This document shows, one piece after another, positions 1 through 64,000 of a stretch of 64,000 nt of DNA. The stretch comes from Cladosporium halotolerans (taxonomy: Eukaryota). The position numbers and the translations under genes were made by a program. Position 1 is the stretch's first letter. Each line of letters opens with the position of its first letter. The notes under the pieces were generated by a model. It was given only the letters and a program-made list of their open reading frames with translations. It made no database searches and was not told where the DNA came from. The stretch lies in NCBI RefSeq assembly GCF_011745625.1, contig NW_027191459.1:310001-374000 (forward strand), given 5' to 3'.

Positions 1-848
1 CCACCTCTCGCGCATGGACAGCCCGGAGTTCGTCTTCAGCAGCCTGCACGCCGCGCCGCCCGGCCACAGGAGCCCGTCGCCGTACCTCCCGCGCGCCCGC
101 TATTGCATCATGCGCGGTTTCTGGGCCGAGCTGCCGGACAACAAGCACAACAATGCGCCCATGAACCCGCGCGTGTACGAGAGCGAGATGCCGGCCTTCA
201 CGACGGACGTCCGCATGAACAAGCCCATTGAGCTGTTTGGCTCCAGCAGTGGGAAGGCGGACGATCAGAGTCTTGTGCAGGGAAGCGGAGGCGGTGGGCC
301 GTGTGAGGCTGTTTGGTGGGTCAAAGATGCCATGGTGCAGTGGAGGATGAAGGGCGAGGCGTTTATTGTTGGGAATGATGTTGAGGGCGAGGGGGATCAG
401 AGCAAGGAGAGCTCGGGCGTGAGGACGCTGAAGAGCGAAGTTGGGAGTAGGATGAGGGTTGTGAATGCTGAGAAGGAGGCGGAGTGGAGCTGGAAGAGGG
501 AGCTGACGGGGCACTTTGGCAACAACTCGCCTGGGCTGAGAGGTATGTTTGTTGTCTTATACATGAATCAGATGCTGAGCCAGTGGCTAATCGTACGTTG
601 CAGGCTCATTCAAGAACCCGCCGCCAGGTCAGCCGGTCGATCAACCCTACGACAGCAAGAATCTCGCTATTGGACAGAAGGTGGAGGATCTTGAGGATCC
701 CGTGGCAAGGGCAAACTTCCGCGTAGTCATCATCAAGCCGGAGGAGATGGAATCCGTCGATTTGAGTGACCCCGCCAAAGCGAGAAGGCAGGTGTACAAG
801 TTTGATGAGAGCTCTGGCGAGTGGACTCACACCGAATGCTGGCCTTGA
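1..848 (+). CDS. Pyridoxamine 5'-phosphate oxidase-like FMN-binding protein (Alr4036/Pyridox_oxase_2 type), probably 5'-truncated by the window edge; intron 543-603
   Basis: Motifs PRARYCIMRG, FTTDVRMNK, GGGGPCEAVWW, QWRMKG. Removing GTATGT..GCTAAT..CAG (543-603) joins PGLR to GSFKNPPPG and on through ARANFRVVIIKPEEMESVDL to ECWP-TGA (846-848). Confidence 0.75.
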
Positions 849-2964
849 GGCAGCCGTCGGTTGCAAACACTGTAGGCACGGGCATATGTACAAAACCGTC
901 CAACTATATCCATCTCTGTGCATATCCGCAAGAGTTGGCGGCAACTCACATCGAAAGCTGCAGCCTCGGTTAGAGGCTGCCCTAAGTGGCGGGCAATCAT
1001 TGTGGTTGCATGTGCGCCTGTGGAAACCCGTGCTATTGTTACATTGTAGGACAGGATCTCTCGGCGCCTGTCCGGCGGTCGGCGCATGCACATGAGCTTC
1101 GGATGGCTGCTCGCCAGCTAGATTAGCGACTTAGCTGCATAATTTCCTTGGACAAGGAATCTGCAGACAGCTGTTTAACAAGCTACAGCTTCCTGGTTGC
1201 TCAACACCAGCCAAAATCTGAAGACGTGACACGCGTTAAGTCCAGACCGTGAGATCGTCTCTCTTCATGTCATCGATGTCACCATCACATCCCAGCTATA
1301 TGCCGGCGGCAAGATGCCACCCGCGGGCGGATCGGGGGGCGGCGCAGCCGGATGTGCCCTAAAAGGAGACCGTCGCTTAGCTAGCACTGAAAAAGGCAAG
1401 TGCACGAAAGAGATCGCTGGAGGAATGCCTGTCGCGTGTTTCAACCCGGCCTTGCGTGCATTTCAATCCCTGCTGTTGCTGAAGTTCGACGAGTAGGCGC
1501 AGAAGACACGCTGTCGTGTCGAGCTGCCGTTCGCTGTGGGCGGGTCACGTCTCACGTAGGACACCCACTTCAGCTCGCCCTAGCATTTTGACAGCACCAC
1601 AAGCGGGCGGCTGGACAACGTTGTCATACCCACGCGCAGGCTTGTGCCGCTTGCGTATGTTGGCGCGCCCGCTTCGTGCGGCGACTTTGACAAATAATAG
1701 AGTAGGGCTTGGCCCTGCGACCTTGGCTGGCTGGACGTTGAAGGGCTGCGCCCGTTGGTGATCGGCTTGACGTGGTCGTGGCTTACACGAGACCAGCAGG
1801 GATCAATACGATAACGGGCGGCATCGCCCGAACCTCTCTGCACGCATGCTGGAGGAATCATGCCACTCCAAGCGACGCGTGAATCTACTTTCGATAATAT
1901 GGTTCGAGTAGATTGTCAGTAGCTGTACTGTTATTTCGGCGAGGTCTGAAGACGACAGGCGGATACTCATGGTGAGCTTTCAGCGGCCAAGGCTGATGTG
2001 TTCCATTGATTGCTTGTGGAACAATGGGATGCCATTTTCCCCCCAGTCATATCGAATTTCAAGGATCACGGATAAGTCCTGGATGACCGCTTATGCTAGA
2101 GTGCATGCAATTTGCAGGGAACATTGGGATCGTGCCACGCATGCGAAGCGATCTCCCAGCACCAGAGCATGACATGATGTCTTTTTCGGCCAATCCATGG
2201 TAAGCACCACGCATTACGCATACAGTGACTGAGTACACGTCACTACCGTTCTCGCTATTCGCGATGTCTGGCGGCAACAGAGTGAGACTAGATCGAAAAA
2301 TAATCGCGCGGAAACCGGGGTGCTCGAGCCGTCCAAACCCAATCTTTCCTGCGCCTACGTGCCGATAGTTCTTGTTGGGTGTGATGATGAAGGCCGTGCT
2401 GTACGGTCATTGCTGGCGAATGGACGACCGTTATGGCCAATGTCTTGCCTTGTAGACCAGGCTGGACCATGTGCGTGCACCAGTAAGACCCCATGCTCAT
2501 GCATACTGGCTCTATCAGGCACCCGGGCGACCCGTACCAGCGAGCATGTCGACGAGTGCAGCAAGATGGCCGGTCAAGAGACCCCGATTGCCGCGACAAA
2601 GGCGTAATCCTACCGAGGGAGCCCTGCAAGAGTCGGCATGCTAGGCCTCTTTGAGCGTGGTTGCGCGCCCGGGGCAGCTTTCCATCTGCACCCGACCCCA
2701 CACCGAAACCGTCGGCCGCCAGCAGCGCTGACCGTTTTCCCTCTCCTCTCTACAAGACATACCTCTTGCCCATCTTGCAGTACTCCATTCCGGTTTCTCC
2801 CTTTCGTCTTTTTCTTTGCTGGCTGCAACAATTCCTCTGGACCATCGACGCGACCGTAAATCCAGTGACCCGATTGCCAAGCGCTTGATACCGAGCATAG
2901 CGGCAAGACCGCCGTCTATGCCCCTCTCGGTGCCTGTCGGCTGCCCAGCCGCGACACTTCCACA

Positions 2965-4047
2965 ATGCCACAAGACGCGCTGAACAGTTTCACATCTCTC
3001 CTCGAAAAAGCACCAGTGTGGATCGCCGACCTTCAGAATATCCTCGACAACGCCACAAATCGCCAAAATGAGCTCCTGTCTGCAAATCAACCCGCTCACT
3101 CGCACACCTCATTACCTCGCAAGAAGTCTAAAACCTCGTCTCTCAAGTCAAAGCGATCGAAGGACGTAAAACACGAGGAGGATCTGACGGCCAGCCACAC
3201 GGACGGCGTCCAGACGGAAACGCCTACACCGACACTGCTACGTCCACAGCTCCCTCATATGACCGACTCGGACGCGCTCAGGCTGTCGCAGCGCAAGCGC
3301 AAGACCTTCTCAGCATGCTCGCGTGATCAGACCGCCCCCTCGAAGTATCGCTCTCGAGGTCTAGCTGTAGTGTACTATGATGGAGATGTGCAGAAGCGTT
3401 TCGCCGATCTGGTACGAGACTTCAATGGCTGCCGCAACGACATTCGGAGGTCTAAGCTTAGCGCCAAGGTTGATAGTCTCGCCAGGAGTGGATCTTCGAG
3501 TAGCGAAAGCGGCGGTGGTGGCAGCGACGGCGAAGAGACGACGAAAGATTTTGATACTTTTGACCACAAGACGGCTCGAATGATGATGCAGGAAGTGAAG
3601 GCGGCGAAGAGACCGTCCGGGAGCGAAGTGCTGGATAAGGTTGATGGGTTCTTGGAGAAGGCACAGAGTCTGTGTGAGCATGCAGCGCATCAAGTCCTCC
3701 GCGATGGGGACTGTGCTCTAGAGGTCCGGCAAGCAAAGGAGAAACTGGAGCAGGCCAAAACATCTGCTGAGCGCGACTTACCGGAGCTAAAAAGGCTTGC
3801 CGAAGAAGCGGAGGAGCGTCGAAAAAGCGATGGAGAGCGGCAAAAATCTCAGCCGCCGCCACCTGCCGCGAAAGAAAAGCTCATGCTTCTCAGTTCTCAT
3901 TTCTCGGAAGGTCCTCTCGAAGTTGACGATATAGAGGTCGATGATGATGCCGACGATACCGACACTGAGCTTGAGATGGCCGCTCTGAAGTTGCCACCTA
4001 ATTTGACGAAGTACTCGATGAGAAGCTCGCGGCTGACCGCTTGCTGA
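2965..4047 (+). CDS. Hypothetical fungal protein, 360 aa, intronless
   Basis: Long ORF after a CT-rich leader. Basic patches (RKKSK, RKRKT) and structured-looking blocks VVYYDGDVQKRF and CEHAAHQVLRDGDC; function not recognised. Confidence 0.75.
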   Translation: MPQDALNSFTSLLEKAPVWIADLQNILDNATNRQNELLSANQPAHSHTSLPRKKSKTSSLKSKRSKDVKHEEDLTASHTDGVQTETPTPTLLRPQLPHMTDSDALRLSQRKRKTFSACSRDQTAPSKYRSRGLAVVYYDGDVQKRFADLVRDFNGCRNDIRRSKLSAKVDSLARSGSSSSESGGGGSDGEETTKDFDTFDHKTARMMMQEVKAAKRPSGSEVLDKVDGFLEKAQSLCEHAAHQVLRDGDCALEVRQAKEKLEQAKTSAERDLPELKRLAEEAEERRKSDGERQKSQPPPPAAKEKLMLLSSHFSEGPLEVDDIEVDDDADDTDTELEMAALKLPPNLTKYSMRSSRLTAC

Positions 4048-4544
4048 GAATCCGGGCTCTAGTACGGCGAAGAAATTTGTATTTGTGTTTTTTTGAATGC
4101 GTTTGAGCGGCTGGTTTGGTTTACGATTTTGGCAAGGAGTTTGGAATAAGTCGCTTCAGCGCCTCAGCAATCGAGATACCAGAGGGATTGTTGACCTCAA
4201 TTTGATTTGGATATTTTGAAGGCGCAGGATGCCGTTACTTTCTTGCTTTTCATCAGCTTTCCCGCCAGTATGTTACACCTCTTACAATTCACGATCACAT
4301 GCTCATCATTTGTTTCCAATGAGAAGGAGAGCGATCCCGTGTGAAGGGAGGTCCACGTCCAGAAGAACTTGTCTCTTCTCCATTGGCACCGACCCGATGC
4401 GCCATACCAATAGTAAGGTATAAAGATCGGAGGCGGATTGACCTTTAACAGATGTAACTAGAAGTGAAGTGGACGAGCGTGAGATGGCGCGTTCGCCTGG
4501 AGTTCAGCGCGTGGGCGCCTTTTTCGTGATCGCGACTTCCTCAC

Positions 4545-6476
4545 TTGACCTGCCCAGCGCTCGCCACTTGGAACTCGAACGCTGGACTTCGCCTGCAGTA
4601 CTTTGACCTGGAGATCGTCGCGCACATGCAAGCGTTTCAAGCCTCACTTGGCGAACAACGCGTGAGTCCCGGAGTCACAATGAAGGCAAGTGTACGACGA
4701 CTGAGTCTTCCATTTGGGTCTCCGCTGACTCCTGAAGCAATCTTCTGCATCGCGAACGACACGAAAAAAGCAGCCTACAAATTCGCAGACATTGATGAAC
4801 CCAATGTAGAAAATGAAACTCACTACGAGGAGCCGCGTCTCAGAGGTTCATTGCGTGGGCTTGACCTGAGCAATATGCTTGAGGCGACCCGGAAGTCCAT
4901 TGAAGCAGACAAAGAATCCGATAGCTGCTCAGTTGACCTTGCCGCTCGCCATGAGACGCGCGCCGCCAGAAATGGGAGGGCGCAGGTCAACTACAGCATG
5001 AAGTATCATCCGATGGATGAAGTTACCCGGCCAAAGCGAGCACGGCGAATCACTGGTTCACGCTCGCTCTCCGCCACTATGCCTCGTGGCCTTAAGAACG
5101 AGACGAGCAGCGAAAGTGAGCCAGATCTGCGGTCTGGGTCTTCAGACGAAGATGGTGACGATGCAAGCGACGAGGACCTCGATGGCACAATCAGAATGCC
5201 AGATCCAAAAGCCACACGCCATTCCATGCGCTCGGAAGCCCAAAAGTCGGTAAATTACAGCAGGGCTCACCACCCACAAGATCATTCGCTCCCTGGCTAT
5301 CAACATCTCGCCAAGCGTAAGAGAAAGCAGACCACTTCATCCAGAGTACAGAAGAAACCAAGGCGAGATGAATTTCAGATCTCAAGCGACACTGAGAACA
5401 TCGATTCTAGTTCAGACAAGGTTGAAGAGCAAAATGACGCTACATGTAGCACGAAAGCAGAATCGAAAACGCCAACTCCCGACAAAGACGAACTTCGTTT
5501 CAGAAGCGGCAGCTGTAACGCTTTCAACAGCACGCAAGCTCCACCTGAATTGCGGAAGGATGAGTCTTTCAATCCTGTTGAAGCCATCCTTCAAGGACAC
5601 CACTTTGCTTCACCAGGAGGACTTCGTCAAACAAGCGATCAGCATGCTCCACCAGGGACTAAGAATATGGAGGAGGTCGCTGCCACTACCACCCAGCTTG
5701 GACTGAAGGCCGCCGAGTTGCTCGCAAATATCGATGTTTCAGCTGTGTGTAGCTCGTGTTCCACAGTTGTAAACCCTTTGAGCCTCTCACAATCTGCCAA
5801 AGTCATCAAGCAGCCACTAACGACTGGCTCTTCAACGTCGTCCCAGAAGCCAGGGCCGAGATCTATGCTTCAGACACCAGGCTCAACAACCTCACGCACA
5901 GCTCCAGCTCCAAGCCAGCCTGTCCGCTCTACGTCCCCAGTGTTTGCGATCATTCGACCATACATGCCATCACAGAGCGTGAGTTCTGAACCGGTATCTT
6001 CCACCACGATCGATCACGCCGAACCCCGAAACACCACCGTTGGCGGTACGCTGCCTCAGCCGCATCACGCTGGGGGCGATAAAGTGCCGCCGGTGGTGGC
6101 CCATAAAAACACACCACAAGAACCCACGACCAGTTCTGCATCAGAGGGTGCGAGCTCGTGGACGGCCATTAACAGAGCAACACCTCAGCGCTCCACTGGC
6201 TACTCTAGCGCATCTAGACAGACAAGTCGGGGTACTCCGATGGACGAAAAAATGGACAGTCGTTCTTTTTTTGAAGCTGAGATTGAAGAAACGCAACGAC
6301 TTTCTCAACGCGATCCAGACGATGATCTGCCACTATCAACAGCTACGACGTATTCGGAACCCCTTGTTTCGCAGAGGGAACGATCCGACCAGTGCACTCG
6401 GAGCTCTTCTCAGCAGAAACCGAAATATGGCTCTGCGGGAAATGGCCATGTTGCAGGCAACGAGCCTCAGGAATAA
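4545..6476 (+). CDS. Hypothetical Ser/Thr-rich, likely disordered nuclear protein; true 5' exons uncertain (candidate introns near 4412-4451 and 4663-4737)
   Basis: 1.9 kb open frame with an NLS-like KRKRK and two VNYS..HP.D repeats. Start codon not resolved. Confidence 0.6.
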   Translation: MTCPALATWNSNAGLRLQYFDLEIVAHMQAFQASLGEQRVSPGVTMKASVRRLSLPFGSPLTPEAIFCIANDTKKAAYKFADIDEPNVENETHYEEPRLRGSLRGLDLSNMLEATRKSIEADKESDSCSVDLAARHETRAARNGRAQVNYSMKYHPMDEVTRPKRARRITGSRSLSATMPRGLKNETSSESEPDLRSGSSDEDGDDASDEDLDGTIRMPDPKATRHSMRSEAQKSVNYSRAHHPQDHSLPGYQHLAKRKRKQTTSSRVQKKPRRDEFQISSDTENIDSSSDKVEEQNDATCSTKAESKTPTPDKDELRFRSGSCNAFNSTQAPPELRKDESFNPVEAILQGHHFASPGGLRQTSDQHAPPGTKNMEEVAATTTQLGLKAAELLANIDVSAVCSSCSTVVNPLSLSQSAKVIKQPLTTGSSTSSQKPGPRSMLQTPGSTTSRTAPAPSQPVRSTSPVFAIIRPYMPSQSVSSEPVSSTTIDHAEPRNTTVGGTLPQPHHAGGDKVPPVVAHKNTPQEPTTSSASEGASSWTAINRATPQRSTGYSSASRQTSRGTPMDEKMDSRSFFEAEIEETQRLSQRDPDDDLPLSTATTYSEPLVSQRERSDQCTRSSSQQKPKYGSAGNGHVAGNEPQE

Positions 6477-7044
6477 GCAAGAGAGTGTTCTCAACCATGC
6501 CGCTCGTAGCGTGGCAATTTGCAAGGATGGCGTGACTCGTCGAGTGATTTATGTGGCTTGAGAGGAGCAAAGGTTCATGTGGTAGCTGTAACGTGGGTGC
6601 AAGGACAAGGGTTCTCCTCAAGCTATTGGGCTTCACGAAATGTCGTTGTCAATCCATCGCAAGTGAAAGATTTGACTGAAATCAATGCCGATGAGGCGAA
6701 CTCGAGTTTGTTGACGTTCTGGAGGTTTTCAAAATTGCTACTTAGTGTGTATATGTGACCTCCATACTGAGTCGTTCTCTCAGGTAATATCGAGACGCGT
6801 AATTGTAGAGGTAGAGATTTGATGTTGCATCAACTATAGAGATCACTCCATTGAAAGGGAAGTAGACCTATATGCTCGTGATGCGTTGACGAATCTGGGA
6901 GATCGGGGCGATGCAAACAGACAAACAGAAAAGACAGACGTACTTACATGTTGCGCGTGAGGTTCGTTCCTACAATCATTGCAAGTGAGCTCGACCGACG
7001 CGATCAGGAGGAAATTATTTTTTTCATGTCCTCGTGTTCATTAC

Positions 7045-8473
7045 TCATATGGCCCAGCCAGCAGCTTTCTTCTTTGTTTTCACCTTCTGTGCAATGACAT
7101 CGGGATCGTGAGAAATCTCCAATGGCATCATGGGCGATGCCGCCGCGCCAACTGTTGACTCTTGGGCCACTTTATCGTCCTGTACCGAGAGCGAGCCAAG
7201 CTCTTCAGCAAGTCGGGGGTCGTCGACCTGGGGATCTTGTGGGACTGAGCCGTCCTCATTCGACACAGCTTCGGCACCAGTGGTCTCTTCGTCGGCCGGC
7301 TCATCTCCATCTTCAGCGTCATCTTCATCATCTTCCTCCCCTTCCTCTGCTTGCTGCTGCTCATCAGAATCGCCCCCGCCTGCTTCGACATATTTCTCTA
7401 GCTGCTTCGCCAGCTTCCTGCTGAAGCCAGTCGCTTCGACTTCCACATCCAGCCTCCTTTCAGGGTCGATGTTCTTCACTGCATCGACAAAGAATGGGCC
7501 TGGCTCATCCGAAGTGTACTTGAACTTCCGTCCGAAGTAGCGCTTAATGCATTCGACGTCGCGGTCGAAATAGTACTCGGCGTTGGCGTGATTTGTCGAA
7601 AGCGTCTGCGGAAAGTCGATCAAAATGGGCGTCAAGTTGACTTTCTCCGGCGGAGTGTCATCGTCGACGGGCTTGCCGTCATCGGTGAACTCTTTGAGCA
7701 GGATGTTGAACTCGTTGAAGTCACCGTGAATAAGACCCCGCGAGGCTAGCTGTACGATCATCGCCATAAGCTCCGCGTACAGTTTTCCAGGATTCGGTAC
7801 ACTGTCGACCATGCGCATCGGAAAAGCGTCGATGAACTCCATGACCACGGTGTGTCTGCTCCACGCTACGGGTTCGGGCACTGGGAATTTCTCTCTGTGA
7901 AGAACCTTCATGAAAGCGTATTCTTTCTGCGCCGCAAGGGTACTCAGGTACATCCAGCTTCCGGCGTTGCGACCGCGAAGGTAGTCACGGTTTGCTTTGA
8001 CAGTACGGAAAGAGATTCGGCCGAGACGGTGGAGCTTGAGAACCAGCTGACGAGACGATTGTGCGGCGCAAACGTAGATGTCAGACTCCTTGCCGACGCC
8101 GATCTGATTGCCGAGACTGTAGATGGCCTCGCTTTTCCTGTGTGTGTTCATCGCAAGGTAGTCGAGTCCTCCGTACGTGAGTCGGTAGCCGTCATATCGA
8201 GCGTTTTTCACCTTAGCGATCAACCCGTCTTTGGCGAGAGTAGAGATGTTTCTGTGCACAGCACCTCCACCACCGCGCTGTCCAGCCAGTTGCTGGATCA
8301 GGGGCGTCGGTACAACTTCGTGGTTCTTGCTGCCTTGCTCGACCTATTCATCGCTTTAGCTTGTGTCAGTCGAAAAAGATCTGCAGGCCACAAAGGTGCT
8401 TTGTACGTACTGCCGCGAGAACTCTCCAGTCGTCGCTATTCAAATAGCGCAAGGCGCGCGTATCGAGCTTCAT
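7045..8473 (-). CDS. RIO2: Atypical Ser/Thr kinase RIO2 (40S ribosome biogenesis); exons 8473-8411 and 8343-7045
   Basis: N-terminus MKLDTRALRYL...DWRVLAA spliced (GTACGT..TAG) to VEQGSKNHEVVP; motifs GVGKESDIY, HRLGRISFR, LIHGDFNEFN, IDFPQ. Confidence 0.95.
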
Positions 8474-8819
8474 ATTGACCGTAAATAGCTCTTCGACGAA
8501 TGGCGCAAGGCAAGCCGTCTGGTGTGTGCTTGACAGATGTAGATGAGTGCATGCCATCATGAAAATGTGAAGCTTTGGGTTGCTGCTCATGACTCGCGTT
8601 TGCTTGGCGCGACGTCTCGGAGACAGGTGCTATGGGCGACATCATCAATCATCAGCTGTCGCCTCACCTGCAACACCTCTTTCATCTTCGACCAAAAACG
8701 CGCATTTCCAAGACTTTGGACCTCGCGCAGGTGCTTTCATCAAATCTTTACATCTCATTTGAAATACTGAGTGACCCCTCAAAAGCTCTCCAAACCACCG
8801 AAACACACATTCAAACATC

Positions 8820-11625
8820 ATGGCGAAGGAGGAGGAGAAGAAGGCGCCTGTCCAAGACAAGGGCAAGGGTAAGGTTGACGATGCAAAGCAGACGAATGGC
8901 GATAAGAGCGAAAAGGCGGATGGCAAAGATGGCAAGAAGGGCGGCGACCTCGACCTGGCTCCAGAAGAGCTGAGCGAAGAAGACCAGAAGCTCAAGGACG
9001 AACTGGATATGCTGGCCGAGAGGTTAACGGAGGACGACAAGTCTCTGTACAAGCCAGCGCTTGATGCGATCAAAGAGAGCATCAAGACTAGCACAAGCTC
9101 CATGACCGCCGTACCGAAGCCGCTGAAGTTCCTCAGACCCCATTACGAAAAGCTATGCGAGACATACGAGAAGTGGCCTGCCGGAGAGGACAAGCAATCG
9201 CTGGCGGACACGCTGTCGGTGCTGGGAATGACGTACTCCGACGAGGAACGTTTGGACACACTGAAGTACCGTCTGCTGGCGCCTAACAAGGACATTGGAT
9301 CTTGGGGACACGAGTACATGCGCCATCTGGCTCTCGAGATCGGCGAGGAGTATCAGAAGCGCATGGAAGACGACAAGGACACAGAAGATCTGAGCGATCT
9401 CACCCGAACGCTCGTTCCTTTCTTCCTCTCTCACAACGCCGAGGCCGACGCAGTCGACATCCTTTCTGAGCTGGAGATGATCGAGGACATCAAGGACTAC
9501 CTGGACGAGAACACTTACTCGAGAGTCTGCCTGTATATGGTGTCCATGGTCCCTCTTCTTGCATATCCCGACAACGACCGCTTTGTGCGCACTGCCCACG
9601 ACGTGTACAGGCATTACAAGCAGCTCACTCAAGCTATGTGCCTTGCGATTCGCTTGAACGACATGGAGCTTATCAAATCCGACTTTGCTGCTGCGGAAGA
9701 CAAGGCACTCAAGCGCCAGCTTGCTTTTATTCTTGCGCGCCAGCGGATATGCCTGGAGCTCGAGGGTGAAGATGCCGAGGACACTGAACTGCAAGAGTGC
9801 TTGAACAACACGAAGCTCCCCGAGCACTACAAGTCCTTGGCGAAGGAGCTGAACGTCCTCGACCCGAAGGTGCCCGAAGACATTTACAAGTCACACCTCG
9901 AGTCTTCTCGTACTGCTGGCCTCACAAATACCGATTCCGCGCGCCACAACCTCGCCTCCGCATTCGTGAACGCGTTTGTGAACGCCGGATTTGGTGCCGA
10001 CAAGCTCATGCTGGTCGAGGGCGGCGTTCAGCAGAGCTGGATTTGGAAGGTGAAGGAGGACGGAATGACATCTACCGCTGCGTCTGCTGGTATGCTCATG
10101 CAGTGGGACGTGGAGATGGGATTGGACAAGATCGATGCATTTACATATGTGAGCGAGGAGCAAGTGAAGGCTGGTGCGGCATTGGCGACTGGCATCATCA
10201 ACAGCGGCGTCAGGCTGGACGGCGATCCCGCAATGGCGTTGCTCGGTGATCTGGAGGGCAAGAGTGTGTCCGTCAAGGTTGCAAGCATCATGGGTCTGGG
10301 TCTTGCATATGCTGGCTCGAACAAGGAGGACCTCTTGGAGCTGCTTCTGCCCTACGTGACCGACACCTCGCTTGACATGCAGATCTCTGCTATGGCTGCG
10401 CTCTCTCTTGGATTCATCTTTGTTGGCTCCGCGCAATCAGATGTGTCCGAAGCCATTATCCAGACTTTCCTGGACGAGGATCGCGCCAACCAGCTCAAGG
10501 ACAAGTGGACCAGGTTCATGACCCTCGGCCTTGCACTGCTATACTTTGGCCAGCAGGAAGAAGTCGATGTCGTTTTGGAGACGCTGAAGGTCATCGAGCA
10601 CCCCATGTCCAAGCCTGCCTCCGTGCTTGCTGAGATTTGTGCTTGGGCTGGCACTGGTGCTGTGCTGAAATTGCAGGAGCTCCTGCATATCTGCAATGAG
10701 CACATCGAGGACGAGCGAGACGATGACGACAAGGACAAGAAGGACGAAGAGAAGAAGGACCGCTCTGGCGACCAGCTCGTACAAGCTTACGCTGTTCTTG
10801 GTCTGTCCCTTGTGGGCATGGGCGAGGAGGTTGGTCAGGAAATGGTTCTGCGTCAATTCGGTCATCTCATGCATTACGGCGAGGCCAACATCCGCAAGGC
10901 TGTTCCGCTCGCAATGGGCCTTATCAGCCCTTCGAACCCACAGATGAAGGTCTACGACACCCTTTCAAGATACTCGCACGACAACGACATTGATGTCGCC
11001 GTCAACGCAATCTTCGCCATGGGAATGCTCGGTGCCGGTACGAACAACGCTCGTCTTGCGCAGCTTCTCAGGCAGCTGGCGAGCTACTACCACCGCGACC
11101 CTAACGCACTGTTCATGGTACGAATCGCGCAGGGTCTCGTACACATGGGCAAGGGTACCCTCAGTTTGAGCCCTTTCCACACCGACCGCAGTGTCCTCTC
11201 GCGTGTCGGCGCCGCAGGGCTCCTTACCATTACTCTCTCGCTTATTGACGACCCTCGACAATTTGTTCTTGGCGACCACCACTACCTCCTCTACGTCCTA
11301 GTCACTGCCATGCACCCGCGCTTCCTTATTACGCTTGACGAGGATCTTAAGCCTCTGCAGGTCAACGTGCGTGTAGGTCAGGCCGTTGATGTGGTCGGCC
11401 AGGCGGGTCGCCCAAAGACCATCACCGGATGGCAGACTCAGAGCACACCGGTGCTTCTTGGCTACGGCGAGCGTGCAGAACTGGAAGACGAGGAATGGAT
11501 TTGCTTGACCAACGTCATGGAAGGTGTCTGTATTCTCAGGAAGGTATGTGCTTTTTTGTATATCTGATGTCGTTGAGAATACTCGCTGACTGAAATCACA
11601 GAACCCTGACTGGGAAGCTTCGTAG
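8820..11625 (+). CDS. RPN1: 26S proteasome regulatory subunit Rpn1; exons 8820-11543 and 11602-11625
   Basis: SMTAVPKPLKFLRPHY, WGHEYMRHLA, PC repeats, VRVGQAVDVVGQAGRPKTITGWQT. Terminal intron GTATGT..GCTGAC..CAG gives C-terminus ILRKNPDWEAS-TAG. Confidence 0.97.
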
Positions 11626-11986
11626 AGCTTGAGTAAAGACCTGATGAACATGGGACCGCCAATGGCACTGTATGGCAAAAAGGGTGCAGCATAGCATATA
11701 GATCTTAGCCAATTGCTGCTACAGATGATGGCGCCCTTTCTGTATAATAATATGCATTCGTGAAAGACTTCATATCTCTCTCCATGGTGACTTCACGATC
11801 AACCGCGCCTGATTCGTCACCCCAGCCACGCTATTCGCAAGGCCTCTCACGTCGCGGCTAATTAGGGTTCAAGTTAAGCGCGTTAAGCGCGCAAGCGCGC
11901 GGCTGAGACACCTCCACCACTCGTGATGCCCCCAAACCTGAACACCACTCCTTCGTGTCTGACCTAGCGTGGCGTCTACCTTCACC

Positions 11987-14788
11987 ATGGCTACGACTCC
12001 CGTAGGCGACGTTCCGACGATATCCTCGTTGGAGGATTTCGACAACCTGGTCACAAAGCTTTTGAGGTGAGCTTCACGGCCCTTCCAACATCACCGCAGT
12101 AGTCACACCCTCGGCAAGCAGTAGTGCTGACGTGAGAATACGGAAGGCACATTTGTAAAGTAGTCACGGCCCCGTCGTCGTTCGAGGAACTGCGAACAAC
12201 TCATTACGCGCGGGCCTTACATCCGCTGGTCAAGCACTTGGTGGACAACGTCAATCACCCTGCCACAGTGCACGCCCTATTGTGAGTATACCAGTCTGAC
12301 ACGCTCTATTATACGGTATTGACTCCGATTTAGAGCGGTTAAAGGTCATTTCAGTGCTACAGAGGATGAAGATGACCGAGGTATCACCGCCGCGCGAGGC
12401 CTTGCATGTGAACTTGTGGCCTGGAGGTTTGTAACACACTTGACCGAACGAGACGCGATTGACCATCTGTGCTCGGACCTGGTGCAAAGAAGGCCATTTC
12501 AAGATGGTCGGCCTCACCAAGTCGCCGACGAAGAGTCCCCGCTGTTGCGAGACAGAGAAGCGGCTTCAGAGGAGCTGGGAGAGGACGACGATGCCGTCCT
12601 TGAGCCAACTGGTGGAGGCGAATCATTCGCCAAGAACTACGAGAGCTTGAATGCACTGGAAATTGCCGCCGTCTCTGGTGCGAAGAAGTTCTTGAGCCAG
12701 AAAGCGATACAGCGTATCATCGATGGTATGTGGCGAGGCGATATCATGTTCTGGCAGACCATGAGCCCACATGCTGTCAAACGAGCCACCGTCTACCACC
12801 CGAAGCGATTCGATCCATATACCAGATTGCGGGTGCCTCTGTACCTCAAGATATTTGAAGTCTTGTTTTTCGCTGCGTTCCTGGCGTTCTACTATACGGT
12901 TCTGGTACAGAGGTCGCTTCATGCTGTGACCGGAACAGAAGTCATGCTCTATGTTTGGCTCGCTGCCTTTGCGTACAACGGTACGTTGCGACTTCCCACG
13001 AGAACCTCTTACGCGATTCTAACAATCTCCATCAGAGCTTGTCGAGCTGTGCGACGCCGGCGTGACTTTCTACGCCGCGGACTTCTGGGCTATCTGGGAT
13101 TTGGGCATCATTGCCACGGGGATGTCGTTCTTCATCTGCAGGATGGTCGGCTTGAGCACAGATGACCACGTCACTACTGACACAGCCTTTGACATTCTGT
13201 CTGTCGAAGCCCTATTCCTCGTTCGGTAAGTCAAATTGAGATTTCGAACAGAAGGAAACTACTAATAATCCTTCAGTAAGTTTTGGTACTGGAATTGGAC
13301 TTCTGTGCTATTTTCTTCTAACTCATAATGACTGCTTTAGCGAGGATTTGCTCTCTACTCAGTCTCCATCCATACTTCGGGACGCTACTTCCATGCTTGA
13401 AGGAGATGACCAAAGACTTTATTAAGTTCCTTGGGCTGGTCTTCGTTCTATATCTGGGTTCGTATTGCGCCAAAACCATCCCACGAGCCAAGGCTAACAT
13501 GAGGAAGGCTTCAACACAACTTTTGGGTTCCTCGCACGCGGTACCTTTTCATTCCGGGAGATGAACTGGATCTTGATCAAAGTCTTCTTCGGCTCGAGCT
13601 ACCTTGGGTTTGTAAGTCCTTATCATTGCTCCGCGGAGGTTGCTTCGCCGCGCTAACTCGAGTGTTACCGCAGGACGTGGCAGAACAGGTATGCATCAAT
13701 CTCATGCTGTATTCGTGACACACATGCTGACTAGAAAAGGTTTCCCCTACCTTGGGACCAGGACTCATGCTCATTTTCTGCGCATTGACACAGTTCTTGT
13801 TACTCACCATCATTATCTGCTTGCTGTCCAACAGCCTCGAGAAGGTGGGCTTCCCGCACTCATCTAAGCGCCCGGACATCCAACAGCGAGCTAACGGGAT
13901 TCGGCTACATCGATAGGTCATGGAACACGCCCGAGACGAATACCTTTTTGTGTAAGTGGCGGAGCTACAGTTAATGACTGCGCCATCACCAGGCTAATTG
14001 CCGTCATACCAGCTACGCCGTCTACGTTTTGGAAGCTTCAACCTCCAATCGCTTGACCTACTTTCTCCCTCCACTGGTAAGCTACATTTTCGAACATGCC
14101 CGATCCATCCACACGTGCTCCTGCCATTCAGGATATGTTGGTCATGCGCACCTAGTCATGCAACGCGGACCATGTCGGGAAGCTTACATTCAAACGAGTT
14201 TGCTGGCTCTGCCAATGAGAAGTTTCTTTTGGGTAGCATATGTTGGACATGCAAGCTATTGAAATCTACATTGCTTGGGCGCACAGCACTTGCCATGTCG
14301 TCATCATTGCACTCATCGAGCCTCCGTTCTGGCTGACATGACACCCACAGAACCTTCTCCCCCTGCTACTCCGTCCGCTCCGGCTATTCGTCGCGCCTGA
14401 CAGCCTGCGCGCATGTCGCATTGCATTGCTCAAGGCAACCCACTGGCCGTTGGTGGCACTCATCCTTGCGTACGAGAACGGGCGGAGAGCCATCAGCGGT
14501 CGTAAGGAGTTTAGATCGTCCTTGACCACGCCCACCTCTTCGTCTTTGATGAGACGGCCTGTCTCCATGCAATCTCCGCTCATGAGCCACGGCGCTATTG
14601 GCTCGCCCCCAGGCAGGCAGAAGAACGCCGGCAATCTGTCGTCGGCGACCGGCGCCTCTGAATTCGAGAGCTCCCAGGGCAGGATCAATGCGCTCGAGAC
14701 ACTTGCAATCAGCTTGAAGTCGCAGCTGCAGACAGTGGAGTCCTTGATCGAGTCTGAAAAAGCTCGCAGCGCTGCACTGGATGCATGA
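11987..14788 (+). CDS. YVC1/TRPY1-like non-selective cation channel; 11 exons: 11987-12066, 12147-12281, 12334-12980, 13036-13224, 13341-13457, 13508-13611, 13674-13688, 13740-13844, 13917-13951, 14013-14076, 14351-14788
   Basis: Hand splicing gives a continuous frame: ARGLACELVAW, LNALEIAAVSGAKKFLSQ, RLRVPLY, AFDILSVEALFLVPRICSLLSLHPYFGTL, VFFGSSYLGF, YFLPPLNLLP, with multiple hydrophobic helices. Junctions are GT..AG except 13225-13340, which needs two-step splicing. Confidence 0.85.
13225..13340 (+). other. [D1,2] stwintron: internal intron 13226-13276 interrupts the donor of an external intron (G13225 + 13277-13340)
   Basis: Sequence C|G GTAAGT..ACTAAT..CTTCAG TAAGTT..TTCTAAC..TTTAG|CG. 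Only removal of all 116 nt keeps the frame (FLV-P-RICSLL). Confidence 0.85.
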
Positions 14789-15655
14789 CGAGGCCAGGTG
14801 GGCACCAACCAGGTCGCGGTGCAGACTCACCGGTACGGAGAGAATCTCCACACCGCAAGCTACTGAAGTTTGGTAAGGCATGCACTGCAGGTTAGCAGCA
14901 AATTGTTTGCCGCCGGCTCTGCGTGCACTTGCATGTGATGCTTCCGTAGCCGCGCTCCGTCCAAGGGCAGGGTGTGTTACTGGTTGACCACAGTAGCTTC
15001 TTCGCTGCGCCGCGTTTACCCCGGCCTAACGCCATCGGCTTTGGTCTAACGCACCGGCAACCCGCACGCTCGGGTCGTCGCCAAGCGACCAGCAAAGCCG
15101 TCTTTGCTCGTGCGTTGAGGGCAACGGCAGGGCTACCGGCCAGACATAGCACCCACGATGGCGCAGTCTCGCCGCAGTGTTGCAACACATATGAGCCCAA
15201 CTCCGATCCTGGGTGAACCCTCGAAGCATAGCCTTCCTGATCTTAGGCTGTCGACGTCCCTCCAGACCCTCGCTCTAACGCAAGCCTCATTCGCGCCTCC
15301 TTAGAGGCCATAACCGAGCAGCTAACACATGCAGACCCTAGAAAGTGCGCTATCCCGAATGATCTACCGTCCGCCTTGATGCATAGACCCTCATGGCTCT
15401 CGTCTTCACATGGGGTTGAGTCTAGGCGATCGTGGAACGCGGCATCGCTCTTAAGACAACTTGTGATGCCTTGTTTTCGTCCTCATCATCACATTCATCC
15501 TGTCAATACTCGAGTACAATTCTGAGGCTATTGCGTGAGTCCACGACGTGCTTTGCAATATCGAGGAACCAACGGCGCTCGATGCGTGCAGCCCGACGTC
15601 CCATCTGGAAGCGATCCTTAATCTTCACTTCATGCTTATTGCATGACTGAAGTCA

Positions 15656-16949
15656 ATGATGAGTTATTATCCGAGCGCTGGACCAAAGAGCAACCGCCAT
15701 GCTTCGCATTCGGGCGTGACACACGGCAGGCCTCAGCCAATTTCGACGGACCCGATGGAGACAACCAATTACAGTGCGCCGCACATGATGCCCTCCATGT
15801 ATCCATGGACCGGCTGGAACCAGCAGACAGCTTTCCAGTCTGGCACCATGCCACCCTCGGAACAAGTTGACTACACCAGCACCATGCGAAGCGCTGCAGG
15901 TCTTCCATATCTCCCTCCGACAGAAGGGCCCTCAGGAATCCCAAAAGGACACAACCCGCAGACAATTCAACCGTCGTATGTGTCTCCATATGCCGGTGTA
16001 TACGACAGCTCCCGTGTCATGGGATCGAACACGTCCTTGGATTGTCCAACATGGTCTTCGAACCATGTGCCTCTCAATTCACAACAACCATCTCCGAACC
16101 GATCGGATGGCAGCGTTACCACGCAGTTTTCCTCTCTTTCTTCACCTTACGGCGGTCCATCGCCTCTAGTCAAAGTGGAAGCTCAATGCGACCATCAGAC
16201 ATACGATCCACGATACTTTGTCGACAGTACTATGCAAAATCAGCCAAGGTTCGGCGGATCGGACATGAGCGGCACAGCCTCATCGCGGCCAAACAAACCT
16301 GTACGATTTTCGGACGATGTAAAGTACACCATCGAGCCTTATCAGACGTGTGACCTCCAGTCGCTTTCTTTATCGGACCCGAGAGTATTGACTCCGGACC
16401 CTTCGTCGACTCGTGCCTACAACTCTCCAGACGCCAGCGACCTCCAGTGCGGAGTCTGCGGCAAGCTATTCCAACGGGAAAACAACTTGAGGACGCACAT
16501 GAGAACACATGATCCTAACAGAGTTCACACTCATGTGTGCGACTATCCCGACTGCGGCGCCGTCATTGGTAGGAAAACCGATCTAGCCCGCCACCGGAAT
16601 AGCGTGAGTCCGCCATGGCAACAGCCTGCACCTGGGGAGTATTGATTACTGACTAGACTTCAGGTGCATTTGAAAAAGCGCCCATACCAATGCCAGCAGT
16701 GTGAGAGGTGTTTCGGGCGTGACGACATACTCAAAAGGTTGGTTCAGGACTCGTCATGCGACACTCAACAAGACCACGTGGGCTGACGACACCAACAGAC
16801 ATACCGCAGATGGTTGCTCAAAGCGGTCCGAGGTCAAAAAGCCATCGGGTAGGAGCCATCGACCGAGGACGAGGCGGTCCTCCTCCAACCTGATCTGCAC
16901 ACCATCGCCTGCGTCGTCCCCGGTTCATTGCCCAATGCCTCCGAACTAG
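15656..16949 (+). CDS. C2H2 zinc-finger transcription factor with three C-terminal fingers; introns 16604-16663 and about 16738-16798
   Basis: CGVCGKLFQRENNLRTHMRTH, CDYPDCGAVIGRKTDLARHRNS|VH and CQQCERCFGRDDILKR|H, reconstructed across canonical introns; P/S/Q-rich N-terminus. Confidence 0.88.
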
Positions 16950-18323
16950 TGCCTGGCGTGGGAAGATTGCGGGCATCGCCTATCAGTGAATGACACCCGG
17001 GCTAAATGACTTACTATTGGCAAGGAGATTGGCGAGCGGCTTTCTGAGCGTTCTTGCATTTTGTACAGGAGGAGAGGTGTTTTTGAAGCTTTCGGGGTGG
17101 CCTTAGAATGTTTCTGTTGCAATTCACGTCACGATCAATGGGGGATTCTTATGGAATCAAAGATGGTAGCAATTTGTCAATCCGCGGTTCATTCGCCAAC
17201 TCTCAAACTCGCGTGCCACCTGCATACCTTGCGTGCAATACACTGATTTCCTCACAACGACCGCCCATGCTTCGGGGCTCACGACCGCCTAGCCGAAATC
17301 ACATGAGCACAATCCGCTGCGCCCAGACGAGATGCCAGCTTCGGATCACTGTGCCGCCGCGGAGGGCAGACCTAGGGACCCGAGGCTGCCATCGGGTGAG
17401 CGAGGACGATGGGCAGCAAGGCTCGAGCCATGGCCACGATCGCGGGATCTTCACAGTACGCAATCTAACGGGGGCGCCGGATCTAAATTTCCCGCGCTAC
17501 GCAATGTCGCTCCCACACACTGCCCTGCTCGCCCTGGCCGAATCGTTGGGGGACAAATGGCCCCGGTCCCGCCTTTAAGCGCCGATGGAGGCCGTTCAAC
17601 GCTCCGCCCGCACTACTACTGCTCGGCAGGTGGGAATCGAAGCCGCGATCGACGAGAGCTCTGGTGGCTTGAATTCACCCTGTCGTGCAGATTTGCAGAT
17701 GTTGGTACTCTTGAGTCAGCGATATTAAAGATGCTGGTGCCGGTGGGATGCATGGCAGGGTCGTGATCCTCTCGCTGCTCCATTTCGTCGACGACGTGCG
17801 TTCAATAAGCGACGACTTTCAGAATTGAACGTACTGCACGCACATCGTCAGCTCTGCGAAGTGGGGACGAGCCCTACCCCACCATTGAAACGTAAATGGG
17901 GCATGCTGCCTCCCAAGAGATACCTTAGGGGCGTGAGGTGGTAGAGTCGGTTGCACGCATTGCAAGGGTGAAGTTGGCGGCAGGTCGGCTGAAGGATGCC
18001 GGACCCACCAGCTAGCCCTTCGTCCCACAGTCGCTCATGTAGACGTGTCACATTTCGGCGTGGTGCCGCATTTCGGTCGGCGGGCTAAGCGACCCAATCA
18101 CTAAATTACCCGGCACTCGACTTCATCTGGTTGGCGGCTAAGCACGATACCTGCTTGTGATGGGCCGCAAGGCTCGAGCCTTCGAAATCCTCCGGGCCCT
18201 TCGGACGCCGCTTGGGCAGGAAGGATCAGAAATGGATGGAAGGATGAATGCTCGTGGCTGGAATGATATTATTGTAGAGAATCTGGAAGGGACGGCAGTA
18301 GCTCGAAAGCGTCGTCCCTTGGC

Positions 18324-20516
18324 TCAAGCACCTGTGCTCGTGAGGCCACCAGCAAGACCTGCACCTCCCATGCTTCGCCGCACCCTCTCTCTGCCTTCTT
18401 TTCTAGTTGCTTTTGCTACTTCATCTAGCCCCTGTGCCACCAGCCCTTTGAAGTCGACTCCAACTTCGCCCAGGACCTGTGCCTGCTCCCGCACGACGCT
18501 GACACAATCCTCCCATAGCTCGCTGCCCCATTCGACTGAGCTCAGCTGCCTCTGTAGTGACGCGTTGAACTCGTCCACCCTTTCTTTAGCCCACTTTACA
18601 ACTGCAGACCCCGAAGAAGATGGAAAACTAGTGCTGAAAGTGCGGAAAGTATGTACGAGCATAGAGAATGTGACGAAGGACAAGGCGTGCAGGTAAGGCG
18701 GCAGAGCGCCCCGGAACGGTAGCTGTCTTGTCCGCAGACGCAGAGTCTCAGTGCGTGCCTCAAGATAGCGAGAGCGAGCAAGTTCCTCGAAGCCAAGTCG
18801 TAATAGCCAGTGAACATTCTCTCTCGTCTTCTCCGCACCGCCAGATGTTTGACTGAGTTGGCGAGCGATTGATGAGGCGAGACGAGACGCGCGCTCGTTG
18901 ACTTTCGACATGATGATGTCTTGCGCGATCGCGTTGCCTTTGATACTTCTCCCGAGCTTTCGGAGCTTCTCCACTTTGCTGACGGCCTCCTCAAATCGTT
19001 GCAACGCGATGTCGATGTCCAAGCCATCGATCTGTGACTCGACATGGCGAATGCTCTGCTGACGACCTTCCGCGTCGACCAGGATAGAGTTACTTCTACT
19101 CAGACCGCCCAATTTCGCGTCTTGGTTCTCTGATCGCTCCAGTGCGGCCGCGGCAGCCTTTTTGAGAGATCGAGGATCTTTTCCGGTGAGCATTGCCAAT
19201 TCGTCGACAGCCCTTTCACGCTCACCATGTTCGCGTGCTATTTGCTTGCGCAGATCTTCCTGAGCTTTGCGGAATGCGATAAGCATGCCGGCCTTTTCAG
19301 CGGCATCTGAGGTGGCATATGTGAAGCTCTCATTGCCGGCACGAATATTGACCGCATTGCGGACTGCGTCGTTTTCTTTCTGTCGTCCAACGGCTTGAGC
19401 TTGAGTTCCGCTAAGGTCCGCAAGAGAGACGTCCTGCAGATTCCAACACCTGTCTGTGACGAGGATCGTTTGTGATTGTGGGTTGTACATGCTCTGGCGA
19501 TTGTTCTTCGGATTTGAGTTTGGTCCTTGACCTGCAAGGATATCGTTGCGTTTCTTTTCGCTTGCGATGAGCAGATGGTCGTTCAGCAAGACAAGCACTA
19601 CTCGTCTTCTCGGCTTCCAAGTCGCGGCGTTTAGCTCAACCCACCTCTGACTCTCCATGATGATATGTCGTCCGGGAAGCGCAGGCAGGTGCTTCTGACT
19701 ACCTTCAACTCGCTTCCATAACGTCTGTAGGTGCGTGGTCCACATCGCTTCCAGGTTTGCGACACTGCTCCTATTCGCGCGCTTCCTGTCGGCCAAAGAC
19801 ATGCCATTCGAGCCATTGAGCTCCGCCCCACCCGCATTTGTCGCGTGACCCAGCGTCCCCGTCAGCTCGCTCATGAGCGTCCTCAGTGTCCGCATCTCCG
19901 ATTTCAGCTTGTCCGCCTCTTTCGAGATCCTGATGAATTGGGTCCGGTTCTGGTACACGTTGTGTTGCAGATCGGCGCTAGTATGTGCCTTGAGGTTCTG
20001 CAAGTCGTTTTGGTATCCTTGGATGTCGCTCTCGGACGCCTCCGCCAGGATGCTCTGGACATACTTCTCCGCCTGGAGTTTGGGATCCGCGAGCGCTCGG
20101 GGGTCGACTTTCAATGGACCAGGACCTCGACTCTGACTGCGACCGTCTCTCGAAGGACTCTTGCTAGCGCCTCGACCTTGGTCGCGGGCATATTGGGCTG
20201 GTATATTAGGGATTGTAGGCACGGGCGGTACGAGACCAGCGGTTGCGTCCTGCGGCAGGGCAGCGAATCGGGTGCTGTATCTTCGCTTGACCAGATCACT
20301 TGTGGTATCGCCACCAGTAGAGCCACTTATGCTCGGCCGTGCTTCTCGAGCTCTCGGAGCCTCGAGCTTGTTGTTTCCTGGTGCGCCGGCAGCAGGGCCA
20401 TCCCACCGAGAGTCGGCGCTGCGATCGCGCGGCTGGATCTGTCGAGGCGCGGATATTGTAGGGCGGGTGCTCGTCTTCTTCCGCCGCAGCGACAGACCCT
20501 TCTTGTCCTCCGACAT
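18324..20516 (-). CDS. EXO84: Exocyst complex component Exo84
   Basis: LVKRRYSTRF, DLQHNVYQNRTQFIRISKE, PH-like WVELNAATWK..LLNDHLLIA, LDIDIALQRFEEAV, LLRLGFE. Confidence 0.92.
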   Translation of the reverse strand: MSEDKKGLSLRRKKTSTRPTISAPRQIQPRDRSADSRWDGPAAGAPGNNKLEAPRAREARPSISGSTGGDTTSDLVKRRYSTRFAALPQDATAGLVPPVPTIPNIPAQYARDQGRGASKSPSRDGRSQSRGPGPLKVDPRALADPKLQAEKYVQSILAEASESDIQGYQNDLQNLKAHTSADLQHNVYQNRTQFIRISKEADKLKSEMRTLRTLMSELTGTLGHATNAGGAELNGSNGMSLADRKRANRSSVANLEAMWTTHLQTLWKRVEGSQKHLPALPGRHIIMESQRWVELNAATWKPRRRVVLVLLNDHLLIASEKKRNDILAGQGPNSNPKNNRQSMYNPQSQTILVTDRCWNLQDVSLADLSGTQAQAVGRQKENDAVRNAVNIRAGNESFTYATSDAAEKAGMLIAFRKAQEDLRKQIAREHGERERAVDELAMLTGKDPRSLKKAAAAALERSENQDAKLGGLSRSNSILVDAEGRQQSIRHVESQIDGLDIDIALQRFEEAVSKVEKLRKLGRSIKGNAIAQDIIMSKVNERASRLASSIARQLSQTSGGAEKTRENVHWLLRLGFEELARSRYLEARTETLRLRTRQLPFRGALPPYLHALSFVTFSMLVHTFRTFSTSFPSSSGSAVVKWAKERVDEFNASLQRQLSSVEWGSELWEDCVSVVREQAQVLGEVGVDFKGLVAQGLDEVAKATRKEGRERVRRSMGGAGLAGGLTSTGA

Positions 20517-20827
20517 GATCCGGTATTATGTGCACGTGGCCGTTGCAGGGCACGTTGGAGTGAACCGCTCGCAGGTCGCTGGCCGGTGCGGGTAGGGTAC
20601 GTAGCCACGCGCGGAGGTCGGGTGGTCGAGGGAGCTGGCTGGCACGCTTCGAGGCACGGCCCACATGCAAGCCAAAAGTTCAGGATGGCATCGATGCCGG
20701 GAAACATCCAGCAACATCCGCATCAACCTCTTTACGACCTCGCATCCATCTTGCACGTCGTCGCCGGACTGTCTCAAACCACGGACCGCCGCCAATTTCG
20801 ATAAAAAGCGCGCTACAACCTCACAAG

Positions 20828-21404
20828 ATGGCCTCCCAAAACCAGCAGATCTCGACATCAACTGTCATCCTCGCAACCGCCGGTACTCTTGCCGCCGGTG
20901 CTCTCGCTTACGCTGTCTACTTCGACTACCGTCGCCGCTCAGACCCCGAGTTCCGCAAGTCGCTGAAGAAGCAGCACAAGAAGGTGTCTAAGGCGAAGGA
21001 GGAGGAGGCCAAGGCCGCCGAGAAGGGCCAGAAGGAGAGGATCAAGCAGGCCGTTGAGGAGGCCAACGAGGAGGGCTTCCCCAGAGACCCCGAGGAGACC
21101 GAGGGCTACTTCATGCAGGAGGTCGCCCGCGGTGAGGGCATGTGCCAGGACGGCTCCGACCCCGTTGACGCTGCGCTGTGCTTCTACAAGGCTCTCAAGG
21201 TCTACCCGCAGCCCAGAGAGCTCATCACCATCTACGACAAGACTGTGCCGAAGGTATGTGATGACAGTTCCGGCCTTGCGTTGAATTTCACTGACAACAT
21301 CTTCCTAGCCCATCCTCGACATCCTCGCCGAGATGATCGCCGTCGACCCCAGCATATCCGTCAGCAGCTCCACCGCCGGCGCCGACTCCAGCAACGTCGA
21401 GTAA
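20828..21404 (+). CDS. TOM20: Mitochondrial import receptor Tom20; intron 21254-21308
   Basis: N-terminal TM followed by YAVYFDYRRRSDPEFRK, FYKALKVYPQP, and YDKTVPK|PILDILAEMIA after splicing. Confidence 0.95.
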
Positions 21405-22010
21405 TCTCTCAGACAAGAGCATCTGAAACTGTCATCATCACTATGAAAGAAGGGCGGCCGCAAGCCGCGATTGTATGAAAGTGGGAGTAAGCATGGGTCG
21501 CATTTATTGTGAGCGGGAGCCTGGGCAGCTTTTGAGCGGGGCGGCCACTCATGTCACGGCTGCTCGTTGTATACAAGTGTACATTAACTGTTTTGAAAGA
21601 TTTGAAAGTTACGCCTCTCAGGAACCGGACAAATACCAGACATGAGCCGGTTGCGTGAACCGTAGCCAAGCGTTTCAAAGTCGAAATCATCGACAGCTTC
21701 GTTTCCATGGCACTTCGAAGTCATGCAGATGACGTACGTATTAAAGATCATATGCTGTAATTAACGTTCCCATTGTCTCGATTTATAGGCAGGAAGTGAT
21801 AGCTTCTTTCGTCTGTCCTCTCGGCAAGCTTCGGTACCGCGCTGTTACTTTGTCCCGATTGCCGATCCTTCGATGCTGCGATCTCGGCGACGACCTGTCT
21901 GGCGAATATGAACGTCAATATCAACATTTCAATTTGCACAAGCTAAATTGACATACAATAATCACTTCACTCCAGCGTTTAGTACAGCTCTGTCGTCATC
22001 CATCGCAACA

Positions 22011-23366
22011 ATGGCCTTCGCCAGGCCATGCGCTTTGCCGAAGCTGTGGCGGGGATCCATCGCGACAATTGAATCAACACAATCACCTACCGTACTGTCA
22101 ATGCGAAACCCTACTCAATTGTTCAAAACTCAAAGTCAATCGATTCCTCATACCCTTAACCATGTCCGGAGATTCGCATACACACCACAAAAGTTGCAAG
22201 ATACGCCAACCTCCCTAAACGCCACCCTCCCCCTCGCTGGCACCCTCGTCGTCGCCCTCGAACAAGCAATCGCCGGCCCCTTCTGCACCCGCCAGCTCGC
22301 TGACCTAGGCGCACGCGTCATCAAAATCGAGCGCCCGGGCAAAGGCGACTTCAACCGCGACCACGACGCGCGCGTCAACGGCCTCTGCTCGCACTTCGTC
22401 TGGACGAACCGCAGCAAAGAGTCGCTCGCGCTCGACCTCAAGGACCCCAAGGACCTCGCGGCGCTCCGTAAGATCCTGGTCAAAGCCGACGTGCTCGTGC
22501 AGAACCTCGCGCCCGGCGCCACGGAGCGCCTGGGGCTGGGCTACGAGACGCTGAGGGAGCAGCACCCGGGCTTGATCGTGTGTGAGATTTCTGGGTATGG
22601 GTCTACGGGCCCGTATAGGAACAAGAAGGCGTACGATCTGCTGATTCAGGCCGAGGCGGGTTTCTTGAGCGTTACCGGGTCGCCGGGCATGCCTGCCAAG
22701 GCGGGCATTAGCATTGCTGATATTGCTGCTGGCACGACGGCGTACAATAACATTCTTGCGGCGCTGCTGGCAAGGCATAAGACTGGTAAGGGCTGCAGGC
22801 TCGATGTCAGCATGCTCGAGAGTATGGCGGAGTGGATGAGCTTCCCAATGTATTATGCTTACGATGGCGCTTCTGCGCCTGCGATGGCTGGTGCGGAGCA
22901 TGCGAGTATCTTTCCTTACGGGCCGTTCGAGACTGGCGGCGCTGGGACGGTAATGCTGGGAATGCAGAATGAGCGGGAGTGGGGGATATTCTGCAGGGAG
23001 GTTCTGGGTCGGGAGGAGCTGCTCGAAGACGAGCGGTTTGGCTCGACGGCGAAGAGGAGCAAGAATCGGAAGGAGCTGAAGAAGATCATCGAGGACGTGT
23101 TCCAGGGTGCTGATGCTGAGACTTGGTTGGAGCGGTTGCAGACTGCTGGCATAGCGAATGCGAAAGTGAACGACATGGAAGGGCTGTGGAAACATCCGCA
23201 GCTGAAAGCCCGCGACAGGTGGAGTGAGGTTGAGACTAGCAGAGGGAAGATACCCGCGCTGAAGCCTGCGGGTGCTGCACAGGGCTTGGCTGTTCGCATG
23301 GATCCCATACCAGATGTAGATGAGCACGGAAAGGACATTCTGAAGGAGTTTGGTATTGAGAAATGA
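22011..23366 (+). CDS. Family III CoA-transferase (CaiB/BaiF), probable mitochondrial presequence
   Basis: LEQAIAGPFCTRQLADLGARVIKIERPGKGD, NRSKESLALDLK, ADVLVQN, SGYGSTGPY, AYDLLIQAEAG; Arg/Ser-rich N-terminus. Confidence 0.92.
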   Translation: MAFARPCALPKLWRGSIATIESTQSPTVLSMRNPTQLFKTQSQSIPHTLNHVRRFAYTPQKLQDTPTSLNATLPLAGTLVVALEQAIAGPFCTRQLADLGARVIKIERPGKGDFNRDHDARVNGLCSHFVWTNRSKESLALDLKDPKDLAALRKILVKADVLVQNLAPGATERLGLGYETLREQHPGLIVCEISGYGSTGPYRNKKAYDLLIQAEAGFLSVTGSPGMPAKAGISIADIAAGTTAYNNILAALLARHKTGKGCRLDVSMLESMAEWMSFPMYYAYDGASAPAMAGAEHASIFPYGPFETGGAGTVMLGMQNEREWGIFCREVLGREELLEDERFGSTAKRSKNRKELKKIIEDVFQGADAETWLERLQTAGIANAKVNDMEGLWKHPQLKARDRWSEVETSRGKIPALKPAGAAQGLAVRMDPIPDVDEHGKDILKEFGIEK

Positions 23367-23472
23367 AATGCGATTGCTCATGTGTGTCTGCTCTAGAGCC
23401 GGATATTTGAACGAAGGAAAGTACGTCTAACGTTACTCATCATGCTGTGTCTATCATCTTTTGGAATGCTTC

Positions 23473-24486
23473 TCAGCCAAGTTTGGCAATCAGCGCGTCC
23501 ATCTGCTTTTCGATGTTCTTCAAACCCTTGATAACGTTCTCGTCCTTGCCCTCTCCGGGAGCCCACTTCGCATGCGCAAAATCAATCATCTTGACTTTGA
23601 ACGTAGGCGGCGGGCCCTCCTCTTCCTCCTCTTCCTCTTCAGCCTCGCTCTCCTTCAGCTCTCGTGTGGTCGGTGCTCGCTCATCCACCCTGGGAGTCTT
23701 CTTGTCCTCCTGGCCGCGCATCAGCGAGCCGAGAGTCTCGCCATCACCCTCGTACACGATAAGAACACTGGCACTGTACATCCTCGATTCGGTCCGCTCG
23801 AGGATGTGGCGAGCCTTAGTAATCTCAGCAAGGATAGTCTCGAGCAGCTCTGCCGCCTTCTCGGCTTCCACGCCCGGGGTGAACAGCGGCGCGAAGTACG
23901 TCTCGAAGCCATTGTTGACATTCTCGGCGCTAAATTTGCGGCCGTAGAACTTGTCGTACGTGTCGAAGTCCTGCCCGTTCCACACCACCATGCCCGCGAT
24001 GCGGAAGTTCAGCGAGCCGCTCGTCGTCTCGGAGGCGACCTTGTCGAGCCTCGCGGCCTTCTCCTCGCTCGTGCCATCGGCGTAGAGTCTGGACCCAAGC
24101 TTCAAATCGAGCACATTGGCTTTCTTGAAGCCAGACGTCAAGTTCTCGAGCACGATCGCCGTCTCGGTGGCGATTTTGGCGCCGTGCAGCCGCTTTTCGG
24201 CCAGCTCCTGTTCTGTAGCCGCGTCGCCCGCGATCTGAGCTACTTGAGCATCCGGGACCGAGGCGGGTGCGCCGAGTGAGAGGGTTCCCATGAAAGTGGG
24301 CATGAGTTCGGCGAATTCTGGGTGCTCCGCTTGGGTGGTCTGGTAGAAGTCGATCTCGGCTTGGACGCATGGTTTGATGACCATCTCTCCCGACTCGTCT
24401 GCTAGGACACCATCGTGGCCGGCGGCGGCGTTAGAGAATGATTTGAGTGTTGATGGGTCGAGAGATTGTTCCTTGGAAGAAGCCAT
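23473..24486 (-). CDS. IPK2: Inositol polyphosphate multikinase (Ipk2/Arg82 family)
   Basis: AAGHDGV, IKPC..EIDFY, IVLENLT.GF..NVLDLKLG, TTSGSLNFRI.GM, SRMYSASVLIVYEGD, MIDFAH. Confidence 0.88.
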   Translation of the reverse strand: MASSKEQSLDPSTLKSFSNAAAGHDGVLADESGEMVIKPCVQAEIDFYQTTQAEHPEFAELMPTFMGTLSLGAPASVPDAQVAQIAGDAATEQELAEKRLHGAKIATETAIVLENLTSGFKKANVLDLKLGSRLYADGTSEEKAARLDKVASETTSGSLNFRIAGMVVWNGQDFDTYDKFYGRKFSAENVNNGFETYFAPLFTPGVEAEKAAELLETILAEITKARHILERTESRMYSASVLIVYEGDGETLGSLMRGQEDKKTPRVDERAPTTRELKESEAEEEEEEEEGPPPTFKVKMIDFAHAKWAPGEGKDENVIKGLKNIEKQMDALIAKLG

Positions 24487-25190
24487 CTTTAGTTGATCTG
24501 TCTTGATGCGGCCGGGGCACAAAGATTCTTGCGGTTCCAGTCTGAAAATGGCGACTGAGGAAATCGACAATTTGATGTATAGAGTTCGCAACCGTGATGT
24601 TATTTATCGAGGCTGTAGATGTTGCTAAGGCTAGGCGTCCTCGTTCTGGAGGCGTGCCTCTGCCTTGCGAGCTGATTGCTTGGCCGACGTTTACAGCCGT
24701 TCGCCTCGGGCGTTCAATCGTTCAGTAGGGCAAGGACGGGCGCTAATGCAGGCACCCGGCGCCAACATCGCCGTTCAACGTCAAGACGAGCTTCAAGGCG
24801 AAGGGGGATGGAGATATCTTGCATATCGCCACATAGAAAGAGGGCGTCCATGGCGCCCAGACGCCCTGTGTTCCCGTGTTGTTAACTGCAAGTCGATTGG
24901 ACGGTGGTCTTGTGTGGTCCACTTGAGCACCGCTGTGATGACCAATCGCCAACTACCTAAATTTCTCACCTCATGTTGGGTCCATGCTAAATGTGACATT
25001 GCGCGCATATGAGTAAATGATTTCCACATGCAACGCGGTGCGATCTCAAATGTCAACTACTTGCTGATGCCCATACAAGGGCCTTCTTCCTGATTGTTTG
25101 CCACGTGAGGCAACAAGGCATCCCGCACCTGCCAAACGCACGTGATCACATCAGTGAAGTTGGTTGTGACAGCACCATCTTCAGCTTCAT

Positions 25191-25223
25191 GCTGCTGCCT
25201 AGCTGCTGCCTAGCTGCTGCCTA
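25191..25223. repeat. Perfect 11-bp tandem repeat (GCTGCTGCCTA)x3
   Basis: Read directly from the sequence. Confidence 0.9.
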
Positions 25224-25360
25224 GAATTTGAGGCAATCACTCACAGTTCTTGCCGCAGAATCGCAATCACAAGGCAGCCATGACTGTTCTGCGAGTCGCT
25301 GCGTCCGAATTCGGCTAGCGTAGCTTTGTGATTTGCCAAGCCCCCGTGCTCCGCGGCACC

Positions 25361-25430
25361 TATAAATTCCTCCTTGCTCCCTGCTCCTGACCAAACCTTT
25401 TCTCCTCAGCTCTCTTTGCCTTTTGGCTTA
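25361..25430 (+). promoter_or_regulatory. Candidate core promoter: TATAAA followed by a CT-rich tract
   Basis: TATAAA at 25361, pyrimidine tract 25367-25430, a canonical-looking intron downstream at 25549-25605. Confidence 0.4.
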
Positions 25431-26224
25431 GATCAAGTGTAGTATCTGTTCTTTTCAGTTTGATCGCTGAAACCTGGCTACGGCCAGTATCTCGTTCAAC
25501 CATTATTTGGAACCACTGGGGGCCCTCTCAGCTTGCTGATGGTCGCCGGTTAGTGTCGCCAGTATCGCACTACCTCTGGCTGACGCGAAATCACTTTTTC
25601 ATCAGTTGTTCTGCTTCATTGCAGGCGCCTGGAGAAGAGTGCAACACCTCCCCTCCCTTCTCGTTCTCATCGCTTGGAGTGTCATGCCGTTTGCCGCTTT
25701 TGATGTCTTCGCCGCGCCCGGAGATGGTGGTATGCTGCGCAGTTGGGCATACTGGCTACCTGGCATGACGACGGTGACATTCACGTTGATCAGGGAGCTC
25801 CTCTAGCGGCGCTCTGATGCTTTCAATCTGATGCTCAGGGCCCTGCTTACACCGCTGACGTTCTTGTCGCCATGCGCAACTGCGATCCGACGGCGAGGAC
25901 GACCGTCAACGGCCACATAGTCCCCTTGGTCGTGTTGCAGGAGCCCGACATGCACGCACACCGCCGCTCATGGAGCATCCTCAGTTGTATCTCCTAGATT
26001 CGACGGTGACGCTGCAATGGTGACAACCTGCGCGGCGGCGACGAGCCCCTCAGCATAGTGGCGACAGAATAGCGAACGACGACTGACGGCTCACCCACAG
26101 CACGAGCAGGCACGGCGACTACATCACGACAATTGAGCATGCGGTCACTGACAGTGGACAAGATGCAGATAAATAACGGTCACTCATTTCCTCTATCAGT
26201 GAGCTTCAATCCTGACAGCTCCCT

Positions 26225-28032
26225 CTACACCACGTACCGATACAGCGGCGACTTGTCGCCCATCATCAGCAGCTCCTCCTCACTGTACTTCGCGCGCGCC
26301 TCCGCCTCGCTGATCTTATCCCTCCGCCTGTTGACCGATCCATACGACATGCGAAGCACGAGACAAGCGACAATACCCGCCAGCAAGATGCCCAAGCAGA
26401 AGCCGTAACCCAGCCAATACTTCGGCGCCTGCGCCTGCAAGAAGATGTTCGAGCCGATCGCGCCACCGAGGTTGCCGATCGAGATCAGCAGTGCCATACC
26501 AACAGACCGCTTCCACGTCGGCGCCAGGTTGTTACCGATCCAGCTGAGGATGCCGATGATGGGAGGATATACGCCGGCGGGAATGGCGAACAAGAACGCA
26601 TACGTCAGGCCAGGGAAGCGCGGGTGAGGGATGGAGAGCAGGGCGATGAAGGCGCAGGCGCTCATGCAGAACGGCCCGATGATGAAGGGCCAGCGCGTCT
26701 GGTGCTTGTCGGACAGCCAGGCGAAGAGGATCGTCGCGCACGCGCCGACGAAGTACACCGGCACGGTCAGCAGCTGCGCTTCGATACTCGTGTACCCGAG
26801 ACCGAGGATGATGGCGGGCGCGGAGTACGTGAAGCCGTACAGCGGGATCGAGTTGCCCCAGTAGACGATGACCGCGAGCCAGATGCGCCAATCCGTCAGC
26901 GCGGACGTGATGTAGCGCCACTGGAAGGACTCCGACGTCTGCACCCTGCCGCTCTTGGTGCCGGAGTCCGCAGCGAGACGCCTGATGAGGTACTGCTGCT
27001 CCCACGGCTTCAACCAGCTCGCGGACTGAGGAGCATCCGGCAAGATCCAGTACAGAGTTGCGCCGACGACGACGGTCAGGATGCCCTCGAGGATGAAGAT
27101 CCACCTCCAGCCGCCCAGGCCTGCGATGCCGTCCATGTTGACAATGGCCGCTGCCAGGAGACCGGAAAAGGCGGATGCTAGGGAGGCTGCGGAGAAGAAG
27201 ATCGCCATTCGCGTCTGCACCTCGAAGCGGCAATACCAAGTCGTAAGCAGGTAGGTAGCGGCAGGGAAGAATCCACTCTCGAAGAGACCCAGAAGCACTC
27301 TGGTGACGATGAGGTGTTCGTCTATCATTTATGGTCAGCAAGAGCAAGGGTGTCAAACAAGGATCTGCGGATGGTTCGTACACGTCTCAACGATGCCTTG
27401 TAAGGTCATGACCTGAAGCAAGGTCAGTCAACTGGTTCGGGTTCAAAGGTCTGGTGTCCATTTAAAACTTACGATACCCCAGAGCACCATCAGGATCGAG
27501 ATCCAGATACTTGGCCGCATGAGCTTGAGGACGATATTCGAGGGCACCTCGAAGATGGCGTATGGAAAGAAGAAGCTAAGGACTGGCTGTCAGAATCCAT
27601 GCTCAACCGCCAATGGGGATCGGAGATGCTCACACTGTCAAAGCCATGTTGTACTGCGCGCCCGTCAACTCCAGCTCTGCGTTCATGCCCGCGACTCGAG
27701 CATTTGCAATGTTGCTTCCTTCTCAAGGTTAGGATCTATTCGGTGACTGCTGAGATTGCACTGCGACTCACGGTCGAGGAAGGCGAGGAGGTAGAGCACC
27801 GCGAGAACGGGAATCAGTCGGAAGTCGACTTTGCGCAGTATGCGCTTGGTCTCCTTCGGATCGAATGCGGGCTCCTGCTTCGTGAGTTAGTGGCGGTTTG
27901 TGAGAACGCAATGATTTGCAATCAGCTTACTTCTTCGCTTGCGCTTTGATCGCCATCTTTCTGGTATTCGACATCGTCAACGTGATCCGCTGACTTATCG
28001 ATCTTCTCATCGATGGAGCGAGTGGGGGACAT
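26225..28032 (-). CDS. MFS transporter, anion:cation symporter family (Tna1/Dal5-like); five introns in 27323-27930
   Basis: Spliced RILRKVDFRLIP, LAFLDRSNIANA, FEVPSN, RVLLGLFESGFFP, GLGGWRWIFILEG, MGDKSPLYRY. Confidence 0.92.
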
Positions 28033-28851
28033 CTTGTCAGCTTTCCCTCAGTGCGGGCACTGCGAACAGGACAACGTGAAGAAGACGGAAGAAACTGAAA
28101 CTGCGAAGATCCTCTGGTTTTACTCCGTCACTCGCCAAGTAAATACCACGGTAATGCCACGCGCGATAGATCGCCGCGGCTCCAGCACGACGGGCGACCG
28201 CCATGTGCGTGAAAGGCGCTCGTGCATAAAGTTCCTGATCAGCATCGCTTCTGCCTCGCCGCCGACGTATGAGTGAGAGCTGAAGTCCCCACGTTGAGGT
28301 GCAGATCTATACCACTCCCACGTATAGAGTTGTCCCCCGCACGCGGAGGCTTGGGGAGCCAAGTGGTGGTATGGGGCCTGATCGTCACTGTGTCAGCACG
28401 AGAGAAACACCGAGGGTACAACGTTGCGCGAGCGGCCAATAGACAGTGCGAAGGGCGCTTGGCATTGAGGTATACACTTCCCGAGGGTGCATTGTCTGTG
28501 GGTCGATGGCCCATTGCTCATCGTGTGCAGAGCTGCTGATCACGAAAACGCAAATGGGCTGTATGGTATGGGGCAGGCACAGCTTACCTGACACACGCAT
28601 CTTTTCACTTTGATGAGCAAAGATTGGGCGACTGTCTCCACTGCTAGGTCTGGATTCTGCGCAGTTGAAATGGCATATGACAAGCACCGTAGTGTGTTGT
28701 TGACACCAACACCAATAAAGGCAAGTTGCAATGTTGTGCACGCTGTCTTCCGAGACGTACAGTCTTCTTGGAATGAGCCTATTGGAATTTCCATACAGCA
28801 AGACTTCTATGAGACTGTTTAATTACCAGCATAAGTTTGACAACCCACGGG

Positions 28852-29260
28852 TTACTTCAAAACCCTCACACCCAGCTCTCGCGCCTCCCGGTCGCCCGGC
28901 AGCTCGCTCATCCCTGACAGCTCGGAACCCGACGAAAGATCCTGCAGCCTCGCATCCTGCGGCATGTTAAGCATCCCACTCCCAGCATTATCGTCGTGCT
29001 TCCTCCCAACGGCGGAGTAGGGCGGGGACAGACCTTTCCTGGTTTCATCCACCGCGTGGAGATTCAGAGGCTGTATCTGCGAAGTGAACGAGCTCCTGCT
29101 CTTACTCTTCTCCCACAGAAGCAGACCGGTGACGGATACCATAACGAGAGCGCTGACGCCAACTCCGGCCCCAACGCCTGCTTTTGCTCCGGTGGTGAGG
29201 CCAGCCGTGGTAGCCTGGCCTTCACTTGCATCTTGAGGAGGGGAAGGGCGAGAGAGTCCG
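28852..29260 (-). pseudogene. Remnant encoding a single-pass TM segment and cytoplasmic tail (Mid2/Skg6-like architecture) with no signal peptide or ectodomain
   Basis: GLTTGAKAGVGAGVGVSALVMVSVTGLLLW followed by PPY and ELSG/ELPG motifs; no ATG-initiated N-terminus found. Confidence 0.45.
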
Positions 29261-29429
29261 ACAAAGGGTTTTGGTAACCGACCGGCTTTAGTTGAACAAA
29301 TGGTCTTGATCTTCGTCAATGGGCTCAAGGGTATTGTCACTCTTTTGGATATTCTTCAACGCTTGGCCGAGCCCGTCCCTGTTTATGCCGGACCCGGGTG
29401 CCTGTGCAAGCCACATCGTGTCGCTCAAG

Positions 29430-29811
29430 CCATGGTTTCGACGTGGAGGTCGTGAACAACCTCTACGGATCAGACTGCATCATCATCGAGCACTGGAAAT
29501 ACGATCGCCTCATCGGCGAGTTCAGGGCAAAAGAACACCGCAAATGCCTCGGGTCGGAGGAAGAGGTGTGGGATCCGCAGAAGAAATTGGACGAAGCGAA
29601 GTTTGTCCACTTCTCCGACTGGCCTCTTCCCAAGCCTTGGTTACCTCATAACAAGGCCCAGGAGGAGAAGGCCCAGCCTGACTGCCATCCTACTGGTACG
29701 AGCGAGGACTGTCGCGATCCTGAAATATCTTTGGGTCTGTACGCGGACTTTGCGCGGCGGAGAAAGCTAATTGATGTACAGCCGAATTTGCAGCCCGAGG
29801 GAGATGGTTGA
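29430..29811 (+). pseudogene. C-terminal fragment of a GT8 glycosyltransferase (Gnt1-like glucose N-acetyltransferase)
   Basis: FDVEVVNNLY, GEFR, EEVWDP, EAKFVHFSDWPLPKPW, LYADFARRRK resemble the Gnt1 C-terminus; no N-terminal DxD half and no ATG. Confidence 0.65.
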
Positions 29812-30390
29812 TGCAGAAGCGATTTGTTGGATCGATCAACGGCCGAGTCAGTCAAACTCATAGATGCTATGCGTGTAAATGAGTAGTCGTTCATGCGGAT
29901 CGTTGCCTTGTCCTTTTCCCTATGAATCATTACAACCTAGGCCCTTCCACTGCATTTGGGTGCGATTGGGTGTTATCAAAACCCCATACCTGATCGGAAC
30001 CGGACAGGCTGGACAGAGATTAGGAGACTCACGGTGTCTGTTAGGGCCCGGTGTAAGAGGAAGGCTCGTATAGGGCTCAGTTCAACGGCACAGGCAGTGA
30101 TTATCACGCCGCTTAGGGAGGAAAAAAGTATTAGTGGTGATCAAAATTTTTTGGGAATTCTTGGGAGAAGACTGCATTTTGGTGATAAGGGCTGTCACAG
30201 GCATTGCCGCAAATGTGGGGATTGTAACCTCTCTCGCATTTTGGGATAATGGGTATCTAGCTAATCCTCAGATGGAGGCAGGAAAGAGCCACGCAACACA
30301 CCTAGAAAAGCCAACCTCTGCCATCCTTTCGTTCGTCATCAGTGTCAGACTCCGTTCGCGCGTTGAAGTTCATTCACCCATTCGCCCCAT

Positions 30391-31020
30391 TCAGACGATT
30401 GCCATGGTGTGAAACGTGATACTTGCTTGCTGGACGACGTTGACCCAGCCAGGGAACTGGGCCCATGCATGCAAAGCAACAACATCGCCAACCTTCAGAA
30501 AAGAAACCCACTCAGCCTCCTCGATATCTTGCGAATCCGCTCGCAATGTGATCTCGTGCATTTGCCAGTTGCGCTGCGCCACTGGGTTCCGGCAGAGTTC
30601 CCTTTGCTCCAAATTAAAACGTCTGGAAGTGGCTTCAATGGCGACACGCATTGACGCATCGTCCTCACTCGGTGTGGCCTTCTTCGCTGTGAACCACGTC
30701 CACGAACCATCATGCGGATTGCTGGTCCATCCCTGATCATGTGATGAGATGTTAAAGACGACCTTGCGGACAGGTTGTTGGATGCGGGAAGGAGAGGCGA
30801 CCGCGTCACTTCTCATGATCTCTTTCGGGGCGTTGCCTTCACGAACGGCAACTTTTCTCTTCAAGCTTGTCTGCGTGGTCGTGGTCCAGTAGATCTCTGC
30901 TTTGTCCATGACGTCGGATACCAAGTCTGGAATCAACTTCTGCCGCAGAAGAAAAGCAATGTGGTAGATATGATGCCCCTGCTCGTCTGCGGAGAACGGG
31001 ATTGGTCGCTGAGACATCAT
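30391..31020 (-). CDS. Hypothetical fungal protein with SHDQGW..SWTWF motif
   Basis: Open frame with PVRKVVFNISSHDQGW, GSWTWF and AWAQFPGWVNVV, a motif set recalled from uncharacterised fungal proteins; start uncertain. Confidence 0.7.
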   Translation of the reverse strand: MMSQRPIPFSADEQGHHIYHIAFLLRQKLIPDLVSDVMDKAEIYWTTTTQTSLKRKVAVREGNAPKEIMRSDAVASPSRIQQPVRKVVFNISSHDQGWTSNPHDGSWTWFTAKKATPSEDDASMRVAIEATSRRFNLEQRELCRNPVAQRNWQMHEITLRADSQDIEEAEWVSFLKVGDVVALHAWAQFPGWVNVVQQASITFHTMAIV

Positions 31021-32015
31021 AATTGCTTGAGTGAGTGTTGTCGTGGTTTGACGGCCTGGAGATGTTAAAAATTTCAATGAGAAAAGCTCTCGGTGTGAGT
31101 TGTGCTCAGGTTTGGCTCAATTGGGGTCATTGGTTATATCATTTGAGAGCAAAGGGTCACCAGGCTGAAGCAGGCTACTCAGCCACGAGGTGAACGCAGT
31201 GAAGGTGGCCTCTTAGTGGCGCCAGAGTACTCGGGAAGTACCCGAACCAATGAGCAGCTTCGCTGACTGAGGCGCAAGCTGCATGTGGTAGCCAGCAAAC
31301 TTGTAGCTTCCATGTGAATGCAGCAGTCTCAGGCAGTTCAGAGACCGGCTTAAGAGTGATGTTCGTTTGCCTTCGAGGTGATCTCCAGGGTTGACGGCTC
31401 TCTCGGAGACTAGTCGGCTACAGTATCGCGGAAGCTAGCCAGAGTCGAGTTAGCGTTATTGATCTGGTCGAACCATACGATTACATCGGAGGTGATCTCA
31501 CGGTTAAAAAAGACGATCTTTCGTCTGGGATATGGCCCGAATGACCGCTGGTTAAAAAGGCAAGAAAAGATGCTGGCCAAAATTGGGGTCTGACTGATAG
31601 GCAGAGAGCACTCATCCATGCTTGATCAACAATATCGGCGGAGCTTGATGGGAGCGTGCTTGCTCTGTGGAATTGTCAGGGCGGCATTGACACTGGTGAA
31701 AGAGGTACCCAGAATTTTGACAAGATTGTTATCACGCGGGTCCTCGATCGATATGAAAGCTCAAGGAAGAAAGAAGTCTTCCCAGCAAACAATATTACCC
31801 AGATAGAATCCAAGTCGTCTGTCTTAATCAATGAGATCTATACCACAGCGGGTCTCAGAGAATTGCGATACTGGGGTTAGATAGCTAGGAATACGTGAAG
31901 TTATTGCGTCGGAACGTCGTCATCCGAAGCCCTAACTCATTGGCAATGATTCACGAGGTAAGCCCGTCGCCCGCGTGCTTGCAACAGCCGAAGACAGCAA
32001 GTATGAGGTGGCTGT

Positions 32016-32945
32016 TTACACACTGAGATCTAACACCCAAGCAATCGCCATTGCGAGCAAGCTTGTAAGCCCCGCCATTGCGAGGTTAACACCATTATTG
32101 GTCAGGATGTCCCTGCCCAACTGAACCCGACTTCCGCCAGCAAGAACCTTGACCCTCTGTCCTCCAGGGCCTTCGACGACCTTGCCACTTCCTCTGTCAG
32201 TCACCGTAGCTTGCACCGTTGCACCCAGGAAGGAATCCAGAATGCTGCCGAAGACGCCCATCAGACACACCAGAATGCCGACGTCAGTGCTGAGCACCCT
32301 GTACGGCGGCATGAAATAGGTACCGATGTAGGCGATGACGGTGATCAAGAAGCTAGCGAGCAGTCCGTAAGCCAAGCCTTCGATGGTGATTCCTCCATTC
32401 GTGCCCCGAGGGACCTTTCTCCAAGGTGCGGTGACGAGAACAGGCGTTGATTTTGCTAGGATTCCCAACTCCGAGCCAAAGGTATCAGCTGCGACAGCTC
32501 CGTAGTGCGCCATGATGCCGATGGGCAACACCCCTTGCAACTTCGGTGCGTAGATTCCAGGATTGACCCCCAACCGCAGGGCCATGTACGGATTGCTCCC
32601 AGCAAGGTAAGTGTGCAGTGCAATGAGAACGGACGCGATGCCGCCGTTTGCCACGACTTGCATCCAGTTCCTTGGGCCTTCGCCTCCAGACGAGCCGTCA
32701 GAGGACTTCGTCAGGCGAGCTTTCTCGGCGTGACCGATCTTGGTGACCAGTACTCCGAGGAGGAAGAAAGGGACCAGAAGCCAGAAGAAGACCGGGAAAG
32801 GATCCAGCATGTGCACTGTCGCTACGATTATAGCCATGATGATGCCGCCGGGCGTGAGCTTGTTCTTGGCTAGAGCAAAAGTGACCAGGCCGATGGTCGC
32901 GGTGATTTGTCCGGCATGGTCGCGAGCGAAGGTGGTGAGATCCAT
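32016..32945 (-). CDS. DUF92/TMEM19 family membrane protein
   Basis: KLTPGG, GGEGPRNWMQVVANG, AADTFGSELG, VPRGTNGGIT, GSILDSFLGATVQ, LTNNGVN. Confidence 0.9.
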   Translation of the reverse strand: MDLTTFARDHAGQITATIGLVTFALAKNKLTPGGIIMAIIVATVHMLDPFPVFFWLLVPFFLLGVLVTKIGHAEKARLTKSSDGSSGGEGPRNWMQVVANGGIASVLIALHTYLAGSNPYMALRLGVNPGIYAPKLQGVLPIGIMAHYGAVAADTFGSELGILAKSTPVLVTAPWRKVPRGTNGGITIEGLAYGLLASFLITVIAYIGTYFMPPYRVLSTDVGILVCLMGVFGSILDSFLGATVQATVTDRGSGKVVEGPGGQRVKVLAGGSRVQLGRDILTNNGVNLAMAGLTSLLAMAIAWVLDLSV

Positions 32946-33586
32946 AGCAATTTATGCGGGGAGTTGCCACTGCGAGAAGATGGAAAAGGTCTAGTTATTG
33001 TAGGTTGGCGGCTTTATACCCCCTTGCAGGATCAACGTTAGCAATAATAATTGTCCAGCATGACGTCGGGTAGCAAGGGTTGCTTTGACGCAGATGGATG
33101 AAGCTGCATAACCACTCACCAAGTAAAAGAGACGGAGATAGCAGGGATAGAATGAGAGCAAGATTTGAATGGCGTGTGCAATAACTCAAGATTCACAGAT
33201 CGGCCACGAACAGGGGAGAGCGTGCACCTAAGATCAGCAATGGTCTGATGATTCTGGGCTGGCTCCGCTGGCAACGCCGAACAATGAGAACCGCTTGTTT
33301 TGCCAAGCCGAGTCCTGAGCTTTGCTCAAATGCTCTGTTTGATGCCACGAACAGAAAGACAAAGAAAGACAGGGAAAGGAGCTTGCTGTATGCAATAGCA
33401 TTGCTTTCTCACAAACGAGAGTTGTAATCATCCGTCAGGAGCGATAGCTACGAGAATTGTTGCGTGAGTCGTGATAGGTTAAGACAGCAACTTCGTGTGC
33501 ATAGAAAACTCGTGTCTCGTATCATTCAATTATAGTACAAACAGCTATGGACATGAGTTCCGATTGTTCGCATTCGGATAATGCCA

Positions 33587-34399
33587 TCATCGCTTCTTAG
33601 TTTTGGGCTCCGCGAAGGCCTTCATGTCCGACAGAGTGTCCAAGTCATTCTTGCCCCCAGCGTTTCCAAGATACTTCTCCTCGTCATTGTTGGAATAGAA
33701 CATCTTGGCGAGCTGTTCCTTTTTCTTCTTCGCTTCCTCCTCCATCTTTCTGATCGCCTTGGGGCCCAGCTTAACAGGCTTCGGTTTCTCCACTGCCGGC
33801 GCCAGTTTCGCACCCACGCCGGCGTTGTCCGGCTTCTGGAAAGCTCTGATGGGCTGCAGTATCCCTTCACCAGTAGCGCCCAGTCCCAATTTGCTGTCAG
33901 GATCCCAGCCTTGCGCCTGCAAAACGGCGAAGCCTTTGCGGTTACGGTCGACGTGTGATGGCGGATGAGAGTGCGGGATATTAATTTGGTGTACGATGCT
34001 GCCCAGGTGTTCTGCCATCGACTCTGAGGAACTGAGGTACCTACGGCAGAGATTGCAATATGGCTTACTGTTGTCAGTATCTGATGCGTGGCCTGCCTGG
34101 TCTGTGGCGGAGACTGGCCCTTCGGGCCCTTTTGCATCGCTTCTTCCACCTTGCGCTGGTTGGTCAGGCGCTGGCGCTGAAGATGCGCGTTCGGCAGTGT
34201 TGGACTTGCTGAGCGCGGAGACTTGGTATCCCTCTGGTACCACGAAGGATCTTGGGGTCTTAGAGAGGCTCGCGCTGTGGTTTGTCTGTTCGCTCGCTGG
34301 CACGAACTGGACGCGCTTCCTCTTCAAACCTGATCCAAAATACCTCTGATCGAGCAGTGGAATATCGTATTCTTCGTCATCGTCATATGGCGCAGCCAT
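33587..34399 (-). CDS. G-patch domain protein with a U1-type-like zinc finger
   Basis: G-patch RKGFAVLQAQGWDPDSKLGLGATGEGILQPI; CNLC..HLGSIVH; FGSGLKRKRVQFVPA. Confidence 0.85.
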   Translation of the reverse strand: MAAPYDDDEEYDIPLLDQRYFGSGLKRKRVQFVPASEQTNHSASLSKTPRSFVVPEGYQVSALSKSNTAERASSAPAPDQPAQGGRSDAKGPEGPVSATDQAGHASDTDNSKPYCNLCRRYLSSSESMAEHLGSIVHQINIPHSHPPSHVDRNRKGFAVLQAQGWDPDSKLGLGATGEGILQPIRAFQKPDNAGVGAKLAPAVEKPKPVKLGPKAIRKMEEEAKKKKEQLAKMFYSNNDEEKYLGNAGGKNDLDTLSDMKAFAEPKTKKR

Positions 34400-34677
34400 C
34401 GCCGCTGTGGCAGGGCGGCGTGGTGCGTTCGAGATTGTGGACGGTTGTGTGCATGTGGGAGGGAAGAGGCAGGATCCACGCGACGAGGAAAGCAACAAAA
34501 GCCCGCTTGATGCATCAAATGGAAGGCGCGACGTCAGACCCCGCGCCCGCGAGTCATGCAGGAACATCTGAGGCCGCGATCTTCGAGGGACTACATGGGG
34601 AACCTGACACCTACCATTTTGCGACTCTCGGATGAGAGTGTGATACGACACCGGCTACACAGCCATCTGGACGGACC

Positions 34678-36020
34678 ATGGCCATCTACATCATACGAAC
34701 GGCCTTCAACGATGGCATTGGCTCGGTACCTTTCCTGTGGCCGATTGTGAAGGCTTTACCATGGCTGTTCCTGCTATGGGCCATCAAGTTCTTTTTCTCT
34801 GGCGTGAGCAACAAGAGCGAGCGGAACATGCACGGAAAGGTTGTTCTGGTGACAGTATGTACAGTGCAGACACAAGCGATGATGCAAAAGCTGAGGATAT
34901 CTAGGGAGGCACAAGTGGTGTAGGCGAAGCTATAGTCCGTGACCTGGCGACCAAAGGAGCCCAGATTGTGTTGCTCACTCAGCATGTACTTGGTGATCCC
35001 TTCCTTGTTGAATTTATCGATGATATACGGCAAGACACGAATAACCATCTCATCACGGCTGAGCAGATGGATATGACATCGCTGCACAGCATTCGGACAT
35101 TCGCAACCAAATGGATCGACAATGCGCCTCCCCGCAGACTTGACATGATCGTACTGTGCGCCAACACTCTTACTCCTTCTAGCAAAGGACTGCAGAGCAC
35201 GAGCGAAGGCGTGGAGCTCAACTGGCAGGTCAATTACCTCGCCAACTTCCACTTCCTCAGTATCCTCTCGCCAGCGCTTCGAGCCCAGCCCCCTGATCGA
35301 GACGTCAGAGTTCTGTTTGGCAACTGCAGTAGCTACATGGGTGGAGATCTTCTGCAAATTACGCAGCAGGCGCAGTCATTGGGAAAGAATGCGAATGCGA
35401 AGCCCAAGAAAGCGAAAGCTGATGAGGCAGTGGCCCCTACGAAATTCTCTCCCGGGAATGCTTTCGCTACTTCCAAGCTGGCTTTGACAACATTCGCGGT
35501 AGCTTTCCAGAAGCACCTGACCACCTACAAACGGCCCGACGGATTTCCACCCAACATCAAAGTCCTCCTGGTCGATCCAGGCTACTCGCGCACACCCGGT
35601 ATGCGGAGATGGCTTACCGGAGGATCTCTGGTTGGGCTTCTGGGTTACCTGCTCACATATCCCCTCTGGTGGTTCATTTTGAAGAGTCCGGACATGGGGG
35701 CGCAGTCTTTCCTCTACGCTGCTATGGAAGAGAAGTTCAGCCGCACGGAGGGCGGTGTTCTCATCAAGGAGTGCAAACAGCGTGATTTCATCAGAACAGA
35801 TGTCCTTGATGAGGGCAAGCAAAAGATGCTCTGGGAGTACAGTGAGCAGATGGTTCAGGAGGCGGAAAAGCGCGGTGCTACTGAGAGGGCGAAAGCGAAG
35901 AAGGAGGAAGAGGATAGGAAGGAAGAGGCGCAGGCTGAGGAAGAACTCAAAAAGTATAAGGAGAAGGTCGGCAAGAAAGAAAAGAAGGAAGGGAGACGAA
36001 GGAGCAAGAAGTCCGGATAA
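34678..36020 (+). CDS. Short-chain dehydrogenase/reductase, PBR1/YNL181W-like; intron 34855-34904
   Basis: Splicing restores ERNMHGKVVLVT|GGTSGVG; SLHSIRTFATKWIDNAPPRRLDMI, VNYLANFH, DPGYSRTPGMRRWL. Confidence 0.88.
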
Positions 36021-36635
36021 GCCACTGTATCGAAGCACTCTCGGCATCCTCCCATCATGTTGTCAAACGGTTGTGTCAAGAAAGGGGACCTCGGGAACAA
36101 AGGATATTCTCCAAGATTCAGCGATCACACTTCACGCCCTCACGACTCCTGATTCTGGTTGACCATAAGTTTTGCTTCATGTATGGCGCGAACCCATCTC
36201 GGTCGAGCATCATGCATTTCACAAAGCCCACAAGCACTCAGCATGCTCGCATTGCTCGACACGATCATTGCCCATCACTAATGACGTTCGGAGATGATGG
36301 CAATCTCCCTTCGACCCTTGTCTGTCTTTGTATTGGAATTACCCACCTTTGTTCTCGGCCGCCAAAATTTCGTGGAGAAAGCAGCGTCATGTGAGATCGT
36401 TTGTTCGGCACAAAACGGCATACCATGAACAAAGGGCGTGACTCGCAGCAGCCATGCTGTATAGCTTCGGCAATGAAAAAAATGTCCCCTCCACGATGAC
36501 CAGCGTAGGACTACCGTGTCTTGTTTGCTACCGATTGCACCAACACTCTTTGCATTGACGGCAGACGCGAGAGGCAGGTCCTCAAAATCCCCTAGATTTT
36601 CGACTCAGGCACTCGCTTGTTGACCAGAGAAAACA

Positions 36636-39600
36636 ATGACTGACCGGAACAAACATTCGGAGGGCCTGACTGAAGCAGGGGAGGGCGGAATGTCGCCGGC
36701 CAGCCTTCTTGCATCCCCAGAAGAGAATCCTCACCATTCGACAGAGTATGAGGCAGAACCGGACTCTGAACCTCTTACGGTCATGACCGACAGCAACACA
36801 GGCGATGGACCTGGCGAAGAGGAACAGCCTAAATCGGCCTTCTCACTTTCCTCAAGCGATGAGGACGAAGATGCTGACGATGAAGCCGAGGAGGAGGGAG
36901 AGGAAGACGACGATGACTACGAGTACGAGGAGCCACAGGCCGAGAATCAAGCCCAGTATCAAGAAGTGGAAGAGTACCAGAACTTACCCTACGATGCCCG
37001 CCGAGTATACGCAAGCAAGCGTCCCATGGCAGTGGTGGTTGCTTTCCGCGACGATGAGAGGATTTACAAGCCAAGGGTTGGAGGGTATGTTATCGCCTTC
37101 CATGCAGAACGTGAAAAACAGGGCGAAGACTTTGAAAAGAAGAAAGAGGAGTATAGGCTAGGTAGGCCCTCGACTCCGCCCAGATCCAGTCCTTTGAGGA
37201 CCTCCAGTACCCCTGACTTGTCGCTATCTCCTGAGGATTCGCCAACAGCTGCTATTGGAATTTTGCGGGAACCCAGCCCCATGCTTGTGGCTTCAGGCGA
37301 GCACGACTCGATGGAAGACAACCAGCCGACGCCCAGGCCCGCATCCCCAGATAGGAGAAGGTTTTCGGCGGCAAGCTTCGACTGGTCTGAGGAAGATGAA
37401 GACGACGAGTCCTGGGTTGCTGGCGCGATAGAGGAGGTCCGCGGTCCTCGTAGCGGCCCTGAGTCGAGTGCAGTTGCAGCATCACCTCCGATCGATGATG
37501 TCCAGCAAGCTTCGCGAAACGAGACTGTTGTTGAGGACACGGAATCTGAGGCTGAGTTCCACGACGCAGACGACGAGATTAGCCCATTGGAGATCGAGCG
37601 ACCGTCATCACCCAACAGGGGAGCGAGCTCGAATGCTCGTATCAGAAGCCAGGAACGCTCTTTTGGTTTCGAGCTCACCCCTGAAGCCCTCGAAGACTCC
37701 CTGGGGAACGAAGCAAGCGAACAATCTGGTGAAAACACTTCCGCCGGACCCGAGAAAGCGCCTGCAAGCTTCGCTCCCGTCTTTGATGGCGCGGAAAACG
37801 ACGTGCCCACAGCCGCGCGAGGAGATCCCACGTCTCCCAATCCCGACGGCCCAGAGCTGTACACAGGACTGAGGCCCGCCGAAGGACTCGAAGAATGGTG
37901 GAAGTGGCACATGCGCAACCAGCCGCGAACCTTCCGAACCAACCGTAACATTTACAATGAAGACCATGCTGGCGATCTCGCCGGCGAGAAGAATGACGAT
38001 ACCTCGGCCGCAGCGGAGTATCTGCGCAGGAACCGATGGTCTCTCAAGGAGAAAGCCATCGTTGTATACGGTGGTACGGTTGCGCAGCGGGCTTTCAACA
38101 TCAAGAGCAATATGGAGGACACTCTGGAGTATCTCAGGCTACAGATGTTGAGATATCGCGCCCAGCGCAACGACTACTTCGAGAAGGCAAAAGCTACGCA
38201 TGCGAGAGTTGGCGCTCGGGATCAAACTATCGCTGAGCTCGAGTCGAACCTCAGAGAGGTCGAACGGTCCCGCAGGGAAGTGCGAGAGCAGTACGCTAGG
38301 CTGCAACCCGTGCTGCGAGAGTGGGAGATTGAGAAGGACTTGCACGAGAAAGAGAGAGAGAGGCGCAAGCAGCTGCAGGGCCAACTGCAGAATCTCACGA
38401 TGTTCAGCGAGCAGTACAAGAAGGCGGCCGAGGAGAACGCAGAGCTGGCAAGGATCGAAAGGGCTAGGCGAGCGGCTCGACTAGAGATGTCTTCCATTGC
38501 GACAGTCATATCGGATGAGCCCAGTACGACGCAGGTGGTGAATAAGCCTGCGTCTGCTGAAGAAGCTAATCCGCCTCTGCTGTATCCCAAAAATCCTCTG
38601 CGGTCGCCACCGCCAGCACCCCAGCATCTCATCCAATGGCCTTTGAAGGAACGTGTCCAACTCGTGCCGTACATGGTTGATTGGATTAATGATCATCGCG
38701 AGGACGGTTCTAAAAAGGAACCACTGTCGCCTGCTCAGCTCGATGAAATCCTAGGCATCGGCAGACTCTCCTGGAAGAAACTCATCAAAGAACTCGGCGA
38801 GCTCGGCTACTTTTTCCGATCGGACCGCTTAGCAACGGCGCTCTCAAACCCTGCAGCTATCCAGAGCGGTGCAATTCCACGCCCCAACCTTGCAGTAATG
38901 TACGCTGCGCGGCGGCTCGCGACGGAAACTGCCGTCCCGGAGCTTTTGCGCGAGGTAGTGAAGTTACACGACGAGCTTGACAACAACAAAATGCCTCAAG
39001 AACTCATCAACAATATCGCCCAGCTCGAGATGGAGAACCGTCAGTTGCAAGCCTCTCGCCCTCGAGAGCTCACCACGCGTAACGAGGCGCTTCTCGAGCA
39101 CGTCAACGAGCAGAACGCCGAGCTCGAAGACCTCAGAACCGAGCTCAAGAAAATACGCAAAATGCGCGCGGACCAGCATGCGGCGGAGCAAGAGAAGAAA
39201 CTTCCGCCATCAAAAACCCAAGTACAATCCATCGTCGAGCAATTCGTCGCAAGCACAAAACTAAACCCCTCTCAGCCCGACCTCGCAACCCAGCTCGCCT
39301 CAAGCCGCCAGCAAACGGCCACCCTCGAGGCCCAAAACGCCTCCCTCACCACCCGCCTCCAGCAGTCCGAGCGAACCCTCGCCGCCCGCGCCACCATAAT
39401 CTCAAACCTCGAAACCGTCCTCGCCACCTCCCAGCAAACAACCAGCGCCCTGCAAACCCGCAACGCGACCCTCGAATCCGACCTCGCCACCCTCAAAACC
39501 GTCACCAAGCGCGCCTCCGGCACCTTCGTCGCCCACGACCTCGGCGCCCTCATCGACGAGCAGACCACCGAATTGCAGAACGCCCAATCCCGCGCCGAGT

Positions 39601-40055
39601 CCCTCGAGCAACACGCCCGCGACCTGCAAAAAGAGGTCGACGCGCAGAGGATCGAGATCACCGCCCTGGGCGGCCGGTTATCCACCAGAAGACGCGAAAA
39701 CATCGCCGCATGGGCTAGATCGCCCGCCGCCGCCGCCCTTGTCCCGGACCCCGCCGACACCGTCGAAGACTGTATGGCCAAGCACGAAGAAAGTTGCAAA
39801 GAGATCGCCTCGGCTTTCCATCGCGGGCCCGAAACTTGGACGCCGGAGCAGAAGAAGATGTTCGCGGAGTCGCGGGAGAGGGTGGATCGGATGACGGAGC
39901 TGAAAGGACGGCCGCAGCGCTTCATTGACATCCAGAACAGGTATAACAACCACCCGAAGGTCGTTGCGGAGATGAAGCGCAGGCAGGAGATCAGGGATCG
40001 CGGCGAGGTGCCGGATTGGAGGCTGATTGATGTTAACATGGACGAAATTCGTTGA
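36636..40055 (+). CDS. Hypothetical 1139-aa protein: acidic disordered N-terminus and extended coiled coils
   Basis: 3.4 kb uninterrupted ORF with good start context (AAACAATG) and heptad-like L/E/Q/R segments; no family recognised. Confidence 0.75.
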   Translation: MTDRNKHSEGLTEAGEGGMSPASLLASPEENPHHSTEYEAEPDSEPLTVMTDSNTGDGPGEEEQPKSAFSLSSSDEDEDADDEAEEEGEEDDDDYEYEEPQAENQAQYQEVEEYQNLPYDARRVYASKRPMAVVVAFRDDERIYKPRVGGYVIAFHAEREKQGEDFEKKKEEYRLGRPSTPPRSSPLRTSSTPDLSLSPEDSPTAAIGILREPSPMLVASGEHDSMEDNQPTPRPASPDRRRFSAASFDWSEEDEDDESWVAGAIEEVRGPRSGPESSAVAASPPIDDVQQASRNETVVEDTESEAEFHDADDEISPLEIERPSSPNRGASSNARIRSQERSFGFELTPEALEDSLGNEASEQSGENTSAGPEKAPASFAPVFDGAENDVPTAARGDPTSPNPDGPELYTGLRPAEGLEEWWKWHMRNQPRTFRTNRNIYNEDHAGDLAGEKNDDTSAAAEYLRRNRWSLKEKAIVVYGGTVAQRAFNIKSNMEDTLEYLRLQMLRYRAQRNDYFEKAKATHARVGARDQTIAELESNLREVERSRREVREQYARLQPVLREWEIEKDLHEKERERRKQLQGQLQNLTMFSEQYKKAAEENAELARIERARRAARLEMSSIATVISDEPSTTQVVNKPASAEEANPPLLYPKNPLRSPPPAPQHLIQWPLKERVQLVPYMVDWINDHREDGSKKEPLSPAQLDEILGIGRLSWKKLIKELGELGYFFRSDRLATALSNPAAIQSGAIPRPNLAVMYAARRLATETAVPELLREVVKLHDELDNNKMPQELINNIAQLEMENRQLQASRPRELTTRNEALLEHVNEQNAELEDLRTELKKIRKMRADQHAAEQEKKLPPSKTQVQSIVEQFVASTKLNPSQPDLATQLASSRQQTATLEAQNASLTTRLQQSERTLAARATIISNLETVLATSQQTTSALQTRNATLESDLATLKTVTKRASGTFVAHDLGALIDEQTTELQNAQSRAESLEQHARDLQKEVDAQRIEITALGGRLSTRRRENIAAWARSPAAAALVPDPADTVEDCMAKHEESCKEIASAFHRGPETWTPEQKKMFAESRERVDRMTELKGRPQRFIDIQNRYNNHPKVVAEMKRRQEIRDRGEVPDWRLIDVNMDEIR

Positions 40056-40059
40056 TTCG

Positions 40060-41045
40060 GGGGAAAGTGGGTGGGGTTTATTGGTTTTGAGTCTTTGTTT
40101 TGCTTCTTTGGTTTTTGCCTTTTTTCGGTTGAATCGGATGCAGTGTGTTTGATTGGTGTTTGTGTCTTGACTTCCTGACTTTCTTGCCTTTTACTTGCTT
40201 TGTTGGACGAACAACCCTCTCTCACGCGATGTGTCGGTAGCAACTGTTGGTTAGAAAAGATACAATCGAACACTCGATCAATCGGTCAATCAGTAATCAA
40301 TCAATCGGTCAATCAGTCAATGTATCAATCAATCAGTCAGTCAATCAAGCAATCAATCAACCAATCACCCAAACACCCAAACACCCAACCTCCCAACCAA
40401 CCAACCCACCAACCCACCAACCAATCAACCCCCCCTTCAATCAAACCCCAACTCCACCCACCCCACCCAACCAACCAACCACCCACCTCGGCACCACCAC
40501 CCCAGAATCCCCACCCCACCCCAAAACCTCCACGCCTCCAGCACTCTTCAGTAACCCTGACCATCAGCCCGAGGAATCCACTCAAATCAAATAAAACCCA
40601 ACCCCAGCCCACCACGCCCCGACGCCATCGATCATTGACCCGACTTTACACACCTGGAATCCAATCCCTCCCTACAACTGCCTCTGCAACTCGGCGCCTT
40701 GAGTGGTGGGTGTATTCGAGGTCACGCGGCATTGGCTCTCCGGCCCGTGGGACGCGGAGCTTCACTTGATGCATTGACGTTACGGGATTGCTTCCCCTTT
40801 CGCCGAACATCGTTGAAAGGACGCTCCGGACGGGCCATTGGAAATAAGTGTAATACTCCAAGAGAAAGCAATCATGGCAAATCGCATTCCATTTCATTCC
40901 AATCTAAACACCCCCACAAACGCCTCATCCATCCCCATATGCACAGTGAATCCCCAGAACTCCCGCACCCATCAAACCACAAATCCAAACATATATACTT
41001 CCCTCCCTCCTCCCCTCCCATCACCAAGCCCAACCCAACCCAAGA
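40060..41045. repeat. Low-complexity intergenic region: G/T tract, degenerate (TCAA)n about 40275-40365, degenerate (CCAA/CCCA)n about 40365-40620
   Basis: Read directly from the sequence; lies between two convergent 3' ends. Confidence 0.85.
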
Positions 41046-41049
41046 ACCT

Positions 41050-43531
41050 CTAAGAAACACACTCGACCAAAACCGCCCTCATGCGCCCGCTCCTCAACGC
41101 CTTATAAATGGCGCTGATCCTCCGCCCGATCGTCACCTTCTCGCCCTCCGACGCCCGGACGCCATCCCTCTCCGCGCTGGGGAAAGTCGGGTGCTCCACC
41201 AGGCCCCTGTGCATGGGCACGCCGAGCTCGTGGCGCACGAAGCGGTACATGGTCGCGCTGCCGTGGCCGAGGTAGGTGAGGGTGGGCGGGCCGGCGGGGG
41301 CGGCGAAGCGGGCGCGGGTCGAGCGGATGGAGGCGGCGATGATGGCTGCGAGGTCGTCGGAGAACTTGGCGAGGGAGGAGAAGGCGTTGGGGGACTGGGA
41401 GGCGTGGGAGAGGAGGGCTTTGGTGAGGGGCGTGAGGGTCGCGTCTGCGGCGGCGCGCGCGCGGTCCGGGGTGGATTTTGATTTCGCGGCCGCGAGGGCT
41501 GTTTTGATCGTTGTGAAGACTTGGGTCCAGAGGGCGTCGAGGTGGGCGGCGGGGATGGAGGGGCTGAAGGCCGCGTCGAAGGCTGGGCGGGCCTGGCGCT
41601 CGATGAGGGTCATGTACTCGATGTAGAGGACGTGGAGGTCCAGGCCTTGGCAGACGGCGTAGAGGAAGGCGGAGGTCATAAGGGAGACGAGCTCGACGGC
41701 GTCGAGGGTGTAGCGGGCGGAGATGAGGGCGAGGGAGTTGACGGCCTGGTTGTGCATTTCGGCGGTCTGGACGTGCGAGCTGACGGGGTTGGCGAGGAAG
41801 GCGAGCTCGGATTGGTAGGCGGCCATGTTGATGTCGACGCCCTTGAAGGTGTAGGAGAGGTCGGGGTCGTCGAAGCAGAGGTTGGGGGAGAGGATGCCGT
41901 TGAGGGTTGGGTTGATGAGCTCGGTGCATTGGGCGAACATGAGCTTGCCCATCATCTGGAGAGTCAGACGGGTCTTCTCCATCGCGGCCGTGACGGAGGC
42001 GGCTTGGAAGTTGCCGCCGTGGTGGACCATGCCGGCTTCGGGGTCGACGAGGGGGTTGTCGGTGGTGGAGTTGAGCTCGACTTCTAGTTGGCGAGCGGAG
42101 AGGAGGAGATCCTCAAGTTGAGGACCGACCCACTGCGAGGAAGTGCGCAAGGCGTAGCGGTCCTGGTAGAGACCGGCGGTGTGAGAGTCCTTGCCGACGA
42201 CGAGTTTGGAAGTCTCGAGCATCTTGAAAATGTTGGCACCAGCCTCCTTCTGGCCCGGGTGAGGGCGAATATCAGCAATGAAGGGGTGGTAGTTGTCTGC
42301 AGATCCACGCAGAGCCTCCGTGCACATGGCGGTCAGAACCTGGGTAGACAGAGCAAGGTACTGCGTCTCATGGAGCGCCATAGTGGCACCAGCCACGCTG
42401 ACTGCAGTTCCGTTCATCAAGCCGAGGCCCTCCTTGGGCATCATGGTGGTGGGAGTGAGACCGGCGTGCTGAATGGCAATATCGGCGCTGAGGATCTTGC
42501 GCTCGCCGTTGGGCATCTTGCAGTCAAGGAAAATGTCGTGGTTGCCCTCGAGAGCACCCGCGATGTATGACAGTGGCGAAAGATCACCAGACGCAGAGAT
42601 CGTTCCGCGAAGAGGGATGATGGGAATGAAATCGTGGTTGAGCAAGGTGGTGATGTTCTCGACGACAGCAAGTCTGACAGCCGAGTGGCCACGGAGGAGC
42701 GAGTTGATTCTGGCCAGCATGGTACCACGGACAATGGGACGGGGCATGTTGTGTCCCTTGAGACCAAGAGAGCTCTCGGGGAAGTCATCGCTGGACTGGC
42801 CGAGGTCTGATGGGAGCAGCACGCCAGAGTTCTGGTGCTGGATAAGAGCCCTCTGCATGCTCACGAAGTCATTGCTGCGGGTGTCTGCACTTCCGCCATA
42901 TCCGGTGTTGATACCTGTGGTCGATTAGCTGGGAGAAACGCGGATAGGTTGATCAGGGATTACTACCATAGACAACCTCGCCCTTCTCCAAATGCTGCTT
43001 CAAGAACTCGACGCTACCGTTGACGCGGCCCTTGACCTTGTCGCTGGTGCTGATTTGGACCGGCACATTATATCTAGATGGATATCTGATCAGCCAGCCG
43101 AACTAATCAAAAGCATTGCCCGAGCAACACAAGAACAAGAACATCCCAAACCCCACGCCACCAGTGATTAAATCGACCAGAAAAAGAAGAATAAAAAGAA
43201 AAGAAGAAACTCACCTAGCAACAGCAACCAACTCCGCCAGACTCAACTCCTCCCCGCTCACCACAACCGGCACATCGCTCCTCTCGACCACGCCTCCCTT
43301 CCTGCCACCCAGCGACTTCTCCAGCACGCGGTGGTGCGCTTTGAGCCAGTCCAAGTGGCCCGTCGTCTCAGCTTTCGCGGACGACAGAGCGGCCTTGTGC
43401 GCGTCGTCCGCGGGCTCTGGGTTGGGGGTTGGGGGGAGGTTCATGGCGGGGTGGGCTGTGATGCGGTCGTGAGCGTGGTGGGGGAGGGGGTTTGGGGTGC
43501 TCATGGTTGTGGAGGGGGTGTGTTGGGTCAT
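41050..43531 (-). CDS. PAL: Phenylalanine/tyrosine ammonia-lyase (MIO-dependent); introns 43074-43214 and 42915-42966
   Basis: Spliced VY|GINTGYGGSADTR, RINSLLRGHSAVR, RGTISASGDLSPLSY (ASG 42586-42594), PKEGLGLMNGT, QDRYALRT, NSTTDNP, HHGGNFQA, AEMHNQAVNSLAL. Start may be 43531 or 43504. Confidence 0.95.
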
Positions 43532-45472
43532 TATTGTTTGGAGTCGGATGGAAGAGGGAGGGATAAAGAGAGCGAGAGGGAGAGGGATTGGGATGGGAGG
43601 ACAAAGGAATGGGAGCGAGGTCAGGAGAGGCGAGGCAGGGAGGTTATTATATGTATAGATACGCTTTGTGCCCTGACGAGGGCATTACGGTTGCAGGCAG
43701 GCAGGCGCGACAGGACACAACACGACACGACACGACGAGGACATGCGGTTGCTTATCCCGCCCCGTCGACCAGAACCGGAAGGAGCGGTGGGTTCGTCGG
43801 CGCGGACAGGTGACCCCACGTCCCCAATGGCATTGGCATTGGCAATGGAGACCAGACCCAAGCTCGGAAGCAAAAAATAACACGCTCGGAGTCGCAAGCA
43901 GGCAGGTCGTATCTGGCGCTGGCGCGGGCGGACGCCCTCACCGTCGGCCGCGTACGATGATGCTGGCGCGAGGAGCCCCCCTGGGCGCGGAAAGCTTGAT
44001 GCGCCGCCCTGCTGCGAACGCGCTCCGGCCTAGGTAGCTGGGCGTGATTGGCGGACAGCAACTGAGCGGTGCATCCTGTGACCTGCAGCGTGGCGATGCG
44101 TGAGGCGATAATGGGGTGTAAGCCGAGTTGGCGGGTGTCATGGAGCGCAGGCAGGCGATGCGCTCGCGGGTTAAGGCGCCTAAGCCGCGCGGGTGTTGCT
44201 GGTTCTCCGCCCCGGCCGAAGCCGCAAGACCGACGACGACCGACCCATTGACACCGCGCTGTCTGACGACCGTCATCAAAAAGTAGGTACTCGCGCCTAC
44301 CCCGGCCTGAAGCTCTTCACGACTTTTTCTTTCTCACTTTCGCCCGGCGCGAGGTTTGAGAGCGCACTGTCTCCCTGCACGCACGCCGGAAGCTCCCACG
44401 AATACGAGGCGTGGGCGGCGCAGGCAGGCCCGGAAGCTTCGCCCAGCGGTGAGATGAGGTTGAGGTCGCGGCGGACGCAGGGCTCACGCAGCCTCTGCCT
44501 GATTCGCCGCGATAGCACCTTGTCCAGACTTCACCTCTCCCCCTATTATTCTGCTGTCCGGTGCGGTGAGCCCTCGACTTGGGAGACACAATGTCGCGTG
44601 CCTACATGACAGGTACATGAGCACATGTATCTTTCGCCTCTTCCGCGCCCCTTGCAGCCTTGACAGCGGACACCGCCCTGTCCTTCCGCGGCGGCTCCTA
44701 TCCCATCATTCGCTGCAGCCACACAGCTATTCGAGACACGGCTGCGAGCTGCAGCGCGTGCCGTGGTAGCGGTGATAGGGGATGCACCTCTCTCGAGATC
44801 CGACTGTCCCGGATGTTTGAGAATGCGTTATCGAGTAAGAACATTATAAGGTATGGAATGCCTACACCGTCTCGTCTCGTCAAGTATGATGCGATCGGCG
44901 CAGGCTCCGTAGGACTAGCGATCCTGCTCGCATTGGGGAAGTGCTCGTGAGCGAAAGCAGATTCTCATCCGCATGCGATCGGGTCTCGAGGCACAATTTC
45001 ACCGGTAGGTCGGTGTTGGACAGTCAGTAGTGGCGTTGGTTTGGAAGGCAGCGACGGTAGTCTCGAAGTGGACAGCGAACGACGCACGCGTTCAGATCGC
45101 CGCTTCGTCCGTGCCTCCAAAGCACAAAGGCTCGTGACAGACTTTGGGGTCGAAATATAACGCGCAAACGAATTCTTGAGAGCACGTATGTGGAATTCCG
45201 GTCAATGATGACGATGGAGTCGGTTCGCCATGCATTCATCTCACGTGATGCCTCAAAATGCAGCCCACAACGAATGCTGCCCCAATGCCAACTCATCTCT
45301 CACACGAATTGATTCGTCCGCCACTCCATTGACGCCTCGTCAAAGTATTAACAGGACATGCGTTCTTCGATACCCGGCTTTGAAATACTGCAAATCGCTT
45401 GCTTTCACAACAAACAGTACCGCTAAATCATCAAGTCGTAAACCCCCCTCCCTCCCCATCCCTCCCACCCCA

Positions 45473-47939
45473 TCAAACCTCCCCCCAAACCTCCCTCAAA
45501 TTCCTCACCCGATACCCGCTCGCCCACCCCATATCCCTCTCCACGCCCCTCAGCAACCCCAGCACCGTGCGCCTCCACATCGCCGTCTCCTCTCCCACTT
45601 GCCCGTCCCCATCCCCGCCAGAATCCCCCAGCACCAGCCCCGCCGTCCAAAGCGGCTGCACGCTGTGGATGCGCGCGCCCTCGTCCGTCCTCCCCAAGGA
45701 GATGGCAACAATCTCGCGCGCGTGGAACCGGCTCTGCTGCAGGATGCTCGCGTAGCTGGCGTGGCGCGCCGCGAGGCTGCTGCCGGGCGCCTGCGCGGCC
45801 TCGGCGCCCTCGCCGGTCGAGGTGTGCGGCTTGTTGAGCAGCAGCTGGATGCGCGCGAAGTGGTAGCTCTGCATTGCGCTGGCGCACAGGGGCCGGGGGA
45901 ACCAGCGCTCCTCGAGGCGGGTTGCGGGGTCGGTGCCGAGGGCGATGGGGCGGAAGGAGGGCGGGAGGCCGTCGTGCCAGGCGCGGAGCTGGGCGTCGAG
46001 GCTGCGCCAGGTGGTGAGGAGGGTTTGCTGGCGGATGCCGAGAGGGGAGGTTGGGAGGGAGGAGGCGGGGGCGTCGCCGGCGGAGATGAAGTTGACGAGC
46101 TTGCCGAGGAGGTGGATGAGGGCGTTGGCGATGGTGTCGTCGGGCATGGCGGTGTCGGGGGAGAAGGCGGGGTGCGAGGGGTTGGAGGGGCAGAGGTGGC
46201 CGGTGGCGGGGAGGAAGTGCAGGCCGGCGTTCTGCCAGGTGTGCGTGTCGGTGGGGTCCAGGCGGGTGGAGGTGTTGTTGATGAAGGCGGAGAGCATGTC
46301 TTGGCGGGCGAAGTTCCAGTAGACCGCGGTGCGGCCTTTGCTGGGGCCTTTGCGGGCCAGGGAGTCTGTGTCGGGTGTGTGGCCGGAGAGCCGCTCGTGG
46401 ACTTGTCTGGCTAGGCTGACGGGCTCGGGCTCACGAGTGAGAGGGATGGTTTTCTCTTTGGCGACGTCGAACAAGCTCTTCGCCCCATCGAGATGTCTAC
46501 TCCACTCCGAGCCCGAGGCATCAAGAAATTCATAGACACAAAGCACAGCAGTAGCAGCAACGAGCTCGTCGGAATCCGTATTCGGCAAAGGCGTCCCCTG
46601 CGCTACCGACGCCATTTCCGCCGTCACGTCCTCTGGGAGGGAAGAAGGCTGCGGCGTGGAAACGCCCATCAGAGCCTGCCTGAGCAAGGAAATCGCCACG
46701 TCGTAGTTCTCCCTGCCCTTGTGCGCCCAGCCCTCGACATCCAAAGGCGCGCCCGGCCACAGCGCGGTCCTCTTCCGGCTCTGAGCCGACGCCTCGTCAT
46801 CCGATTCTGGATCGTCACGGCCAATCCGAGCAAGACTCTTCGCCGACAGCGCCGCGCACGAGTACAGCAAGAGCGGACAGTCGACCGCCAGTATCGGGAC
46901 TGTCATGGCGAAGAACTGGCCGAGGTCGAAGAGGTCCATCCACGCGCCCGCGTGCTCGGAGTAGTCGCGCATCAGGAAGGCGAGTTCTGGGTCGCGGATC
47001 GAAGAGCGGCCTCCAGTTGTTCCTTGCGAAAGTAAGCTAGGTGGCCTCACGGGGGTGTACGATGAGCTACGTACATGTATGGGTGTTTGGTCATGGTGCT
47101 GCTGCTCGAGAGGGGGTTCGTGGTGCTGCTGCTGTTGCGTGGGGTCGACCGAGTGCAGACGGGGGTCGATGTTTGGCGGCGGCGATGTGAGTGAGGGTTG
47201 CGTCGCTTGCACGTTCAGCAGGGAGTCGAGGCTTTGCGAGATCGTTTCGTGGCTCTGCTGGGGCGACGACGGATGTTGCATTGACGCCGCCGCGTCGTGC
47301 GCGCCCATCGGCGCAGGCGGAGGGGCGTAGTTGTACTGGTCCTGGCTGGCGACGGCGCTGAGCGCTTCCAACCCATGAGTAGCATACGCCGGGTACGCAG
47401 CCTGCGCAAGCTGCCGGGCAAGCTCGCCGTCGCTCGTGTCCCTGTTCGCATCGAAGTTCATCCCGTTGTGCACCAGGCTATCGTCCATGACCGGAGGCGG
47501 ATGCCCCGAGCCATCCTCGTCGTCGTAAGGGTTGTTCGTCGTGATGAAAGTCAACTCCTGCGGCACCGGCACCCACACGCTGTCCCGGCCAAACGTCTCC
47601 TTGTATCCGTAGAAGTTCTTCAGACTCTCGCGCGAGACCGGGTCGCCGTTCATGGACGGGTTCTGCTGGTGCCGGAAGGTGATGCCGGAGCTGGGGATGC
47701 ACTCGCGGCGCGCCTTGGCGCACTGCGCGCATATCGGGCGCTCCTCGCTACACTTGAGCTGTCGCAAGCCATGTCAGTATGTTCTCGCGCCTGTGAGAGG
47801 GAGCCGGCGCATCTCGCGGTCGTCGCATACCTTCCTCTGTCTGCAGGTGAGGCTGTGGGTGAAAGGAAGGTTAGCCGGAATCAGTTCGGACAGCATGTTT
47901 AGCGACCACATACCATCCCGTCCTCGATCGCGGGGCCAT
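45473..47939 (-). CDS. Zn(II)2Cys6 transcription factor; exons 47939-47914, 47852-47831, 47758-45473
   Basis: Spliced MAPRSRTGCLTCRQRKLKCSEERPICAQCAKARREC; fungal TF region WMDLFD, LCVYEFLD, WSRHLDG, YWNFARQD. Confidence 0.9.
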
Positions 47940-48665
47940 CGGGGAGCCCAGCGTCCTCTACGCGGGTGCAGTGTGCGAGCCTTCTGCGGTGTCAATGTCC
48001 ACGACGCGTCTGGCCGTGATGAAGGTTAGAAGCGTGCGCCAAGGACGACGACGGGCTGAAGGCAAAATTCTTCGCTCGCGATTGGGGAGAGCGGTGCGAG
48101 GAGAGAGAGAGCTTGGGTCAGAGGGCTTTTGAAGATGTCACGCAATTTTGGTTAGGCTGGAATGAACGGCGGAAGGGTATTCACTGTGGTTGTTGATGCC
48201 TCGCTGCAAACCGACTTGAAGTAGGCACGCGTGATGGACCGCAACTGCCGTATGTCTTGGCACGTGCTCAAGCGTGGCAAGGCTGATGTGTAGCGACGCT
48301 CTTTGTAGTGAATCGCATAGCATTAGGCCTTGATTTGGACAATCCGGCGATTTTCTACAAATGAGAAATGAAACTCAAGTGTGTACATGGAGACTGAGAA
48401 CACAAAAGTGACAAAAGAGAATCGCATCGTTGATCATTCGTAGCACAGACAGCATAATGGTATATCCGCTCGTCACAAACCAGAAAAGACACAGAAAAAC
48501 AAAGAACCCGGCTGCACTCCTGAACAGAGCAGCCATCACCAGCCGAGGCTCTTTCGAAAGCCCGGCCACCTCGCGCTCTATGGAAACGCCATGCCAACAC
48601 CGTACTAAAACGCAACGAGAGGGCAGCCAAAACCGCGCAAAGAGCTGGAATCTCCTCCTCTATCC

Positions 48666-51494
48666 TCAGGGAGACGACCTCGCCGTTCGATCCTCCGCAG
48701 AGCTCACGCGACTGACGTCTCGCTTCTTCTTCCAAAACTTCAGGCCGCGCAGCCGACTGCGAGAGCGCGACTCCCTAAGGCCACGCTCTTCTTTTCGCGG
48801 CGAGTTCCTACTGCTTCCACCATCGCTCTCGCCGCTGGCCATCCGCGAGACCGGGAGAGGTGAAGTATCGCCCTTCTGCGGCTGCTTGTCTCCCGGTATG
48901 GGCGGCACAGGAGGTATTGAGGGTAGGTCCTCGTGTTTGGGCGTGGGCTGTAGGCTGTCGTCCTTCTTGGGCCCATTGGCTGGCACCGTAAATGGATCCT
49001 CGGGCGAAGCCAGACTCTGGTGTCGCGGCATTGCATCGTCCTCAGTAGGCGCGAGGGATGAGGGTTGCGTAGACGGGCTGTACATGGTACCTGTTGTCGC
49101 GGTTGCGGAACTCGTCGCATGGCTCCGCGACGAAGGGATGCTGTTGCGCGCAGCAGAGGTTTTCGGGCCGGATTGAACGCTCTGTCGCTTGGCAGTCGCA
49201 TCGCCAGGTTTGTCCGGAGAGCCAGACGACTTAGACGGACTCCCACGACCCGAGTTACCCTTAGATGTCACGAGAATAGTGGTAAGACTCTCGTCCTTGG
49301 ATCCGCGACGCGAAGACGGGAAGGACTGGTTGATGTGCAGATCTGCCGAGCCACGTCGCGAGCCAGGACTGAAGCTTTGGTGTGCGAACATGCTCAACTG
49401 TTGAAGCTGATCCAGTGCGACATCCTTACTTGATCGCCGAGAGATGCTATTAGGCGAAAGTGGCGCTGCAAGGTTACCGAGGTTTGGTGCAGACGAACGT
49501 CCCTCGTCCGACAGGTTGTATCCTAGCGCTGCCTTGCGCTTCTCTTCTGCTGCTGCATGCGCGGATGCACCTTCTTCGACTTGAACAGTTTGCCGTTTGA
49601 TGGGTGTCGAGGGACGCTGTCCAGCTTCGAGGGGTACCACAGTAGGTTCGGAGCTACGCTGGGCTTGCTCAACTTCGTCCTTGCCGACAGAGCTGAAAGT
49701 CAAGGGCGCACTTTTGCCATCCGATTCGCGCCTCTGCTTCTCTGCTTGAATCTTCCGCTCCCAGGTGGCTTGATTGTTTTCGAGAGTCGTTACGGCAGCG
49801 GTGACACTGGGCATGAGCTCAGCAATGCCTGAGAAGAGGGGAAACCCGAAGAGACCCATGAATCCCTTTTGGCTCTGAGCCGCAGCCAGCATGTCCTCCT
49901 TGTTGGGTGGACCGCCGAAGAGACAGGTAGGGATGTTTAATTCAGCTTCCAGCTCTCCCTGACGAGCGAACTCATTCATCAAGATTTTCGCCCAAAGAGA
50001 TGAGACGTCAAACGGCCGGGCGACGTTTGAAATGTCCGCGGCTTTCATGAGGATTGCCATCACAAGTTCTCGAGCATGTTCCTTGTCTTTGTCGCACCAG
50101 TCTTCCATCGAATCATCATCACCAAGCTTTTGCTTCAGCTCGCCCAATTGGTTCATGTAGTCGAAATGCCGTTGCATGTCAGTAGCGAGGATGGTTGAGA
50201 TCATGGTATTCCTGAAGCCTGTGATCGAGCTGAGTTGGGGCCAATGTCGGCGAATAAGCTGGGAGTATGCTGCACAGTGGTAGTTTTCCAACACAGATTT
50301 GTCGTTGTAAATCTGCGCGAGAGGGTGGTTGCAAGCTACAAGGAACGCATTGTTGACACCGGGGTGGCCAACGTCATGGCCGATGGCAGAAACGAGCAAG
50401 ATCAAGCCGTCGATAGGAGTCAGAACACGCTCGATTGCGCTTTGCTTCCCTGAAGTTGGAAGTTGAGGATCGTCGGAAGGACACAGACCAAAGAACACCA
50501 GGAAGCTGTAGATCGACTGTGTGACATCGACGGCATGTCGCCAATTGTGGTAGTGTACCTCTCGTTCGTGCTTGTATTGCCGCCTGGTGGCCAACAAAAA
50601 GCCCATGAGTTGCTCTCGTGGTATCCTGTAGTCGGCCAGATCTGGTGACTTCAGTTGGTGCTCGAGCATGTAGAGGGTGGCGCAGGTAAGCTCGTCCATA
50701 TCAAGCTCGTGAGCCGGGAACCGCCAATGGCCGATGGCATCCTGGACAAATTCTGCGCGCTCGTCGGAAATGTCCTCGTCGGGGCGGTGGCAAAGCTTGG
50801 AAGGCTTGCTCGCCGTGAAGATACTATCCACAAGATTCTGCGCCATTTGAGTGCCCACCAACCGAGCGGGGGGCCTGGTCTTCTCTCTCACGTGGCCAAC
50901 CAGACGGCTCAGGTCGTCGTGTGATAGTGGGCTGTGGAGTGCATTGACCGCGCCAGCACCGAGATGCTGAGTTGCCGTGGCAGGATCCAAAGGCTGACTT
51001 GATCTGGGTGAAGAAACTAAAAGGGTAAAAGGAAAGACGGGTCGCTGGTGTCTCGCGCCTTGGATGTCCGCGTTCAAGCTCTCAAGGAAATCGATGGTCG
51101 TGGGGTGTCGAGGTCGGTCGTTGCTGGTGCTTGTGGCATATGCGGGTGCATCGATGAGGACGACGGTCGGGAAAGTGGTAGCATATGCTTCTACCTTTTC
51201 CCAGCATCGCTTTGGTGAAGAACTGATAAACACTTGAATGATGTCAGCTTTGTGCGCCGCGTACTCGACGCCAATACCTCAATGGCGGGAACTCAACTGA
51301 CCTTCATGAAAGCCACCCCGGTCTGGATCCAGCAATGCGCGCACGTTCTGGTATATGACCTGCAGAGAGTGTACAGCCGAGCTCTCCGCCGGTAGCTCGG
51401 ACAGGCTTTCGGGGCGGTGGCATGCCGTCACGTCCTCGCCGGCGCTGGCGCAAAAATACACGACATTGCACCGGTCGTCCGCCTGCTCTTCCAT
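48666..51494 (-). CDS. PDE2: Class I (high-affinity) cAMP phosphodiesterase; intron 51233-51301
   Basis: YHNWRHAVDV, AIGHDVGHPGVNN, SVLENYHC, ILATDM, KAADISNVARP; receiver-like N-terminal region and disordered C-tail. Confidence 0.92.
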
Positions 51495-53656
51495 CTGCTC
51501 ACGCAGCCCTTGGCTGCCGGGCCGGCTGGTTTCCTGATGCGAAATTGTTGTTGATAAAAGTCCCCCGGGGCGGGTTAAGGAACGTTGCAGTAGCAGAGGT
51601 CGGTCGTGTAGTGTCGTCTATGGCGGCGCATTCGGCGCGCGCGAAAGGAACGGAGGTGGTCGCAAGTGAGTTGGAAGGAGCGCCGTCGCAGGCAATGGTG
51701 GAGCAGCAGGCGCAAATGCACTGGCGCAAGCGAAGCTGCAGGTGGTGTTGTGGGCAGGCGTGACTGGCACGGACTGCGCGACGGGGTGCGGTGCGCGGCG
51801 TGCGGCGTGCGATGGCGAGGGCGAGGGCGAGTGCAGGGCGTGTGCAGGGTGCAGGTGTGTGATGGGGATCGCAATGCGGGCGATGGAATGCTGCAGGCAG
51901 GCAGGCGGCAGCGGCGAGAGAAGTCTCGGGGCCGGGCAGGCGTGGTGTGGTGTCGGGTCGGGGCAGGTCAGGTCGTTGGCGCCAGGCGCAGGCTGCCCAT
52001 GGCCGGATGCAAGGCGGGAGTCGAGGCGTCGGCGTGTAGCGAGATGTAGTGCGGGACAGCGGCGGGTGTGGATGCTTGGCCCTGGCGGTGGGCAGCGTGG
52101 ACGGCGGGCGGCGAGAGGGCGTGGGAGAGGAGCAGCAGCAGAGGCGGACGGCGAGACAGGCAGAGGGCGAGCGGCGCGCCAGCCATTCCTAGTCGCCCGC
52201 GACGTCGCCATCCCTGCCTTCTGCTCATCTTCTGGAAGAACACAAAACGCTCCCCCGCGCGCCGATGCAGACGCTGCGGAGCGGCCTGTGGGCGCATAGT
52301 CCGCCACTCACTGCCTGCAACACCCGGAGGCTTCTCCGTCGCCAACGACTGCTCCACACACACTCGCCGTCCTTTCCTTACCGCGCAGGCCGCGGGACCG
52401 GCCTAGTGACCATCGTCGATCGAAGGATGCTCGAAACGCCTCATCATCTTGTTCTTCGAAGCTTCGAATTTGCCCTTCGGCACCCAGACGGACGGTACGA
52501 CGGTACATGCTGCGAGGGGCGACTCAGAAAACGCCTCGCGCGGATCGCCACACCCTGTGCCAGGCGTGCCTGCGGTGCTGCCGTGCTGCTGCGGTGGCGC
52601 GCAGCCGTATCTCGACCGTCTGCGATCGCCTGTCTCGCCTTCGTCGGCCTGCTCCACCCGCGCAGCCCAGCAGATTTGCTCGGTCCCTCTTTCGCCCGCA
52701 CCAATCTGCCGGAACAGAGCGTGCAACCAGACGGCGCTGCGGCCTCTTGCCACGCACCGCCCACGAGCGCGCGCGAGCCCTGCCACTGGCCAGGCGTCCG
52801 CCCGGCCGTGCCAACGAACCGCTCCAACTGCTGCTGGCTGGATGTGCTATCTGGCCGCACAGCTCGCTCGAATGGGAGGCCGAGCGGCCCCTGGGCGCCT
52901 CCAGCCCTACATTATCTTATGACGCCAATAGCGCGAAATCAATGGTAATCTTTGCTCTCAGGCCGGCCTTCCCCTCCGCGCCCGCCGACACACCTGGCAC
53001 ATCCTCGTCCATCGTCACGCGACGCAGCGGTTTGCGTGCTTGCGCTTGCGTGTCGTCTCACATCCTTGACAACACGCTTCTTTCCGCTTCTCCACTGAGC
53101 TTCGCACGCCCGCGTCGGCGACTGCGCTGTAGGGCCGATCCGCTGAAAATCATGCCGTCGCGGTGGCCTGGCGCAGGCAGTCGAGCGCCTGCTGGTCAAA
53201 CTGATGCAGCCGAGATACTTTCGCCTCTGTAAGCTGACGACAACCTTGATGATCGCTTCACTACAGGGAATGATCCGAACGAACGCTATCAGCTGGCGCT
53301 TCGCGCGCTTTGCGATTATCACTGCAAGGCAAATATCCAAGGCACGGACATCTCATTCTCAAGGCCCAGAACTGCGCTATTCGCTACCCTGGTCGTTTGG
53401 GCAGACACGTGCCCAATCCCCACCCCTAGCCGGGGTCAATCATCAACGATTACCAACGTGGCCCGACGCCCTCATCTATCACGAACAACCAGGCGACCTA
53501 GACCGTTGATCCTGCGTCTGCGGCAGTTCTGCCGACCTTCTCGCTCCCTTCCCCGTCCAGTAGCCATCGCAAGCCACTCCCGGCACTTCACTCAGCACTC
53601 GCCACCCCTCCGACAACTCCCACCTCACTTCCTCCCCCCATCACCACCACCAACCC

Positions 53657-54271
53657 TCAAGACCTCTTCACCCCCCTCCCCCTCCCCTCCCCACCCATCC
53701 CAACACCCACCGCCACCAGCCCCAACACCGTCAACCCCACGTTCCCCCAAACGCCAATCTCCATCGCGACCGTGCGATGGCTGTCCCTGGCCCAGTGCGT
53801 CCACGCCCCGTACCCCGTCGTGACGTGGTGGAAGATCGTCGCGAGAATCGCGAGCCGCGCGAGCGGTTTGCGCGCCGCGGAAGCCTGGGCGGCCGAGGCC
53901 GAGGACCAGGGCAGCGGCACGGCGTCGGCGAAGACGAGCAGCAGCAGGGCCAGCGTCAGGAGCTGGAAGCCGTCGGTCCAGATCGTGTAGATTTCGAGGT
54001 CTGGTAGGTATTGTTAGTTTTTGGGGTTCGGTGGAGGCAGGGGGTTGGATGGGAGGCTCAAGTACCGCTGGGCGAGACGACGGGCTGCGAAGGCGGTCTG
54101 AACCAGCCGCTGACGCGCTCCGGGTCGGTGATGCGCGCGAGGCCGCGCAGGGCGTACCAGAAGGAGGCGCCGAAGATGTAGGCGTGGTAGGGCTAGGGGA
54201 GTGAGGTCAGCTGCTGGGGGTGCTTGTGGGGAGGTTGCTGGGGTTTGAGGGCTTACGTCTACGAGCGACAT
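53657..54271 (-). CDS. Small multi-pass membrane protein of about 160 aa, two introns (about 54193-54256 and 54001-54065); not shown intact in the ORF track
   Basis: Spliced MSLVD|PYHAYIFGASFWYALRG..WFRPP..S|DLEIYTIWTDGFQLLTLALLLLVF..TIFHHVTTG..GVWGNVGLTVLG; donors GTAAGC and GTACTT, branch points GCTGAC and ACTAAC. Confidence 0.78.
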
Positions 54272-55025
54272 GTTCGCGGTTGGGACGAATATTATTGAGT
54301 GCTATGCTATGCTGCTACGAGTGAAGACAGTGCTGAAGGGAGATATCAATGGACTGGGGGCCTCACGAGAAGGCCACCTGGGTTTTGTCCTCGCGATGCG
54401 GACGCGTTGGAGCCTGCCCCGCCCAAGCTGCTTGGGAGCAGCATAGCGTGAGGGTTGCGTCATCTTACATGTCGGAAGGCCGACCGCATGGGAGTCGCGA
54501 ACGCAACCTACGTTTCTCAGACGATTGTATTGGACTATGATTGTCAATCGTCACAAACGCAAGAGATCTTTTCGTTTGACTGATCATGGGTGAATGGAGC
54601 ACAGTGCAGTGGAGGCCAGACGTCTCTTAATGCGCATTGAAGTACCAAGCGCAGGTGCTCTCGAACCTCATTTCATCAGTCTCAAGTCAACGATAATGAC
54701 CTTTTCGAGCATCATCAATGCCTTTATGGCGAGTCGCCGGGATCATCCTCCTATCACAACGACGCGTCCTAGACAGTAGCAGACCCCGCAGGAGCCGGGT
54801 ATCAGCGGACTACATCGACCTACCAGCCTGTGACAAAGCAGCCTTGCGAAGGTAGTCAGTCGAAGTGTAAGCCTAGTTGCAAATGCTAGTCCGGACTTTA
54901 GTGGTAGAGAGCTCTCTCGGGAAGGAACCATCACAAGTTGGGAGCTCTAGGAATCATCAACCTCTAAGAGTAGAGATCTGTCATTACGACCAAATTCCTC
55001 CTGTATCGTGCCTTCACGATTCCAT

Positions 55026-56360
55026 CTACTTCTCACCACCATTCTGAAACCCATCCGTAAAGGCGTGCAGCAACCCTGCCGGTGCGTCTTCCGCGAAAAA
55101 CATCTCGTTCTTCACCGCAGCATCTTCGATGGTTTCCCTCGCCCGTGGCCACATCGACCTCTCGTACTCCTCAATCGCTCTGTCAAGGCTGTGCGCGCCG
55201 TGCTTGACGATCTGTTGCGCCAATTGGAGACTGTCGAACAACGCTACATTGACACCTTCTCCGCTGGGCGGGCTATGGTTGAGTTAACAGCGGTGGACAA
55301 GTCATCGTACGTGAGATAATGCACTTACGTGAGATGAGCAGCATCCCCAACCAAAGTCACCCCAGGCATACTCCTCTGCGGCAGCGACCCCACAGATAGG
55401 CCATAGAGAGGCCAGACATAGAAATCGCCATCACTGTTGGCGATGAGATCCGTATTGGCCGTCGCCCAATCGGCGAAATGCTCCTTCACTAGTACCTCTC
55501 GCAATCTCGCCGCGTCTTCAATGAGAGCTGCGTTCTCGTGCCTCCACGCTTCGGGCAGCGAGAGGCCGGCGAAGGTGTAGTACGAGCCGTCGCCGAGGCG
55601 CATGGCAGCCACGACTCGTCCGCCGCCCATGCTCATGTAGTTGCCTGTGCCCACGAGACACTCGGCGATGGAGTAGAAGGGGTTGGCGGGAGAGATGGCG
55701 CTGGTGAGGTAGTATCTTCCGGAGTACTCGGGGATGGCGGGTGTGAGCTTCTTTGGTGTTAGCAAGGTGTTGGATGCAAGAGGTTGAATGATAGCAGCCT
55801 ACCAGATTTCGTGCCTTCGACCATGCCCCGTCTGCTCCAACGACGAGGCGAAACCCCGTCTCGCTGCCACCCTCCGCGAAGTGAACAGCCATCGTCCCGT
55901 CTAGTTCTTGCTGCACTTGCTCGACTTTGACTCCCCATTGAATTCTGTCTTTGGGGACGGAGTCCAGCAGCATCGACCGCAAGTCTCTACGGTCGATCTC
56001 CGGCCTGTCGGTATCTTGGTTCTCGTCGAGCTTCACGAGGATCTTGCCGTCCATGTTGGCAATTGTGAGAGGGACATCGTACCTGAAGAGAGTCAGTGAA
56101 AAGCGCATGTCGCGACGAACATTGGCTGCTCCTTCATACCGGGCCTTCTTCTTGAACACATCTAACAAGCCAGCTTCTTCGAGAGCCAGCAAGCCAGATC
56201 CCTCGTGTAGGTCGAGCGTTCCGCTACCGTCTCTTCCCCATGCTGACATGGCAGATGAGTCTCGTTCGAAGATTGTGAAGTCGATGTTAGCCCGATTGAG
56301 CAGGCGGCCAAGGAGGAGGCCGCTGGGACCGGCGCCCAAGATGGCTATTGGTGGAGTCAT
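55026..56360 (-). CDS. Group A FAD-dependent monooxygenase (TetX/UbiH-like); introns 56083-56139, about 55749-55802 and 55273-55328
   Basis: IAILGAGPSG, GTLDLH, RPEIDRRDLR, LVVGADGAWSKAR, VTLVGDAAHLT|PPSGEGVNVALFD. Confidence 0.9.
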
Positions 56361-56894
56361 GGATCGCAGATTCGTTGTCGTGGCTTTGGGCAGAGAGCGA
56401 ATTGTCGATAGGTAACGATTCCTGAAGTTGAGAGCGTCCGAAAGCCTTCTCCGTAACATAGGTCTCATGCAGGATGCTAAGAAGGCATTGTGATTAACCC
56501 CGGACATGTCGACGGCCCTGCCATGTCTTTATACTTGCGAGTATGGAGAGCATGCGTCAATGAGGGCCTCATGTTATCTACACACTGGCTCAGAATCCCG
56601 CAAGACATCGCGAACGAAGCCTAATTGGGACAAACCCGCGAACATTCGGATGAATGAAAGGTTTCTGCCTCAAGGAGTCGGGTAACACGGAATCATGTAA
56701 CCTCCGCTAAATGCCGGGCGTTTGACGACCTCAATAAATGTTGTCGCACGGGAAGGGCTATCGATTGGTGACTCGGCTGTCGAATCCCTTGGCACGCGAC
56801 CATACTTCTTGGAAGGATTAGCACCCCAACTGCACATTATCCTCCGCCTTCCTCCATTGTAAGTCCCGTACGGTAACCGTTGAAGGCCAGAACT

Positions 56895-59163
56895 ATGGAC
56901 GATACGACCGGTTTAGCCCCCTACGCAGTATGTATCCATCCTACTTGTGGTCCGATGATGCACTCGCTAAACTCGGCAGTGCGACGTGTGTCGCTCGCGA
57001 AAGGTAGGTCTGTGATTACTTTAAGTGGAATAGATCCTGGCGGTACAACCGACTGGAAGGATGTAGAATCCTACCGGACTGGATCCATGAGAAATAGCCA
57101 TTAAGCTCTGATGATCGTTCTTAGGCTTCATGCTCTCGCACACGGCCCGCATGCGGGCGATGTAGCAAAGACGAACTGGCATGTGCCTACTCCCGCTCTG
57201 GTATCATTCGCCGCAAAAGGAGACGAAAGAACGACATCGTGAATGCTGAGCATTCACTTTACAAGCCTGATGGCAACACACCATCCTGTCAGCAATCTAG
57301 AGCACCTAGTGCAAGGGGCATCCAATCCGCTACACCTGAAGTTAGACTTCAGTCTCATCTTTCGAACGATATAGAAACTACTCGTGGCCTTCTCGACGGG
57401 CTCAATGGCAGTCAGAGTAATCCATTAGGTGCCCTTTCGTCACTTCAGGAAGCATGTGCTACAGTTTGGCATAATACACCTGAATTTGACGGATCGCAGA
57501 AAGGATTCTTCTTGTTTGAGGATCGGGCGGAGGCTTGGGCAGACGGTTAGGTCGATCCCATTGAACTTCTAATAAGCAACCGCTAAGATTTCATGACAGT
57601 TTTCGTGGCGACTCTGAGAAAAGGGCATCCTATCTTGGCCTGTAAGCCCAGCGATGGAGTGCTGTACCATCTCAGAGTGTCCCAACCACATCTTGTTCGC
57701 GAGAGGTCATGGCTGGTGATGTACTACAGTATCATCTTGAGCATGATCTCATCCACCACACCAGAGGACAGAAGGACAAAAGACAAACTTAGATGCAACC
57801 TCTGGCTAGCAGTCAACGACGTCAGGATTTTGCTGGAGCCCAGCGAGCCCAACATACAGGCCCTCGCACTTCTCGCGACCCATGTAGAAGAGTTCACTTC
57901 ACCCAGTCTGTGCTGGATGCTCATCTCGACTGCTTGTAGGATGCTGCAGGCACTGGGTATCAACGGCCGCCATCTTTTTCCAGAGATCCGACAGAGACGC
58001 ACCTTGACTTTCTGGTATCTGAATCTCGTTGACAAAGGCCTGTCGATCATATTCGGTCGGCCCCCTACCTTCCATCACGCCATGGCTAGGGAAGTTCCCC
58101 TGCCCTCTGTCGCGCAACTATTGCCGTTCCAACCACACAGTGAGGCTACGCAGAACGAGATCGGATCACGGCCAGGGTCTTTGTTCGGGGCGCATTACAT
58201 ACATCAGATCATGCTGCTGTCATACATCATCGGAGATATCTGGAGTGTTGTGTATGACTGTGCTTCTGCTGATGAACAAACCGTTGGAGTTGTGAGGAAC
58301 GATCTGGAGCAATGGTACCGGACGGCGAGGCCAGTAAGGAAGACCACCTGGGCCCCATGACTGTCATCCGCTAACATCAGCTCGCGCAGCTACTCGACGC
58401 TGCCGCAATGGCTGAGAAGCCTCTACTCGACGCCAAAGAGGTAGCTTCCATTGACCTAGGCATCCGCACGCTAGAGTTCAATCGATTATATCTACTAATC
58501 ACCCTTGCGCGCTCTTCGAGCTTAATGAAAGGCGAGACAATCGACTGGGCGAAACAGATGCTCCACTTGCTTCCAGGCCTTGTGTCTGATTCAGAAGAAG
58601 TGTACAATGGCATCGTGTGGCAACTAGTCTGCTGCCCATTCACGCCCTTCTTGTCGCTCTTCGGCGAGATCCTGGCGCAAAAAGATCGGGTGCCAGGTGG
58701 GAGTGATGAGGCTTTGGCTGCCATGAAGGAGCTTCCGTCGTTCCTGAAGCAAATGGGGCTTCGGAACTCACTCGCAGCCAAGCTTGAGGGTATTGCTAGT
58801 GTGCTTGTGCAGCATGCGGATTCGTTACTCAAGCCGGCCAACGCTATATCGACATCCGAACGACTGCAATCACAATTTGACGGTGTTTCTACCACAAACC
58901 AAGAGGAATCCGCGTTTCATACCACAAGAGAGGTTTTGGACGCAGGAGCAAATGAACTATGGTCCGGACTTGACAATTTCGCATGGGATGCGTTTCTCAA
59001 TCACACCTCTACGTCTTCCTTCGTTCACGAAACTGAAGACCAGCAACTCCTCCACGACACTACTTTGTCACAAGGATTTGAGGATCTTGCACCTTGGGCG
59101 AGCAACTTCCTTGGCGACGCTAACATCGATTGGATAGCGTTCAGCGATACGCTTGCAGGGTAA
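56895..59163 (+). CDS. Zn(II)2Cys6 transcription factor with fungal-specific TF domain; four introns
   Basis: Spliced MDDTTGLAPYA|CDVCRSRK|ASCSRTRPACGRCSKDELAC; NIQALALL, ACRMLQALG, RRTLTFWYL..DKGLSIIFGRP, PFTPF. Confidence 0.87.
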
Positions 59164-59502
59164 TGGTGAGATTGCAGGTTATGGTTCTAGGTGCCTGAGA
59201 GGACGTCTTTAGCAAGTGTTTGGCAAGATTCAATTCAGGGCAGCGATGAGGAGATTATGGAAAAGACACGTGCTGAAGTTGAAGCCAACTGATGGAGAAC
59301 TTTATGGCTAGAATTCCTGACAAACCTCGAGGAGGCGGTACTGGTATCTTATTATCAACGGGTCGCAGGTCTAAGCAAGCGACGTCTATACGTGTTCGGT
59401 GTTTAGGATGGCGCACCCATCCTAGAAAAGAGACAACGAATTCGTGTCCGCAATGCAATGCTCGAAAAGAAAGGGGAAGGAAAATCGTCAGGTTAACGAC
59501 CC

Positions 59503-61061
59503 TCACGCGGCAGCCGGCTTCTCGGCCTCCTTCTTTTCGGCAGTCTCCTTCTCCTTGCCGTGCTTGTGCTTGTGCTTCTCCTTTGTGTCTTTCTCCTTCT
59601 TCGCGGTGGCCTCGGCCATCAGCTGCTCGAACGCCATGAAGTCGCCCTCCTCTTCGGGATCCCTCATAGCCTGTAAGAACGATTAGCACGGTGTTCTCTC
59701 AGTAATGAGCACATGACAGTACATACCTTTGAAAACAGTTCACCAATAACCACAAGAGCGTGCGCACGCTCGATGCGCTTCTCAGTCTTCACCTTCTTGT
59801 CGTACAGGACGTTGTCGCAGACGTCTCTCAGCACGCTCTGGATCTCGTATTTCGAGCCTCTCCAGGCAGCCGCGAGAATCTTGCCAGTGACGCGCTTCTC
59901 GTACTCTGCACGCTTCTCGTCTGTCCATTCCTCGCCGCCCTTCTCTTCCATCTTGGCCATCTCCTCAATCTCCATCTGTGCCTGGATGGCAGTCTGGACG
60001 GTGCCCCAAGTCTCCTTGATGGTGTTACCCTTGTCCTTCAACCTGGAGAAGAAACCAGAGACGCCACCGATGATAGGCTTCTGGCTCTTGAGGTAGGTAG
60101 CAGACTTGGCCAGATAGGTCTGGCCAATGGCGTGCAGGATCTCCAGACCGAAAGACTCCATCTTCAAGTTCTCGACCTCGAGGCGCATCTTCTCCTTGAA
60201 CGCCTCTGTGACGTCCTTGCCCTTATCAGTCTCCGTCCATACGCTGATGCGGTCAATCAATTTCTTGCTAAGAGTCTCCACACGCTCCTCGCGAATGCGT
60301 CGTCGCTCTTCCTCGAAAGCCGCCAGCTCATCTCTCTGCTCTTTGCTGAGGCGTCCAGCCTTCTTCTCCTTCTCGCGAAGCTCCTTCTCCTTATCGGTCA
60401 TTCCAGCTGCAGTGGCAGCAGCTTCCTCCTCTGTCCTGTCTGTGATAGCAAGACGGGTGGGGACACCCTGGGGCCTCTCAGCGGAGTACGGCGACTCAGT
60501 GCCCGAAGTAGGCTGGGGCTTGGAGTCGCGAACAGGAATTTCTTGTGTCGCATCAGCAGTGGCAGACTGGTCAGGCACTTCCTCAGCAACAGTGGTCTTG
60601 GGCGCAGCGGCCTTTTCGGCAGCGTCTGCGGCGCCGGTCTGCTCAGCAGCGAGGTTATCGGCGGCAGCGCTGGCGTCTGCTGCCTTCTCGGCCTCCTCCA
60701 TCTCCTTGGTGGAGATCTCCATGCTCTTGGTCAAGTCCTTCATCAGACTGATCTCGCCAATCCAGTCCTGGAACGCCTCACCGCCGAAGATCATGGTGAA
60801 GAACTCCGACGGATCTTCGAAACCAGAGTCGGGCTTCGCGCCCTCCTTACCCAGCTTGTCATACTGCTTCCTGAGATCTGGGTCGCTAAGGACCTGGTAT
60901 GCCTCTCCCACAGACTGGAACTTCTCATGCGCGGTGGGGTCGTCAGGGTTCTTGTCAGGATGCAGTCTGATGGCTGCCTTGCGGTAGGCCTTTTTGATTT
61001 CGATCTCAGTGGCCTCAGGCGCCACGCCGAGGGCCTCGTAGTATTCGGTGTCGACAACCAT
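59503..61061 (-). CDS. Class C J-domain co-chaperone with DnaJ-X domain (Djp1/Caj1-like); intron 59671-59726
   Basis: [49 protein letters not shown]; spliced tail [16 protein letters not shown]. Confidence 0.93.
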
Positions 61062-61512
61062 TTTGCGCTGTGTTTGTGGAGTTGTGATATCGCGAGAGGG
61101 TTTGAGACCGCGGGGAGGATTATTATGCGCGAAGTGGTGGGTATTGCGGAGATTGTTGCTGTGCTTGGGCTCTCCGATGACGTCCGCGGGTGTGGCGCGG
61201 CGTTGAACGCCTCTTCTTCACAAACGCATGTGATTGCCCCCGGATCAAGCAACGTGCCACAGCAATAGTACGCCAAATCTGAAACCAAGCGATACCCTCT
61301 GATACAGGGCCCATCTGTCACTGTATACCGTGGTCTTGACTTTATCCACGACAGTCAGTCATTGGTGTATCAATCTTATCACACGCAACGAGCATCAAAA
61401 ACGAATCTGACTTCACCTCCTCTGAAGTCTGAATTCGAGCTCGACGACAAGAGCTTTGGCATTTCAACTTTTGCATCTGTGATTACGCAAATGATCTTGT
61501 GATTTCTCGATC

Positions 61513-62984
61513 ATGCCGGCCAAAGACTCCTCGGTTGCGATTGTCGCTCGCTTTCTGAAGTCGAATAATTACAACGAAGTCCGTACAACTCACATAGACC
61601 TTTCCCGCTGAAACCGCTAAGACTCCGCCGTAGTCCTACGATGCCTTCATCAGAGAAGCTGGTTTGCCGCCTGATGCCGGCATAATGTCGAGGGGTGATC
61701 TGACCCTAGAGAAGCTCCTCGAGGAGAAGAAGGCCTTTGATTTGAGCACCCAATTCGAGAAGCTGGGCACAGACGACACCGCGACTGGCTGGACGAAACC
61801 TTGTATGTCGGTCGTGCATGAACACAATGACCTTGACTGATTTTGCCGCAGCGCCGGAGGAAGCTACGGTCGTCAGCGCTTTGCCGTCAAGCTCAAACAT
61901 TCTGAGCGCCACTGTTGAGAAAGTCCTCGTCGAAGGGAATGTCAAAGACTTGCTGTTTGCGACAACAGCGGATCGTCGAGTAAACGTGCTCGATACGCCG
62001 TCACACGCCTTACGATCCTCCACTACTGGGCTTCAGGATTCTCCAATCCTGTCATGCATGATCTTCAGGGAGAAGTACGTGATTCTTGCTGCTATGTCCG
62101 GACAGATAGTCATCGCAGACTTGGCAGGAAACGTCATCGAAAAGCGACGCGACCACACGAAGTACGTCGTCAACATCAAGGTTTCACAGGGGTCAGATAG
62201 GACTTTGCTTGCAACTGCCGCATGGGACAACAAAGTCAACATATACTCTTTGCCGACTTCGGAGCCCCCAATGCTCGGAGAACCGATAGCAACTATCGAC
62301 CTGCCATCGAAACCAGAGAGCATCGTCTTTCTTCAGCATCCTGAGTCGCAGCAGCCGATCTTGCTGGTCAGCCGGACCGACTCTACCCATCTCTACTACT
62401 ACAGCACTGAGAAAGAGCCCAGGCTTCTCGGCCGGCAGAATCTTGCGCCTCATTCTAATGCTTGGGTTGCCTTCACGCCCTCCGCCCTGGCAGTCTGCCC
62501 GACGGATTCCAGCCTCTTAGCATGTGCGACCTCTGCGGTACCGTCGATGAAATTGCTCATCGTCCGCATGCTCATTCCGCCTTGGGACGGCAAAGCAGAG
62601 TCTGCTCCCGCGCCACTGCTTCGTACTTCCCTCTTGGATGACACCCCAGGTGCCACCGAAACACAGGCTTCGCAAGCTCGAGCGGCGCTTGCTCTAGCAG
62701 ACAAAGAGGACGCGGCTATCCAGATCCACTGCACTACTCTTGCGCCGCAGACTGCCTACTCTACTCCCGCTGTCGCTTGGCGACCAGATGGCAGTGGTGT
62801 GTGGGTAAACGGTGACGACGGAGCAATCCGCGGAATCGAGGCTGTGTCGGGCAAGATTGTCGCTACGCTCAAAGGACATGAAGCTGGGAGCAAAGTGAGA
62901 TGCCTGTGGGCTGGCATGGTGGGCGAGGAGGAAAAGCTTGTTAGCGGTGGCTTTGACCAGAAGCTGATTGTTTGGAAGATCTAG
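61513..62984 (+). CDS. LisH plus WD40-repeat protein; introns about 61579-61633 and 61803-61851
   Basis: LisH-like IVARFLKSNNYNE|SYDAFIREAG; WD motifs HTKYV..LATAAWD and GHEAGSKVR..LVSGGFDQKLIVW. Confidence 0.85.
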
Positions 62985-63023
62985 GCAAGGTGATCAGGTA
63001 ATCTAAGATGTATAATAGAGATC

Positions 63024-64000
63024 TCACAGCTTCATATTCCGTCGGCCATCTCCCACCAACCAGACCTGCACGTCAGATGACGACTGATAATCCTTGGGAA
63101 AAAACTCTGGACCGAGCGTCTTCTTCTGGACTTTCCCTGTTCCAGACTTCGGCAACTCGCCTGGAATAACTCGCAGCAACGTTGGCATTTTGTAACCCGC
63201 CAGTCTCGCTCTCAAATCTTGCCGCAATCGCTCAATTGTGAGCCTTTGTAGCGGCTTGTCGGTGTCTTTCGCTCCCTTCAAACACACCGCGGAGGCCACT
63301 CGCTGTCCGAACTCGTGGTCTTCGACTCCAACGACCATCACCTCAGCCACATACGGCAGCGCCATGATTTCTCGTTCTATGTCTAGAGCGCTGATCTTGT
63401 ACCCTCCACTCTTGATAATATCGACGCTCGCTCGGCCAAGAATCCAATAATATCTCCCTTCCCTTCGAGCAATATCCCCCGTCTTGTAGTAGCCCTCTTC
63501 ATCATGGGCTGCAGCCGTGGCAGCGGGGTCGAAGATATACTTCGAAAACATCTCGGGTCCTTTGATAAGAATCTCGCCTTGCATTCCAGTGCCATCCGAG
63601 CCCTCGCCTGTCGTTGACAGCTTGACATCGTAACCCGGAAACTTCGTCCCAACACTACCATCGGGAACATTTGGATCTGACAATGAGACTTTGAACACAG
63701 CGCCGATCTCCGAAGCGCCATAGCGAAGCAGGATTTTCCGTCCAAGAATCCCGGTCCAGAAATCTGCAATAGGTTTGGGCAGAGCGCTCGTACCGCAGAG
63801 ACAGGCTCGCAGCTTCCTTGCTCCCTCGATATACTTCCGCACATCAGTACGGTGAGCGATGGTCCGCTGATAGTACCGCATCATGCGCATATAGATTGTG
63901 GGAACGCCGGAGAAGAATGTCAGGCCGCCTTGCGCCCATCGGTTCCACGTCCATTCCGGGCTGAAGGAGCCGGAGCGGAATTCGATCAGAGCGCCGCTGA
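63024..64000 (-). CDS. AMP-binding acyl-CoA synthetase (ACSF3/malonyl-CoA synthetase-like), 5'-truncated by the window edge
   Basis: FFSGVPTIY, CGTSALP, RYGASE, YYKTGD, GRASVDIIKSGGYKISALDIE, ELPKSGTGKVQK. Confidence 0.9.
   Translation of the reverse strand, partial: SGALIEFRSGSFSPEWTWNRWAQGGLTFFSGVPTIYMRMMRYYQRTIAHRTDVRKYIEGARKLRACLCGTSALPKPIADFWTGILGRKILLRYGASEIGAVFKVSLSDPNVPDGSVGTKFPGYDVKLSTTGEGSDGTGMQGEILIKGPEMFSKYIFDPAATAAAHDEEGYYKTGDIARREGRYYWILGRASVDIIKSGGYKISALDIEREIMALPYVAEVMVVGVEDHEFGQRVASAVCLKGAKDTDKPLQRLTIERLRQDLRARLAGYKMPTLLRVIPGELPKSGTGKVQKKTLGPEFFPKDYQSSSDVQVWLVGDGRRNMKL

What the first reader, a model, noticed from the sequence alone, without database searches (positions are those of the whole stretch)
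13225..13340. [D1,2] stwintron (intron nested inside the donor of another intron) in a YVC1-like channel gene
Seen: exon 4 ends GTT C (13224). Then come a lone G (13225), a complete 51-nt intron GTAAGT..ACTAAT..CAG (13226-13276), and TAAGTT..TTCTAAC..TTTAG (13277-13340). Removing the inner intron joins G to TAAGT, making a GTAAGT donor for a 65-nt second intron. The product C|CG AGG gives FLVPRICSLLSLHPYFG. One-step splicing 13226-13340 shifts the frame and stops at TAA 13423-13425. Using only the GTAAGT at 13276 leaves an in-frame TAA at 13227-13229. The base after the distal AG is C, so the alternative [A2,3] route is not available. Known: stwintrons are a rare intron class described in Pezizomycotina. 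Inference: channel expression needs ordered two-step splicing, and the frameshifted product could be an NMD-coupled control. I do not know whether this instance has been reported.
Basis: partly seen in the sequence, partly recalled or inferred. Interest (0 to 1): 0.88.

Follow-up and report, generated by a model that had tools for sequence, protein, structure and literature searches.

The report
Nested twin intron in fungal channel gene
A fungal calcium-channel gene carries a 116-base intron-within-an-intron whose exact removal is seen in RNA data; it is a well-supported new example of a known rare intron type, sitting four bases from where relatives have an ordinary intron.

Summary
At 13225-13340 the sequence reads G | GTAAGT..ACTAAT..CAG | TAAGTT..TCTAAC..TAG. 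It fits the published [D1,2] stwintron search motif, once in 64 kb. A stricter motif of mine is expected 0.005 times per shuffled window.

Spliced RNA-derived contigs from two runs of different studies join 13224 directly to 13341, skipping 116 nt with GG..AG ends and no positional ambiguity. DNA contigs from two further runs keep G13225, so it is not an assembly error.

No single GT/GC-AG excision gives this junction. The only consensus two-step route removes 13226-13276 first, which recreates a GTAAGT donor. The junction restores a Pro found in 109 of 112 homologues. The RNA-supported 11-exon model encodes a 642-aa TRPY1/YVC1-like protein.

The splicing intermediate was not seen; only contigs were available. 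The NMD or regulatory idea is untested.

Among 78 informative related loci, 39 have an ordinary intron 4 nt downstream, in the Arg codon, 39 have no intron there, and none has a stwintron. This is a new member of a known kind, of moderate interest.

The parts
11987..14789 (+). TRPY1/YVC1-like cation channel gene, ATG to stop; 11 exons, 642 aa
   Evidence: Exon joints come from spliced contigs of runs X3 and X18. The assembled model has one open frame and aligns over 1-642 with P0002 residues 1-624 at 68.6% identity. Pfam finds LHD_TRPY1 and YVC1_C on single exons. A profile of the exon 3-7 region matches the PDB YVC1 chain 6whg_A, E 5.1e-6.
13036..13224 (+). Exon 4, ending GTT C; C13224 is the first base of the Pro codon
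   Evidence: Joints 12979/13035 and 13224/13341; frame.
13225..13225 (+). G1 of the split donor of the external intron. It is intronic and absent from the mRNA.
   Evidence: Skipped in both spliced contigs. Present in the DNA contigs of X1 and X2, with no indel listed at this place.
13226..13276 (+). Internal intron, 51 nt: donor GTAAGT 13226-31, branch element ACTAAT 13261-66 (branch A 13265), acceptor CAG 13274-76
   Evidence: Sequence. Fits the published motif. It is the only internal intron whose removal recreates a consensus donor.
13277..13340 (+). Rest of the external intron (65 nt with G13225): TAAGT 13277-81 completes the donor, branch element TCTAAC 13317-22 (branch A 13321), acceptor TAG 13338-40
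   Evidence: Sequence; the 3' boundary is fixed by the RNA joint at 13341.
13341..13457 (+). Exon 5, beginning CG AGG ATT (completes Pro, then Arg-Ile-Cys...)
   Evidence: Joints; translation; the Pro-Arg-Ile-Cys-Ser motif is conserved in homologues.
13343..13344 (+). Exonic AG of the Arg codon. It lies at the position where relatives have their intron's exon boundary, and it is the acceptor of the unused in-frame alternative 13226-13344.
   Evidence: relatives: CCN AG|GT..AG|R; alternative product lacks the Pro; not seen in RNA contigs.
13423..13425 (+). TAA reached if the whole element minus G13225 is cut out in one step (13226-13340)
   Evidence: stop at residue 379.

Best explanation
Positions 13225-13340 form a [D1,2] spliceosomal twin intron (stwintron) between exons 4 and 5 of a TRPY1/YVC1-like channel gene of a Cladosporium-like Dothideomycete. 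An ordinary 51-nt U2 intron (13226-13276) sits between G1 (13225) and U2 (13277) of the donor of a second, 65-nt intron.

Proposed mechanism:
1. The internal intron is excised using its own donor, branch A13265 and CAG acceptor.
2. That joins G13225 to TAAGT and creates a GTAAGT donor.
3. The external intron is then excised using branch A13321 and TAG 13338-40.
4. C13224 is joined to C13341, so the codon CCG (Pro) is formed and the frame is kept.

Shown: the sequence layout, the exact mature junction in RNA-derived contigs, the presence of G13225 in independent DNA, and the absence of any one-step canonical route. Inferred: the order of the two reactions and the existence of the intermediate. 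A one-step excision of 13226-13340, described as 'missplicing' for such elements elsewhere, would leave one G and give a truncated protein. Whether that happens here is unknown.
For: - **Layout.** All five motif elements are at the stated coordinates. The published [D1,2] motif hits once in the window, at 13225. A stricter motif is expected 0.005 times per shuffle.
- **RNA.** Contigs of X3 (8609 nt, depth 124.6, a slightly different strain) and X18 (1551 nt, depth 58, no substitutions against the window, one single-base gap at 12689) skip all ten introns. Both join 13224 to 13341, skipping 116 nt with ends GG..AG, ambiguity 0, and flanks of 119 and 116 nt.
- **DNA.** The X1 contig (16398 nt) has all 32 of its substitutions listed, none between 13122 and 13483, and no indel at 13225. 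An X2 contig covering 13141-13365 has one substitution and one inserted C behind 13312.
- **Enumeration.** There are 0 one-step GT/GC..AG solutions for the observed junction. There are 2 two-step solutions, both with internal donor 13226. One recreates GTAAGT (3' end 13276); the other recreates a poor GTTTTG (3' end 13280).
- **Protein conservation.** In 103 of 112 homologues with both flanking exons matched, exactly one residue, Pro, lies between the exon-4 and exon-5 matches. Six more have Val/Ile-Pro-Arg and then depart. Three depart before the Pro.
- **Intron sizes.** The constituent introns (51 and 65 nt) are typical for this gene, where eight of the nine other introns are 50-80 nt and one is 274 nt.
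- **A relative's annotation.** The deposited Cladosporium fusiforme model P0001 reads FLV-R and then 23 residues. These match the window's +1-frame translation after the distal acceptor (12 of 23 identical, pairwise E 4e-7). That is the error auto-annotation makes on 5'-GGT stwintrons (stated in PMC5587772 Methods).
Against: - The splicing intermediate (exon 4 + G|TAAGTT.., lacking only 13226-13276) was not observed. Only assembled contigs, which drop rare forms, could be laid. Depth in the two bins over the element equals the exonic share alone in X3 and X18, so these runs hold no unspliced, intermediate or misspliced contig there.
- X18 comes from the same sample as the run that holds 100% of the sampled words, so it may not be independent of the window's assembly. 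X3 is the independent one.
- A direct one-step cut at a non-canonical GG donor would give the same mature junction.
- The one substitution in the X2 contig could not be placed, because its row was not shown.
Confidence: 0.86

Rival explanations
1. The 116 nt are removed in a single reaction from a non-canonical GG..AG intron. The 5' cut falls one base upstream of the GU, and the nested intron signals are coincidental.
For: The mature junction alone does not distinguish one step from two, and no intermediate was seen.
Against: A complete internal intron with donor, branch element and acceptor, followed at once by TAAGT, is expected 0.005 times per shuffled window. Two-step excision with a detectable intermediate has been validated for this layout in other fungi (PMC5587772 Introduction; PMC12403724 Introduction and Methods). 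From my own knowledge, not tested here: U1/U6 pairing to G|GUAAGU places the cut after the first G, not before it.
Confidence: 0.08
2. The functional intron is the plain GT-AG intron 13226-13344. It keeps the frame and gives a channel lacking the Pro (FLV-R-ICS). The 3' boundary is the one that relatives use.
For: It is in frame, and its acceptor lies at the position of the relatives' exon boundary.
Against: Both spliced contigs show 13224|13341, not 13225|13345. The Pro is present in 109 of 112 homologues. TAG 13338-40 is the first AG after the branch element. A minor isoform cannot be excluded from contigs.
Confidence: 0.02
3. G13225 is an assembly or sequencing error, and the locus holds one ordinary phase-1 intron.
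For: None found.
Against: DNA contigs from two other runs of other studies (X1, X2) carry the same sequence with no indel at 13225. The RNA joint skips 116 nt, not 115.
Confidence: 0.01

Closest known systems
[D1,2] stwintrons validated in Pezizomycotina, e.g. in the DHA1 antiporter gene of Aspergillus nidulans (Fekete et al. 2017, PMC5587772; abstract, Introduction and one Methods section read)
   Same: Same architecture: 5'-GGT, an internal U2 intron between G1 and U2 of the external donor, and HAG followed by TRWGY at the internal 3' end. It fits their search motif exactly. Exon fusion is confirmed by RNA, as in their validation.
   Different: A different gene (a TRPY1/YVC1-like channel) and a different lineage (closest annotated orthologues are Cladosporium spp.). 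The intermediate was not shown here.
Alternatively spliced [D1,2]/[A2,3] stwintrons (Helminthosporium solani, Trichoderma reesei DHA1), proposed as the route to 1-nt intron shifts (PMC5587772)
   Same: A complex intron lying close to, but not at, the intron position used by orthologues.
   Different: No G follows the distal acceptor (C13341), so the [A2,3] route is closed. The offset from the relatives' intron is 4 nt, not 1, so that model does not explain it.
Sequence-similar 'sister' [D1,2] stwintrons of Hypoxylaceae and Xylariaceae (PMC9024468, passages and a supplement table searched; PMC12403724, abstract, Introduction and two sections read)
   Same: A [D1,2] type at an intron position not shared with most relatives. 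A one-step excision product with one retained G is possible.
   Different: No similar copy was found in the 64-kb window or in 229,702 bases of related loci. Whole-element folding is not better than shuffles (z -1.33). A near-terminal duplex (-11.0 kcal/mol, matched or beaten by 20 of 1000 shuffles) is beaten by 2 of the 9 ordinary introns of the same gene. The element is 116 nt, against 184-185 nt for the near-identical Xylaria copies.
The ordinary phase-2 intron in the Arg codon of orthologues (CCN AG|GT..AG|R)
   Same: Same gene and same peptide motif. The mature mRNA around the junction reads the same, e.g. in L022.
   Different: That intron lies 4 nt downstream, is canonical and measures 47-74 nt. 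Its sequence is conserved within the nearest group of loci (z 5.4-11 among seven loci). It is not similar to either constituent intron of the window (z at most 2.1).

Membership tests
[D1,2] spliceosomal twin intron (stwintron) | A G immediately upstream of the most 5' donor (5'-GGTRWGY) that is intronic | tested here: met
   GGTAAGT at 13225-31. G13225 is absent from spliced contigs and present in DNA contigs.
[D1,2] spliceosomal twin intron (stwintron) | An internal U2 intron with its own donor, branch element and acceptor at allowed spacings (25-120 nt and 4-24 nt; at least 42 nt long) | tested here: met
   13226-13276, 51 nt, with spacings of 29 nt and 7 nt. Criteria from PMC5587772; regex hit.
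[D1,2] spliceosomal twin intron (stwintron) | Removal of the internal intron recreates a consensus donor for an external intron that has its own branch element and acceptor | tested here: met
   G + TAAGT gives GTAAGT. The branch element TCTAAC is 35 nt downstream of the donor, with a 15-nt spacer before TAG.
[D1,2] spliceosomal twin intron (stwintron) | The mature RNA lacks the whole element, and no single canonical excision can do that | tested here: met
   Joint 13224|13341 in 2 of 2 spliced contigs; 0 one-step GT/GC..AG solutions.
[D1,2] spliceosomal twin intron (stwintron) | A transient splicing intermediate ('splinter') lacking only the internal intron is detectable | not testable with these tools
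   Only Logan contigs could be laid. No contig with intronic sequence at this site in X3 or X18. The standard is described in PMC12403724 Methods.
Alternatively spliced [D1,2]/[A2,3] stwintron | A G directly downstream of the most 3' acceptor | tested here: not met
   C13341; feature defined in the Figure 1 legend of PMC5587772.
Propagating 'sister' stwintrons (Xylariales type) | Sequence-similar copies at other gene positions; near-terminal complementary repeats | tested here: inconclusive
   No copy in the window or in the 80 related loci, but no whole genome is held. The terminal duplex is not distinctive against the gene's other introns.
TRPY1/YVC1-like fungal TRP channel | LHD_TRPY1 and YVC1_C domains and a TRP-type transmembrane core | tested here: met
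   LHD_TRPY1 scores 27.6 bits against a cut-off of 27 on exon 3. YVC1_C scores 24.2 and 13.2 bits on single exons, below the cut-off of 27 because the domain is split by introns. Full-length homologues carry PF23317 and PF23190, and many carry PF00520. The profile matches TRP channels including YVC1 6whg_A.

The most novel reading that the evidence does not exclude
The stwintron did not arise inside the old intron. An ancient phase-2 intron in the Arg codon, kept in half of the related loci, was lost or displaced. A [D1,2] stwintron of unrelated sequence now sits 4 nt upstream in the Pro codon, with the mRNA sequence unchanged. This would be a natural case of intron replacement, or a 4-nt 'shift', through gain of a complete twin intron. 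The gain could be by reverse splicing, or by a propagating stwintron or introner-like family in Cladosporiaceae. That would extend stwintron propagation beyond the Xylariales. The frameshifted C. fusiforme model suggests the element is older than one species.
Probability: 0.2. Interest if true: 0.6.

Novelty: new member of a known kind. Interest (0 to 1): 0.38.

Why it matters
It adds an RNA-supported [D1,2] stwintron in a gene family and lineage where none was found in the literature I could search. That search covered 12 papers holding 'stwintron', none linking it to a YVC1/TRP channel. It also covered two sets of supplement tables, which list only a potassium channel. The 2013 and 2015 subscription papers, which I recall but which are not in the library, could not be searched.

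Practical consequence: gene predictors will mis-annotate this channel. The deposited C. fusiforme model appears frameshifted at exactly this junction.

Evolutionary interest: the element lies 4 nt from a widely conserved canonical intron position and shares no sequence with that intron. This makes the locus a compact test case for intron loss and gain versus sliding, once Cladosporiaceae genomes are compared.

Tried and rejected
- **Whole genome.** None is held for this window, so no genome-wide scan for sister copies or other stwintrons was possible.
- **RNA runs.** No listed holder is on record as RNA. Two of the four runs laid nevertheless turned out to hold spliced contigs.
- **Intermediate and misspliced forms.** No contig with the splicing intermediate, the unspliced form, the one-step misspliced form (13225|13341) or the Pro-less form (13225|13345) was present in X3 or X18. 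Contigs drop rare variants, so this says nothing about minor forms.
- **An apparent second oddity.** The joint 13612 to 13733 ('TA..CT', seven letters between) is an alignment quirk. It resolves into two canonical introns (13612-13673 and 13689-13739) around a 15-nt micro-exon, and that model gives an open frame. The joints 12278/12334 (AT..AG) and 13459/13510 (TC..GC) appear only in X3. X18 shows canonical GT..AG joints at the same two introns, so I read them as alignment effects of X3's differences from the window.
- **Homology of the constituent introns to relatives' introns.** Local alignment scores of the internal or external intron against 16 canonical introns of related loci are not above shuffles (z -1.2 to 2.1). 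The seven nearest loci match each other at z 5.4-11.
- **Structure of the element.** The MFE of -23.5 kcal/mol has z -1.33, and 19 of 200 shuffles fold as well. The near-terminal duplex test was inconclusive.
- **Rachicladosporium model P0009.** I could not decode why it leaves the frame after Val-Pro-Arg without its DNA.
- **Earlier findings of this scan.** Nothing was found.
- **Searches not run.** I did not search with the 27-residue frameshift peptide, because its score could not pass a database-wide threshold. I did not run a protein search to name the organism, because the verdict does not depend on it.
Full report
**1. What is in the sequence**

- Exon sequence ends ...TTC CTC GTT C at 13224, followed by a lone G at 13225.
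- A complete small intron runs from 13226 to 13276 (51 nt). Its donor GTAAGT is at 13226-31, its branch element ACTAAT at 13261-66 and its acceptor CAG at 13274-76.
- TAAGTT follows at 13277-82. The branch element TCTAAC is at 13317-22, the acceptor TAG at 13338-40, and the next bases are CGAGGATT.
- The upstream open frame has C13224 as codon position 1. The downstream frame needs 13341-42 as codon positions 2 and 3.

The layout fits the motif that the stwintron authors use to screen genomes for [D1,2] stwintrons: GGTRWGY N(25,120) DYTRAY N(4,24) HAGTRWGY N(25,120) DYTRAY N(4,24) HAG (PMC5587772, Methods section read). That motif matches the 64-kb window once on both strands, at 13225, length 116. 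A stricter motif of mine also matches only here. It occurred on average 0.005 times per dinucleotide-preserving shuffle, and 1 of 200 shuffles had a match.

**2. The gene**

- Single exons hit Pfam LHD_TRPY1 (27.6 bits, cut-off 27) and YVC1_C (24.2 and 13.2 bits, below the cut-off of 27 because introns split the domain).
- A search with exon 3 found 148 longer proteins, all fungal 'calcium channel YVC1-like' proteins of Dothideomycetes among the 120 listed. The best were Cladosporium fusiforme (65%) and C. allicinum (62%).
- A profile of the region around the junction matches TRP-channel transmembrane cores in the PDB, including yeast YVC1 (6whg_A, E 5.1e-6).
- No whole genome is held for the window.

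**3. RNA and DNA evidence**

One search for sequencing runs listed 23 runs, and I laid four on 11950-14800.

*Spliced contigs.* Two runs hold contigs that skip every intron of the gene, so they derive from RNA.
- X3: an 8609-nt contig, depth 124.6, from a strain differing at a number of sites.
- X18: a 1551-nt contig, depth 58, with no substitutions against the window and one single-base gap at 12689. X18 comes from the same sample as the run holding 100% of the sampled words.
- Both join 13224 directly to 13341. The joint skips 116 nt with ends GG..AG, no letters fit either side, and the flanks are 119 and 116 nt.

*DNA contigs.* Two runs hold unspliced DNA contigs.
- X1: one 16398-nt contig. 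All 32 of its substitutions are listed, none lies between 13122 and 13483, and there is no indel at 13225.
- X2: a 226-nt contig covering 13141-13365, with one substitution I could not place and one C inserted behind 13312, inside the external intron.
- G13225 is therefore real.

*Minor forms.* Depth in the two bins over the element equals the exonic share alone in X3 and X18. These contig sets hold no unspliced, intermediate or misspliced form there. Because contigs drop rare variants, that is not evidence against such forms.

**4. Why two steps**

- I enumerated every GT/GC..AG excision in 13195-13370.
  - No single excision gives the observed junction.
  - Two nested pairs do, and both start with the donor at 13226.
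  - Ending the internal intron at 13276 recreates GTAAGT. Ending it at 13280 recreates a poor GTTTTG and uses an AAG acceptor.
  - One-step removal of 13226-13340 leaves a G, shifts the frame and stops at TAA 13423-25.
  - Use of 13276-13340 alone, or retention, stops at TAA 13227-29.
One search does not show it.
- The Pro matters.
  - Among 112 homologues with both flanking exons matched, 103 have exactly one residue, Pro, between the two matches.
  - Six more read Val/Ile-Pro-Arg and then depart.
  - Three depart before it.
- With the RNA-supported joints the gene has 11 exons and 10 intervening sequences. It encodes 642 residues that align end to end with C. allicinum P0002 (68.6% identity over 1-642 against 1-624).
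- The constituent introns (51 and 65 nt) have the size of the gene's ordinary introns, eight of which are 50-80 nt and one 274 nt.
- The order of the two reactions, and the intermediate, are inferred by analogy with validated stwintrons (PMC5587772 Introduction; PMC12403724 Introduction and Methods). They are not shown here.
- The remaining rival is a one-step cut at a non-canonical GG donor, which I put at about 8%.

**5. Relatives**

One metagenome scan, using an alignment of 16 homologue segments, returned 80 loci. At this site:

| State at the site | Loci |
|---|---|
| No intron (CCN CGN/AGR read through) | 39 |
| Canonical intron in the Arg codon, CCN AG|GT(or GC)..AG|R, phase 2, 47-74 nt | 39 |
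| Site not on the locus (L067, L079) | 2 |
| Intron in the Pro codon or a [D1,2] layout | 0 |

- The published motif has no hit in the 229,702 bases of these loci.
- Among the 72 loci the script classified, there are 55 distinct site sequences: 30 canonical and 25 intron-free.
- The phase-2 intron occurs in loci from 36% to 79% identity to the query, so it is the old position. The window's element sits 4 nt upstream of it, while the mature mRNA reads the same as in, for example, L022.
- Neither constituent intron resembles the relatives' introns (z -1.2 to 2.1 against 16 introns). The seven nearest loci match each other at z 5.4-11.
- The stwintron therefore did not simply arise by insertion of an internal intron into the old intron's donor, which is the path described in PMC12403724's Introduction. 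Either the old intron was lost and a twin intron was gained 4 nt away, or the boundaries moved. I cannot tell which.
- The 1-nt shift model through a [D1,2]/[A2,3] intermediate (PMC5587772) does not apply. The offset is 4 nt, and C13341 closes the [A2,3] route.
- The deposited C. fusiforme model P0001 reads FLV-R followed by 23 residues. These match the window's +1-frame translation after the distal acceptor (12 of 23 identical, pairwise E 4e-7). It then returns to frame at FIKFLG.
  - That is the signature of a predictor cutting 5'-G|GT..AG in one step. The stwintron authors say auto-annotation always makes this error.
  - It suggests, without DNA, that C. fusiforme has the same element.
- C. 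allicinum P0002 reads Val-Pro-Arg-Ile-Cys normally.

**6. Comparison with propagating stwintrons**

- There is no similar copy in the window or in the related loci.
- The element's fold is not better than shuffles (z -1.33).
- A near-terminal duplex of -11.0 kcal/mol is matched or beaten by 20 of 1000 shuffles. However, 2 of the 9 ordinary introns of the same gene do better. This gives no support for the near-terminal repeat elements described in Xylariales (section read).

**7. Literature**

- Twelve papers in the library hold 'stwintron'.
- Only an unrelated review pairs it with 'channel'. Three pair it with 'Dothideomycetes', none on this gene.
- Supplement tables of PMC9024468 list one potassium-channel gene (pfam07885) and nothing for 'calcium', 'YVC1' or 'transient receptor'. 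The six supplement files of PMC12403724 hold none of these terms.
- The earliest stwintron papers, which I recall as subscription articles of 2013 and 2015, are not in the library.
- [D1,2] stwintrons are no longer very rare: more than 100 in one Hypoxylon genome and 288 sequence-similar ones in 14 Xylariales. One-step missplicing is described there too.

**8. Verdict**

The stwintron interpretation is supported by the exact RNA junction and by independent DNA. The two-step order is inferred, and the regulatory or NMD idea is untested. This is a new member of a known kind, with one evolutionary twist: a 4-nt offset from an ancient canonical intron. Interest is moderate.

Noticed in passing
window 13674-13688: A 15-nt micro-exon (encoding Asp-Val-Ala-Glu-Gln) lies between two canonical introns, 13612-13673 and 13689-13739. 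Both spliced contigs contain it. The read-laying tool reported it as an odd 'TA..CT' joint with seven letters between, because the micro-exon's end resembles 13733-39.
   Followed up: yes
window 14047-14388 and 14359-14800: In run X18 a 343-nt contig (depth 21.9) runs through the 274-nt last intron (14077-14350), which points to retention or unspliced RNA. The last exon lies on a separate 2042-nt contig of much higher depth (200.7 against 58). About 1600 nt of that contig lie outside the laid stretch, so another transcript may overlap the gene's 3' end.
   Followed up: no
protein P0001 (Cladosporium fusiforme) residues 346-369; P0009 (Rachicladosporium sp.) after Val-Pro-Arg: Deposited gene models of two relatives leave the reading frame exactly at this junction and return to it about 20 residues later. 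Models P0021, P0022, P0118 and P0119 read on into sequence after Pro-Arg, as expected if a phase-2 intron there was missed.
   Followed up: partly
loci L016, L058, L075, L076: In four related loci the conserved phase-2 intron at this site has a GC donor (AG|GCATGT or AG|GCAAGT) instead of GT.
   Followed up: no
window 8775-11567 (+) and 15647-16645 (+): The channel gene is flanked by two long open frames: an uninterrupted 930-codon frame upstream and a 332-codon frame downstream whose end shows Cys/His spacing like a C2H2 zinc finger. Neither was examined.
   Followed up: no
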